Source of the DNA: Eledone cirrhosa | Lineage: Eukaryota | Direction: 5' to 3' | Assembly: GCA_964016885.1 (NCBI GenBank) | Contig: OZ024750.1 | Location: forward strand, 19,220,001 to 19,284,000 | Length of the DNA: 64,000 nt | In this document: positions 1 to 64,000 of the stretch, in pieces | How positions within the stretch are numbered: the stretch's first letter is position 1 | Layout: each line of letters begins with the position of its first letter | Notes under the pieces: generated by a model | Told to the model about the DNA's origin: nothing | Seen by the model: the letters and a program-made list of their open reading frames with translations, nothing else | Databases searched by the model: none | Position numbers and translations under genes: made by a program

Positions 1-224
1 ACGGTCCTTTCAAGGTGAATTCACCATTGCTGAAATATTTAACGCTTGTAAAAGCTATACCCCCCCACGGCCATTCCTTTTTAATAAATATTCACTGAAG
101 CCCCACTGATTTTGGGTAATATAATTTATTATACGAGTGTTTCTATAATATAAAAGTTTCCCTTATATATGCGGATACATCACTGTCCTTTTCTGTTGGT
201 CGTCTGCCTGTCTCTGTATTACCC

Positions 225-535
225 TTCCATACACACACACTCACACATACTCTCTCTCTCTATCTCTATCTATCTCTATCTCTACACACATACACACACA
301 CACTCTCTCTCTATCTCTCTCTCTACACACATACACATACACTACACACACACCCTCTCTCTCTCTAACTCTATCTCTACACACATACACACACACACAC
401 AAACACACTCTCTCTCTCTCTCTCCATCTCCCTCTACAGACACATACACATACACACACACTCTCTCTCTATCTCCCTCTACACACACATACACATATAC
501 ACACACACCCTCTCTCTCTCTATCTCTCTCTCTAG

Positions 536-567
<32 letters not shown>

Positions 568-808
568 TCTCTCTATCTCTATCTCCCTCTACAGACACAT
601 ACGCATACACACACACTCTCTCTCTATCTCCCTCTACACACACATACACACACACACACACACACCCTCTCTCTCTATCTCTATCTCTACACACATACAC
701 ACACACACTCTCTCTCTATCTCTCTCTACACACACATACACATACAAACACACACCCTCTCTCTCCACACAGACAAACACACACACACACACTCTCTCTC
801 TCCACACA

Positions 809-842
<34 letters not shown>

Positions 843-890
843 CTGTCTCTTTATCTCTCTCTCTACTCACACACATACACAGGCACACAC

Positions 891-937
<47 letters not shown>
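225..937. repeat. Compound (CA)n/(CT)n microsatellite with roughly 60-bp higher-order periodicity, ending in (TA)n
   Basis: Alternating ACACAC and CTCTCT(ATCT) blocks; overlapping ORFs are repeat translations. Confidence 0.95.
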
Positions 938-941
<4 letters not shown>

Positions 942-1201
942 CTGGTTGTACATTTATTGATATATAAATAACAACAAATATTTACTGATGTGATGTGTCC
1001 ATAAGTCTGATAGATTCGTATTTACTAAACCCTCACACCCTCACACACATGCACACATACACATTTATTTACATACATACATAAATACATACATAGATAC
1101 ACACACACACACGCACACATATATATATATATATATATATGGATACAGGTACATATATATACATGTATATACGTATATGTATGTGTGTGTGTTTGTGCAT
1201 G

Positions 1202-1245
<44 letters not shown>

Positions 1246-2253
1246 TATATACACGTATATATATATGTACACACACATTATATATATATATGTGTATATA
1301 TGTATATATATATATGTGTGTGTATGTGTGTGTGTGTATACATACTTATCGTAGCTCTGAGGTTAAATGAAGAAGAAAGTTCGAGATTTTATCAGTTCTT
1401 GCCAAATTTATTACTGCTTATTTTTCATCTGAATATCAAAAGATACATTAGAACCCTAACATCGCAAACATGATCGAAACATGAGGAACGTACATACATT
1501 TGGTAATCGATTTCTACCACCGAGAAGCCCAGTGACTATGGTGTTGGAATCAGGATTATAAGACCGCTAAACTAGGGCGATGTGTTCTTCAGCAAAATAT
1601 TTATTTAAAATTGTTCCTTCTGCCAGGAGTTGCGACAAACAGATGGTATCAACAATGGAAAGACTTAATCCTTTAGAATTTACATTACTCTATATTTAAT
1701 ATTATATTTTCATGTTAAAGGCCTTAACTAACATAATTATCTCACATAATATTGAATGAGGTTTTGATATTATTTATTTTAAGAATAATACTTTAACATA
1801 AGTATGGGCAGCAAGTCATGGCCAGTTTAAACAGAAAGTGGTGAAAGAATTCTAGCCGGATACAGCCGGCTTAAAGTAACAAATATCGACTTCTGCCAGG
1901 TGTAGTGATCAGCTGATAGTATCAGCAATGGATCTGACCAAAGGACACATTGTTTCCTTGGTCAGATCTGACAAATGACTACTTTCCCTTCTATTTCCTG
2001 TTGAAAAACAGCAGTCACTATATACAAACATAAAAATGTATTAAATCAACAGGGCGCTGAAATAGCAGAATCGTTAGAGCGTTAAACTAAATGCATTGCA
2101 GCATTTAGTGGTAGTCTGTTACGTTCGTATCCCACAGTGATCAACTGTCATAATTCCGAAATCGATAACATAAAGCAGCAATCAAATTTCCTCCACCAAA
2201 AACTACTCGTCTACAGCCTGAATTAGAAAGCGAATCATAACGCACATACTCAC

Positions 2254-2321
2254 CATTTGTCCTTCACTAAAGATATAGATATTTTTCGTCTGTTGTCATC
2301 ATTAATTGTCTCAGTTGGGAA
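2254..2321 (-). CDS. Candidate 68-nt internal exon (FPTETINDDNRRKISISLVKDK.), gene unknown
   Basis: Minus strand: acceptor tattggtttcAG, donor ATG|GTGAGT, one open frame; no homology recognised. Confidence 0.25.
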
Positions 2322-2368
2322 CTGAAACCAATACAATGCCAACATTATGACAATTATTATTGATATTA

Positions 2369-2757
2369 GGCGGTGAATTAGCAGTATCGGTAGAGTGTCG
2401 GATGCCATGCTTTGACGCATAGAGTTACGGCCCTTGCCATTGTGAGTTCAAATCCCGCCGAGGTTAACTTTGCCTTTCATCCTTACCGGGTCGATAAAAT
2501 AAAGTACCAGTAATACACTGGGTATTTGCTGGCCTTGTGCCTAACGTAGAAACAATTATTGATATTAGGCGGTGAATTGGCAGTATCGGTAGAAGGTTGG
2601 ACGCCATGCTTTCTAGCATAGTTACGTCCCTTTACGGTCTGAGTTCAAATCCCGCCAAGGTTAACTTTGCCTTTCATCCTTACGGGGTCGATAAAATAAA
2701 GTACCAGTAATGTACTGGATAATTGCTGGCCTTGTGCCTAAAGTAGAAACAATTATT
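2369..2757 (+). mobile_element. Two head-to-tail tRNA-derived SINEs (family A)
   Basis: Box A-like TGGCAGTATCGG, box B GAGTTCAAATCC, conserved body GCCTTTCATCCTTACGGGGTCGATAAAATAAAGTACCAG; AATTATTGATATTAG-like motif at all three junctions. Confidence 0.9.
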
Positions 2758-2922
2758 GATATTAGAAACCCAGTGGAAATATCAAATATCAAATCATTAA
2801 TATCGAAACTTCAAACTATTTTGAGTTAAAGTACTATAGATAAATTTCTGATATATATATAATTCTTAAATATATACATATATATATAATTCTTATATAT
2901 ATATATTATGTATAATTTCATA

Positions 2923-2983
<61 letters not shown>

Positions 2984-3629
2984 CTTATATATATATTTAA
3001 TTTCATAGAAAATTATTCCATTTCATTATTTCATTTTACTTTTATATATTCACGTATCTGTAGTTTAATATGCCTGTTTAAAGTTGATAACATCCACTAG
3101 TTGATTTATACGTCTCTCTTATGTGTCTCTGTTATTTAGACATTGTAGACTTTTCAAAGACGGATAAATCATTTCGTTATCAAATTTTCTAAATCTTTAA
3201 CTTGAGAGTGTGGCTTCCGTCAATATCATCAGATATTATCTGCTCTCTGTAGGTTCAATACTATGGATCATTATCTCAGTCTTTATTGTGCTGTCTTTTT
3301 TATATTCACCACCAGCCCCAGATCTACAGCTACAGACGTGCTGTCTCCTTCTCCCCTTATCTTTTTCATTGTATCTATGATGATTTCTGATCTTCGGAGG
3401 TTACTAGTGCGGTTCCACTTCCATTTTAGTTCACCCAATTATTTTTTATCTCTCCACCACTCAATCTTCAACCCCAGTTGTGTACTACATGATAGTATGT
3501 AACGTGCATTCGCTAAGGAGGTTAGTTGCCCAGGCAGCGGCGAGCAGACAGACTCATGGACCTCTCTGGCTTGATCTAGCAGAACACCCATGACATGATT
3601 ACTGGAGAGAAAGAGATAGATAATGAAAG

Positions 3630-3662
<33 letters not shown>

Positions 3663-3677
3663 AAGAGAGAGAGAATG

Positions 3678-3728
<51 letters not shown>

Positions 3729-4628
3729 CAGAGAGAGACAGAGAGAGACTAGTAATGAGCCGGTACATTCTTATATATATAATGTTGACTTTAATATACA
3801 TGAACCTATTTAGCATAAATAAATTCAAAGAGATGGAATAAAAATGTCTAATCTTCTGAGAAATTCATATTTATAGTGATATAATAATTATTTCTACCTC
3901 CTCTCTGTAAATACTTCATAGGTGCGACATCGTTATAATAACAGATATTTGGGTAACATTCCTAAACGCACAGAATTAGGATGAACAGCGTTTCAACAAT
4001 AACCATCTATTTATGGAAGTTTAAGTTTGTATTGTCCATTGTATCTTTTGACAATAGGGTGTCATTTGCTGATGTCTTCTATGTCAATCAAGCAACCCTA
4101 CCTCATTTTAATACATGGACGACGGTTCTAGTTCTGATTATATTTTTATCCTTGTCGCTTCATACTTTAACCAGGACTGTGTATATCACGATAGTATTTT
4201 CTGATAGTCGCAGAGGTTAAGAAAATAGCTTAATGAGATTAATCATTCCTTCTCTCAACCTATGCATCTGACAAAGTTCATTACGTTTTCATCCGTCATG
4301 AGATGATGTGATTTATTTAATGAAGAATAACAAGTCTATTATACAAAAATATTATAGTGATTCATAGCTTCAGGATCCTTTCTCCTCACACAGTTGGGTT
4401 ACTAATTCCAAAACCTGAAAAGTGTCATGGGCATTGACATTTCATCTCTGACTAAAGAGTAAAAATGATTTGAAACTGTAAGAATTGTTGGAAGCCTTTG
4501 AGTTTCACCTCTAATTTGCGGATAGCTTCCTCCTTCACACTTCCATATACAAACCTCGGACATCCTGAAAATTATTACGGTCACTAAACTTCCCATCCGA
4601 CTAAAAATTAGAAAAGAATTTGAAATAA

Positions 4629-5019
4629 AATAATTGTTTCTACTTTTGGCACAAGGCCAGCAATTACCCAGTGCATTACTGGTACTTTATTTTATCGACC
4701 CCGTAAGGATGAAAGGCAAAATAAACCTCGGCGGGATTTGAACTCAGAATGGCAAGGACCGTAACTCTATGCGTCAAAGCATGGCGTCCGACCCCCTACC
4801 GATACTGCCAATCCACCGCCAATTTGTAATAAAATAATTGTTTCTACTTTAGGCACAAAGCCAGCAACTACCCAGTACATCACTGGTACTTTATTTTATC
4901 GACCCCGTAAGGATGAAAGGCAAAGTTACACTCGGCGGGATTTGAACTCGGACTGTAAAGGGACGTAACTATGCTAGAAAGCATGGCGTCCAACCCTCTA
5001 CCGATACTGCCAATTCACC
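4629..5019 (-). mobile_element. Two head-to-tail family A SINEs
   Basis: Reverse complement of the 2369-2757 unit, two copies. Confidence 0.9.
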
Positions 5020-5084
5020 AATAAAATAATATCTTCGTATTACATGAGAATAAATTAAATCTACTTATGTGTCGAAGTTTATTC

Positions 5085-5495
5085 GTAGTCAAGTGGATAG
5101 TGCGTTGAATTCACAAACAACAGTTTCTGAGTGCGATGACTAAACAACGCGGAGCGTTGCGTCTTGAGCAAAATAATTTATTTTACATTGCTCGGACTGA
5201 TAGTAGTTACGATCGGTAAGTAGTATTAGCAATAGAACGAACAGAAGCAGTTTCCTTGATTCCTCTACCAGGAGTTGCAATCACTATCAACGATGGATAG
5301 ACCAATGGAAATATTGCTTGCTTGGTCCAATCTCATAATCTACTTCTTTATTCTGCCAAGAGTTGCGACCAGTGGCTAATGTCAATAATAGAAAGACCAG
5401 CGGAAGCATAGTTTCTTTGCTTCGATCTGACAATCTACCCCTTTCTTCTGCCAAAGGTTGCGACCGACAGATAGTATCAGCAATGGAACAACTAA
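5085..5495 (+). mobile_element. Degenerate tRNA-SINE (family B) with about 4 tandem copies of its ~90-bp tail unit
   Basis: Diverged head and GTCTTGAGCAAAA motif, then repeated TTCTGCCAGGAGTTGCGACC...GATAGTATCAGCAATGGA-type units. Confidence 0.55.
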
Positions 5496-5880
5496 TATAA
5501 ATATTGTTTTTGCTTAGAACTAACAAACGGCTCGTCTCATTTCCTTTCCTTTCCTTGCCTATTTTTAATTTTTATTTCATTCGTTAAATTTATACGTTAG
5601 TCAAAATCGTACCCGATATTAAAACAATTTCATCATTGTTTTGACTTCAGTTTCAATGATTTAAATCATGGGAGAGAGATAACATGATAGGCTTCTTATA
5701 TGAAATATCAATATTACAAAAATAGAAGGGGAGACAAGTGACTTATGTGAGTGGTTATACGATAGTATGTTCTTGCAACGATATGTTTTCCAATACATCA
5801 ATTAAGTAGACAACAGTGTGTAGAAATTGAGAATTGAATGACAGGCATCATTGGACGAGGATGAAGGCGGGAAGAGTGGA

Positions 5881-6312
<432 letters not shown>

Positions 6313-6314
6313 AA

Positions 6315-6525
6315 GGCGTGTGGCTGAGTGGTTAGAGAATTGGATTCACAATCTTGAGGTTGTGAGTTCGATTCCTGGACCGGGCGATGCGTTATGTCCT
6401 TGAGCAAGACACTTTATTTCACGTTGCTCCTTCTACCTGGAGTTGCGACCGATAGATAGTATTAGCAATTGGAAAGACCAACGGAAACATTGTTCCCTCG
6501 GTCCGATTTGACGAAAGTCGATCGA
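6315..6525 (+). mobile_element. tRNA-derived SINE family B
   Basis: Box A TGGCTGAGTGG, box B GAGTTCGATTCC, TGTCCTTGAGCAAGACACTTTATTTCACGTTGCTCC core; close copy at 56937-57100. Confidence 0.85.
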
Positions 6526-6538
6526 TCCCCCCCAAAAA

Positions 6539-6575
<37 letters not shown>

Positions 6576-7047
6576 ATATATACATATGTACACGCACACA
6601 TACACATGTTTGCAAAAATAAATATATACATACACAACCACACACATACAGACGTATATATAAAAACATGTATACAACCATATTACACATCCACATACAT
6701 ACACAAAAAGGTCTACAATAAAGAGCATAGGTTCATAACCTACGTACATACGCGCGCACACGCACATAATAAAATCAACCCACGCATACAAATACCATAC
6801 CTAAAACCATACACACAAAACACAAAAGTATATATACACACAGCCGCATACACACACACATATACGTAACCACATACATATAACCAATTAAATATAATAA
6901 ACATATACAATCACACACACATATATATATAAACAAACACACATATATACGTATACGTATATATATATATACACACACATATATACGTATATACACACAT
7001 ATATATACATATATATATATGTATATACATAAATATGTATAAATATG

Positions 7048-7079
<32 letters not shown>

Positions 7080-7581
7080 CATACACACATACATATATAT
7101 ATATATATACACACGCACACATACACACACAGACACACACACATACTCACATACAAAAAAAAAAAAACTATAAATGTATGTACACATAAGGCTGTTTACA
7201 TAAGCGCCCACACACAACCCTATATAAGTACCATAAAAGACCTAGTGGGTAAGTAGGGACAAAAGGGGAGTAAAACTGAAATAAAATAATAAACACAATT
7301 ATTAAGAACAGGTAAGGGAAAAAGTGTTGTAAAAGGATTGTAATGAGATCTAGATACGAGTATCTGGTTAAAAAGTGAACTCAGTAAAGGTGGTGGGTGT
7401 GTATGTGTAAAAGGTAAAGTAGAAAATAGGGGTGGGGGATTATAATGCATTGAAACATTTTTTAATAAAATAAAAATAAAAAAGGTATATAGGCGATGAG
7501 GGAGAAAAAGTATATATGGGTAGAAAGTATGGGTGCATAAGATTCGTGGTGAGTGGAAGGCGTGATGAGTAAAGAAGAAGC

Positions 7582-8245
7582 TCAAGGTGGTTGAGTAATC
7601 GTAGGAATGTTAATCCAGTTAAAAAGTAGATGCGATTTCAGATGTGGACAACATCTAAAGATCTCGGTCTTAGAGTTGAGGCAAGTGGAAGGGGCTTTCA
7701 AGTTTTGGAGAATTCTAAATTTTTCCGAGGTGCACAAAGAACATTTCTTTGTGCCTCTTTAGTATTCGCTTGAATGGTCTAAAATAGACCAATCAATAGT
7801 ATACGGAATGTTTTTGTCTTTAAATTCCCACACTTTATTTGCCAGCGCCGTTGCAGTTCTTTTATCAGGGTGTTTAAAAGAAGCGATATGTGCATAATAT
7901 CTAGTTTTGAATCTGTCCTGAGTCATGCCAACATATCGTTCACTCCTGGCTGGCTGGTTATTAATCATCGGTGTCAATTTGACCTCATACACAATGGATT
8001 TGGTATTACATTTACCCTGTAATGGGTATTCTTCAGGCTTCTTGCAACTACATCCTGGATTCACTCTCGTACGCTTAGAATTGGTAATTTTAGTCTTCAT
8101 TGATGGGCAGCAAGGTAACTGATTTTGATTACATTTCTATTAAATATCTTATTATATCTATGATTAGGGAGAAAATGTCTGTCTAGGAGGTCGAGGCATT
8201 TTCTTCCTACATTAGTTTTAACAGTTATAGAGAAGAGGGGATGTA
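7582..8245 (-). pseudogene. Penelope-like retroelement C-terminal fragment (linker + GIY-YIG endonuclease), decayed
   Basis: Translates to PLFSITVKTNVGRKCLDLLDRHF..KIFNRNVIKISY, frameshift, then CSC..PLQGKC..IVY..YVGMT..FKTRY..H..SF..IDWSIL..Y*..CSLCTSEK..LNSKTEIFRCCPH; motifs typical of PLE endonucleases (Naiad/Neptune-like from memory); internal stop at 7759. Confidence 0.9.
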
Positions 8246-8504
8246 ACTACTATTTCTAACACTCCTAGTGACCTTTTGGCACCGCAAGGTTGAGTTTGGA
8301 GTGAGATTTCGCTGCTATTTCTCAAAGTATTAATGATCTTGAGGGACCGTTATATCATTAACAAATTAATTATGATTTTATTGATAGTTATATGTCGTTT
8401 AATGATATTTGATTTTTCTTTTCCAAAAACTAATTAAAATTAATTATTTTCAAACAATGGCTGCAATCGTAATCAATTTATTGAATTCTATTACAATTCC
8501 CACA

Positions 8505-8710
8505 ATGATGATGATGATGGTATTTGTGATGATGATATAGATGATGCTGATTGCGGCGGTGGTGGTGGCGATGGTGGCAATAATAATGATGATGATGATA
8601 TTTGTCGGTGGTGGCGATGATGACAATGATGATGATGATGTTGACAATGATGAAGATGGTGATAGTAATGGTGATGATGATGATAGTAATGATGATAGTG
8701 ATGATGGTGC
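8505..8710. repeat. (GAT)n-rich trinucleotide repeat
   Basis: Degenerate GAT/GGT run. Confidence 0.9.
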
Positions 8711-9913
8711 AGAAGATATGATACAGATGAAATCGATAACGAGGCAGTCTCAATACCATCATTGTCATAATATCCACCCACCAGCAACAACAAAACTGCC
8801 ATCATCACCACAATGATGTCCGATGCTCTAACGATTCCATGATTACACAATCCATCATCCATCACACAGACTCTGAGAAAGACGGTGAGATGGATAATAG
8901 ATTTAGAAACTAGAAATAGATAGTAACATAACCACTACCTGCTAGTCAATATATCAATCTACCATGATCAAATAACCCTCTGAAACGAACGTAAAAAAAT
9001 GAACTATTTAAGAACCTATCTTCGAATTTTCTTTTATTTTCATTGTCCAATACATAAACACATATATATAACTGACTCTGTAGCTTGAGTAGAGTTTTCG
9101 AGGGAACATTATGCGATGAGAGCCTACTACAAAAACTATAGCACTCACTGCCTAATCTCGTTGAAACCAACTCTTCGAGGCCGCATTGAGTTCTACCAAC
9201 CGTATCATAACATGTATCTAACTATGACGATTGATTCCTCTGACCCAAGCGCAAATAAACAGTAAACAGTAAACCAATGCTATTAAGCATATATAATCCT
9301 CAAATTTAAACCCGGTCTGACCCACCAGATATATACCAAACAAGACATAAAGCTAAAGCATGACCATTCGCGCCCTTCAGAAATACACTCAAAACAGTCT
9401 TTGCATAACAACAACTAAACTGACACCTATTGATGGTAAAGGAGCTCGCAGTATAAATACCAAATATATAACTAGAGATAAAACTATATAAAAGCAACGA
9501 GGGAAAGAATAACCCAACCTAGAGAGATAAGTATATAAAATTAGATTCGTGGTTTTTGCTGATTATTTTCGGCTTCATGCTGCGTTCGACAAAAGATTAA
9601 ATGATGTTAGCGAATCGACTTTTTCTTGAACATTAATCTGAATACAGAAAGTGAAATATCAGGAACGATGGTTAGTAAGTATCAGCGCCAGGGCACTAAA
9701 TTGGTTTTCACTGTGATAAATGCTATTGAACCAGTAAGTAACTACCTTGGCGATGAATAACAAACTGAATTGTAAAACCGCCATGCTGGAAAATAAAATA
9801 TATCTTTATCTAAAGCCATCTTGAATCCTCCATTTTATTTATAAAAATAAACATATTTCATAGAATATATTTATACTTTTTTTATACCTGTATAAATTCT
9901 CCACACAGATCCT

Positions 9914-9958
<45 letters not shown>

Positions 9959-10078
9959 ACGCACACACACACAAACACACACGCACGCACACACACATAT
10001 ATATACATACATATATACATACATATATACATATATATACTTGCATATACAAACGAACACGTATACATCAGTACTTGT

Positions 10079-10172
<94 letters not shown>

Positions 10173-10229
10173 GTATATATTTAGATATGTATATATATGT
10201 ATATATATATGTAGATAAATCTACCAAGA

Positions 10230-10376
10230 GTTTACGCTGAAGACGGCATATATGTGTGTTTGGTATGTATATTTAATCTTGATAGTTTGTATAATTTTGT
10301 ATAATTTTGTACATAGATCTGTTGAATATGCATGCCAATTCTAACACATATATATCCTAGAAACGATCGTTAAATA
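10230..10376 (+). ncRNA. Hammerhead-ribozyme-like motif with long stem II (probably decayed)
   Basis: CTGAAGA 10237-10243; ATATATGTGT/ACACATATAT stem; GAAAC-GATC-GTT with palindromic AACGATCGTT; stem I poor. Confidence 0.45.
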
Positions 10377-10451
10377 ATGAACTTTTTTTGTTTAATATAA
10401 GGAACTGTTTCATTGTTTTATTCATTATTTGTTTAATATTTTATGTATATA

Positions 10452-10508
<57 letters not shown>

Positions 10509-10883
10509 TTATATATATATATATATATGTATATATTTATATATATATATATATATATACATACATAACCATGAGTGTTAATTGCTCTAATATAAACGTA
10601 AAATCTCTCCAAACCAATGCTATCCATCAAATCAACCAAACATTATCCATATACATAAACTCAAACGATGCTTCCATATACGCTTGACATAAAATAGAAT
10701 TAAACACTCCCTGTAGAACTATATCTATAAACACTCCTGGCATACCCATACGGGTACTGTGGAGACAACCGTGTATGTATATATATATATATTTATTTGC
10801 TCTACGGTTTTTACATATATTTTTTTATATATATAGTCCTTATCGAGAGTTCTTCGGATTTTAGTCTTCACATTTTTTATTAT

Positions 10884-10920
<37 letters not shown>

Positions 10921-11818
10921 TTATTTATATTTTTTATTATTACTATATATATATATATATATTTTTTTTTATTTATATTTTTTATTATTACTATATATAT
11001 ATATATATATATATATTTTTAATTCATATTTTTTATTATTACTATATATATATATATTTTTTTTTTTATTACTATATATATATATATATATACATATTAT
11101 TACTATATATATATTATTACTATATATATATATACATATATATATACATATTAATACTATATATATATATATATATATACATATATATACATATATATAT
11201 ACATATTAATACTATATATATATATATATATATATACATATATATATGCATATGCGTATACACACATATCTATACATATTACATATTTCCCACTTGACAA
11301 GAAATTCCATAAATCAACCAATAAAATACAGTTAAGATATATTTTTCTACCACCGATAACTTCGCAGATTATATTGCATTCAGCAACCACCAGTAAATCT
11401 ACAAGCACAATTCATGTTCTAACATCAATAATTCATTACAACGCAAACCCCGTAGCCAGGTTTTCTGCTAGGTAATGCCATTCGAATATATGTTAAAACA
11501 TGGGGATGCCAAAACAAAATAAAGAAATATTGTTTAGTAAAATATATATATTATTCCAAACAAAGACACATTATACAATGAAATGTCAAAAAAATAGTTC
11601 TCGTGGTTTCTTTAACCACTCATTTGCAAAGTCTTCAAATTTAATTTTTTCTCATTCATCTTTTTCGAAAAAGATGAATGTCAAATTGCATTCTCTGTAA
11701 TGTGACTTCTTCTTTGTCGTGAGTCTATGTGAGCCATAGCAGAAAACAGGCATTCAACTTTTGACGAAGACTTATAGCCACATGTTAATACAATTCTATA
11801 TAGCATTATTATTGCAGA

Positions 11819-12213
11819 GGCGGTAAATTGGCAGTATCGGTAGAGGGTTGGACGCCATGCTTTCTAGCACAGTTACGTCCCTTTACAGCCTGAGTTCAAA
11901 TCCAGCCGAGGTTAACTTTGCCTTTCATCCTTACGGGGTCGATAAAATAAAGTACCAGTAATGTACTGGATAATTGCTGGCCTTGTGCCTAAAGTAGAAA
12001 CAATTATATTGTATATATACAAGGTTGGTGAATTGGCAGTATCGGTAGAGGGTCAGACGCCATGCTTTCTAGCACAGTTACGTCCCTTTACAGTCTGAGT
12101 TCAAATCCAGCCGAGGTTAACTTTGCCTTTCATCCTTACAGAGTCGATAAAATAAAGTACCAGTAATGTACTGGGTAATTGCTGGCCTTGTGCCTAAAGT
12201 AGAAACAATTATT
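11819..12213 (+). mobile_element. Family A SINE dimer nested in the hAT element
   Basis: Two full copies; ATTATTGCAGAGG at both outer ends (11808-11820, 12208-12220). Confidence 0.9.
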
Positions 12214-12259
12214 GCAGAGGTCGTTGATTGATATTTTGTATGTAATAATTTATATATAT

Positions 12260-12510
12260 CCCAAAAGTCAGCTCAAAAGTGACACAGAGGAGACTGAGGT
12301 TAGCTGGACATGCTCACCGACATCCAGAGTTGACATTGCACTCAGTGCTCCTTTGGGAGCCCCTACATGGACACACTAGAAGAGGAAGACCAAGGTTAAC
12401 GTATGTTGATGCCCTAAGGACAGACACTGGTCTGTTGGAGACGCAGGACATGGCAGCGATAATGAGGGACAGAGAACTCGTCCATGGATCTCGGGAATTT
12501 TACCCGCCTT
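12260..12510 (+). pseudogene. RTE-type LINE 3'-end fragment
   Basis: RRLRLAGHAHRHPEL..VLLWEPLHG..RRGRPRLTYVDAL..DTG..MRDRE matches the RTE/RTE-X ORF C-terminal pattern. Confidence 0.85.
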
Positions 12511-13639
12511 AGAAAAGAAAATAGAATATCTTGAATATCTAATGTTTTTTATGCAGACGCAGAGCAGTCATACAATGTATTAGAATACAATGTATTAGAA
12601 TATATAATGTAAAAACATACCTTTAAACTTTCACGAAATTTTAGTTTCAATTTTACAATACAATTTTAGAAAAAGAATGCAGGTATTTAATAATAGGTAA
12701 TTATATAAAATATTTCCTGTATACATGTGATACCTCATGCAAATATTTAAACAAATAGAAAGATATTATAAGATGTGTATGTATATTCTCTCTCCTCATA
12801 TTCGTATATGTATATTGTATATATGCTTTGTCCAAATTACAAGTCAAACCTTATAATATTGTGATATTGTCTTATATAGGCTTATTCTGTGTCATTAATG
12901 TTTTATTTTGCCTTTACCTGTTGTGTTAATTTAAAAAAATAAAATCTTGTTTGATGGGGATGCCAAAACTAAATTTGCTTTTGATAGGGGATGCTGGGTA
13001 CCCCCTGGCATCACCTTGGCTATGGGCCTGTTACAACGCAATCCACCTACTACTAACTCAAATGACATATCTAGTACTTCGAATGTAAGCAGGCTAACAC
13101 GACTAGCGATATTAGGGTTAACCTTGATCTCTCCAGATGAAACTGCCCCTTTAGCCAATATAAACTATAACTGTAGGAAGTAGGACTCCTAATAATTGTC
13201 CTCCTGGCGGTTTATGCCTACCTAGCAATATAGTATATAAATGTACGGTAAAAACCCAGCACTTTAGTAATTCATATATCGGGGCCACAGGGGGCCCACA
13301 GCTAAATCTTCACTACGCCTCGCGGACAAGTTGACAAAACCGTTGACGCACACGAGAACAACCAGTAATACTCGCTACATCAGCCATTCCACTTCCTGTG
13401 GTTCCATCCAGAGACTTTATGCACCCTCATAATTTGATAAAGGAAAATGTCAGTCCGCGAACCAATTACAGATGAGTGGGGTCTGATGGCGATTGGTCAA
13501 TGTCTGATAATGAGTAAGCTTTTGCCTGGGTCTTTTTGCCGAAGTGATAAAGTTGGCACTTGCAAAACTGTCACAACATGAAGCAAATATAGAATAATTT
13601 TACATATTCAATCCCTTTTATTTTATTGTCGACCTCCTT

Positions 13640-13970
13640 AGTGCGCTGGATTGGCAGTATTGGTAGAGAGTCAGACGCCATGCTTTGTAGCATAGAGTTA
13701 CGGCCCTTTACAGCCTGAGTTCAAATCCTGCCGAGGTTAACTTTGCCTTTCTCCCTTACAGGGTCGATAAAGCACCAGTAACGTACTGGGGTCGATTTAA
13801 TGGACTTTCCCCCCTCTCAAATTACTGGCCTTGTGGCTATACTAGAAATCATTTTATTTTCGACCCCTAAATGAGAAAAAGTAAAAATTAACCTCGATGT
13901 GATTTGATCTCGGAACAGGGAGAACCGGAACAAATAACATGAAGCATTTGTGCTACGATTTAACAATTCA
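13640..13970. mobile_element. Family A SINE (+, 13640-13850) followed by a degenerate reverse copy
   Basis: Box B GAGTTCAAATCC and conserved body; AACCTCGATGTGATTTGATCTC is a reverse remnant. Confidence 0.8.
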
Positions 13971-14599
13971 CCCGTGTATTAAAATAAAATCGTCTATTTG
14001 AGATATTTGAAAAATAATAACATTGTTTATTCATTCACGTTGTAGGAATAATGGATTACTAAAACACACACATCCACACACATAAATAAATAAATTGTTT
14101 CTAAGATATTGTTGTTTACCATACCGAGTATTTCAGAATTCAATCTCAGCTGCTCCTTTACAAACAGTCATACTTGAATTAAAATGTTCACGTCCATATT
14201 CTCATAGAAGTAATCTTAAGGACGGCCGTTTAAAATATGACATTCCTTTGTGTTTATCTTAATAAAACTGGTTTATTATGTTTCAAAATACTCAAGTATT
14301 TACATATTGAAGATTATTAAAATTAGAGCTGTTTTTAACAGAAAGTTCTTTCCAAACTATAGTCTATTATTTTCTTAAAAGTAAAATGAATATTCAGAAT
14401 AACATTTCGTATAGTTTAGTTGTTTGGATTCACAAATCCGCAAAGATAAATAATAATTGTGAAGAGGATGTTACACATATGTGATTCTATAAAAGAATAA
14501 TATATTTATTGAATTCTATACATGCAGTCGTTTGCTAACTCTCGTTGAAGATTATTGACAAAATTCTTTAATTTTACCCTGATACCCTAGAATGCAATG

Positions 14600-14745
14600 G
14601 GCCTTCGTCGGTTTCAACAATGAGTGTTCCAGTTGTTCGATCAATGGAACAGTCTGCACGTGAAATTAACTTCCAGGTGCTCGAGCATTCCAGAAAAACT
14701 TGTATCTGTAACTAAGTTCTCAGGGGATTTCAGCGTGATACTGTC
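14600..14745 (-). mobile_element. 3' part of SINE family C
   Basis: Reverse complement similar to 54490-54632 (GTTAATTTCACG.GCAGAC). Confidence 0.6.
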
Positions 14746-14769
14746 TGTCATGCTCGCACTATAAAAACC

Positions 14770-14840
14770 TTTGTGAGGGCCGCAGGTATGCGTGCAAAAG
14801 GCCCCATGCGGTCTGCGGGCCGGATGTATGACAAGCCTGA
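14770..14840. mobile_element. Possible hAT-Charlie-like MITE terminus
   Basis: GC-rich GGGCCGCA..GCGGTCTGCGGGCCGGATG..AAGCCTG resembles Charlie-type subterminal repeats; other end not found. Confidence 0.3.
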
Positions 14841-15084
14841 TATACATATCTTTGGAGTACTCAACCAGTTACATGTTAATTCATGTGTCGGACGTTCGGT
14901 TGCCTGGATGCTCATCGTCGGAAAAAACGGAGAATCTATCATATATGATTACATGTTCCTAAGAATAAGTGTATTAGACAAAGGGAATCCTACACAGGAA
15001 CCTACAAAAGAAAGAAATATTACATACAAGGTCTACCTATTCATATGTGAAAGCGTGTGTCTTAGTGGTTAGAGTGTTCGGATG

Positions 15085-15580
15085 ACACACACACACACAC
15101 ATACACACACACACATACACACACGCATACACACACACACATTCAGATCTATATCATCATATAGAAGGTCCAACACACACAAACACACACAAACACACAC
15201 AAACACCCACACACAACAGACAGCACACTCACACACACAAAAACACACACAAACACACACTCTACACACAAACGCACACAAACACCCACCCCCGCACACA
15301 CACACACACACAAACACACACTTATACACAAACACACACACAAACACACACTTATACACCCCCCCCCCCACACACAACCCCCCACATACCCCCCCCCCCC
15401 CCCCTACATACACACATACACTACACACAAACACACAAAAAACACCAACCCCGCACACACACACACACACACACGAACACACACACATATACACACAAAC
15501 ACACATAAACACCCCCACACAAACACACACACAAACACAACCCCCCCACACACACAAACACCCCCACACACAAACACACT
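15085..15580. repeat. Degenerate (CA)n / C-rich microsatellite
   Basis: Composition. Confidence 0.95.
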
Positions 15581-15965
15581 TACATCTATGTCATCATATA
15601 GTAATGATATATTGATGTGTTCTTGTCAGTATAAATCTAAAGAACACGTTTAGGAGTTACTAGCATCCCTTGCCGTATAATAATATCCTGAATGGCTTCC
15701 AGTTTATCTGAAAATATAATAAATTTGTTTATTTAATCAATTTTAAGGAGGAATGGATTACAAATAATAATCCTTTGAAAGCAACTGTTTATAAAATATA
15801 TATATTTATATGCATATTTATATATATATATATATGTATATGTATATTTATATATATATATTTATATGTATATGTATATATATATATACAGTATAGATAT
15901 ATGTATATATATATATATGCATATATATTTGTATGTATATATATATGTATATGTATATTTAAATG

Positions 15966-16004
<39 letters not shown>

Positions 16005-16128
16005 ACATATATATATATACCTACATGTATATATATATATGCATATAAATAATATATATATATATATATATAATTTATATATGTATATATATATATCTTA
16101 TCAAATGATTCTAAGGACATAATTTATA

Positions 16129-16175
<47 letters not shown>

Positions 16176-16232
16176 CATACATATATATATACATACATAC
16201 ATATATATATACATACATATATATATACATAC

Positions 16233-16267
<35 letters not shown>

Positions 16268-16268
16268 C

Positions 16269-16333
<65 letters not shown>

Positions 16334-16352
16334 CATACATACATATATACAT

Positions 16353-16388
<36 letters not shown>

Positions 16389-16633
16389 TATGTAATATAT
16401 ATGCACTCACGCACACTCACACACAGACATACACACACACACACACACTAACAGACACACACACTCTTGTCAGTTGTCCTTTTATACATATTTCTACTTG
16501 AATGAAACTCATAGCTTCTATTTCCCAATCTCAGAGAATTAATCTCAAAGATTTACTGTTAAAATAAAGACTTCCATACAACTTCCTTTCATAAAATTGT
16601 TTTATGTTTTAAATACTTTTATCATGTTTTAAA

Positions 16634-17206
16634 GGGTGGTGAATTGGCAGTATCGGTAGAGGGCTGAACACCATGCTTTGCAGCATAGAGTTACATCCCT
16701 TTACGAACTGAGTTCAAATCCCGCCGAGGTTAACTTTGCCTTTCATCCTTACGGGGGTCGATAAAATAAAGTACCAGTAATACACTGGGGTAATTGCTGG
16801 CCTTGTGCCAAACGTAGAAACAATTATTTATTCAAGGCAGTATCGGTAGAGGGTCGGACGCCATGCTTTGAAGCATAGAGTTACGGCCCTTGCCATTCTG
16901 AGTTCAAATCCCGCCGAGATTAACTTTGCCTTTCATCCTTACGTGGTCGATAAAATAAAGTACCAGTAATACACTGGGGTAATTGCTGGCCTTGTGCCAA
17001 ACGTAGAAACAATTATTTATTCAAGGCAGTATCGGTAGAGGGTCGGACGCCATGCTTTGAAGCATAGAGTTACGGCCCTTGCCATTCTGAGTTCAAATCC
17101 CGCCGAGATTAACTTTGCCTTTCATCCTTACGTGGTCGATAAAATAAAGTACCAGTAATACACTGGGATAATTGCTGGCCTTATGCCAAAAGTAAAAACA
17201 ATTATT
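16634..17206 (+). mobile_element. Three head-to-tail family A SINEs
   Basis: Copies 2 and 3 nearly identical, 190-bp period, same 5' truncation. Confidence 0.92.
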
Positions 17207-17308
17207 TATTTAAAGTAATCCAACTTATTTTACTAACGGGATAAAAAAAAAATAATAAACCGTACGCAGTCCCGCACACCTTCCTTTATTATAGTTTAGA
17301 TCATTGCT

Positions 17309-17653
17309 GTCGTCATCATCATCATCATCATCGTAGTCATCGGCGTCGTTGTCGTCATCATCATCATCGTCATCATCATCACCATCATCATCATCAACAT
17401 CATCGTCATCATCACCATCATCACCACCATCATCGTCATCATCATCATCGTCATCATCATCACCATCATCATCATCGTCAACATCATCGTCATCATCATC
17501 ATCATCATCGTCGTCGTCGTCGTCATCACCATCATCATCATCATCATCATCATCATCACCTTCATCATCACCATCATCGTCATCATCAACATCATCGTCA
17601 TCATCACCATCATCACCACCATCATCGTCATCATCATCATCGTCATCATCATC

Positions 17654-17686
<33 letters not shown>

Positions 17687-17812
17687 ATCATCATCATCGT
17701 CGTCATCATCATCATCATCGTCATCGTCACCATCATCACCATCGTCACCATCACCATCATCATCATCATCACCATCATCATGACCATCATCATCATCATC
17801 ATCATCATCATT
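17309..17812. repeat. (CAT)n trinucleotide repeat with CGT/CAC variants
   Basis: About 500 bp; poly-M/S ORFs are artefacts. Confidence 0.97.
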
Positions 17813-17814
17813 AC

Positions 17815-18725
17815 CGAGGTCATTTACCCGGCTCTTTAGACTCTGAATTCAAATCCTGCAGAGTCCTACTTTGTCTGTCATCTTTTTGTCGTCGGAATAA
17901 TAATAAAATATCAGTTAAATACTGGGGTCGATATAGTCAACTTTCTTCTGCCCCCAAATCTATGCTAGAAAGAATTAATATTGTAACCATAATTTCCAGG
18001 GTTTTTACGTTTTGACTTCAAATGCCGGGGAGGCCAACTTTTTCTTTCAACTTTCTGGGGGTTGACCAAATAAAGTACTAGTTTAGTGCTGGGGTTGACT
18101 TAACCGACTTCCTCTCACAGAAAATTGCTGGCCTAGTGTCTCGGTTAAAATTTATTATTATGATCATCAGGATTTTTCAGCATAGAGTTACGGCCCTTTA
18201 CGGTCTGAGTTGAAATCCTGCTGAGGTTACCTCTACTTTTCATCCTTATGGGGTCGATAAAATAAAGCACCGGTAATCCATTGGGGTCGATTTAATCGAC
18301 TTTCCCCTCCCCCAAAATTGCTGGCCTTGTGCCTAGAGGGTCGGACGCCATGCTTTCCAGCATAGAGTTACATCCCTTTACAGACTGAGTTCCAATCCCA
18401 CCGAGGTTATCATTGTCTTTCATCCTTACGGCGTCGATAAAATAAAGCACCAGTAATGCACTGGGGTAATTACTGGCCTTTTTCCAAAAGTAGAAGCAAT
18501 ATTAGTATCATCATTATTTTCTGCTCTTTACGTTCTCGTTTCAAATCCCGCTGACCCTGTCTTCCGTCTATTTTTAGAACGTTATATGAAATATATACGG
18601 CTCTTTATGGTCTGAGTTCAAATCCCGCCAAGGTTAACTTTGCCTTTCATCCTTACGGGGTCGATAAAATAAAGTACCAGTAATGTACTGGGTTTTTGAT
18701 GGCTTTGTGTTGAAAGTAGAAACAG
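17815..18725 (+). mobile_element. Cluster of 5-6 partial family A SINEs of differing divergence
   Basis: Repeated box B/body motifs; last copy (18598-18724) flanked by direct repeat GTTATATGAAATATATA. Confidence 0.85.
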
Positions 18726-19777
18726 TTATATGAAATATATAAGTAGAATTAGATAAAATATGATTTAAATTAAGAGGAGGAGACCTAATTTCGTGGTATA
18801 TCACATAAAAAGGAGCATTCACATCGCAGCCCTCGTAACAGCGTGTCTACCACTAACTGGACACAACAAGGGAGGAAAAAAGAAAGAAAGAATGAATGAA
18901 TGAAAGAAAGAAAGAGCAGCAGTAATGAAAGGCTAGTTATAGATCCAATAAATGCGTGCAGACCACCACAGCCACCACCAACACTACGATGACCATGGGG
19001 TTAACGCCGACGACGACGTCTACCACCATAACCACAGCTCTCGCCACCTCCCCACCATCATCAATACAGCTCCTGCCACCACCACTCTCACCACTTCTCT
19101 CGCTACTATCGTCATATCACCATCTTCCTTACCACTACAAACACCACCAATCACATCTCGCTGTCCACCACAATCCTCTTACTATTATCTATATATTAAT
19201 ATTCATGTTTTTATCTTTTTAATATTTACAATATTTTTAATATCAAAATGTCTTTCATCATTGCATTATCTTTTATTGTTTCCAAACAGAATTTAAATTC
19301 TCTCTTAATTGCCTACTTAACATCGCAATGCAAATTACCAAGAGACAGCTCCCCCCAACAAAAAAAATGAGAATGAATATATATTTTGTTGCTTGGTTTT
19401 TATGTTTTTAAATATGATAGCATTTTTTTCCGTTAAATATGAGTGCTTTTTTTTTTTATTCTAATTTTTTAATGAAAGTCTATTACAGAGAAGTATGTTA
19501 TAACAATAAAACTATCTGTATTTTATGAATACTATAATGTGCAGTTTATAAATACGATTTTAATGTTAAAACAGGCGATTTCCAAATTTCTGAAAATTAT
19601 ACAAAATCTAAGTACATATGTTCTGGGGCAGATTTAAGATATGTGGTTTCGAATTTTAAAAATATTTTCTTTCTCAATGAGTGCTGTATGATTTATTTTA
19701 TAAATATCAATTTAATGTTATTTATAAAATGAATTATTTCGAAATTTATTTCGAAATAGTTTATTGTAAAGAAATGG

Positions 19778-19935
19778 TTTCTTCTATAGGTACAAGACCA
19801 GCAATTTTGAGGAAGGGGAAAGTCGATTAAATCGATCCCAGTGCGTGACTAGTGCTTTATTTTATCGACCCCGAAAGGATGAAAGGCAAAGTTAACCTCG
19901 GCAGGATTTGAACTCAGATTATAAAAGGCTGTAAG
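19778..19935 (-). mobile_element. Family A SINE, 5'-truncated
   Basis: TTTATCGACCCCGAAAGGATGAAAGGCAAAGTTAACCTCGGCAGGATTTGAACTC. Confidence 0.85.
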
Positions 19936-21076
19936 TTTATTGTATAGAAATGACGTCGACGTTCTAAATGTGTTTTCAATGTGTGCTATAATCTATATTT
20001 TATAACTACAGGCTTTACTGTTAAAATAAGGAAATTTCTCTTCTTTACAAAAGGAAAGGAGCTAGTTGTCAGAAATACTGCTTAAATACATATCTTTCAA
20101 ATGAGACATCTGTACAAAATCATGGATTACAGTGACAAACGCTTGTATAACATGAATGCTAGTCAGTAAGTACGTATCTGGTGAAAAGTCTAAGCAATAT
20201 GACCAGTAATTCCGTAAACTGCAGGTTTTACTTCAGAGTTTGCCACTCTTAGAAAAATACCGTAACAACAGCTCGAATTACGATTTCTGCATTCCCGCAC
20301 ATAAATGGGTTGTCAGGGTTGTCATAATTATGATTAAAGGGTCCCACCTACCCCGGTTTTAAAATCGGGGTGTCACTTTTCCTATACAGACCGCCATGAA
20401 AGGCTCATCATTTTTGTCTACACAGAGCAATCGGTTTTAAAGGATCAGTAATTCATTGCTTCATCACCTTGTCAGTTCCAAAAATCTCTACCACAGGTTG
20501 GCCAGGAACTGGTCTTGGGTTGTTAGGTCTATGAGAGACGTATAACGTTTGGGGCATTTTAGTAGAAAGTTGATTCTTAGGCCCATTCCCAACCCGACAA
20601 TAATAATCTTTCACAGAGACACACTAACACAGATACACATACAAACGCACACACACATACACACACAAACACACACGCACACACATATATATTTGCAAGT
20701 ACGTGTGTGTTTACGTTTGTGTTTATGTCTTATAGTTTACTAGCAAGACACCGGTTTAAAAACAAATAAAAATAAGTACAAGGTGGTGCCCAAGCAAGGC
20801 CGTCGTTTAATGACTGAAATCAGTCGAAGAATAAAGAAATAAAAGAATATCAGAAAATAATATATCATCGAATTGATGAACTTCTAAATAAATAAATATT
20901 TTCGAGAAAATGGAATTTTGAAGTATTTTCATTATTTCTTAATTCTAGTTATTCACTGGAATTCCTAAAATGTCTTGTCTTTTTGGCATTTGGTATTTAG
21001 AGAAATGTATTCAATTTAATTTATGCTTACGGCAGCAATTATATTTATCTTCCTAAACTCTTATATTTTGTAAATG

Positions 21077-21111
<35 letters not shown>

Positions 21112-21392
21112 AACACAGAAATATACAATAACGAAAATTATAAGAAACATTTATATTATTCTCTACACAATAGCAAAGTTTCTTTAAAAAATAAACATCC
21201 CTAAGGAAGTTATGAAGAAACAAATTCGAGGAAAGGGGTTACACTAAACTATAGTAATGTGATGTTGCCTTCAGCTTCACATTTAGTTTTGTTTGGAAAT
21301 TATTTGCATTCGTTTCATTCGTTAGTAAATATATGGGAAAGTGTTCTTTATGATTTTTCTTACCGCAAATATTCCCTACCGAAAGATCCACA

Positions 21393-21431
<39 letters not shown>

Positions 21432-21438
<7 letters not shown>

Positions 21439-21885
21439 GTTTGGAGTTGGAAGGCCAAGACAATGCAGGTATGGATATAGAATATAAATGCAAATGCAAA
21501 AAATATCGTTGACAATTAGTCTTTTACCTTAAATTTATTTAAATATCCTTAATTTTCGAGATAATATCTCTTCTTCGGAGGGAAGTAAAGGGGTTAATCC
21601 AGTGTTCTAATTAGCTTGCCAAGTCATGCTGACAGCATGACTTGGCAAGCATGACTTGGCAAGCTAATTAGAACACTGGATTAACCCCTTTACTTCCCCC
21701 CGAAGAAGAGATATTATCTCGAAAATTAAGGATATTTAAATAAATTTCAGGTAAAAGACTAATTGTCAACAATATCTTTTGCATTTGCATTTATATTCTA
21801 TATCCATACCTGCATTGTCTTGGCCTTCCAACTCCAAACGTTTATACCTCATTACGCAATGTTTCAAGTAAACTACAATTTCCTC

Positions 21886-21888
<3 letters not shown>
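21432..21888. mobile_element. Fold-back element: 200-bp inverted arms with decayed hammerhead core, ~40-bp one-sided tail, within (TA)n
   Basis: Arms 21432-21631 / 21633-21846, about 4 mismatches, 14-bp duplication at centre; CCGAAGA-A-GAGAT-ATT-ATCTC-GAAA-AT-TA-AGG at 21700-21731. Confidence 0.85.
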
Positions 21889-21914
<26 letters not shown>

Positions 21915-21920
<6 letters not shown>

Positions 21921-22369
21921 ATTAAATAAATGGAAACTATATTTATAAAACCATATTTATTTCATTATATATATTTCAGGGATATCATACTAACAATATG
22001 CTATGCCTTCCTCAGACAAAATACAATATAAACAGTTTTATAGATAAATAGATTTGACATACCGTAACAACATCGACTTGTATTTGAAAAGTTGAATTGG
22101 CAGTTCAACTTTTCAAATACAAGTCGATGTTGTTACGGTATGTCAAATCTATTTATCTATAAAACTGTTTATATTGTATTTTGTCTGAGGAAGGCATAGC
22201 ATATTGTTAGTATGATATCCCTGAAATATATATAATGAAATAAATATGGTTTTATAAATATAGTTTCCATTTATTTAATATTGTAAATATACTCCAAATA
22301 CTTGTCGAGTGCTTTTATATCAGTTATAAATATTTACTAGTTGTAACCCAACAATTTAAATATAACTTT

Positions 22370-22372
<3 letters not shown>
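21915..22372. mobile_element. Fold-back element: 182-bp inverted arms with hammerhead core, ~85-bp one-sided tail, within (TA)n
   Basis: Arms 21915-22096 / 22104-22285, no mismatch seen by eye. Confidence 0.9.
22177..22242 (+). ncRNA. Type I hammerhead ribozyme motif (mirror copy on - strand near 21958-22023)
   Basis: Stem I TATTTTGT/ATGAAATA; CTGAGGA 22185-22191; stem II AGG.ATA.CATA/TATG.TAT.CCT; GAAA 22223-22226; palindromic (AT) stem III ending in UA. Confidence 0.7.
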
Positions 22373-22405
<33 letters not shown>

Positions 22406-22735
22406 ATTCACAGAAACCAATCGAGGTTGTTGTAAAATATCCTTCGATACAGTTCAGGTTTGTTATTTAACCTGATTATATTTTCGTTGTTGTGGTGACT
22501 TCTGTGGTTTTGTCCCCTTAACCACAGTTTTCAATTTGTCACGCCATTTAACGTATGTGTATTACTTTAAGATGTAACTTATCGATTTATCGATATCTTC
22601 TTATTGGGTGCTTCGTGCAAAGCTTCCGAATATTGTTATTTCGAGGATTCTGGCCGAGCGCCGCAATTTCGATTTTACTCACTTCCACTCTTATATATAT
22701 ATATATATACAGAGAAAGAGAGAGAGGTAGAGAGA

Positions 22736-22776
<41 letters not shown>

Positions 22777-22944
22777 GAGGTATAACCTCGAACACGACGC
22801 CCTGCGGATTCGGCTTGTGCTCACTAAGCCGGAATCATATGGCGTTGATGTCTGGTTTATACCTTCCTCTATACCCTGCTTCTAATACATTGTGTACTCC
22901 CATGATTTGTGGTCACCCTGGTCTCAGCACCGCAAAAATATATG

Positions 22945-22983
<39 letters not shown>

Positions 22984-23138
22984 TTGTGTGAATTTATGAA
23001 ATGAATTATTTTAGAAATAGGAGCAGGTATGTCAGTGTGGTTAAAGATCTGATTTCGTATCTACGTGATATCGGCTTCCACTCTAATCTCGGATTGGTAG
23101 ACGGAAATTGCAGACGTGCCATTTGTGTGTGCGCGCGC

Positions 23139-23188
<50 letters not shown>

Positions 23189-23373
23189 ATGTGTATGTGT
23201 GTGCATGTGTGAATAATCAACAAATTCTCTTGACGGCTGTGCTCCAGCATTGCCGTAGTCTAATCATTGGAACCAATAAAAGAATCGAAGAATAAAGAAT
23301 GAAGAATATAATTAATTTTCAGTAAATTTCACAAGTACAAAAATACATTACTTTATCACACAGAAACCAAGAA

Positions 23374-23541
23374 TTATTTCGTGAAGGCCACTTTGGGAAA
23401 GACTACCCAACATGCTATGTTTTTGTGTATAATATCGAATGTGTTCTTCAGTTTTTTCTGGTAAGATATTTCGCTGTCATTTTTAGCGGGTGGAGGTACC
23501 ATGTAGAAGTACCCTGTTTGGTTCACCTGAGCTGCAATTTC
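23374..23541 (-). CDS. Candidate terminal coding exon (EIAAQVNQTGYFYMVPPPAKNDSEISYQKKLKNTFDIIHKNIACWVVFPKVAFTK*), gene unknown
   Basis: Complex non-repetitive sequence, 55 open codons after a CTAAT...TCTTCAAAG acceptor; no family recognised. Confidence 0.3.
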   Translation of the reverse strand, partial: EIAAQVNQTGYFYMVPPPAKNDSEISYQKKLKNTFDIIHKNIACWVVFPKVAFTK

Positions 23542-23743
23542 CTTTGAAGATATTATTATGATTAGAAAAACTGATAAAACTTTATGAAGAATCCATTTAA
23601 TTTCTTTAAAATTGAAATTGAAAAAAATAATAATAAAAAGAGATAGTTTCAACATCTGGAAGACACAAAGCACGTGTTTGTTTACACACACACTCACACT
23701 CACACTCACACACAGACACATATACTTAGACGCATTCATGTAT

Positions 23744-23777
<34 letters not shown>

Positions 23778-23793
23778 TATATACATATAAATT

Positions 23794-23840
<47 letters not shown>

Positions 23841-24092
23841 ATATACACTATACACAAGGAAAGAAAGAAAAAAACGGAAAGAAAAAAGAACGACGAATGG
23901 GAGAAAGAAAGATGCATATATATGAAAATAGAAAGTAATAGATAACATAAGCAAACAAGAGAGATAGAGAGAGAGAGAGGGGGAAAACTGACAGGGAGAG
24001 ATAGAGATAGAGATAGAGATAGATATATATAGATAGACAGATAGATAGAGAGAGTGAGAGAGAGATATTTAGATAGATAGAGAGAGAGAGAG

Positions 24093-24134
<42 letters not shown>

Positions 24135-24568
24135 TAGAAAAAGACAGAGGGAGCTGTTATAAATATAAATATTTAGAAATATAGAAATGAAATGAAACAA
24201 TAACACAAGAAGAAACGACGAACAAACACATTTAGTTACTTTCTGATAAATTTTGTGTTAAAAGAAGACTTTAACATATTCAGTGAGAGTCGGGTTGCGT
24301 GTCAATATAAACGTCTGTAATTATATTACGTAATTAAGGTGAAAGAAACAAGTGTATATCACGCCAGTTAGCTTCCATCATAATTTGGCACCTTACACGG
24401 TAAACAAGTGGAAATAATATCCTTAGACCTCCAGCTACGAAAGATTCCCCCATCCTGGTAATCACAATGGCAATGTTTTTGCCAATTATATTATATACCA
24501 TGCAAGCTGGTAGTTGCAAAACCAGAGTGATGGAGATGTAGAGATGAAGGAGTAAAGAAAGTGGGGGG

Positions 24569-24868
24569 GGGAGACAAAATGAAGATAGGGGGTAGTAGGA
24601 GAGATAGGGAATAAAGAGAGGAAAGAATTTAAGAACTTAGGAAGCGAAGGAGTAGGAGAAAATTATGAAAAATTAGTTGTAGTATTATAAAATGTGAGGA
24701 GGGGAAGATGACAAGAGGAGTGGGGAGACAAAGTGAAGATAGGGAGGGGTTAGTAGGGGAGATAAGTGTAGTAGGAGAGATAGGGGATAAAGATAGGAAA
24801 GAATTTAAGAACTTGGGAAGCGAAGAAACATTTTAGTTGTAATGTTATAAAATGTGAGGAGGGGAAGG
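24569..24868 (+). repeat. Diverged tandem duplication of a ~150-bp purine-rich unit
   Basis: GGGGAGACAAA.TGAAGATAGGG...GGAAAGAATTTAAGAACTT...TTATAAAATGTGAGGAGGGGAAG twice. Confidence 0.85.
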
Positions 24869-25139
24869 TTGGAAAAAATAAAGTATTTGGTAAATTTAAT
24901 TGAAAAACTCTCGCATTTGGTGCTTTTGATGATGATGATGATGATAATGAGGATGATGATGGTGGTGGTGATGATACTGGTGATGGTGGTGTGGTTGGTT
25001 TTTGTTGGCGGTTATTTTAGTGGTTGCGATGGTTGTTATTGTAGTAGTGTTATTTTTGGTGGCGATATTGTTGTTAGTGGTGTCGGTATTGTTTGGGGTA
25101 TGTTGCTAGTTATATTGTTGGTTGGTTGAAGTAGTTGTA

Positions 25140-25765
25140 TTGGTGGTGGTTGTAGTGGTGTAGTTGTGTCCGTGTTGTAGTGTTGGTGGTGGTTGTAGTG
25201 GTGTTGTTGTGTCCGTGTTGTAGTGGTGGTTGTAGTGGTGTAGTTGTGTCCGTGTTGTTGTGTTTGTGGTGGTTGTAGTGGTGTAGTTGTGTCCGTGTTG
25301 TTGTGTTTGTGGTGGTTGTAGTGGTGTAGTTGTGTCCGTGTTGTTGTGTCGGTGGTGGTTGTGGTGGTGTAGTTGTGTCCGTGTTCTTGTGTTGGTGGTG
25401 GTTGTAGTGGTGTAGTTGTGTCCGTGTTGTTGTGTTTGTGGTGGTTGTAGTGGTGGTTGTAGTGGTGTAGTTGTGTCCGTGTTGTTGTGTTGGTGGTGGT
25501 TGTGGTGGTGTAGTTGTGTCCGTGTTCTTGTGTTTGTGGTGGTTGTAGTGGTGTAGTTGTGTTTGTGGTGGTTGTAGTGGTGTAGTTGTATCCGTGTTGT
25601 TGTGTTGGTGGTAGCTGCAGTGGTGTAGTTATGTTCGTGTTGTTATGGTGGTGGTAGTTGTAGTGGTGTAGTTGTGTTGGTAGTAGTTGTAGGGGTGTAG
25701 TTGTACTCGTGTTGTTGTATTGGTGGTAGTTGTAGTGGTGCAGTTGTGTTCGTGTTGTTGCTGTT
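25140..25765 (+). repeat. GT-rich minisatellite, ~43-bp unit
   Basis: GTGTCCGTGTTGTTGTGTTTGTGGTGGTTGTAGTGGTGTAGTT repeated about 10 or more times. Confidence 0.92.
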
Positions 25766-26198
25766 GGTGGTGGTAGTAACGGTTGTGTTGGGGATTATGA
25801 TAGAAGGTGTGTATAATGATGATGATGATGTTGATGATGTTGATGGCGAAGCTGTTTGTAATTTTGGTAGTGGCTATGGTTGAGTGATTGTGTCGCTGGT
25901 TGTGATTCTGGCTAAAGTAATGGTACTGGTAGTGGTTGTGCTGGTGGCTATAGTGGTGGTCCTGGTGGTAGTTGTGGTGGAGGTGATGGTGATTGTTGTG
26001 GTGATTGTTAGTATAATAGTTGTGCTGAGTTTGTTCAGTCTGAACAAACCTCAAACCCAGCAACGCAGTCAACTATTTTTTGTACTAAATTTGACTCTAC
26101 ACCCTATTCCGAATCATATCCTCAATAAATAATATGTCGTGTTATTTATCACATAACAATCGTATCATACAAAAATACACATACACACACATTCGGTC

Positions 26199-26266
<68 letters not shown>

Positions 26267-26403
26267 CTCTATCTATCTATGCAGCTAGCTATCTAGCTAT
26301 CTAGCTATCTCACTATGTATGCATGTAAGTATGTATGTATGTATGTATGTATGTATGTATGTATGTATGTATGTATGTATGTATGTATGTATGTATGTAT
26401 GCG

Positions 26404-26432
<29 letters not shown>
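26199..26432. repeat. (CTAT)n, (GTAT)n and (TA)n compound microsatellite
   Basis: Direct reading. Confidence 0.95.
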
Positions 26433-26436
<4 letters not shown>

Positions 26437-27250
26437 TGTTATATTTGGGGAGGGTCATATTGTTATATTGTTATAATATTGACAGAAATAATAATAGAAC
26501 ACACTCACTGTTTGGTTTGGATTGGCTTTCGCTTCTGTATCTTTTATATCTTCATAGTTAATTTATTTGGCAATCAATGTTTAATATAATATATACTGTA
26601 TATATATATATATATATAGGTGAATATTTTGAGGTTGTTTTTTCGTGCAGATCGAGTAATCACGTAGAACCGTCCTCCATTTGTTTCCCCCTCTTGTCTG
26701 CATGCTAGTTTTAACTTATGTCCCCATGCACCTTCCATACAATCTTCAATTTTATTTAGAACTTTCTAATACACTTTTTTCCACTCGTTTATTCTTTAGC
26801 GAAATAATCCTGGCAAAAGCTTTTATTCTACATACATTATTAATTGTGAATGTATGAATATAATTTATATAATCTATATATACTTCTTATTGACAGAAAC
26901 ATTACACAAGGAGATGTATGAGCCTATAAGTGAATTTCTGCGTCGTAGCGTGACTTGCTAGAAATAATCCCCAAATCTCTGCAAAATAGTACATTGGAAT
27001 TATATAATGTTTTCTTGTGTCTGCTGATATATATAATTGGATGCTTAGTAAAATTGAATCTTTGGCGGTGTGCAAGCAAATTCGACCTATTATATGAATG
27101 AGTTAGGAAAGCACTCGACAAGGTAGGTCCTTAGAATAATAACATACGTTTAAATAGCTTGACAAATTGAACAGTGTGGCAGGCAAAATCTAACACACAA
27201 TACCAAAGTAACGAAAGAACTAACAGGTTGAGAAAAAAAAACTAACAGGT

Positions 27251-27324
<74 letters not shown>

Positions 27325-27379
27325 GTATATATGTATGTATATATATATATATGTGTGTATATATATATATGTGTGTATA

Positions 27380-27460
<81 letters not shown>

Positions 27461-27497
27461 GTATATATGTATGTATATATATATATATGTGTGTATA

Positions 27498-27545
<48 letters not shown>

Positions 27546-28537
27546 AGTGTGTGAGTGTGTGAGTTTATGTATGAAGTTAAGTATGTCTGTAAGTGAGTGT
27601 GTGTATTCGTCTGTATGGAAGCTTACATAATTCTCTGTGACTGTGTATGTGTGTGTGTGTGTGTGCGTGTGTGTGCGTGCGTGCGTGTGTTTGTATAGTT
27701 CTAAGTGTCAATGTGTGAATGCCTCTTCGTCTGTGTATGTGATTGTGGGCGTTCGTTCTTGTATAATTCTCTCACTCACTGTTTTTGCATAATTCTGCGT
27801 TTCTGTGTGTGTCTGTGTGTCTGTGTGTGTCTGTGTGTGTCTGTGTGTGTATGTGTGTGTCTGTGTGTGTCTGTGTGTGATTGTGTGTTCGTCTGTTAGT
27901 CAGTGTATGTGTTTGTGTATTTATGTGCTTGTATTTTTCTCTATGTATATATGTGCTTATATAATTCACTGTGTCTGTAGGTGGGTGTATGTTTATCATA
28001 TATTTTCTTCACATCTAAATTTTCCTCTGTGTTCTCTACCTCAATCTAGACCGTCTCTTGACCCGATGACCTAAATGAATTGGAAGTCAAATTAGCAGAG
28101 CAATCAACAGTGAATTTCTGTCCTGTGTAGCCGACAAGATATATGGTATTATTATTTTCACTGTATTCTTAAAGATAAGAGTCAAATAGCCAGCGGCCTC
28201 ATGTGATTATTGAACAGTGAGAGAAAATATGGCTACTGTGCGTTGAAAAGATATTTTTGTATTTTACTGAGACTCATAAACAATGTTGTTCAAACATTTT
28301 ATATCCATCGTGTCTAATGGAGAAGAAATTTTCATGAAATTTTCTTCTGAACTACCTTAAATAATACTGCGATTAGAATGGATAAAACTATGTTATTTTA
28401 ATTCAAAAATAGATAGAACGAACGATAGACATACACAGTGGATATACACATAGATAAATCATTTGGTAGAAAGATAAATAAATAGGTCAATGGATATGTA
28501 GGTAAATAAATAGGGAGATAGATAGATAGAGAGAGAA

Positions 28538-28568
<31 letters not shown>

Positions 28569-28577
28569 GTGTGTAGG

Positions 28578-28750
28578 ACTACTGGTAACCAGTACAACAT
28601 GTTGCGTGGCCAGGTCGTCGGCGATTAAACTGGCAACCATACCAACCCTGCTTGGTGAGGAGGGTGACTTTGGACATTCTGTGGTATGAAATGGAAAACG
28701 TATCAATGGGCGGAGGAAGTCATGAGAGTCAACGGCCATCCAATAGTGTG
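28578..28750 (-). mobile_element. Short interspersed repeat (~180 bp), possibly derived from an RTE 5' end
   Basis: Reverse complement of 58875-59052 (GGCCGTTGACTCT.ATGA..TCACCCTCCTCACCAAG..GTTGTACTGG..TTACCAGTAG); RTE link is inference. Confidence 0.7.
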
Positions 28751-29518
28751 TACATATATCTACATGTATATTTATTGTGCAGGGTTCTTTTATTATAACT
28801 ACTCAAAGACCTAGGAGAAGGTCATTGAGGGTGCTCAAAGTCACCGAGAAGGAAAGCTATAAACCCTGTATTCATTTTTGGTTGTCATATCACGGTGCAG
28901 AACCGAATAAACTCCGTGACAATAAAACAAGGTATCTCATCGCACACATGTGCACCGACCCTTTGCTTTCACCATATACAAAAAGTGCCGCCGCTCCTAC
29001 AAAAAATGGAAGACGAAGGGAAGAAACTCGATTCTCTCCCTATTTAAAGCGCTAAAAATGTTTCTTTGAAGGTGAGCTGAAGCGCTGGTAACACCATACT
29101 ACATGTTTGGATCACGTTTTGAAGACTATTTCTTCTTTTAAGTGTTTGCGTCTATGTTTAGAACTATAGCTGGAAGAAAGATCCGTCATTCTGTATTGGG
29201 TTGAAACGCCTGTCCCGATGTAAGGCCATAGCTTGAACCTTTTGATGTGTTTGCCAAGCTGGAAAGCCCTGTAGAAGTGTGATACCATGTGCAATCAAGG
29301 GTTTCTTTAACTCCACAAATCCACGTCTTCCAGCTCGGTCTTGCAAGCAGACATCTCTATTTTATGTGTACGATGAATTACCAAAACGGTTTATCTTCGT
29401 GTCACACAAAAGCTATAGCGTTGTTTTAATTACGGACAAGATATATAATTAATCAGAACTTCAGTTCTTCAGCCCTTCACCATTTTTCTTTATAATAAAC
29501 AATAATCACTTATGATAA

Positions 29519-29755
29519 AAGAATACGAAGAAGAAGAAGAAGAAGAAGAAGAAGAAGAAGAAGAAGAAGAAGAAGAAGAAGAATACGAAGAAGAAGAAGA
29601 AGAAGAAGAAGAAGAAGAAGAAGAAGAAGAAGAAGAAGAAGAAGAAGAAGAATACGAAGAAGAAGAAGAAGAAGAAGAAGAAGAAGAAGAATACGAAGAA
29701 GAAGAAGAAGAAGAAGAAGAAGCAGAAGAAGAAGAAGAAGAAGAAGAAGAAGAAA
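29519..29755. repeat. (GAA)n repeat with TAC interruptions
   Basis: Direct reading. Confidence 0.97.
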
Positions 29756-30169
29756 CATTTTTTAATTTTTTTTTTGTTTTAGGAAGTGTGACGACGTGCG
29801 TTAGAAAATTGATTGCCTTCGAACTGCAGAGAATGTCAGCTTAATAAATACCCAGCATGGTCTACATTTTTCTTGATTCTATTTCCAAGATAAATGTACT
29901 TGAGCAGAAAGATAACTTGGAGTAATTGCTGGAAAATGTCTTTTTACCTTTCATTTTCATGTTTTGATTGACTATTTTATAGTACTTTTAGTTTTCTTTT
30001 TCCTATATTTTATATTTTCTTCTTCTTCTTCTTCTTCTTCTTCTTCTCCTCCTCCTTTATGATCATCATCATGATCATCATGATCATCATCATCACCATC
30101 ATCATCATCTTCTTCTTCTTGAGAATTAAATAATCATCCGGTTACTAGATTAACCAAAGAATGGATTAG

Positions 30170-31130
30170 TTACAATTTGGGAGAAGGAGAAAGTCGATTA
30201 GATCAACCCCAGTACATTACTGGTGCTTTATTTCATCGACCCTGTATGTAAGGATGAAAGGCTAAAGGATGAAGCTAACCTCAACGGGATTTGAAATCAG
30301 AACCTAAAGAGCCGTAACTCTATGCCGCCAAACATGTTGTTTGACGCTCTTCCGACACTGCTAATCCACCGTAATAATAATAATGGTTTCTGATTTAGGC
30401 ACAAGGCCAGCAATTTTGAGGGAGGGGAAAGTCGATTAAATCGACTCCAGTACATTACTGGTACTTTTATTTTATCGAACCCGTAAGGATGAAAGGCAAA
30501 GCTAACCTCAGATCGTAACGTAAAGGGCCGAAACGCTATGCCATACAGCATGTTGTCTGACACTCTACCGATACTGCCAATAATAATAATAATAACTGTT
30601 TCTACTTTTGTCACAGGCCAGCAATTACCCTGGTGTATTACTGGTACTTTATTTTATCGAGGGCAAAGTTAACCTCGGCGGGATTTGAACTCAGAATGGC
30701 AAGGGCCGTAACTCTATGCGTCAAAGCATGGCGTCCGACCCTCTACCGATACTGCCAAATAATAATGGTTTCTTACATAGGCACAAGGCCAACAATTTTG
30801 GAGTAGAGGAAATTCGATTAAATCGAACCCAGTGTGTGACTGGTACTTTATTTTACGACCGCGTAAGGATGAAAGGCAAAGTTAACCTCAGACCATAAAG
30901 GGACGTAACTCTATGCTGTAAAGCCAATCCACCGCCCTTAATAATAATTGTTTCTACTTTTGGCACAGGGCCAGCAATTAACCCAGTGTATTACTGGTAC
31001 TTTATTTTATGGACCCCGTAAGGATGAAAGGCAAAGTTAACCTCGGCGGGATTTGAACTCAGACCACAAAGGGCCGTAACTCTTTGCTGCAAATCATGGC
31101 GTCCGGTCCGCTATCTACCGATACTGCCAA
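30170..31130 (-). mobile_element. Array of about 5 head-to-tail family A SINEs
   Basis: Repeated CTGGTACTTTATTTTATCGA..AAGGATGAAAGGCAAAG..CCGATACTGCCAA separated by (AAT)n. Confidence 0.9.
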
Positions 31131-31560
31131 ATAAATCACAATGATAAAATTCGCATTCTTATTATTATTACTCGTCTGTCAATATATTCGTTCTATGTGC
31201 TTTGCGTATATAAATATTACAGTTTTGGAGTTTTGTAATGAGAGAATAGTAAAAATAATAATAAATATAACAGACCAAAGTATATGAAGTAAAGCTATAC
31301 CTAGTAAAAAAAAAGCAAAACTATAAGCTCATTTTCTGACGGCATGCAAAATGACAGCTACTGAAATTCCCTCTAGGCATATAGCGAACAACGTTATATT
31401 GAATAACCTTACAGGTAATATTTTATGTGCTCTACATACATATATCTACACAACAATACAAACATACACACATATACACATATACATATATATATACACA
31501 TATACATATACATACATATACATATACATACATATACATACATATATAAATGTATGTATG

Positions 31561-31592
<32 letters not shown>

Positions 31593-31657
31593 CACATGCA
31601 TATGCACTCATATACGTCAGCTTACATATATGTATATATATATGTATATATATATAC

Positions 31658-31710
<53 letters not shown>

Positions 31711-31757
31711 TATATACATGAACACACACACACACACGTATATATAAATAATATATT

Positions 31758-31809
<52 letters not shown>

Positions 31810-31866
31810 GTATATATGTATTTGCGTTTGTGTGTGTGTATATATATGACTATACGTATAAGCATA

Positions 31867-32530
<664 letters not shown>

Positions 32531-32544
32531 ATATATATATATAT

Positions 32545-32625
<81 letters not shown>

Positions 32626-33154
32626 ATATATATATAAGCATAAATATAGATATTATACATATATATATGTATGTTGATGTATTTATACGTTCGTTTTAAG
32701 TAATGTTTAATCGCTTAATCTCACCCATGGGAAATCTCCAAGCTTGACAATCGGAAATATCTGAAAGTTTAATCTCGTACTAAATGACGTAATCCATGCA
32801 GAAAATTGAAGTTGTAAAATTAAAAAGATAAAACACAACAACAATATCAATCAATAATTCCTGGGGAAGCAGTAAAAAAACCCAAAAAAACATTAGGATT
32901 CTTTGAACAAAACACAACAAAAATTGTTATGAAAATGAGAAACGTAAATTAGAAACAACACCAACAAACATATAATTAAAAAAGATAGAGGAAGTAGCTG
33001 AATTGATTTGGTGAAACATGACAAAGAACTGAAGTGAATAACTAAAAAAGATAGCATTTAAGAAATATAGCATTGTTAGTATTGTTATTATTGTTCTGAT
33101 TTAATGCCACTACTATATATAGAAGCCATGCCTGTCTATTCCCTTTATTCTCGC

Positions 33155-33263
33155 AACCTCTGATGAATTGACTGGTTATAACTATGTATTGGTGATCGAT
33201 TGACGCAGGAACAGGCGAGTAGAGATACCTAGACCTACCAGTTCAGAGAAACAATTGTCAGCA
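33155..33263 (+). ncRNA. Hammerhead ribozyme motif with long stem II
   Basis: CTGATGA 33160-33166; TGACTGGT...ACCAGTTCA stem; GAAAC 33248-33252; palindromic ACAATTGT; GTC triplet 33257-33259; stem I only 2 bp. Confidence 0.6.
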
Positions 33264-33434
33264 ATGTGATTAAAGCCCTTATTGTATAGCAAACCGTGTC
33301 ACTCTTCTTTCTTGATTTATATGCATATTTATATGCATATTTATATGCATATTTATATGCATATTTATATGCATATACATATATATATATATACGTATAT
33401 ACATATATTTATATATATTTATATATATATATAC

Positions 33435-33625
33435 AGGGTCTTACTAGTTCCTATTACCCACTCTACTACCCTAAGTATTGAGTACTTGGTTCGTTATGGT
33501 CCACCTGGTTCCTTACCACATTTCCTTCGTTATCTAGCTCCTATCCCCGTAGTAGAGCACTTTCCGACCCTACCACGCCGTATCCAGACTTTTCCGCTAA
33601 GCTCAATTTCTTTCACCCGCACCAT
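33435..33625 (+). mobile_element. Family P1 fragment with extended tail, within (TA)n
   Basis: GGGTCTTACTAGTTCCTATTACCCACTCTACTAC...CCACATTTCCTTCGTTAT shared with 5990-6088. Confidence 0.8.
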
Positions 33626-33714
33626 GCATATATATATGTATACGATACATATTATATATATATATATATTTATATATATATACATATATGCATATACATA
33701 TATATAAACATATA

Positions 33715-35665
33715 CGCCCCCCCCCCATAAAACATATACGGACCTCACATAAAAAAACGGGGCACCCAAATAAAAAACGGGGCACCCAAATAAAAAACTG
33801 ACCCGCCCCCATAAAAAACGGGGCACCCAAATAAAAAACGCCCCCCCCCCCATAAAAAAACCGGGCACCCCCCAAAAAAACGGACCCCCATAAAAAACGG
33901 GGCACCCAAATAAAAAACGGGGCACCCAAATAAAAAACGGACCCCCCCATAAAAAAATGGGGCACCCAAATAAAAAACGGGGCATCCAAATAAGAAAACA
34001 ATTTTTAATGTTGGTGCCCCGTTTTTTATTTGGGTGCCCCGTTTTTTTATGGGGGGTCCGTTTTTTATTTGGGTGCCCAGTTTTTTATTTGGGTGCCCCG
34101 TTTTTTTATGGGAGGTCGGTTTTTTATTTGGGTGCCCCGTTTTTTTATGGGGGTTCCGTTTTTCATTTGGGTGCCCCGTTCTTTATTTGGGTGCCCCGTT
34201 TTTTATTTGGGTGCCCGTTTTTTTATGGGAGGTCGGTTTTTTATTTGGGTGCCCCGTTTTTTTATGGGGGTTCCGTTTTTCATTTGGGTGCCCCGTTCTT
34301 TATTTGGGTGCCCCGTTTTTTATTTGGGTGCCCGTTTTTTTTATGGTGGTTCCGTTTTTTATTTGGGTGCCCCGTTTTTTTATTTGGGTGCCCCGTTTTT
34401 TTATGGGGGGGGGGTCCGTTTTTTATTTGGGTGCCCCGTTTTTTTATAGGGGGGTCCCTTTTTTATTTGGGTGCCCCGTTCTTTTATGGGGGGGGGTCCG
34501 CTTTTTATTTGGGTGCCTCGTTTTTTCATGGGGGGGGGGGGGGGGGGGGCGTTTTTTATTTGGGTGCCCCGTTTTTTTATGGGGGGGCCGTTTTTTATTT
34601 GGGTGTCCCGTTTTTTAATGGGGGGTCCGTTTTTTATTTGGTTGCCCCGTTTTTTATGGGGGGGGGGGTCCGTTTTTTATTTGGGTGCCCCGTTTTTTAT
34701 TTGGGTGCGCCGTTTTTTATTTGGGTGCCCCGTTTTTTATTTGGGTGCCCCGCTTTTTTTATCGGGGGTCCGTCTTCTATTTGGGTGCCCCGTTTTTTAT
34801 TTGGGTGCCCCGCTTTTTTTTATCGGGGGTCCGTTTTCTATTTGGGTGCCCCGTTTTTTTATGGGGGGGGGTCCGTTTTTTATTTGGGTGCCCCGTTTTT
34901 TTATGGGGGGGGGGTCCGTTTTTTATTTGGTTGCCCCGTTTTTTTATGGCGGGGGTCCGTTTTTTATTTGGGTGCCCAGTTTTTTAATGGGGGGGGGGGT
35001 CCGTTTTTTATTTGGGTGCCCCTTTTTTTATTTGGGTGCCCCGTTTTTTTTATGGGGGGGCCGTTTTTTATTTGGGTGCCCCGTTTTTTTATGGGGGTGG
35101 TCCGTTTTTTATTTGGGTGCCCCGTTTTTGTATGGTGGGGGGCACCCAAATAAAAAACGGACCTCCTCCATAAAAAAACGGGGCACCCAAATAAAAAACG
35201 GACCCCGCCCATAAAAAAACGGGGCACCCAAATAAAAAACGGGGTACCCAAATAAAAAACGGACCCCCCCATAAAAAAACGGGGCACCCAAATAAAAAAC
35301 GGACCCCCCCCCCATAAAAAAACGGGGCACCCAAATAAAAAACGGACCCCCCCCATAAAAAAACGGGGCACCCAAATAAAAAACGGACCCCCCCATACAA
35401 AAACGGGGCACCCAAATAAAAAACGGGGCACCCAAATAAAAAACGGGGCACCCAAATAAAAAACGGACCCCCCCATAAAAAAACGGGGCACCCAAATAAA
35501 AAACGGACGCCCCCATAAAAAACGAGGCACCCAAATAAAAAACGGACCCCCCCATAAAAAAACAGGGCACCCAAATAAAAAACGGGGCACCCAAATAAAA
35601 AACGGACCCCCCCCATAAAAAAACGGGGCACCCAAATAAAAAACGGGGCACCCAAATAAAAAACG
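33715..35665. repeat. Satellite of two ~20-bp subunits (AAAAAACGGGGCACCCAAAT and AAAAAACGGACCCCCCCAT) in three blocks of alternating orientation
   Basis: A-rich 33715-33992, T-rich 34012-35138, A-rich 35139-35665. Confidence 0.97.
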
Positions 35666-36124
35666 CACCACATGTACAAATTGGAGACAGTATTTCCGCA
35701 GAGAACAGTTATCGATACTTGTTGCATCAACCATTCCATGCCACGGTGCGCCTTTTTGAGTCGTGAGGCTCTTCACCTGATTTTGTCAAGAAAAACGAAA
35801 GTCTGGACATCAAGGAAAATGGGAATTTACGTGTCGATTGACGCAAAAAGGAAACGGCTAAGCAATGTCTGGTATTTCGTAATGCGAATGTATCACCTGG
35901 ATTTATGGCCAAAATGATGAGAATTACACTATAAAAATAAATCTCGGAAATATGTAACGTATGTATGAGATTTAACTGAGAGAGATAATGTTTGTGATAG
36001 TGTTATAGAATGTATGTGTGTGTGTGTGTTTGTGTGTGCCTGTGTACGAGTGTGAATAGAAGTGAATAATGTGATAATTAATCTTTGATAGTTGGAATGA
36101 ATATAAGATAGCAGAGTGGGTGTT

Positions 36125-36400
36125 GTACATGCTAAGTTCCGGATTATCACTGAATAGAATTAAATTATCATCAGTTATGTTAGGTAGCAAGTAAAAAAAC
36201 TATGATGGTATGTAGGAAACACTTCTTGCGTCAGTAAAAAGAGAGAGGTTCATCTGGTTGGGTCACATATCCAGCCAAGCAAATTTGATAGCAAATTTGA
36301 AGGAAGTAGACGAACAAAATCAAAGCTCGAGAACATGAAGAACAAGATGAGTTATAATACGTGACCTTTCTGCACTTGGCGGAGGTCAGGTTAATGATGA
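36125..36400 (+). pseudogene. Highly decayed RTE LINE C-terminal fragment
   Basis: ETLLASVKRERFIWLGHISS resembles the RTE LL..VKRRKL.WFGHV.R pattern. Confidence 0.5.
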
Positions 36401-36936
36401 CTGCTAACTGACTGAAAAAATAGTTGGGAACATCATTGCTACACCAGCGACTGGAACTTCTTAATGAAATTCTCTTCTGAAAGACTTAGTTTATAGTTGA
36501 TTTCAGTAGACTGGTGGTGATATATTTCAGATAGACTGCTGTAGGTAAATGTTATATTTTTTATCCCTCAACTGCAGTTCATATTCCAATTGAATTTGGC
36601 GTTACATGGTTTTCCTCTTTCGCAATCGCATCCGCGTTCGGTTAATCAGAGGTTACATGAAATGCTTTATATTTAATACTCAACGGTAGATAACATTTTT
36701 TTGTCTATACCCTATAAGATCTGTAACTATCCATTTTACACATGAAGTAAATTAAGAATTTATTACGTGTGGAATCCAATACTTTAACTTAATTAGTAAA
36801 ATTTATGCCATGGGTCCTCGTAATATTCTTTGGCTCATTTCACTTTCAATTATATTATTTCATATATATATATATATATAAATATTTATTTGTATGAACA
36901 CACACAAATAAATAATATAACACACACACACATACA

Positions 36937-36998
<62 letters not shown>

Positions 36999-37564
36999 TG
37001 CCTGCACGGGTGTGTATATATATAGATGTATATATGTATGCATATTAAAAAAGAAATATAACGAATTAAGGGAAATAAAGAGACTAAAGTTGTGAAATTG
37101 GAAAATTTAGTTAAAAGTTGATGTACCGAATCTCGCACGCAATGAATTTCTAATATATTTAACTTTATCTCTCCGTTAGAGAAAATAAATAACAAAAACT
37201 AAAGTCTCCTTTCGAGAATCATGTAAATTAATTTCAGAACATTCCTTGAAATCATTTTCCTTATTTTTTGGGAAATGCCATTGCCACTAGGTTTTCTTTC
37301 TACAATTTAAAGAACAATTTATTTCAATATATTAACTTCACACGATTCCCAATGCATACAGACACAGGTATACATGCACATACACATACAAATGTTCAGA
37401 CAGATGCATACATGATCAATCATTCATTACAATACAACAGGCTGGCGCTCAGAGTGAGGCACATACACACACATTGACATATACACACCTATACACACAC
37501 ACACACACACACGTCCGACCAGAAATTAATGTAGACAGACATGTATTTAAGACCAGTCTTATTT

Positions 37565-37804
37565 TTTTCTTCTTCTTCTTCACCTACTTATTCCTGGGAG
37601 GTTCGTGAGGGCAGCATCCTCAAACACCCCCCTCCAGCGGGTCTTGTAAGAAGAAACCGTCTCCAATTGATCCAGCTGTAACCCCGATCGAGACTAGCCA
37701 AACTCATGGATGTTATCCAACCATGTTGTTCGGGGTCTACCCTTGGGTCTCCTGCCGGTTGGTTTTGCCCGTAAAATCTGTTCAGCGATACTTTCCTGAG
37801 ACAT

Positions 37805-37805
<1 letters not shown>
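37565..37805 (-). pseudogene. RTE LINE 3' end with (GAA)n tail
   Basis: MSQESIAEQILRAKPTGRRPKGRPRTTWLDNI..RWR, then GAAGAAGAAG tail. Confidence 0.85.
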
Positions 37806-37868
<63 letters not shown>

Positions 37869-38529
37869 ACTAGAGATTGATTAACATATAAATAAACATG
37901 AATAATCACAGGAGATAATTTTTACAAGTGTGTAACCACACATAGCTAGGTAGGTAACTAAATAAAGTTGACCAGAACTTCAAAAATAGATACCTTATAA
38001 TATGATTTATATAATATGATATATATAATATATATAATCAATTAAGTTAAAAATGTACATCTACATATGCATACTGAAATACTAGTGTGTATATGAATAC
38101 ACACATGTATACATATGCAGATGTAACAAGTCTTTCACTGGTTGCTTTACTGTGAGCAACTCAGCTATTCTGTATGTAAACACACAGACAAACCGGTTTT
38201 TAGAGTCATACTGGTTTTCGAGGAAACATCTTCCCTCTATTCTCCAGAAAGCCAGACAAGGAATATTGAACTAGTTTCGTTGTTGTTACAACTCATCAGC
38301 AATATTTACCTATCTACCGGCCTTTCTGGAGAATTGTAAAAGCACATATCGTTATATGCTTTTTCTATGAAAATTAGTAGTGGGCAGACTAATTTGCATA
38401 GAGTGTGAGTACGCACCGTTTGTGAGTACGCAACAATTTTAACTTAATTGTTTAAGCGTCAGTCATACAAAAGTGAGTTACAAACGAAACGAAATTTAAT
38501 TTCGTTTCGTTATTTGTTTTTAATATATA

Positions 38530-38604
<75 letters not shown>

Positions 38605-38660
38605 GTGATGCATTAAAACACAATTTATTAACATATTACAACAACTATATATATATATAT

Positions 38661-38858
38661 AGGTACGTTATTCCGGGTTGAATCGGAGGTAACCAAAGTA
38701 AGTAAGGTACTCAATACATTGCAGAGTATAAAAGTTTTCATATAGATGAGATTCTACAGGACTAGAACTGTTTCATTCTTTAGAAATCATCAGGAATCTC
38801 ATTTCTGATGATTTCTAAAGAATGAAACAGTTCTAGTCCTGTAGAATCTCATCTATAT
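38661..38858 (-). mobile_element. Fold-back element (family P2): 53-bp inverted arms with hammerhead, ~80-bp one-sided tail
   Basis: Arms 38741-38793 / 38805-38857; homologous copy at 63397-63567. Confidence 0.88.
38746..38802 (-). ncRNA. Type I hammerhead ribozyme with all three stems
   Basis: ATGAGATTC-CTGATGA-T-TTC-TAAA-GAA-T-GAAA-CAG-TTCTAGTC-CTG-TA-GAATCTCAT: 9-bp stem I, 3-bp stem II, 4-bp stem III, GUA triplet. Confidence 0.8.
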
Positions 38859-38959
38859 TAATATATATATATATATATATACATATATAGTTTTTGGAAT
38901 ATGTTAATAAATTGTGTTTTAATGCATCACTGATATATATATACCTATGTTTCATGAAA

Positions 38960-39019
<60 letters not shown>

Positions 39020-39279
39020 GCGTGCGTGTGTGTATGTATACGCGTATCTATCTATATATACATATAAATATAAATTAGCGAGAATCGTTTTCAGCTCAGG
39101 AATTAACGAAAATCAACGTCCGATATGTGTGGCAAGCGCTCGATGAATCATATGAATCAGAGCTACAACATACGTTAAGGGCCAAATACACTGAGATGAT
39201 GGTTAAACATATCATCCGCACAGCCAAAACAAAACGACCAAGTAATTCGGGTCAGACAATAAAAATATATGTGTTGATA

Positions 39280-39782
39280 CTTTCCCGGACCCTGGACTGA
39301 TGGTAAAATCCAGTATTGGTTTCTGCGACTCCAAATCAGGTACTGTCCGCCTACATAAAGAATGTTGGGCTTCTGGTGAGATGATGAACAAGGCAGTCGT
39401 GTTATCAACGGGTTTTGCTCCAAGATGCTATAGATAGTGTGGCTATTACTGACCCCTCGTGGGATTCAGCAGATATATATATGTTTGGTAAATATCATCT
39501 TGGTTAAGAGAGTGGGACTGGCTTTGTGCAGTGCCTTTGCTCACTATAAAAGCTTCATGGCACAGGCATTGCTTTATATCTGGAGATCTCTCTGCACTTG
39601 TCGTCACATGGTATCATGGGCCCAGCACTATGTATCAATAATTGTCACAAGTGTAGTGTTTGTACCAGAGTTTTCAAGACGCTGGCTGGACTAAAAAGTC
39701 ACACTCGTTCAGTGCATCGGTAGGGGTTCTCCTACATGGATATAAAGTAGTGGCCGTACTCGAAAACGAGTTAGCAGCCACC

Positions 39783-39784
<2 letters not shown>
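39280..39784 (+). mobile_element. Non-autonomous RTE-derived element: non-coding part fused to RTE zinc-finger C-terminus and 3' tail (5' boundary uncertain)
   Basis: 39622-39723 encodes ..[23 protein letters not shown], like RTE-BovB C-termini; tail TGGCCGTACTCGAAAACGAG; 39507-39572 homologous to reverse complement of 58530-58602. Confidence 0.65.
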
Positions 39785-39866
<82 letters not shown>

Positions 39867-39994
39867 GTATATATATATCTATATATATATATATATATAT
39901 ATACATATATATACATATATATATATATGTATATATATATATACATACATATATACAAACACACACGTACACACACACATACACACACACACAC

Positions 39995-40030
<36 letters not shown>

Positions 40031-43000
40031 AGAGAGTGAGAGTGAGATAGAGATATATATTTAGATAGATAGAGAGAGAGAGTAATTGGGGATAGAGAGA
40101 TGAAATGTCGTGCATACATTTGTCTTTATATATGTGCATATTTACCTTACTTCTGTATATTTAGTTAAAAAACAATAACATTCATTTGTACAATCAAATA
40201 TTCTAGAAGAATAGCATTAAAGATTAAAAGGAAACTGTATAAATAATATAGGCAAGAGATTATCTCGAAGAAATACGTATGAGAGAGAGATAATTTTATC
40301 AAACTAAGACTGATTTGTTGCTAAAACGTCTTTTGTTTTTGAAATTAAAATCGAATTCCGTATATCACCAGGAAAATGGAATTAGCGTTCTGTTTAGAAT
40401 TGTAACAAAAGAAAGATTTAGCGCGGTATTCTTGTATCGAATTATATCTCTCCATGTTGCTGATAATAAAAAAAGAATGGGATTATATTGTTCTTATATT
40501 AGTACCGGTTAGAATGAAGGCGTGCGACAACCGAATAAAGGAAATGGTTATTTACTTAATATTCCTTTTGATATTGATATATCATTTGAAAAAAGTATCA
40601 ATTTCTGTTTTGGAAAGAAATTACAAAACGAAGATTTAGAGAATTCTTGCATCATAGTCTCCCTCGCCACGTTGCTGATAGATAAATATATGTAGTTGTG
40701 CTGATCTTATAGTTGTACCAGTTAAGAATAGGGACATGGTTATACATTTAGTATTTTTTTTTATACTGATATATCATTTGTATAAATTTGTATAAGGTAA
40801 TATATTGTGTATGGCGGTCTGAGTGCATGATGATAAACGTAGATTTCAGCGATCTATTCCCTGAAAACGGGCCCGAAACCGAACCGACATGAAGATCACC
40901 TCCAGATAACAATGATCGACTATATCGAAAGCTTTCGTGTGATCTAAGATCTTATTTCTCCACGCAAAGGATCATGCACTTTGATTACTTTTATTAAATC
41001 TGACCATACTACAGTTCTGGTGGCGTTATTTGCGCCAGTCATCAATTTGTTAATTTTCCTAGACCCGCGAAGGTTAGGGTTCTTTTAGAGGCGGCCGTTA
41101 CTCATCTCGTCATAACTATATCACTGGGTTGTGATAGTTTTCTTCAGTGTAATCCATTGCTCTGTCTACCCTAGTAGTTTACTACTGTTTTTCAAGGTTG
41201 CTTATTCGTATGGCAGGAGTCTACTTATATCACAACAAACCATCATATCCAGGGACCGCATCGTTATCCGCCACCTGCAACCACCCATTTTCTATCAAAA
41301 CAGCTCTTGGCCATCAGAAGGTTGGTGAAAAAACGAATCTTGGATGATGACTGAAAGAATACAATCACAAATACAAGCGGCCGAAATGGGGTTCCCCCGA
41401 AGGGTTTTGGAGTAATGTTACTCGATATGGTGCGTAGCTTGGAGATAAAGGAAGCAACCGAGAAAGTGCCGCTACATTTCCGAATTGAGAGGTTAACAGA
41501 TATGAAGTAAGAATATCCAGAGAAACCAATCGACAGGTGTCTCAGGGGTAGATCACAAGAAAGGTGGTTGTCTAACATCCAGAAGTTCGGTTGGTTTCAT
41601 TTGGAGATCCAGTCAGATCAACTAGTCTATTGCTTCCGACAGAACTCACTGGGAGGTTGTTTGAGGGCTCTGCCCCATCGACCTTCCCAGAAAGAAGTGC
41701 GTTAAGAATTATTTTAGTCCGTATTCACAAACCACTATATTTCTGTGTGTGTGTGTTCTGCAGTACGCTACCTGGTGGTATTTTTTCTGTCTATTATTGA
41801 ATCCGAATTGTTATGTACGGATTTATGTATTTTATTATTTGTGTTTATATATGAATATCATTTTACAACATTTAATACATCTGCATATTATTTTACGTGT
41901 ATATCTGTAAGTGTGCATGTCCATATATTTTATACATGTATGTGTGTATGTCTATATGTTTTATATCTGTTTGTTTTATATGTTCATATATTTTATAGTG
42001 TCTGTATATACATGTGGGTATAGAATACTCGGTTTATTGAAAAAAGTGCTTTTAATAGTTTTCATTAGAGCTCAACAATGTCGTTATTTTATCATGTGAT
42101 AAAATCTATTAAGTATAAACATTAAATAATATTTTACAATTTTATGAGATTCCGCCATCTTAAACCAACTTCACTTTCACTGTAAAGTTTTAAACTAATA
42201 CATTATATTTCTCAGTAACAGATTTAAAATTATATTACAGCATTTAAACTAATGTATTTCTTTACACATATTTCTATTTTATTTTTCCGTGTAAATTTTA
42301 ATATCAATTTGTTGTGTATTTTTATACCCATTATATTTACATGGTATTAATTATTATACCTTAATATTTTCCAAGGCCAAATACATCAAAGCATATTCTG
42401 ACACATATTTTATTAATTTCCGAGTAGTGCAATGAAACCTGATCCCTCTCGTTAATCATAAAGCACTTAAATCAACGTTTTAACAATTCTTCCAAATACA
42501 CGGCCTTAGCCAATAGTTACCATTTTCCATCCCGAGCAACGCGTGGTGGAGAAGTCTACCACATTCTTCCATCCATTTCTGTGGCAAGCCAGAGCATGGT
42601 GGTTACAAAGGCTTTACTTCCGATGTCATGGGCGTGCTGCAAGGTAGAACAGTATACCACTTTCCTCCAATAATCTTTATTTCGAGTCAGGACTTGGGTT
42701 GTTGCGATGTTTTTACTGATCCATTCATTAATGTTTATCTACCAAATTTTCCTTCTAACATTCTTGTTTAAAAATATGTAAAATTTCGAATTTCAATAAA
42801 AACGTTGCTGTTCTTATTTATTTAACATCATGACCACACGCCATATTTTAGAATGGTGTACTCTGGATTACATTAACCAATTGTATATAAAGTAAGGTAT
42901 ACTATTAGAAGGGTTTGGTTGTTATGTCTCTCTATATTTATAGGGGTTTGAACAAATGTCATATTATAAAAGAAGGAGCATTAAACATTATGAAAATAGA

Positions 43001-43146
43001 AATGAACCTTTTATATTATGTGTGTATATATATATATATACATACATAAATTTACACACGCACACACACACACGTATGTATGTATGTATATATATATATA
43101 TATATATAAATGTGTGTGTGTATGTGAATGAGCATGTGTATTCACA

Positions 43147-43201
<55 letters not shown>

Positions 43202-44161
43202 AATATACATAAGCAGAAATACATACACACATATCTATACAGAGAGAGAGAGGGAGAGGGAGAGAGAGAGAGAGAGAGGGAGGGAGAGAGAGAGAGAGAA
43301 GTAGATGGATACATAGATAGATTGATAGAAAGTTTGATAGTCAGATAATTAAATAGATCGATAGATAGATCGAGAGATATAAATCCAATACATTAGGGAC
43401 GAGAGCTCTGTACATGAAAACATTTTATCAAAGTAGCACAAGAGCCTCTGCACTTAAATTTCTTTTTATTGCTTGTTAGTGTTAGTAAAAAGTTTATAGT
43501 ATACTAGTGGAGTGAAATATATGCCAGCAAAGTAGACGTAAGCAATGTGAATACAATACAGAGAAATATTAATGATCTGTGTTGCTCAGGTGCAGTTTAT
43601 CACTAACTACGACTCTGTTTTTAAAGTATGTACATAGATCAAAGTTAAACCAGACTCAAAAACTATTTTATTGTTACCAAAGATAACGTCTTGACAACAC
43701 ATTATTCATTAATCTGAGTCAGCAGAGGGTAATTTTTTATGTGTACACATGAAATATTTAAATTCAGCATATTTGCAGATTGATATTACAGTTCTGAATC
43801 GCAATCATGTGGTCCTTGGTTCGATTTCACTTCAGTCGTTTTGGCAAAATGCAATTTGACGATGTCTCGTGTGAGTTCCACTCATATGACAAACACAGGG
43901 CGAACGGAAGTTGTTTGGTAGCCGTTTGGATGGATTGTACATGTAATAAAGGAGCCTGTTTCGTCTTGCGACACACTGTGTCAAACTGAATCTAGCTGCA
44001 AATTACGTTAAGGGCTCACAGATCTGTGAAATACTCATCTCCATGCATGTTCTTTTAACAACTCGCTCGTATCGTATATCAGCATATAGAGAAATAGAAA
44101 GAAATGTAGTGACACTGATTATGAATATAAACACAATGGGCCATGGTAAAGTTATTCTAAT

Positions 44162-44220
44162 ATACTCTTTTACTCTTTTACCTGTTCCAGCCATCCGGCT
44201 GAGGCCATGCTGGGGCATCG
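44162..44220 (+). mobile_element. Short SINE-tail-like repeat (also 55255-55303; reverse 20780-20850 and 23235-23305)
   Basis: TACTCTTTTACCTGTT.CAGCCATCCGGCTGAGGCCATGCTGGGGCA. Confidence 0.7.
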
Positions 44221-45202
44221 GCCATGAACTATATGTAATATAGTGAGGTAAAAGTTTTCAATTAATTGAGATTATCCACGTCAAATTTCAATTAATTCAT
44301 TTCATGCGAGTTTTCTAGATTTGTTGCTATTTTTAGATTTTAAATAGCCTAGTAGAGACTTTTTAGTTAATAACTGCATAGTTAATATGAGATAATCAAT
44401 ATATTTCAACTCACAATAATACAAATACATATGTTTGATTATATCGTTTGAATACATATGTTTGATTATATGTATATAGTACGCGAAAACATAGACTAGG
44501 CATTAAGTACCGGATTTGATGCTACTAAGGCAAATCGTTTCATCATAGCCTCCGATTAATCGAAACCTTATCAGTGAAATTATGTAGAGATAAGATGTGT
44601 GGATTCCCGGTTCAATACGGGTGTTGATTATTCCCCTATATTCTCTTTTAGACTTATTGCTCACTTTCTCTTATTATATTGGGTTGTCAAGTATGAAAAT
44701 TGTAGAAACTTGTTTTTTTAATCTACAAATTGTTACAAATTTCATACTTGATGATCCAATATATTCTATTTCTTACTTATCTCTCCTATATATCTATTCT
44801 CTGAAAATAATTGGCTGGAGAGTGATGAGCTCCATCAAGTTTAAAATTCCCTAGACACGGATATGTACCGATAGCACACCAACGATGCCATTAACAGTTA
44901 CGGCCCCATAATAATGGCGACCTATAAATATGATAGACACACATCTATCAGATGTGGATAACTTGCTCTTCTTATTAAAAAGTTCCAGTAATCAATAAAA
45001 TCTATGTTTCGTGTATGAAATCAATTATTCCATTTTGCTATTCGTCTATGTTACTGGAATGGAATAATTGCGATGCAAATAATCTCAACTCTTTCATATT
45101 AATGAGGAATATATAATCTCGAAGTAGTTACGTCATGTATTCACTTTTTTCCCACTAAATATATAATATATATATATTTGTGTGCATGTGTGCACAGGTT
45201 TG

Positions 45203-45232
<30 letters not shown>

Positions 45233-45233
<1 letters not shown>

Positions 45234-45819
45234 TTCGTTTCTGAATTTGTTTAGCAAGATTCTTTATCTGAAATCGTGTGTTGAAACCGATATTGTTATG
45301 CTTTGGGAGGGTCATGTTGCCAATAAGAAACACACGCACCAGTTGCTTTCACTTCAATTTATTATATATTTATAAATTTATAAATTTACAAATCTACAAA
45401 CTTATAAATTATAAATTTCTGGTTGGTTGGTTGGTTCCACAACCAGATAGTTGTTTATATATATAGTCATAGTCCTTTCGTCACACACTCTGTGACCTCT
45501 TCAGTGACTGGGGATTCCTTTCTTCGTTTCTGTGCCTTTTCACACACAGAAACAAAATGGCGTAGGATAGAAGAAAGAAAAGGCACAGAAACGAAGAAGG
45601 AATCCCCAGTCACTGAAGAGGTCACAGAGTGTGTGACGAAAGGACTATCACTATATATATAAACAACTATCTGGTTGTGGAACCAACCAACCAACCAGAA
45701 ATTTATAATTTATAAGTTTGTAGATTTGTAAATTTATAAATTTATAAATATATAATAAATTGAAGTGAAAGCAACTGGTGCGTGTGTTTCTTATTGGCAA
45801 CATTACCCTCCCAAAGTAT

Positions 45820-45827
<8 letters not shown>
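45233..45827. mobile_element. Fold-back element: ~250-bp inverted arms with hammerhead, 35-bp spacer, ~57-bp one-sided tail, within (TA)n
   Basis: Arms 45290-45541 / 45577-45827 with few mismatches; terminus TATTGTTAT..TTGGGAGGGTCAT recurs near 26434. Confidence 0.9.
45465..45509 (-). ncRNA. Minimal type I hammerhead ribozyme (mirror copy 45608-45652 on +)
   Basis: AGTCA-CTGAAGA-G-GTCACA-GAGTG-TGTGAC-GAAA-G-GA-C-TA-TGACT: 5-bp stem I, 6-bp stem II, 2-bp stem III, CUA triplet. Confidence 0.8.
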
Positions 45828-45868
<41 letters not shown>

Positions 45869-45964
45869 AATAAAGATTCAGCGGGAATCGCATTTTCGCC
45901 GGGCAGGAAAAGCGAAGCGAAGCGAAACGCAAAAATCAGAAATGATATATATGTATGTATATGT

Positions 45965-46139
45965 AAAAGTAAGAAATCGGAGAACAGACCTTTAATACAT
46001 GTTTATTTAAAACAGCACCTACGTACGTTTCGCCCGGATGGGATTTATCAAGGGCATAAACCCCATCCGGGCGAAACGTACGTAGGTGCTGTTTTAAATA
46101 AACATGTATTAAAGGTCTGTTCTCCGATTTCTTACTTTT
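45965..46139. mobile_element. Fold-back element: 84-bp inverted arms with decayed hammerhead core
   Basis: Arms 45965-46048 / 46056-46139; CCC-ATCC-GGG-C-GAAAC-GTAC-GTA-GG, preceded on - strand by CC-TTGATAA (CTGATGA-like). Confidence 0.8.
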
Positions 46140-46335
46140 CCACGTGCTTACGCTCTGCTAACTCTCTCGCCCACTAAATATTAACACTTCTAATATTTAA
46201 TACTGCCGGCACTAGTATTGAGCACCTTTTGCATACGCTATTTGGCAAATAACTACATGTATCACCTATCCCTCCTTTTTTTTCTCTCTCTCGATACGTA
46301 AATACTCTATGTATGTATATGTATGTATATATATT

Positions 46336-46405
<70 letters not shown>

Positions 46406-46492
46406 AATATATATAATTGGTGTGGGATGCTTAAAGCGTCCGTATTCGTCGCACCACTGACACTGATTCTCCGTTTCTTATGTGATACATAT

Positions 46493-46547
<55 letters not shown>

Positions 46548-46548
<1 letters not shown>

Positions 46549-46733
46549 CATGTATGACCCGACGGCAGAGCTCAAGCCGTTTCAACGGCTATTTCTAGAA
46601 ATAGCCGTCGAAATGGCTTGAGCTCTGGTGTCGGCGTCATACTTGTTCTTATTACCCACTCTACTACCATAAATATTGAGTACTTTGGTGCGTTATGGTC
46701 CATCTGATTCCTTACCACAATTCCTTCGTTATA
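46548..46733 (+). mobile_element. Family P1 fold-back copy, loopless palindrome plus tail, within (TA)n
   Basis: Centre GGCTATTTCT|AGAAATAGCC at 46596/46597; tail as in 6010-6088. Confidence 0.85.
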
Positions 46734-46835
46734 TATATGATGTCAATCTGTGATGTCAATCTGTTATTTTTATCTAAAGACATTTTTCCAATTCCAACAC
46801 GCCCGTCCCTTCAATCTATCTTATTTCTCATTCTT

Positions 46836-46870
46836 TCTTCTGATGAACGACTAGCGTCCGAAACGTTAAC
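46836..46870 (+). ncRNA. Minimal hammerhead-like motif
   Basis: CTGATGA-AC-GAC-TAGC-GTC-C-GAAACGTT with palindromic AACGTT; weak stem I. Confidence 0.5.
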
Positions 46871-46981
46871 ACCCTCTTCCTGCTGTTTCAAGTGTTAACC
46901 TAATATATTCCTTCCAACCGTACCGATTGTGTTGTTATTTCTGTTTACCTTTTGCACACACACGCGCACACACACACACGT

Positions 46982-47110
<129 letters not shown>

Positions 47111-47320
47111 GGGATAGATGAATAATTTGCTAGATAGATAAATAGACATATATGTGTATGTACCTACGGGACACATTAGGAAGGTATAAATTTAAACAAA
47201 GATAAAATTGGGTGTGTTTAAACATGTGAAAGGGAGATAGTGAGTCAGAGATAGATGGGAAAGATAGATGGGGAGAGATAGATAGAGAGCGACCAGGCTG
47301 AGACAAAGAGAGAGAAAGAG

Positions 47321-47359
<39 letters not shown>

Positions 47360-47426
47360 GAGAGAGCGAGAGAGAGAGAAAGAGATAGATAGATAGATAG
47401 AGAGAGCGAGAGAGAGAGAGAGAAAG

Positions 47427-47477
<51 letters not shown>

Positions 47478-47827
47478 GAGAGAGATGAGAGTATTTGGAT
47501 TTATAAATGTGAAGTTTCTCAGAATGTAACAGATTACTTAAATGGATGATAAGATAAAGATTATTTGACGTGTAAACTTCAAAGATCTGTCAAGCTTGCA
47601 AGGTATCGCCTCACAATCTGCAAGTAATATATTGAAAACAACACATAAAAACCCTTGAAATGCTCTCTTTTGTCAAAATATCTAGGAATTTTGACAGGAA
47701 TTTATACAATGAAATATTTCCCGCCTTCTGTTTTTTTTCATTGCTTTTCTCCTGCTGTTGCTTGACTATGTATTCTCCATTTAAATATATTTACTACCTG
47801 ACAAAACCTATAACGAATGAGGGAAGG

Positions 47828-47963
47828 GGCGCTACACTGTCGCTCGATTTGGTAGAAATAGCAACGATATCTTGCTGGAATCATACTCTAACGTATTCAA
47901 TAAAGAAGGATATATAAATATACACATATATCACCATCATCTAGTCGAGCTTGCTCGGACAAA

Positions 47964-47998
<35 letters not shown>

Positions 47999-48162
47999 AT
48001 ATATATATATATATCATCATCATCATTTTGTCCGAGCAAGCTCGACTAGATGATGGTGATATATGTGTATATTTATATATCCTTCTTTATTGAATACGTT
48101 AGAGTATGATTCCAGCAAGATATCGTTGCTATTTCTACCAAATCGAGCGATAGTGTAGCGCC
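47828..48162. repeat. Inverted duplication of host DNA centred on (ATG)n(AT)n(CAT)n
   Basis: About 135-bp unique arms, one mismatch seen. Confidence 0.95.
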
Positions 48163-48344
48163 ATAAGGAACAAGGTGGACCATAAAGCACCAGAGTACTC
48201 GATACTTAGGATAGTAGAGTGGGTAATAGGAAAAGAGTCAGGACTCCGACGGCTGCTGGGCTCCGGTATTGCATACTAGTGGTTTAGTTCGGATCTAGCT
48301 GTCGAAACGGGCCGGAGCTCAGCCGTCGGGGTCCTGACTATTTT

Positions 48345-48350
<6 letters not shown>
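48163..48350 (-). mobile_element. Family P1 fold-back variant
   Basis: ATAGGAAAAGAGTCAGGACTCCGACGGCTG / CAGCCGTCGGGGTCCTGACTATTTTCCTAT arms; tail is reverse complement of the 6010-6072 type. Confidence 0.8.
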
Positions 48351-48400
<50 letters not shown>

Positions 48401-48470
48401 ATTATTCAAACAGAACTCAAAACGATAAGATCTAGTTTTGAATATGTCACTATCTGGAAAACAACTTTTG

Positions 48471-48531
48471 TATTTTATCTGATGAGGGTGTACCAAAATT
48501 TTGGTACCCTTGAAATATATATAATCAAATA
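48471..48531 (+). ncRNA. Type I hammerhead motif, same family as 22177-22242
   Basis: TATTTTAT-CTGATGA-GGGT-GTACCAAA-AT-TTTGGTAC-CCTT-GAAA-TATATA-TA-ATCAAATA; downstream AATATGGTTTTATAAA shared with 22243 onward. Confidence 0.75.
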
Positions 48532-48564
48532 AATATGGTTTTATAAAGATAGTTTTCATATATA

Positions 48565-48620
<56 letters not shown>

Positions 48621-48774
48621 TATATCATTTAATGTAGTCCCTGAAGAGTCGGAACAAATACCGCAAAGAATGTTATCCAACATTATAGCGATTGTGTCAA
48701 TCCACTGCATTTATACTACTACTACTACAACAACAACAACTACTACTATTACTACTACTACTACTACTACTACT

Positions 48775-49180
48775 TCTTGCACAAGGCCAACAGGTTTTTG
48801 GAGGAGGGTAAAGTCGATTTAAAACTGTGCATTGCTGGTACTTTATTTTATCAACTCAGTAGGGATAAAAGGCAAAGCTAACCTCGGCGAATTTGAACTT
48901 ACACCGTAAAAGACATACTACTTTCACTTCATGAAATTAAAGTGTACGTGACTGAGCATTCCACAAACACGTGTACCTCTAATATAATTCGCGTGAAGAT
49001 TCAGCGCGTGATATAATCTATGAGAAAGCTGACCCTTTGAATTCCAGGTACAGACTATTCAATAGCTTCTAAACGATTTCTGTCTATTCACTTTCACTCA
49101 CAGGGCATGACTCGTCCCTAGGCTATGGTAAATGAGACTTGCCCAAGATGCTACGCTGTGGGGTCGAACCCGGAACTTAA
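48775..49180 (-). mobile_element. Family A SINE fragment followed by degenerate family C SINE
   Basis: AAAGGCAAAGCTAACCTCGGCGAATTTGAAC; ATGAAATTAA..GACTGAGCATTCCAC; ACTTGCCCAAG..GGGTCGAACCC. Confidence 0.7.
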
Positions 49181-50210
49181 TCCGTGCTGCATTCACAACG
49201 AGACGTAACTAAATACAATAAGATATACCCTACGCCACTATTATCGCTTCAGCCACTAACGTTAACTGCCTTTTTCTGGATTACTGACAATATAAAGCCA
49301 ACTGGCTTTTCCAGAATATTTAAATGTCATTAACATACTAATACGCAATTTCTACACAGCTCATGTTGCATTGCGAACGGAAGTATAATCTTCAATGATA
49401 TAATGATACAATTAACGCCTCTTATGGTCTAAATTACGGATAACTGGGAATCCATGAATAGTTCTTAACTGTTTACACATAGAAGGTAAATGCATCTACT
49501 CAAGAGAAAATGAAACCTGTCGGTGATCTTTTACTCAATCACTGTATAATATAGTACCTTTATTGTCCATAAATATTCCAATAATTTCATAATAGAATGT
49601 AAAAGGCTGAGCTAGAAAGTAAAGAGCTGAGAGGGAGAGAAAACATGGAGAGCTAAAGTGATAAACAGAGATACAAGAAGAATCTATAACCGCACAGCTG
49701 GACTGGTATATTATCGACTTAGAAAAAAGGAAAAGCAAGTTGACTTCGATGGGATTCGAACTCAGAACGCGGTCAGCCAGAACAAATACCTAAGCATGTA
49801 TATTTCTATGTCTTTTCGTTTATACCATTTCGTTGCTTTCAGATTTTAACTGTGACCACATAAAGTCTAAACACATCTACTCAAGAGAGAACAAGACATA
49901 TCAACGACATATTGTTCAACCAATGTTTAATATATCATGTCTATTGTGATAAACATTTCTATAATTTCATAACAATATAACGATATGTCAGAATGCTTAA
50001 GTCAACCGGATGTTTACACATCTAGTTACAGGGTGTATTTAATACAGGCTATATATATATATATATATATATGAGTTTCAGAAGATCCCGTTAAGGGTGA
50101 AAGCAGCGATTCTTTGCTTAAACTTAATCTGATATTTTAATAAATATTTGCTCAAGGGTTCTTATATATTTGATATATATTTATCCTTTTCGAGCCCTCT
50201 TCACATTTAT

Positions 50211-50280
<70 letters not shown>

Positions 50281-50420
50281 TTTATGTAGATCCTGGGTAA
50301 GATTGGACTCCACACCAGGATCTCCACCGTCTCTAACACCTACCACTAGGCCAACGAGGGGTCCTGACTATTTTCCTATATATATACATATATATAATAT
50401 AGATATATATACATATATGT

Positions 50421-50452
<32 letters not shown>

Positions 50453-50455
50453 AAC

Positions 50456-50542
<87 letters not shown>

Positions 50543-50629
50543 TATATATATATATACACATATATATACACACATATATATATATACACACATATATATA
50601 TATATACATATATACATATACATATATAC

Positions 50630-50673
<44 letters not shown>

Positions 50674-50689
50674 GCAAGTCAAACGAGAG

Positions 50690-50835
50690 TAAGAGACCCC
50701 TGATTCTGGTTGAGAGGGAAACTCTGCGTGACCAGCCAATCTCATGGATGCTATTCAACAGTCTTGCTCTGGATCTAACTCTGGGTCTCCTACCTATTGG
50801 TTTTGACCGTAAAATCTGTCCAGCGATTCTTGTCC
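50690..50835 (-). pseudogene. RTE LINE 3' fragment related to 37565-37805
   Basis: [35 protein letters not shown]. Confidence 0.75.
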
Positions 50836-50930
50836 CTATATAAACTATAATAAAGGAAGGTCTGCGGGATTGGGTACAGTTTTTTTTTAGCCCCTTAGTA
50901 AAATAAGTTGGATTACTTTGAATAAATAAT

Positions 50931-51115
50931 TGTTTCTACTTTAGGCACAAGGCCAGCAATTATCCAGTGCATTACTGGTACTTTATTTTATCGACCCCGT
51001 AAGGATGAAAGGCAAAGTCAACCTCGGCGGGATTTGAACTCAGATCGTAAAGGGACGTAACTATGCTGGAAAGCATGGCGTCCGACCCTCTATTCATACT
51101 GCCAATCCACCGCCC
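50931..51115 (-). mobile_element. Full-length family A SINE with 18-bp TSD
   Basis: TTACTTTGAATAAATAAT at 50913-50930 and 51116-51133. Confidence 0.93.
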
Positions 51116-51742
51116 TTACTTTGAATAAATAATGAATGAATATTACATAATTTATCTACTAAATTCCGTGACTGTTCATTAAATATATTTTGTTTATTTA
51201 ACGATTCACTACTTAAAAATTTCTGAAATGTCAACACTTCCGGTTGGCCATCGCTAATTTTCTGTCACTAATTTTCTCCTAATGCAGTTTATGTATAATA
51301 TCGTCTTTTTTAATGTTTCATAGATTACGTTACTGATTAAATAAGACAGTGTAACGCAGTCTTCGTTCAATTTCTATGTATTATATATTGTCAATTACGA
51401 TTTTATTTGACGTATCATATCTACATGTATATATACCTGCGTATAATATCAATATACACACTACACATGCTTGCAGAAAACCACCCGAATGGTGGTTTTT
51501 CTGCTAGTACATATATAAACACCAACTTGAGGCGGTTATCTGACTTTCCTCTATTTCAAAAGAATGAAAGTTTTTGGCAACTATATAATCATCTGCTTAC
51601 TAGACTAACCAAAGAATGGATTAGTTACCCGACCAATAATAAACCCTAGGTGAAACCCATCTGTGGTATAAGTTTTTATTGGAAGCATGATCTTCGCAAA
51701 CCAATCAATCAATATCCCTCTCTCTCTTGCTCCATCTCTCTC

Positions 51743-53215
<1,473 letters not shown>

Positions 53216-54321
53216 GTGCTTAAAATGATTTAGTAAAGATTCGCCCTTGGATATATACCACATATCCTCCTATCCAGTTATATGATATCGATAGTAATAT
53301 TATGTATTTAATAACATTTAATAGAATTCGTTTTCCACATCGACCAAATTCGATGTTTCTTTTTTGTATTTGTTAAAAGCAGTAACGAATGAAACCATCC
53401 AATGTATAGTGTAATGGAATATATATAAATATATAACGTGTATCAATATAGAAGAAATAGCATAGAAAATTGTTTGCTAGCAATTTGTGGAATATATATT
53501 AAACTCTATTAAATGAATCCGATATTTTATAAAATTATTTAGAATTAAGTATTTTAGAAAATAAAATAAACTAATGATTTCTTCACTAGGCCTAAGGGAC
53601 ATCCTTTTCATACATTTTAGTGACAGGGGCATAGTTGATTAAATCTGTACAAGTTCTCGACTGGCATTTATTTTTTAACCATATTTGCATGAAAGAACGA
53701 ACACAAAATGGCTTGATAACAATTCAGAAAGAGAAGAGATGTAACTAAACACCGCTTGTCATTTCTCTCAATTCGTCCATCAATATCTAACTCGTACATC
53801 TATCTACACTTATGTGTTTTTATATAACAACCATATATAAAATATCTTTATATCAACCGTGGATATCTATACTTATCCATCACTTTTTATTTCCGCTTTT
53901 TCTTCTCAATTATTTGCACGCATATATAGTTACATTGCTAAGGAAAATCTACATTTTTCTGATCCATTAACAAATGATATTACAGTTTCAATTACAGGTC
54001 TCTCCGTACGAAGTTTTATCTATTCTGTCGAATTTCAAGTTTCAGATATTGTGGGCAGCAATTTGGAATGGCATTTTAGAAGCATTGAATAATGTTATAT
54101 ATTCTTTACCTTGGGTTGTCAACTACTGAAGGAAACGTAGGGGCACCGTCATGACACGGTGTTTCAGGGGCATATATGGGAATCCCCACAATTCACAGAA
54201 TATCTTCTTGAACTCTGTAACATAGGTTTAACAAGACATATTAAACATATTCCAAATAATACCATTAAATCTATTCGTATGCCTCCATGATACATAGCTT
54301 CGTTATACGATGTATCTTCCA

Positions 54322-54633
54322 TGTAGCTTTGTGGTTAAGGTATTCGACTCACAATCGTAAGGGCGTCCGTTCGATGTTCGGCAGCGCGTTGTGTCCTTGA
54401 GCAAGAAACTTTATTTCACGTTGCTCCAGTCCACTCAGTTGGCAAAAATGATTTGTATCCGTAATTCGAAAGCCAAGCTTGTCACATTCTGTGTCATGTT
54501 GAATCTCCCTGAGAACTATGTTAAGTGTACGTGTGTTTGTGAAATGCTCAGCCACTGGCACGTTAATTTCACGAGCAGACCGTTTATTTGATCGTAATAA
54601 CAGGAATACTCGTCGTCGTAACTGACGGAGTGC
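54322..54633 (+). mobile_element. tRNA-derived SINE family C, full length
   Basis: Box A TAGCTTTGTGG, box B CGTTCGATG, GTGTCCTTGAGCAAGAAACTTTATTTCACGTTGCTCCAGTCCACTCAG, distinct tail. Confidence 0.85.
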
Positions 54634-54817
54634 TATCATATATACTTGGATGTAATTTAAGGGAAATTCTGTTCGAAAGGAACGTAGAATTTAAACTAAT
54701 TGAACTAAATACAAAACAAAACGAAATAAAAGGTGGAGTCGTGGTAAAGTGGTCCATAAGTGAGTTTCTAAATAAAAATAGTTTCCCATTAACATCTGTA
54801 ATAAGTTTATGTTTATA

Positions 54818-55247
54818 CTCGACTATCCGTGACTCGTTGGGTCACCAATAGCTCAAGGTACCCGATAAAACCGCGTACCTCGGGAACGCGTGGTCCGATT
54901 TACGTTTTACTTCGATTGTATTCCCATTTCAGGGTTATGTTAATTTCTGAGTATTTTCCCATTATGCACCGTTTCGGCAATGTATGAAGGTTTGCAGGGA
55001 TATGTTACTTTCGGAGTATTTTCCCATTATGCACCGTTTTGGCTATTTATGAAGGTACCTAGAAAACCCCATATCTCGGGAACCCGTGCTTTGATTCACG
55101 CGAAACTTGTTTTATTCCATTTGTATTCCCATTTCAGGGTCAACTTCCTTTCAAAGTATTTACCCATTATGCGCCCTTTTGGCTGTATTACATTACAGAC
55201 AAGCAAGCAAGCAAGCAAGCAATCACAGAGCTTTAGTAGTATATAGA
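54818..55247 (-). mobile_element. Non-autonomous Helitron-like element
   Basis: Minus strand A|TCTATATAC start, (GCTT)n near 5' end, internal repeats (GAGTATTTTCCCATTATGCACCGTTT), 3' hairpin GTGAC-N7-GTCAC, end CGAG|T (CTAG variant), no TSD. Confidence 0.7.
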
Positions 55248-55671
55248 TATTTAATACTCTTTTACCTGTTTCAGCCATCCGGCTGAGGCCATGCTGGGGC
55301 ACCGTAGTTAACATTTTCATGCTAGGATTTCCTGTTTTTAGTTAGTCTCTGTATAGTATATAAAATATCATAGAATTCCAAAAATGCTACTCGAAGCGGG
55401 CAACTTCATTTTTTTCATTTACTTTTTCATTTACATTTTATACTTATTCGTCATCTGCTTCTGAATTTTACGTGTTCAATATTTTCAGAAAGAATAAATA
55501 AAGAATATAGAAAAATAATTATTTTTATTACAACATAACATAATTCAACACACACAAGAAAAACTTTCCATTTCCGTCAAACGTGTTATAAACAATCGTA
55601 TTTAATTCAGAAAAAAATGTAGAATGTAAATAAAAAAATCTATCTTTAACATAGATGATACCTGCCACCCC

Positions 55672-55744
<73 letters not shown>

Positions 55745-55798
55745 TTTATACATATGTATGTAAATATATATATATATATATGTTTATACATATGTATG

Positions 55799-55836
<38 letters not shown>

Positions 55837-55932
55837 TATACATATGTATGTAAATATACATATTTATATATATATATATATATTATATTTACATATATAT
55901 AAACTTACATACACACACACACATATATATAT

Positions 55933-55965
<33 letters not shown>

Positions 55966-56419
55966 AACATATTTGTGTGCGTGTGTTTGGGCAATGTACA
56001 TACACATATATCTCTGATTTAAAAACAATATTCAACATCTGTTCACGTAACCATAAAATAAAAATAATGATATCTAAGAAGGCTGTTTTACATTCGGTTT
56101 AGATTATATTTTTATATAAATGTATATCTGCATCTGCAAATAGTGAGTTTGCCTGTATATATGATATTCTGTAAGTGAGATATTTTCTGTATGTGCCTGT
56201 GTGCGTATCTGTGTTTGTGTGTGAGGGTGAGAAAGTCACGGCTTACACTATGAATGTTGGCTTACACTTAATCATAAAAACATTGTTTCCACAGAATTTA
56301 TCTCCTTCTCAACGTCCCTGTTTTTCCTTAATGATGAAACATTATCCGAAATGTTTAACTCTCTCTCTCTGTTTATATCTTACATCAGAAAGTTGATTAT
56401 CTTTCATATTTTGAGGAGT

Positions 56420-56725
56420 GTTTTTGTGTGCTTGTTTGTGTGTGTGTGTGTTTGTCTTTTGTTTTAAAGAAAAATAATTTTAGGGGTTTGGATTCTGAAA
56501 CAAGGAGAGAAAATTAAATACTGGAAAAGTTTTTTGAGCTCGATACATCCCTAGCTTATGTTGATGCGTGTTTTTTTTTGTGTTTGTGCGTGTGCGTGTG
56601 TGTGTTTTATGTTTTGTTTTATAAAGAAAAATAATTTTTGGGGTTTAGATTCAGAAACAAGGAGAGAAAATTAAATACTGGAAAAGTTTCTTCAGTTCGA
56701 TATTATATCTGATACATCCCCAGCT
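56420..56725 (+). repeat. Tandem duplication, ~175-bp period
   Basis: AAAGAAAAATAATTTT.GGGGTTT.GATTC.GAAACAAGGAGAGAAAATTAAATACTGGAAAAGTTT twice. Confidence 0.9.
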
Positions 56726-56936
56726 TTTCAAAGTTAATTGAGGTGCTTATCGATTTTACGTCTTATCTTTCAGGCGTTGGACATTGATCGTAGCTTATCT
56801 TAGTTAAAATTCATCATAGACTGAATGAATCCTAAACCATTGGAAATCCAGCCCCAGCTGTGGCCACTCATTTTAAGCTGAATGAACAGGAGGAACATGT
56901 AATGGAGTCCATTGCCCAACGATATATGTTCCCCCA

Positions 56937-57100
56937 TGAGTTCGATTCCCGGGCTGGGCAATGCGTTATGTCCTTGAGCAAGACACTTTATTTCACGTTG
57001 TTCCTTCTACCTGGAGTTGCGACCAATAGGTAGTATTAGCAATCGGAAAGAGCAAAGGAAACATTGTTTCCTTGGTCCGATTTGACGAAAGTTGATCGAC
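56937..57100 (+). mobile_element. Family B SINE, 5'-truncated
   Basis: Close match to 6363-6525. Confidence 0.88.
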
Positions 57101-57745
57101 TGTCGACGTGTCCTCCAGTACGGGAATTACCACCACAAACGTCTGCAGAATGTTATAAACACTAGGCTACTCACCTTTATTTTGTGGATTGTTGAACAAG
57201 GGAAAAAGTAGTTCGTGACATTAACGTGCATGTAGCTGAGAATTTCACAGACACGTGTATACTTAAGATATTTCACATAAAGATTCAGCGTGATAAGACT
57301 GGCCCTTTACATTATAGGTATGAGTGGAATCACGTAAAATAAAGAGTCTTGCTCAAGGTTAGAACAAGCCGCCGGGTAAAGAATACCCTACGTTGCCGAA
57401 GAAGTATTTCATAAATAAAAAACAATGCCACAAGCAAGGATAATTTAAATATTGATAGGACCAAATCATTTTTGTTCATAGCTTAGTGGATTGCAGCTAC
57501 GTGAAATGAAGTGCCATCCAGTATGAGATTAGAGAACACAACCTTACGATCACAACTGTCATCACTTGGCTATGCGATTTTACCTAATTTACTTATAACA
57601 ACAAACGCTGATTTGTTTTCTCTTGAGAAGCTGACATGCGACACGGTCTACAGTGTATAGTATAAATACTATAGGCTATAGACTATAGTAAGTGTATACT
57701 TCATACACAACGGTTCAATGCTCTATAATTGCAAACAAAACAGTT

Positions 57746-58081
57746 GGTGAGAATATTCCGACGAAAGCGTTTTGTGATTTGTAAATTCCGTACGGTCATT
57801 TAATGATTTTCTGATTTTTGTTTTTGCCTGGTAAACTCAAAATTACAAAGAGTATATTGACTATCTCAGTGAGTAACCTAACAGCTGCTACTATTCGTTT
57901 CCTGAAGATTAAAAACAAATAATGTCCCAGTTGATATTAATATTGTTTTAACTTCAAAGTGGATATCTACAGACGAAATAATTAAGATAATGAATCCGCT
58001 GGGAAATTTTTTCCTACTATGTAGACAAATTGAAAACAACTAAATTACTTCTAGTTTTCATTTTGTATCAAACGTATATAT

Positions 58082-58133
<52 letters not shown>

Positions 58134-58469
58134 ATATATACGTTTGATACAAAATGAAAACTAGAAGTAATTTAGTTGTTTTCAATTTGTCTACATAGTA
58201 GGAAAAATTTCCCAGCGGATTCATTATCTTAATTATTTCGTCTGTAGATATCCACTTTGAAGTTAAAACAATATTAATATCAACTGGGACATTATTTGTT
58301 TTTAATCTTCAGGAAACGAATAGTAGCAGCTGTTAGGTTACTCACTGAGATAGTCAATATACTCTTTGTAATTTTGAGTTTACCAGGCAAAAACAAAAAT
58401 CAGAAAATCATTAAATGACCGTACGGAATTTACAAATCACAAAACGCTTTCGTCGGAATACTTCTCACC
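57746..58469. repeat. Inverted duplication of ~330 bp host DNA centred on (TA)n
   Basis: Arms identical except about two 1-nt indels; centre near 58108. Confidence 0.96.
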
Positions 58470-58803
58470 GTTATCGAGTATGGCCATTGCACGATATAAC
58501 ATTATTAATAATTATTAATTAATTCTATCGTGCAATGCTTGTGCGCGAAGATATTTTTTTAAAATGAGGAAAGACTGTGCACTGAGCCAATCCCACTCTC
58601 TGAGCGACAGTAGCTATAACCCGAAAAGAAGAAAAGATCAACATCATCGGTAACTACTGAGCCGCAGGTTTTATATCGGAATTATCCCAGTTTCCTGAGT
58701 TGCCTTCTAGAAGAATGCCCTGACAAAGGCTAGGGGTCCTTCACTGCCTGTGGTTTAACCGCGCGATCGGGTGTCCAGCCCGATTATTTCTATGTCGCCG
58801 CGC
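58470..58803 (-). mobile_element. Non-autonomous RTE-derived element related to 39280-39784
   Basis: Minus strand has AGAGAGTGGGATTGGCTCAGTGCACAG and ends TGGCCATACTCGATAAC. Confidence 0.6.
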
Positions 58804-58874
58804 ATATACATACACATGCACCCATGTATATACACATATACATACATATGTACATGTGTATATACATATTTACA

Positions 58875-59070
58875 CACTTTTGGGTGGCCGTTGACTCTTA
58901 TGAGTTCTTCCGCCCTTTGTCAGGTTTTGGTTTTTGTCCTGCAGGGTGTCCAAAATCACCCTCCTCACCAAGTAAACTAGGTGGGGTTGCCGGTTTAGCC
59001 GCCGACGACCCGACCATGCGACAGGTTGTACTGGGTTACATGTTACCAGTAGCATTCAAGAGTGACCCGA
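58875..59070 (+). mobile_element. Second copy of the ~180-bp repeat at 28578-28750
   Basis: Direct homology; the ORF track shows shared CPKSPSSPS. Confidence 0.75.
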
Positions 59071-59231
59071 CATATACATACATACATACATGCGTACATA
59101 CATACATAAATACATACATATATACATACATGTATACATACATAAAACCGTTGTCTGGAATAAAAGTATCTCGGCCAGAGTACTGGCAAATCTTTTATAT
59201 AATAAATACCACCCCCAACAACTATGATAGT

Positions 59232-59497
59232 GGAGGTACGTGGCCTAGTGGTAAGGGTGTTGGAATTACACTCATAACATCGTGGGTTCGATGTCTGTGT
59301 TGCGCGCTGTGTTCTTGAGCAAAACACTTCATTTCACGTTGCTCCAGTAAAATCTATAATCATCTGAAAATGAGTACCAGCAATAGCTGGGGATTTAACC
59401 CTGCAATGAACTGGTGTCCTGTCTAGGGGGTGGGGGAGGCTGGTACTCTCAGTCGCTTCACACCATGAAACCGGGATAAGCAGCAACCAAATGACTT
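59232..59497 (+). mobile_element. tRNA-derived SINE family D
   Basis: Box A TGGCCTAGTGG, box B GGTTCGATG, TTCTTGAGCAAAACACTT core, AACCCTGCAATGAACTGGTGTCCTGTCTAGGGGG..GTCGCTTCA..GAAACCGGGATAAGC tail. Confidence 0.82.
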
Positions 59498-59744
59498 AGA
59501 CTTTATACAACAAACATGTCTTTCAATACCAGCTAAGTAGGACACCAAACAAATACTTGTGTCTTGAAAGATTGTCGATTGTGCCGCAGTAATGTGGCAG
59601 ACATCACTAACACCAGTAGGAACTGCTAAAAAATTCTACGAATATCTCCGACTGTCATGCGTAAAACGTGAAAAACACAAGAACAAGAATGTATCCTCAA
59701 ATTAAAGAAAATGAGGAATAGTGGTCCAACCTTTGAAAACCACA

Positions 59745-60200
59745 GCAATATTGTGCAAGTACAAAAGACCATCATCTCTATAATGTCATATAAATGAAAT
59801 TTGTATTTCCGCTCTAAACTACACCAATCTATCAACTCGCATTTTTATCTCCATCATAAATATCGCGGCTCACATCTATTAAACCATTGTCAATATTCAT
59901 CGTTGTGAAGCTGTCATTCTAGCCTGTTATATTATGTCAATATCGTTACTCATCTTGGAACTGTATTTTCTCCCGGATTCCTTTTCCTTGATGAGATTCA
60001 TCGATTTCTTTTGTTATACTATTGATGTACAATTGTGTTGTTTTCTAATATTGTTGCTAGGGGATGTTTAGTAATTACACTGGCTTCACTGTTTACCTGA
60101 TTCATCAACCTGCTTTAGTGTGTTACTAGAAAAGTTCTGTAGGGGTTCTTTAGGTTAATGTATTGCTCTGTTTTAGCTAGGAATTCAATCATAGAGAGTG
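59745..60200 (-). pseudogene. Highly decayed Penelope-like reverse transcriptase fragment
   Basis: Across frameshifts and in the expected order: YINLK..RLMNQVNSEASVITK, DII.QAR, DVSRDIYDG..CELI, YRDDGL (cf. PLE FITLKDHK, RLINP.KSE, FDVTMGS.DGAE.CEL, LYRDDGL). Confidence 0.7.
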
Positions 60201-61357
60201 GCCCATAAATGGCGTTAACATTTAAACATTTAATACCGTCCATTTTTTTATTTTATCAATAATATATTTAAATGTATGATTCAGATTTTGAAAATATACG
60301 TAAATATATATTATACGTGATTAAATATTATTGAATATTTCCAGATATAATGTTTTTAAAAGCAGATAAAAACTTACATATCATTGATAGTTATTAAGTC
60401 TTTCAGGGTAAAGCTATTTATGAGGCTCGCTGAATAATAGAAGTGTTGCTTCTATTTGTATTGTCATATAAAGTGTATTGGTATTATGACATTTGTCAAT
60501 TTTGCCTTTCATGTTTTCGAGGTCGATAAAAAAGTACCAGTCTAGTACAGGGGTCAATTCTTCCTCTATATCTCTTTCTCATTTCCTTTCTTTCACTTTC
60601 TATCTTTTTCTGGTAGAAATCTGCTCTAGTCAGGCCTGGAAAGGGATGGGCTTCGCCAGGCTTAAAATGCACAAGAAACGCCGTTGGTCAATACAGCGCC
60701 CCCACGACTCTATCAGGAGTTACGGGACCTTACATACATATTGTAAGTGTAAGGCAGTGACATTGTAGCGTTGAATATAATACTTTGCTATATTTTTTAC
60801 TGCTCTATGTATCCAAGGTCCACTTTATATTTTATACTTCCGTACTGGATAAATAATTTACCAGCCGAGTGGTGTAGACTGCTCACCTTTAGACATGACA
60901 TTAAGGATGGATGCTTGACAGATTTAAGAGGATGTCTCTATTCGCGACTATATAAATACCATAGCAGGGAACATACCACCAAAATATCTTTGATTGTGAC
61001 AGCCTCATTTTTTATGTCTTTATCTTAAGCCCACGCATCGTTTTATATTTTCAGCAAATAGTAGTAATGGATATTTCTGTAATCTAAATCCAAATTTGTT
61101 TACAGTGGTCCGTGGCTGTTATTATTCATGTACAGTTAACCACCGACCCCATTCGTTTGATAACGTTTAGGGTTCTGTTATTTGCATAATATAGTTATTA
61201 GTATTGGAGAATAGCGATAATCTACATTGAATATGGGAATGTTAAGTGTTTTATTCTTATATATCCTATATCTGAGTTGGCAAAAGTAATTCATTTTTTG
61301 AGATATATGTTTTGTTGTCTACTATTGTCTTACCATACTGTTATCAATAGTGTAGAT

Positions 61358-61685
61358 TGCATGGCTGAATGGTTAAGAGGTCCACCTCGCAATCATCAGT
61401 TGACGAGTTCAATCCCACTGCGTGGCATCTTGGGCAAGTGTCAATCCATACCTTGTGAAGAAATTGGGTAAACAGAAACTGTTTGGAAACCAGTCGTGTG
61501 GACTGTACCTGTAGTCTAAAGGGCCAGTCTTGTCCAACAATGTATGACCTTGAATCCCTCTGAGGAGAATTAAGTTATGGGTAGACAACCTCTGAAATAC
61601 ACAGCCACTTACACGTTAATATGATGAGCAGACTGTTCTTTTCATCGAACAACAGTTGGAACAGAGATCATTGAAACCAACAGAA
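61358..61685 (+). mobile_element. Degenerate family C-like SINE
   Basis: TGGCTGAATGGTTAAG, GAGTTCAATCCC, ATCTTGGGCAAGTGTC, CAGCCACTTACACGTTAAT. Confidence 0.7.
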
Positions 61686-62300
61686 GTCAATTACACTGTT
61701 ACTACAGGATATAGTTTCAATTTGTAATAATAAAAATTGAAATACTCTTATCGCTTTTACATATTATAGTATTATCGTTGTTTTTCAGAACCTCTAGAAC
61801 AAGTTGAGGATTCTTCTACCGCATGTTTTTGTTATGTTTTTATTTCTCTTTATTGGTTTCACATCTGAAGGAGCCTCGCTGTCTGCCGCGAATTGTTATT
61901 TTTCTTTTATCTGAAAGAGTCTCAAAGGACTGATAAAGTAATTCAAACTTTGTTTCGGTCATGTTTTCGTCTTACGTGGAAGTTAGTGTCAAAACTTAGA
62001 ATCTGAGCTAAGAGCGAAGAATAGAAACTGCAGACCAAAAATCAAACACACATGAAAGAAACTAAACTATGAAACTAGCAGTTAAAAAATGGTTAGAAAA
62101 CATTTTTGTGCGGTTATTTCTATTTTTGCTTTATATCTTTGTGTGTTTAATAATATTGTACAAAATAAGTTATTGTCAAAATTGTTCTACAAAACGCAAT
62201 TCGGATAAAATATCGGCTCGAGAAAATTTATTTTCGCCGTTCGATACAATGTAATTAAATGAAATTCGTACCACGAGCCATGTTATATATATACATATAT

Positions 62301-62410
<110 letters not shown>

Positions 62411-62430
62411 AAATTCGTACCACGAGCCAT

Positions 62431-62475
<45 letters not shown>

Positions 62476-62491
62476 TCGTACCACGAGCCAT

Positions 62492-62526
<35 letters not shown>

Positions 62527-62812
62527 CTTATACAGATATATATTTCCCCTCCCCCAACCATATACTGTATATATATATATATACGTGTATAAGAAATACC
62601 TTAAATAAAACATGAGGTTCTGGGTTCAATTACTCAGCATAGTTTCTTAAGCAAGTACCGACAACCCCTACGTTTTCCAATAATCTATGCCTGGAACGCG
62701 ATATAGAACTCGATTTGCCACCAGAGTCATTAATGCGTTGTATATTTGATCCGAGTCACTGTATTTTAGTTCAAACCACGGTGATGTCTACTTACCCTTT
62801 CATTATGAAAAG

Positions 62813-63030
62813 GGCAGTGGATCAGCAATATCGGTAGAGCTTCGAGCAACATGCTTTGTGGCATATAGTTACGTCCTTTTATGTTATCAATTCATATCCC
62901 ACCGAGTTTAACGTTGCCTTTCATCCTTGCAGAGTCGATGAAATAAAGTACCAGTAACGTACTGGGGTCGATTTAATCGACTTTCCTCTCCCCTTCAAAT
63001 TACCGGCCTTGTACCTAAATCAGAAACTAT
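62813..63030 (+). mobile_element. Family A SINE, long form
   Basis: Includes GGGGTCGATTTAATCGACTTTCCTCTCCCC segment absent from many array copies. Confidence 0.85.
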
Positions 63031-63158
63031 TAATTCGAGACAATAAAAAAGTACCAGCCCAGGGCTAATGCAGTCATCTTTCCATCTTTCCTATCACCGG
63101 ATAAAGCCTTGATGTTCTGCAAGATCCAAAGAGTGGGAATTGATATATAAGCGCGCGT

Positions 63159-63248
<90 letters not shown>

Positions 63249-63365
63249 ATATATATACATGCGTATATTGACATGTATTGTACGTCATCTACAACAAAAG
63301 CCAAATCAGCTAGATATTTTAAAGACAAACGGCAGATGAGTTTTAAACAATCATAATTTAAAATG

Positions 63366-63396
<31 letters not shown>

Positions 63397-63567
63397 TTTA
63401 ATATAGAAATTGCTTCTACAGGACTAGAACTGTTTCATTCAGGAGAAATCATTCTCCGAATGAAACAGTTCTAGAAGCCATTTTCTATATTAAAAAAATT
63501 ATACTCTGCTATGTATTGAGTACTTTACTTACTGTGGTTACTCTCGATTGAACCCGGGATAAACTTA
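63397..63567 (+). mobile_element. Family P2 fold-back copy within (TA)n
   Basis: CTAGAACTGTTTCATTC / GAATGAAACAGTTCTAG arms; tail is reverse complement of 38661-38735. Confidence 0.82.
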
Positions 63568-63568
63568 T

Positions 63569-63626
<58 letters not shown>

Positions 63627-64000
63627 ACACTTACGCACGCGCGCCCGGAAGGAAACCCAAACGCATATATACATATATGAGAGTTGATTTTATTCCAAAC
63701 AGCTCTGATATTATTTATTATAGAGACAGAGTGAAAATAGAATGCTTAAATGTTTGTTGTGAGAAAGAGTTTTAGATTGAGTTTAACATTTTCTAAACTA
63801 AACACAATTTCCTGAATTTCCATTTCAATAACATTCGCTAAATAACAATTATAGAGATAAAATATAGTCACGTATATGTAATATAGGAAGGTAAAATCGT
63901 CGATGAAACTGTGATTATCCACACAATGTATTGACACAAAGCTCCCTCTAGCGCTGCCCGTGAAACCTTAAAACAACATGCAAGGGCGATACCTTTAATA

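What the first reader, a model, noticed from the sequence alone, without database searches (positions are those of the whole stretch)
38746..38802. Most complete hammerhead: 9-bp stem I, GUA site, minus strand
Seen: all core nucleotides and three helices are present (ATGAGATTC/GAATCTCAT, TTC/GAA, ACAG/CTGT). The homologue near 63430-63455 keeps TTC..GAA but changes the loop (TAAA to TCCT). The U-U pair at the base of stem II is non-canonical. The mirrored + copy lacks the 5' strand of stem I, so the fold-back point lies right at the ribozyme.
Basis: partly seen in the sequence, partly recalled or inferred. Interest (0 to 1): 0.72.

Follow-up and report, generated by a model that had tools for sequence, protein, structure and literature searches.

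The report
Penelope stub starting at its hammerhead
This hammerhead-shaped motif is the front end of a young, high-copy Penelope-type jumping gene that landed as two short back-to-back copies; three of its nine claimed stem pairs come from the insertion joint, and the copies' ends likely mark where the element's capped RNA begins rather than where the ribozyme would cut.

Summary
The motif is there as described. It is the type I hammerhead of a young Hydra-clade Penelope-like element: 1,829 exact 73-nt copies; intact 713-aa RT–endonuclease ORFs begin 181 nt behind stem I. The locus is a 139-nt stub plus a 57-nt inverted arm in (TA)n, a known Penelope layout.

The 9-bp stem I is not the family's. 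Native stem I is 6 bp, with two double-sided pair changes across three subfamilies. The outer three pairs arise at the joint. In context a perfect hairpin hides the ribozyme.

Fold-back is not set by cleavage: 2,019 arms end at the first base of stem I, 18 at the cut site. Those ends lie 30 nt behind a TATA box and mostly carry one non-native G (79 of 100; 75 of 100 in a second subfamily), as expected from copying an RNA cap. Both arms are therefore likely cDNAs of the uncut, capped sense RNA, primed from both sides of the break.

Cleavage and start site are untested; no RNA run was listed.

The parts
38661..38799 (-). Main arm: bases +1 to about +139 of the element's 5' end (hammerhead plus about 85 nt); ends in (TA)n
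   Evidence: 133 of 139 identical to the 5' end of the intact element in L098; 98-99% to 39 other scored copies
38794..38799 (-). Native 5' strand of stem I (6 nt); 38799 is +1, the inferred transcription start
   Evidence: native upstream context in 5,614 exact matches; TATA box at -30, CCAAT at -84 in L098
38755..38793 (-). Hammerhead core, stem II (U-U plus 3 bp), stem III (4 bp, loop with central CUAG palindrome), predicted cut after A17 at 38755
   Evidence: stems II and III invariant in alignment A1
38749..38754 (-). Native 3' strand of stem I (6 nt)
38800..38804 (-). Junction: one non-native G at 38800 (likely copied cap), 2 nt that extend stem I to 9 bp (likely short snap-back on the cDNA), 2 untemplated nt
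   Evidence: native base at -1 is C; G at -1 in 79 of 100 listed non-C ends, ATG at -3..-1 in 13 of 100 (hand tally)
38805..38861 (+). Inverted arm: +7 to about +63 of the same RNA, outer end blurred by TA microhomology
   Evidence: inverted arms in 47 of 57 short copies
38709..38727 (-). ACTC...GAGT bulged-stem motif a few bases behind the usual outer end of inverted arms; candidate copying-start signal (lead from earlier scan notes)
   Evidence: present in the five rows of A1 that reach it, subfamilies A, B and C; function not tested
38646..38660 (.). (TA)n target run at the 3' end of the main arm
   Evidence: TA run next to the main arm in 89 of 90 copies
38862..38889 (.). (TA)n target run at the outer end of the inverted arm

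Best explanation
The motif is the hammerhead at the 5' end of a young Hydra-clade Penelope-like retroelement, and this locus is a short two-armed insertion likely made by copying the element's uncut, capped RNA from both sides of a break in (TA)n. Shown: family identity, intact parent ORFs, 6-bp native stem I, clustering of both arm ends at the first base of stem I, promoter-like boxes at fixed distance, the extra G, and the rarity of ends at the cut site. Inferred: a Pol II promoter in the pLTR starts the RNA at +1; the RT-endonuclease nicks both strands; one DNA end primes near +134 to +139 and the other near +55 to +67; both cDNAs run off the capped end, gain a C opposite the cap, and are joined head to head. 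Here one cDNA end snapped back on its own copy of stem I for 2 nt before joining, which produced the 9-bp helix. The ribozyme is likely weak or needs a partner or protein; cutting at +45 would remove the cap from the mRNA or split tandem read-through RNA, but it is not needed for insertion.
For: Family and parent: 1,829 exact copies versus 0 for the reversed control; ORF start follows the tail in most of L031-L060; full 713-714-aa ORFs in 5 of 14 fetched regions with RWR, DKT, CxCx5C, CxxC, CxH and no GxKF/Y, the Hydra marks of PMC8557442 section 11. Ends: of 90 copies taken in genome order, 57 are short; 54 of 57 main arms start at -2..+7 and 41 of 47 inverted arms at -2..+10; main arms end at +131..+139 in 89 of 90; inverted arms end at +52..+73 in 52 of 53. 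Promoter: TATA at -30 in subfamilies A and B, -29 in C (read), although the spacer sequence differs. Extra G: 79 of 100 listed ends in A, 75 of 100 in B, where native is C and snap-back predicts T; 9 of 11 B ends joined straight to TA-rich DNA have it; 7 A junctions carry it on both arms. An extra G marks cap copying in full-length L1 insertions (PMC11702581). Cut-site ends: 18, control boundary 7. Uncut RNA is the main substrate and both strands are extended in a Poseidon element in vitro (PMC11167929).
Against: No start-site data were obtained, so the start and the cap are inferred from DNA. Many extra Gs can also come from the other arm (which reads ...CAGG at the joint) or, in subfamily A, from snap-back; the clean subset is small (11 ends, chosen by eye). 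Native context of subfamily B rests on 3 copies. The pattern starts at +7, so main-arm ends further inside could not be seen. D. virilis Penelope has a TATA-less internal promoter (PMC2377424). The hammerhead fold has a computed probability of only 0.001-0.016 in isolated 57-60-nt RNAs and Rfam does not score it. Tallies are by hand and cover the first 100 of 782 and 2,019 matches.
Confidence: 0.78

Rival explanations
1. Ends pile up at stem I because the growing cDNA snaps back on its own copy of stem I (or the RT stalls there), with no RNA end at +1; the extra G is the first snap-back base.
For: Snap-back happens: ATG at -3..-1 in 13 of 100 listed ends, longer matches in L007 and L063, and the focal joint itself. 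The boundary coincides exactly with the end of the helix.
Against: In subfamily B snap-back predicts T at -1 but G is seen in 75 of 100 and T in 11. A TATA box sits 29-33 nt upstream in three subfamilies. 33 of 90 copies read through the site into the promoter.
Confidence: 0.12
2. One reading: ribozyme cleavage makes the RNA end, and the fold-back lies where the ribozyme cuts; this copy is an active, unusually complete hammerhead.
For: All core bases and three helices are present; a small excess of ends at +46 (18 versus 7 at a control boundary, filters not identical).
Against: Ends cluster 45 nt upstream of the cut (2,019, both arm types, versus 18 main-arm ends). Both arms cross the cut site intact. 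The outer three pairs are paired only in the focal row of A1 for columns 43 and 44 (1 of 6). In context P(hammerhead fold) is about 1e-47.
Confidence: 0.04
3. The inverted arm comes from self-priming on an antisense transcript, as suggested for Penelope head-to-head inversions, or the +1 boundary is a splice acceptor as in D. virilis.
For: PMC3846280 argues for self-priming on an antisense template; in D. virilis the intron ends at the 5' end of helix I (PMC4209133); subfamily A has a T-rich tract and CAG there.
Against: Seven junctions have the extra G on both arms, as two cDNAs of one kind of sense RNA would. No shared exon 1 precedes the ends. Subfamily B has no AG at that place. The two arms have different fixed outer ends.
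Confidence: 0.06

Closest known systems
Hydra clade of C-terminal EN+ Penelope-like elements (Craig et al. 2021, PMC8557442; passages, section 11 and supplement hits read)
   Same: Single ORF of about 710 aa with RT then GIY-YIG-type EN, DKT, CxCx5C linker, CxxC and CxH, hammerhead in the pLTR, (TA)n target, inverted 5'-truncated copy and one-sided tail
   Different: RWR instead of RWK; a different family from Hydra-1_Obim (other N-terminus and hammerhead); tail of about 70-80 nt rather than 30-40; about 2.6 kb microsatellite-rich 3' region in L098; TATA-type promoter with start at stem I not described in what I read
PLE type I hammerheads (Cervera and de la Pena 2014, PMC4209133; abstract, Results, Discussion read)
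   Same: Type I topology in the pLTR, 6-bp helix I, palindromic loop III that could pair between two copies (-12.8 kcal/mol), many solo and opposite-strand copies
   Different: U10.1-U11.1 instead of G-C, short stem II without the extra unpaired base, a real 4-bp stem III
Poseidon_Ac in vitro (Frangieh et al. 2024, PMC11167929; parts 1-2 of 4 read)
   Same: Two internal copying starts that define the tail, both target strands extended, AT-rich target, uncut RNA as substrate
   Different: There the starts lie 111-118 nt inside the ORF and the hammerhead overlaps the start codon; here both lie in the 5' UTR, so priming on the RNA's front end yields a stub with no coding sequence
L1 twin priming and cap-derived extra G (PMC11702581; passages read)
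   Same: Second primer from the other DNA end gives an inverted piece; extra G at full-length 5' ends
   Different: In L1 the two pieces cover different parts of the RNA and meet internally; here both run to the RNA's 5' end and overlap
Animal non-LTR retrozymes (bioRxiv 10.64898/2026.07.22.740005; part 1 of 5 read)
   Same: Type I hammerhead, PLE-derived; short tandem units of the element's 5' end exist (L004, L045, L049, L050)
   Different: This locus is a single stub with an inverted arm, not a tandem array, and does not begin at the cut site

Membership tests
Type I hammerhead ribozyme | Core C3 U4 G5 A6 N7 G8 A9, G12 A13 A14, A15.1-U16.1, H17 | tested here: met
   N7 is U in subfamilies A and B, A in C
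Type I hammerhead ribozyme | Three helices supported by comparison | tested here: met
   Stem I 6 bp with 2 double-sided changes over three subfamilies; stems II and III invariant (uninformative) while loop II varies; few independent events
Type I hammerhead ribozyme | Paired 10.1-11.1 position (usually G-C) | tested here: not met
   U-U in 7 of 7 rows; natural U-U variants are reported and U-U is the best-tolerated mismatch (PMC3088659, passage), so this marks a variant and does not exclude it
Type I hammerhead ribozyme | Score above an Rfam hammerhead threshold | tested here: not met
   12.4 bits versus 48.5; no hammerhead hit for the native copy
Type I hammerhead ribozyme | Self-cleavage after H17 | not testable with these tools
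   needs an assay; computed fold probability is low
EN+ Penelope-like element, Hydra clade | Single ORF, RT followed by C-terminal GIY-YIG-type endonuclease | tested here: met
   713-aa ORF with YRDD at 347 and EN after 580; Pfam GIY-YIG only faint (E 0.069); 692 homologues at E<=1e-20, nearly all unnamed
EN+ Penelope-like element, Hydra clade | DKT, CxCx5C, CxxC and CxH, no GxKF/Y, RWK | tested here: met
   RWR in place of RWK
EN+ Penelope-like element, Hydra clade | Placement in the clade by RT phylogeny | not tested
   no tree built; resemblance to the published Hydra alignment judged by eye
EN+ Penelope-like element, Hydra clade | pLTR with hammerhead, inverted 5' copy, one-sided tail, (TA)n target | tested here: met
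Non-LTR retrozyme | At least two tandem units each with a hammerhead | tested here: not met
   one unit per arm at this locus

The most novel reading that the evidence does not exclude
Both arms of Penelope head-to-head insertions are cDNAs of the capped, uncut sense RNA, primed from the two ends of one break at two fixed sites, and in this group of families transcription starts on the first base of the hammerhead, so the ribozyme is placed to remove the cap from the element's own mRNA. Thousands of genomic joints then record the start site and the cap and settle the open sense-versus-antisense question about how Penelope inversions form.
Probability: 0.6. Interest if true: 0.62.

Novelty: new member of a known kind. 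Interest (0 to 1): 0.4.

Why it matters
As a ribozyme find it is ordinary: hammerheads in Penelope pLTRs, inverted copies and (TA)n targeting are in print. The useful part is the joint record. How Penelope inversions arise is stated as open (PMC8557442, PMC3846280), and the role of the hammerhead is unclear. Here a TATA box at -30, a hard boundary at +1, a cap-like extra G on both arms and near absence of cut-site ends point to one testable scheme, in a young family with intact ORFs suited to an in vitro system. It also warns that stems scored at single fold-back loci can be lengthened by the insertion itself.

Tried and rejected
Expression: no RNA holder listed (4 runs of unknown kind, one study), and no reads were laid, so start site, strand and cleavage in vivo remain open. 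Rfam on the whole window gave mostly microsatellite noise; among the 150 of 308 rows shown the only hammerhead hit was at 38246-38317. Repeat finder output was swamped by (TA)n. The first genome search ranked copies by likeness to the focal joint and was not used for counts; the genome-order sample was used instead (90 of the 100 listed places, all on contig C1; 10 not fetched). 3' ends scored by local alignment are smeared by TA microhomology (+137/+139 and +73 are upper bounds). Splice-acceptor and retrozyme readings were considered and rejected (see rivals, membership). The 41-43-nt inverted flanks outside the TA runs are not part of the element: they belong to another repeat family. Literature searches for a Penelope start site or cap signature found no paper describing an extra G or a start at stem I in PLEs; the library lacks most subscription papers, the Craig supplement is stored cut, and bioRxiv supplements are closed. 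Scan look-ups by words and by sequence returned nothing. That the host is an octopus is my recalled guess from its repeat landscape, not tested.

Full report
Observation. The minus strand at 38802-38746 reads as described: 9-nt arm, complete core, U-U plus three pairs in stem II, four pairs in stem III, GUA with A17 at 38755. A mirror copy starts at C3 on the plus strand at 38805. The two arms form a near-perfect hairpin of -89.9 kcal/mol (z -20.7) between two (TA)n runs. The core pattern occurs twice in the window and never in 100 shuffles. Rfam gives no meaningful hammerhead score.

Family. The window lies in a 3.0-Gb genome. The 142-nt stretch had 1,436 candidates, 40 scored, at 98-100% identity. 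A 73-nt exact pattern has 1,829 matches and its reversed control 0. Following the sequence behind the usual 3' end led to an ORF start. Of 14 regions fetched, 5 (L096, L097, L098, L100, L101) hold the full ORF of 713-714 aa from the first Met, and others hold broken or partial versions. L098 has the order pLTR with hammerhead, 5' UTR, ORF from +182, long microsatellite-rich 3' region, second pLTR with hammerhead. The protein has RWR, DKT, YRDD, CxCx5C, CxxC and CxH and lacks GxKF/Y; these are the marks of the Hydra clade in PMC8557442. It is not Hydra-1_Obim. No tree was built. The focal main arm matches the first 139 nt of L098 at 133 positions.

Stem I is 6 bp. Copies that keep upstream sequence have C at -1 to -2, not the focal bases; this native context has 5,614 exact matches. 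Two sister subfamilies exist: B, the type at 63414-63452 (211 exact matches to one variant), and C (2,583 matches). In a 7-row alignment the six inner pairs hold in 35 of 36 cells with double-sided changes at two positions, while two of the three outer pairs form only in the focal row. Stems II and III never vary and loop II does; U-U at 10.1/11.1 is in all rows. That variant is reported in natural hammerheads (PMC3088659). The covariation rests on few events, so it is supportive, not strong.

Where copies end. I took 90 of the first 100 listed exact copies in genome order. 57 lack promoter sequence. Of these 54 begin at -2..+7 (+1 = first base of stem I; the pattern hides ends beyond +7, and one of the 54, L065, is a variant that really extends to about -14). 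47 of the 57 have an inverted arm, and 41 of those 47 arms, which the pattern did not constrain, stop at -2..+10. Main arms end at +131..+139 in 89 of 90, inverted arms at +52..+73 in 52 of 53. A TA run follows the main arm in 89 of 90. Subfamilies B and C show the same boundary at their own stem I.

Why at +1. L098 has CCAAT at -84, CACCC at -73 and -57, a TATA box at -30 and an initiator-like word around +1 (the consensus positions are established knowledge, recalled). TATA is at -30 to -33 in nearly all distinct promoter-bearing A and B copies and -29 in C. Among arms that reach +1 with a non-native base at -1, the base is G in 79 of the first 100 of 2,019 in A (7 of the other 21 are point variants of long copies) and in 75 of the first 100 of 782 in B; both tallies are by hand. 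In B the native base is C and snap-back predicts T. Many B cases can borrow the G from the opposite arm, but 9 of 11 ends joined straight to TA-rich DNA also have it. In A, 7 junctions have the G on both arms, 5 of them with a single A/T between (two of the five lie 2.3 kb apart and may be one event). In L1, an extra G at full-length 5' junctions reflects the cap (PMC11702581). I read +1 as a capped Pol II start. This is inference from DNA alone.

Cleavage does not set the ends. Main arms that begin at the cut site number 18, against 7 at a control boundary four bases on; only 7 of the 18 have G in front. The templates were therefore mostly uncut, as found in vitro for Poseidon_Ac, where core mutants insert normally and cleavage needs the protein (PMC11167929).

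The focal joint. From the main arm outward it holds the extra G, two bases that continue the complement of the 3' strand of stem I, two further bases, then the other arm cut back to +7. The simplest path is a cDNA end that paired over 6-7 nt with its own copy of stem I, grew 2 nt, and was then joined. Such ATG ends occur in 13 of 100 listed A ends, and L063 has almost the same joint.

Is the ribozyme active? Untested. The hammerhead fold has a computed probability of 0.0015 in the 57-nt focal RNA, 0.001-0.016 in native 60-mers and about 1e-47 in genomic context; stem III pairs better between two molecules (-12.8 kcal/mol) than within one (-1.4). These energies ignore tertiary contacts and protein. 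Low activity and dimer use fit PMC4209133. The focal copy has no promoter and is most likely inert.

Comparison and novelty. Hammerheads in pLTRs, inverted truncated copies, tails and (TA)n targeting are published. TATA and initiator motifs in a pLTR were noted in a rotifer Penelope, while D. virilis uses a TATA-less internal promoter. PMC3846280 explained head-to-head inversions by self-priming on an antisense template and left the question open; the two-sided extra G favours two cDNAs of sense RNA. The scan has already described this layout, twin priming and an RNA start near the ribozyme for other families of this genome; these are unchecked notes and not independent evidence. The extra G did not appear in the lines shown to me or in my paper searches. 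Verdict: a new family member of a known system, with a misread stem and one useful mechanistic clue. Interest 0.40.

Noticed in passing
window 38246-38317 (-): A second, unrelated type I hammerhead 450 nt away (7-bp stem I, G-C at 10.1/11.1, minimal palindromic stem III); Rfam HH9 38.6 bits, E 3e-6.
   Followed up: no
window 45290-45827, 21909-22291, 46840-46870, 48479-48545: Further hammerhead-like cores of other families, two of them as head-to-head palindromes.
   Followed up: no
window 38603-38645 and 38890-38931: The insertion sits in the central (TA)n of an older inverted pair from a different repeat family (33 exact matches of a 31-mer); that family also ends in (TA)n, forms fold-backs and has a similar hairpin near its end.
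   Followed up: partly
window 7759-8136 (-): 125-aa fragment with a CxCx5C linker and GIY-YIG-like stretch, likely another Hydra-type element; no Pfam hit.
   Followed up: partly
window 63399-63565: Subfamily B stub: both arms lack the start of the core and one arm has an internal deletion between two TAG words.
   Followed up: partly
L098:3211-5400 and L096, L097, L100, L101: Intact elements carry a 1-2 kb (TA/TG)n-rich tract inside their own 3' region that differs between copies.
   Followed up: no
L004, L045, L049, L050, L175: Short tandem units that join the 5' UTR or ORF start back to the stem I region, retrozyme-like by-products of the element.
   Followed up: no
G000: Native-context matches are lopsided (3,823 forward, 1,791 reverse), which hints at a large tandem array of about 2,000 units somewhere.
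   Followed up: no
window 33752-35669 and 57746-58469: A 20-nt satellite in two opposed arrays, and a 726-bp 99% palindrome centred on (TA)n.
   Followed up: no

Follow-up and report, generated by a model that had tools for sequence, protein, structure and literature searches.

In yeast, breaks can leave fold-back inverted insertions of 5 to >150 bp whose far joints carry 0–5 bp of homology (Yu et al. 2024, PMC11724301), and in Drosophila end joining TA and AT are reported as frequent among the snap-back primers (PMC5728401). TA repeats are themselves described as break-prone (PMC13645644). For L1, some insertions are reported to carry the reciprocal end duplicated in inverted orientation, one of them primed at TA/AT (bioRxiv 10.1101/2024.12.14.628481, Fig. 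4D-E). Among Penelope-like elements, the Hydra clade is described as having a C-terminal endonuclease, a CxCX5C linker, CxxC and CxH motifs and insertion in (TA)n (Craig et al. 2021, PMC8557442), an arrangement of truncated copies that face each other, with a tail on one side, is known anatomy (PMC8557442; PMC3846280), and with a purified Penelope-like protein both cut strands are extended and synthesis begins at two internal RNA sites without homology (PMC11167929).

The locus analysed here lies in a 64,000-nt stretch of DNA from Eledone cirrhosa, referred to as the window, and joins an inverted duplication of host DNA to a high-copy repeat, P1. It resembles the yeast insertions in its inverted copy of break-adjacent DNA, its inverted-microhomology primer, its length of up to about 150 bp and its 0–5 bp far joint; however, the break described for yeast was HO-made and most copies there were <35 bp (PMC11724301), whereas here the primer is a TA run without a loop and copies in this genome measure 26–450 bp and are inherited. 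As in Drosophila SD-MMEJ, a 3′ end would pair with an inverted repeat in the same strand and prime synthesis before rejoining, but the synthesis described there is short and involves new microhomology (PMC5728401), in contrast to 150 nt and no microhomology at this locus. The L1 cases share a retroelement beside an inverted target duplicate and one instance of TA/AT self-annealing, yet the duplicate described there is ligated to the primary reverse transcription (RT) end in the same event (bioRxiv 10.1101/2024.12.14.628481). Here, by contrast, the duplicate abuts an element of older appearance on its start side, and a truncated insert end of the same age is not seen.

Anatomy of the duplication and its joint

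Two inverted arms of 150 nt each (47828–47977 and 48013–48162) share 99% identity when their ATG/CAT units are included, and without these units the arms measure 136 nt with a single mismatch (47839 G vs 48151). The resident arm A (47828–47963, + strand), template of the duplication, is continuous with the single-copy left flank in contigs from the sequencing runs, and the inverted copy A′ (48027–48162, − strand), one mismatch away from A, is backed by the 2x depth of the collapsed arm. The centre between them (47964–48026) consists of (ATG)11 at 47964–47996, (AT)9 at 47997–48014 and (CAT)4 at 48015–48026, and the arms A and A′ differ in ATG number. The self-complementary AT run at 47997–48014 would be the point of fold-back; a DNA hairpin is predicted across it, no stronger than in shuffled sequences.

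The flank at 47700–47909 is single-copy as far as the search sees in the microsatellite-rich 3.0-Gb assembly, and the idea that the arm is a piece of a mobile fold-back element was ruled out because most of the arm is single-copy. An earlier note on this DNA had described unique flank inverted around a TA tract; the inverted arms are confirmed, but not all of their sequence is unique, as 47910–47958 (− strand), within arm A, holds a TA-rich run and a 3′ stub derived from a high-copy LINE, with 39 other matching places. This stub is copied again inside A′ at about 48032–48080, and its relatives lead into an RT-bearing ORF (Pfam RVT_1, E 6e-25).

The duplicate is followed by a single A at 48163, crossed by contigs, which in a comparison with 29 P1 copies was unlike both the flank and the P1 consensus, and the joint between arm and P1 consists of 0 bp of microhomology and this one extra base. 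The lone A may have been left over at the end of a trimmed AT tract or added without a template, and its fit to an AT-run remnant is consistent with a two-stage account in which the duplication came after P1. Beyond it lie 183 nt of P1, resolved by copy comparison into a tail (48164–48228, − strand) that lacks the last 16 nt and the TA tract seen in normal copies, an arm continuous with that tail (48229–48266, − strand), and a second arm in the opposite orientation (48273–48346, + strand), which is longer than the first and stops at an inner TA site. The far end of P1 then returns to (TA)n, as the earlier note had stated, in the form of (TA)25 at 48347–48397. Because 28 of 29 other P1 copies extend about 16 bases past this junction, nearly always followed by microsatellite, and 30 of 33 P1-like tails in a random genome sample reach the usual tail end, the duplicate meets a clipped tail and not a tail end. 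The description of the duplicate as joined directly to the P1 tail is thus right about a junction at 48163/48164, which is real, but this is not the normal end of P1, since 16 bases and the TA tract are absent. RNA folding of the tail at the clip point was no better than that of shuffles (z 0.59 and −0.34), and RNA structure was therefore dropped as a mark of the clip point.

In three runs from one sample, a 79-nt contig crosses 48121–48199 with 0 differences, and the single arm mismatch separates contigs in all three. Depth over the left flank, the collapsed arm and the junction was 6.05/12.2/5.7, 7.7/17.2/9.0 and 4/8/4.1, or about 1:2:1, in runs whose sample may be the same individual as the assembled one and in which 0 contigs crossed the microsatellite centre. 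The reads thus carry the inversion, with the junction contig at 1x and the arm at 2x, up to the uncrossed centre. In one run the flank contig and the window disagree at 4 places, just where another run has a gap; with these variants and a junction depth equal to that of the shared flank, the structure is probably present on both haplotypes. The flank was covered in this one sample; of three RAD runs, the one compared (X21) had no depth there, and 17 of 23 listed runs reached a share of just 0.07 and were set aside. An assembly or library artefact, namely a fold-back chimera formed at the TA run, could draw on the uncrossed centre and on the possible origin of the runs from the assembled sample, but the relative depths of junction and arm, the mismatch that splits the contigs in every run and the unequal ATG number of the two arms leave it a negligible probability.

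P1 and its age relative to the duplication

The usual form of P1 is a pair of facing arms with a TA tract on each side. Long P1 copies, followed 1.2 kb upstream, run into the end of an ORF (L076, L077, L282, L283 and L286), the protein piece of which gave 0 matches in Pfam, while its nearest Atlas clusters are named GIY-YIG (0.95). The P1-linked ORF translations contain, by eye, a CxCX5C linker together with CxxC and CxH motifs. Upstream of the P1 endonuclease end in L286 we saw broken motifs that we take to be RT-like, although the 87-aa putative RT piece of this locus received 0 support from Pfam or Atlas. In L076 and L079, the RT and GIY-YIG frames adjoining P1 are those of a different element and played no part in the assignment of P1.

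By these sequence features, we identify P1 as the 3′ remnant of a Penelope-like element of Hydra type, in the head-to-head arrangement already known for such elements. It shares with the Hydra clade described in PMC8557442 a GIY-YIG-type ORF end, here 1.2 kb upstream, the same motifs, (TA)n insertion, an inverted truncated copy and a one-sided tail; it differs in a tail of about 80 nt, against 30–40 nt there, and in that no hammerhead was detected in long P1 units. For the P1 units of L076 and L077, no Rfam hammerhead appeared among the 150 of 181 matches listed, the Rfam matches there being microsatellite noise, and a core-motif scan of 4 decayed P1 copies found none outside the ORF. The anatomy described for the Hydra clade in PMC8557442 includes no host duplication, and P1 is placed beside it by motifs. 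As facing truncated copies have already been described and a relative extends both cut strands, the fold-back shape of P1 is not new. A simple self-copied hairpin is an unlikely origin for P1 here, given that the tail-less arm is the longer one and the arms differ.

Had duplication and insertion been a single event, divergence between the two arms would be expected to reach about twice that between P1 and its source. Compared with the family majority, the P1 copy is changed at 4 sites of 84 and 3 of about 71, or 7 in 155 aligned bases, with a small insertion seen by eye besides these 7 substitutions. Depending on which recurrent variants are discounted, 5–8 changes are counted in 184 bases (5–6 without the widely shared ones), none of them a CpG transition, and set against 1 of 136 arm sites these give Fisher p values of 0.04, 0.02 and 0.004 for 5, 6 and 8 changes, respectively. 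The changes taken as private were judged against 66–81 pieces for P1 and only 11 relatives for P2, the element of the second case below, so that a rare diverged source may exist. An exact 30-mer of this P1 tail had no second match in the assembly, which removed a young P1 subfamily as source, and the same search does detect sisters where they are present, since for a control fold-back element of the window with identical arms 39 of 39 other scored hits lay at 99–100%. The element at 21909–22371 of the window, with identical arms and 39 of 39 other scored hits at 99–100%, is a very young fold-back element and probably belongs to a recently active family.

Correction between arms could in principle make a duplication look young. 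A comparison of 52 pairs of facing P1 arms, however, gives 183 differences over 2477 sites, with 80 rare variants on one side only against 5 that are not; short palindromes here are therefore not strongly homogenised, in a control that rests on 55-nt arms, so that longer perfect palindromes might be corrected more. Taken at the level of the sequence, the P1 copy looks older than the duplication.

A second case and the genome survey

A second TA-centred inverted duplication of single-copy DNA lies at 57746–58469, as read from the assembly alone. Its 341-nt arms differ by 0 substitutions and 2 one-base indels, and the second duplicate is joined with 1 bp of homology to P2, a high-copy element of 606 nt identified by copy comparison (58470–59075, − strand). 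This P2 copy lacks 15–16 nt and a microsatellite that nine of nine relatives bear at that end, and in three of the nine the opposite end is cut short; with the joint-side end fixed and the other end variable, the end at the joint is likely the 3′ end. Relative to 11 relatives, the P2 copy carries 8 private substitutions in 608, and its nearest relative differs at 20 of 587 sites. The age gap between the arms and P2 gives p 0.002, or 0.03 with indels counted. The clip lengths at the two local cases are thus nearly equal, 16 nt and 15–16 nt.

To place these cases, 153 stretches of 10 kb were surveyed (150 at round-number positions and 3 beside the window; 1.53 Mb in all). The scan returned 14 rows outside the window, which reduced to 11 loci once L158 (two separate copies of one family), L246 (microsatellite only) and one of two L168 rows were left out; a stricter search gave 10. 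TA-centred inverted duplications therefore occur at about 7 per Mb, at about 1% of 1,090 TA clusters. Nine of the 11 run into TA or a different microsatellite at the far end, where the joint holds no element; in the other two (L090 and L279) the duplicate meets the truncated far end of a short insert that has its regular start in TA on the opposite side. None of the 11 in the 1.53 Mb sampled ends at a clipped element start. A further 111 element-centred loci of 3 kb yielded 4 more duplications, two ending at or near TA, one cut by the locus edge, and L016, which repeats the geometry of L090.

At L090 and L016 the duplicate is 100% identical to its template and the insert 100% identical to its sisters, so the ages agree there. 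Perfect inverted copies of neighbouring DNA, 26–56 nt long, stand at the truncated insert ends of L090 (3882–4124), L016 (2419–2853) and L279 (1636–1729), and these three are the best candidates for insertion coupled to an inverted target duplication with L1-type geometry, L090 and L016 matching the L1 cases with agreeing ages. The proposal that inverted target duplications can result from insertion therefore finds support at L090 and L016, opposite the normal start and at the truncated insert end, but not at the locus under study.

Elements altered at the joint-side end were also followed outward. Ten P1 tails chosen for non-TA joints from 83 hits, one of which proved not clipped, showed no host duplicate within 480 bases beyond each, 13 further P1 loci, 4 of them true clips or joins at this point, were without a duplication, and none of 7 P2 copies altered at the joint-side end carried a host duplicate. 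Clipped ends were thus rejected as a marker of duplications, none having been found at the 7 P2, 13 P1 and 10 further P1 loci. An enrichment of retroelement 3′ ends at TA-centred breakpoints, as the earlier note had expected, was not observed at 11 sampled duplications or at the 10 chosen P1 tails, both small samples. The clipped-start geometry is rare, not absent, in samples of this size.

Other arrangements of P1 and of TA tracts were seen alongside. At L131 (2300–3150), a palindrome is centred on the turning point of P1 and runs through TA >400 nt into the flank, and a private P1 variant is mirrored in both arms, a fold-back from the element hairpin rather than from a TA run. At L149 (2264–2700) and at 38605–38930 of the window, short inverted host arms flank an element between two TA tracts. 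In the match list, P1 tails at G000:C3:81665571-81665627 and C7:50153808 apparently turn back, tail to tail, near the same clip point.

A probable later repair event and its alternatives

We consider it probable that a TA break occurred beside an older P1 and was repaired by snap-back synthesis and end joining. P1 would have inserted in an AT run behind (ATG)n, giving an earlier allele of the form A-(ATG)n-(AT)n-P1-(TA)n. A nick or break in the AT run may then have arisen by cruciform cutting, fork stalling or an abortive cut by a Penelope endonuclease; the left 3′ end would have paired with itself, a polymerase would have copied back about 150 nt, as has precedent, and the new strand would have been displaced. 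Before ligation by end joining, the AT remnant and 16 nt of tail would have been removed from the right end. A Penelope enzyme may have taken part.

The later-event reading follows from the age gap at both cases, the absent sister copy and the weak homogenisation of short palindromes, and from the high share of bare duplications (9/11), the fixed normal starts of P1 (30/33) and the precedents for yeast and for TA breaks. The locus also has the features of a local fold-back inverted insertion, namely inverted adjacent DNA, a self-complementary primer, (AT)9, and 0–5 bp of far homology. The first half of the mechanism in the earlier note, in which a broken TA end turns back and is elongated along the strand it belongs to, accordingly fares well, as it fits the anatomy, has precedent and recurs throughout the survey at about 7 per Mb. 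The second half, in which the extended end primes reverse transcription, does not, given that the joint lies 16 nt inside the normal start and P1 looks older than the duplication. Two observations weigh against the later repair: near-identical losses of 16 and 15–16 nt need not arise from random trimming, and two long-armed cases with clipped joints lie 10 kb apart, with none in 1.53 Mb elsewhere. Nor was an allele of the ancestral form found in the one sample that covers the flank.

In the alternative of a single event, a Penelope enzyme would cut in TA and the snapped-back, extended end would directly prime reverse transcription about 16 nt inside the usual RNA start, the other end being primed at the inner site. 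Penelope-like and SINE-like elements would then insert with an inverted target duplication, and the age gap would reflect either later correction of the long arms, hiding a shared age, or a diverged source RNA. The polarity is right, as the 3′ end of the duplicate runs into the strand of a tail-primed cDNA, and the second case agrees in polarity and resembles it in its clip; the similar clip at both local cases is the best remaining argument for one-event priming. Yet the age gap is seen in both cases, the sister source copy of P1 was not found, the clip point is not a regular P1 start, none of the 10 other clipped tails or 7 altered P2 copies has a host duplicate and none of the 11 sampled duplications shares the geometry, so that one-event priming appears unlikely even with a purified Penelope-like protein that extends both cut strands and makes internal RNA starts without homology, as reported in PMC11167929. 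A replication template switch would dispense with the break: the new strand, stalled at the AT run, would switch to itself as template, copy back 150 nt and re-enter 16 nt inside the resident P1, yielding the same product and the same age order. Hairpin formation is possible for the P1 palindrome. Re-entry after a template switch, however, usually uses a few bases of homology, whereas the joints have 0 bp here and one base in the second case, and we judge such a switch quite improbable, although sequence alone cannot separate it from break repair and TA runs are described as hairpin-capable (PMC13645644). It is very unlikely that the two parts are chance neighbours, the duplicate having ended in TA beside a full P1 until an unrelated deletion took the TA and 16 nt: this would need two events, twice in 10 kb, and the young arms leave little time, even though TA is where most duplicates end, some clipped P1 tails have no duplicate and a repeat lies within 40 nt of 813 of 2162 TA-tract sides (38%).

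Under the favoured account of a later TA break and fold-back repair, the locus is likely an ordinary repair scar of a known kind that is common in this genome. TA-centred fold-back duplications then form a large natural germ-line record of a process known mainly from induced breaks, with prior knowledge drawn mainly from yeast, flies and cancer cells. The minority represented by L090 and L016 would imply that Penelope-type TA cuts leave two free ends, one of which can be remodelled before joining, and this bears on how Penelope-type elements integrate. Priming of reverse transcription by an extended TA end, if true, would be a new insertion signature; our literature search, outside which lay most subscription papers and the supplements, found no description of the priming model or of this pattern in octopus.

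The window contains further repeats of related shape. Elements of other families with the order TA-arm-arm-tail-TA lie at 21432–21888, 45207–45866, 45962–46142 and 46547–46730, and hammerhead-like cores were recognised by eye at 45207–45866 and 46840–46870. At 33752–35665, an array of a 20-nt unit contains three orientation switches and nested palindromes.

Follow-up and report, generated by a model that had tools for sequence, protein, structure and literature searches.

The inverted duplication at positions 57746–58469 of the window, by which we mean the whole 64-kb stretch of AT-rich, microsatellite-laden animal DNA analyzed here, is best explained as the product of DNA-level fold-back repair, or of a replication template switch, at a (TA)n tract, an event that would have rejoined a pre-existing copy of an RTE-type retroelement. 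We hold this reading with about even confidence. Events of this class are already known, and the locus most likely records ordinary break repair, not the capture of retroelement RNA that the first-pass annotation of this DNA had proposed.

Self-alignment resolved the 724 bp into two arms (57746–58107 and 58108–58469) with 361 matched columns, no mismatches, and 2 one-base gaps, which bears out the earlier description of a near-perfect TA-centered palindrome. At 58461, 9 nt inside the outer end, a C (G on the minus strand) has no partner in the other arm; the second gap is a homopolymer indel, a run of six T residues opposite one of five, near 58007; the upper 95% bound on arm divergence is 0.8%. 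The non-repeat parts of the arms (57746–58074 and 58141–58469) are 329 nt each, and the CATG interruption of the central microsatellite is mirrored on both sides of the palindrome center (Table 1). The locus thus combines an inverted copy of adjacent DNA, near-identical arms, and a self-complementary center, as a fold-back should. When the central (TA)n end was modeled as single-stranded DNA, the minimum free energy structure was folded on itself, with a z-score (−1.58) that is not exceptional. Two small hairpins lie just left of the palindrome at 57645–57712 (z −4.31) and could have stalled fold-back synthesis.

Table 1. Features of the palindrome, its junction, and the adjoining retroelement copy (window positions)
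Feature	Positions	Strand	Remarks
Left arm	57746–58074	+	Proposed microhomology to the RTE tail is the first 8 nt (57746–57753)
Center	58075–58140		(TA)5 CATG (TA)19 CATG (TA)5, self-complementary; proposed site of break and fold-back
Right arm	58141–58460	−	0 substitutions relative to left arm; one T-run indel
Shared zone	58461–58469	−	Last 9 nt of RTE tail and outer palindrome end, as proposed; base 58461 missing from left arm
RTE-type 3' terminal motif	58470–58484	−	15/18 to 39750–39767 over the 18-mer 58470–58487; no microsatellite tail
12-bp perfect stem	58485–58537	−	58537–58526 with 58485–58496; links 5'-UTR piece to 3' piece; AT-rich loop
Conserved RTE 5'-UTR domain	58532–58601	−	73% over 71 nt to 39507–39572
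Presumed upstream part of RTE copy	58602–58803	−	Bounded on its 5' side solely by the microsatellite at 58804
Degenerate TA/CA microsatellite, right flank	58804–58870		Starts with a low-complexity 8-mer that the central tract also contains

The arm had also been called unique, a description that stood as a statement about the 64-kb window, in which sensitive blastn found no second copy of the 329-nt sequence (best other match 30 nt, E 0.008). The arm had no match in Rfam or among plasmids and phages, a scan of prokaryotic genomes for arm copies returned 0, the right-arm frames gave nothing of note against Pfam, and tblastn with P0010 and P0003 found no remnant of a Penelope ORF. A coding origin was considered and rejected, the 56-aa frame in the arm having matched only unnamed hypothetical clusters in Atlas. 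The arm carries CTGAAGA at 57902 ahead of a long stem in a three-way fold; a hammerhead at this site was rejected as well, with CAAA in place of GAAA, the cleavage triplet absent, a z-score of −2.1, and no Rfam match.

On sequence likeness, the minus strand of 58461–58803 most likely carries a non-autonomous RTE derivative of the bipartite kind already described, made up of a 5'-UTR piece, a stem pairing the 5' and 3' pieces, and a 3' motif, with its 3' end toward the palindrome. None of 1000 shuffles aligned as well as the 5'-UTR domain did to its counterpart at 39507–39572. The same domain agrees with positions 411–501 (5'-UTR) of RTE-1_MD, as printed in the supplement of PMC5786205, a count by eye giving ∼48 matches in 57 aligned columns, and the 3' terminal motif resembles, also by eye, the 3' ends printed there for IdioSINE2 and RTE-1_PSi. 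(The IdioSINE2 3' end is labeled unknown in that supplement, and the main text suggests RTE.) These resemblances support the RTE identity and the polarity that had been assigned to the neighbor. The bipartite derivatives WALLSI, MAR4, and IdioSINE2, as given in PMC5786205, have the same domain closely before a like 3' motif; in contrast to them, 58461–58803 has neither a microsatellite tail nor a demonstrable target duplication, and its upstream 200 nt are unmatched. The low-complexity 8-mer common to the right-flank microsatellite and the central tract is possibly a target duplication.

The upstream segment (58602–58803) had no significant match to 39200–39506 (101 of 1000 shuffles scored as well) and no family in Rfam, and the fold of 58660–58803 was ordinary (z −0.28). 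A proposal that this segment encodes a reverse transcriptase thumb was dropped after the 5'-UTR match was found. We also withdrew a description of the copy as an old relic, which had been based on its stop codons and AT-rich hairpin, since bipartite elements can do without an ORF and the hairpin is shared across the family.

A second bipartite RTE derivative lies at 39200–39785 on the plus strand and consists of the 5'-UTR domain, a C2H2-like coding end, and a tail, followed by (TA)n. Its frame matched the Pfam C2H2 family at E 1.5e-4, which is sub-threshold, and had no protein homologues among 84 near-length candidates or 55 longer proteins; a large HMMER search with this frame returned only 6 zinc-finger proteins. 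Protein searches classified neither RTE copy, 11 other frames gave nothing of note against Pfam, and no stray copies of the RTE domain were found in prokaryotic genomes.

The first-pass annotation had the RTE-type 3' terminus begin at once after 58469. The match itself stood: allowing up to 4 mismatches, 39750–39767 is the only other site in the window for the 18-mer at 58470–58487. The boundary did not, since the alignment of the tail to 39739–39779 runs beyond 58470 and stops at 58461, inside the right arm, so that the outer 9 nt of that arm may be retroelement. This extension is weak, with 1590 of 20,000 random 15-mers scoring as well (p 0.08), and its stop coincides with the sole non-homopolymer difference between the arms. 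From the alignment, the RTE tail probably runs 9 nt into the palindrome, which gives 8 nt of microhomology to the palindrome's left end; in the kilobase to the left of the TA tract this 8-mer is found just once, at 57746. If the tail does reach 58461, then the body of the element is complete and its microsatellite tail alone is missing; no such tail follows the 3' motif directly, the arm coming at once, and we read this as loss at the junction that left a 3'-clipped RTE copy. The retention of base 58461 would mean that the element strand persisted in the product, which fits a DNA and not an RNA template. This argument assumes a bulged annealing, and a later indel or a consensus error would undo it.

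In the event that we propose, the starting allele would have consisted of a flank (A), a (TA)n tract, and a minus-oriented bipartite RTE copy with its 3' end at the repeat, as is seen at 39.78 kb. The (TA)n tract would have broken or stalled a replication fork, and the left 3' end, its TA run being self-complementary, would have annealed to itself and served as the primer for ∼320–330 nt of synthesis back into A. The new strand, once displaced, would have paired with the DNA end on the right by way of the 8 matching nucleotides in the RTE tail, leaving a single base bulged. The microsatellite tail of the element would have been lost at rejoining, to leave the product A-(TA)n-A'-RTE. Under this order of events the left arm (57746–58074) would be the original flank and the right arm the new inverted copy, an assignment deduced from the RTE tail that adjoins the latter. 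Local copying predicts mirroring and is thus supported by the mirrored interruption of the TA tract.

Such an event has precedents. Breaks in yeast yield fold-back duplications of 2 to ∼150 bp (PMC11724301), and structure-specific nucleases are reported to cut AT/TA repeats (PMC12972899). The yeast events described in PMC11724301 likewise consist of a short inverted copy of the flank, priming at inverted microhomology, and a join to the other end; they differ in that most are 5–34 bp and followed an induced break, whereas the event considered here is ∼320 bp, would have been primed by (TA)n, and was seen in an animal assembly. The small inverted triplications described in PMC13334657 and 10.1101/2025.01.14.632981 likewise involve template switching over 100–300 bp, short homology at the junctions, and enrichment at AT-rich palindromes, but they contain three copies, whereas 57746–58469 contains two and has its return junction in the neighboring retroelement. 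Several observations run against DNA fold-back. The arm, at 320 nt, exceeds the lengths of the yeast events, and the model does not predict an exact 3-nt direct repeat (GTT) that is present at both palindrome edges (527 of 20,000 by chance, or 2.6%). The weakness of the tail extension on which the microhomology depends, and the lack of any microhomology at a similar junction near 47.8 kb, count against it as well.

The palindrome at 47.8 kb has the same TA-centered geometry, as the first-pass annotation had noted, with arms (47828–47977 and 48013–48162) identical at 149 of 150 positions. Beyond it lies the 3' end of a family of which the window contains three further copies, and the element at the junction ends 17 nt short of the end of the 5.9-kb copy. 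Its hammerhead-like pattern and head-to-head repeat suggest that this neighbor is Penelope-like and so of a different class from the RTE. We found no microhomology at its junction, and the palindrome there lacks a 3-nt edge repeat. With 2 mismatches in 30–32 nt, the inverted repeat of the element itself is slightly more diverged than the palindrome, which has 1 in 150 (Fisher p 0.08), a difference that we counted in favor of DNA fold-back.

Inverted duplications with non-repeat arms were centered on 5 of the 117 TA tracts in the window, as compared with 2 of 524 random tract pairs. Two of the five (47828 and 57746) have their distal ends at a retroelement 3' end, and the other three (31863, 32227, and 38600) end in microsatellite without a retroelement. 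Of 51 merged TA loci, 12 have a recognized retroelement 3' end no more than 150 nt away (11 of 50 when the 47997 case is left out), so that the duplications show no excess over this background (p 0.30 for two of five, p 0.21 for two of four) in a count that is rough and partly circular, its probes having come from the window itself and two of its five events lying in one microsatellite complex. These results suggest that RNA capture is not needed to account for the class. Two regions (31863–32528 and 52735–53200) contain short non-repeat segments in forward-inverted-forward order inside long TA tracts, with arms matching at 118/121, 44/44, and 50/50; judged by this layout, which at 31.9–32.5 kb has the form reported for small inverted triplications in the studies cited above, they may be either such triplications or artefacts. 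At 38600–38935, a 51-nt inverted duplication (48/51) surrounds a Penelope-like hairpin element in the central TA.

The principal alternative, which we consider unlikely, is a single event coupled to retrotransposition: fold-back would have started at a nick or break in (TA)n, and once the flank had been copied, the reverse transcriptase would have jumped to the 3' end of an RTE-derived RNA and copied it in turn. The polarity of the neighbor fits this scheme at both the 47.8-kb and the 58-kb loci, and the RTE copy, whose non-repeat sequence seems to be intact to the final base and whose 12-bp stem is still perfect, could be young. SINE motifs and the likeness of the tail to a pygmy-squid SINE suggest a cephalopod host, probably an octopus; if so, it is relevant that RTE and Penelope-like families with recent activity have been reported in Octopus vulgaris (PMC13282606). 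L1 insertions with an inverted target duplication have been documented, one of them TA/AT-primed (10.1101/2024.12.14.628481), and four such L1 cases with duplications of 52–220 bp are described in PMC10191854. These L1 cases likewise place a retroelement beside a fold-back copy of its flank. However, in them the duplication lies at the reciprocal end or 5' side of an insertion shown to be new, whereas here it abuts the 3' end of an element whose tail repeat is missing, and simultaneity is only presumed by RNA capture. Retention of base 58461 argues, under the assumption given above, for a DNA partner, retroelement ends are not enriched over the background of TA loci, and two unrelated enzymes would need to have given the same product.

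The first-pass annotation took the two cases to suggest a general route of capture by TA fold-back ends. In its boldest form, the primer end of a retrotransposition or repair intermediate in a (TA)n-rich genome would fold back, copy hundreds of bases of flank, and then jump to the 3' end of any available retroelement RNA regardless of class (RTE here, Penelope-like at 47.8 kb), which is in our estimate likewise improbable. The retained base, the occurrence of retroelement 3' ends beside ∼11 of 50 other TA loci, and the three duplications of five that lack a retroelement left the capture of RNA and a general route unsupported. No TA-centered duplications ending at retroelement 3' ends, and no palindromes in octopus genomes, were found in the literature, a search whose coverage excluded most subscription journals. 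If RNA was captured, break repair at TA repeats would be linked to the insertion of unrelated element classes, and by a class-independent route new insertions of any class could gain a heritable palindrome on their 3' side, opposite to the L1 cases found. If the palindromes are real, long (TA)n tracts are fold-back sites that make palindromes of their flanks, and the density, 5 of 117 tracts in 64 kb, is high. This would matter for structural variation and for the quality of assemblies of animal genomes rich in microsatellites, but the mechanism is already known.

That the palindrome arose in library preparation, sequencing, or assembly, when a polymerase or pore switched strands at a TA hairpin and returned at a microhomology, strikes us as rather improbable. 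The absence of substitutions between the arms, the homopolymer indel as one difference, and the near identity of every TA-centered duplication examined, some of them zig-zag, are as an artefact would predict, and in Aspergillus flavus inverted triplications were reported to be ∼30-fold commoner in nanopore than in PacBio data (10.1101/2025.01.14.632981). We had looked to older, diverged duplications as an argument against an artefact, and this argument failed: direct alignment gave 118/121, 44/44, 48/51, and 50/50, and all six aligned TA-centered duplications have arms at least 94% identical, so that the class offers no clearly old example to show an in vivo origin. An artefact would, however, require two switches in one molecule and survival in the consensus, the return site in the RTE tail makes biological sense, and near-perfect head-to-head palindromes with hammerhead-like motifs and 1–3% divergence (21432, 21909, 45290, and 38737) were assembled elsewhere in the window.

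These head-to-head palindromes, which have TA on the outside, lie at 21432–21846, 21909–22291, 38737–38861, 45290–45827, and 63397–63494; our own pattern scan found hammerhead-like motifs in both arms of the first four. In arrangement they fit typical Penelope-like inverted ends. The inverted pLTR structures described for Penelope-like elements (10.1101/2021.04.23.441226; PMC3846280) are likewise near-perfect palindromes tied to (TA)n and, as inverted 5'-truncated copies with (TA)n targeting, account for the head-to-head palindromes of the window. In contrast, 57746–58469 is centered on TA and carries no intact hammerhead or ORF. A match to the Rfam HH9 hammerhead at 38246–38317 (minus strand; E 3e-6, 38.6 bits) is under the gathering score of 52. 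A broken RT-GIY-YIG ORF on the minus strand at 7624–8246, 40–50% identical to P0010 (E 3e-38) and with a C-terminal GIY-YIG region, places the Penelope-like class in the window, and a weak second remnant is found at 13182–13295 on the plus strand (E 0.027). A dispersed short family (5924–6087, 33440–33530, 46548–46950, 48163–48346, and 50358–50379) has a terminal hairpin and a ∼75-nt extension that ends at TA, in a layout related to those of 38662–38861 and 63397–63570; its members are probably non-autonomous Penelope-like ends.

Penelope-like activity enters a further explanation, in which the whole of 57746–58803 came from elsewhere as a donor block: a read-through RNA containing the RTE, the arm, and TA would have primed itself at its (TA)n 3' end to give a tail-to-tail copy, with the left arm as a truncated copy. 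Penelope elements are predicted to form tail-to-tail repeats when self-priming occurs on a sense template (PMC3846280), the remnant at 7624–8246 lies in the same window, and the arm contributes both its CTGAAGA before a long stem and a TA end similar to the 21432 family. We give this explanation only a slim chance, as the arm has neither a hammerhead core nor a Penelope ORF remnant, no target duplication surrounds 57746–58803, and the stop of the copy at the RTE tail is left unexplained. Slimmer still is the prospect of a DNA transposon, either a MITE or a foldback element, that is palindromic over its full length, has GG...CC termini, and landed at the end of a truncated RTE copy, the GTT edge repeat being its 3-bp target duplication. 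Excising such an element would leave the RTE cut exactly where the insertion occurred and its tail absent beyond; the palindrome at 47.8 kb shows no repeat of this kind, and the 64-kb window, a weak test given the large genome, holds no second copy.

The stem within the RTE copy is of interest apart from the palindrome. At 58 kb it consists of 12 Watson-Crick pairs (fold z −3.31), and its counterpart at 39 kb (39567–39752, plus strand) has 16 pairs, 12 of them Watson-Crick, that enclose ∼155 nt including the C2H2 codons; the two stems differ in sequence. Complementarity of the same kind was seen by eye in the sequences printed in the supplement of PMC5786205 for the autonomous RTE-1_PSi (∼177–185 with 3726–3734), WALLSI1, and IdioSINE2, so that the pattern is based on two copies in the window and three printed sequences. 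Neither "stem" nor "hairpin" occurs in the main text of that paper, which calls the tendency of RTEs to form bipartite derivatives unexplained, and we found no literature on such a stem. A stem between the two UTRs may explain how RTEs shed their middles and so offers a testable reason for bipartite derivatives.

A screen of 119 of the 129 listed ORFs against Pfam, which left out ten ORFs in the satellite at 33.7–35.8 kb, gave no match at the cut-off that would indicate a host gene. That satellite (33752–35665) is a GC-rich 20-bp repeat whose orientation switches at ∼34000 and ∼35140, and it thus forms large inverted arrays. A hairpin with 87-nt arms (85 of 87 identical) and a 7-nt loop, and no TA center, is present at 45962–46142. 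Tandem arrays of a SINE-like unit of 189–205 bp occupy 2356–2765, 11822–12212, and 16646–17210, with inverted copies of the unit at 4629–5019 and 19784–19940. At 62259–62500, a 21-nt non-repeat segment occurs three times in direct orientation between TA tracts.
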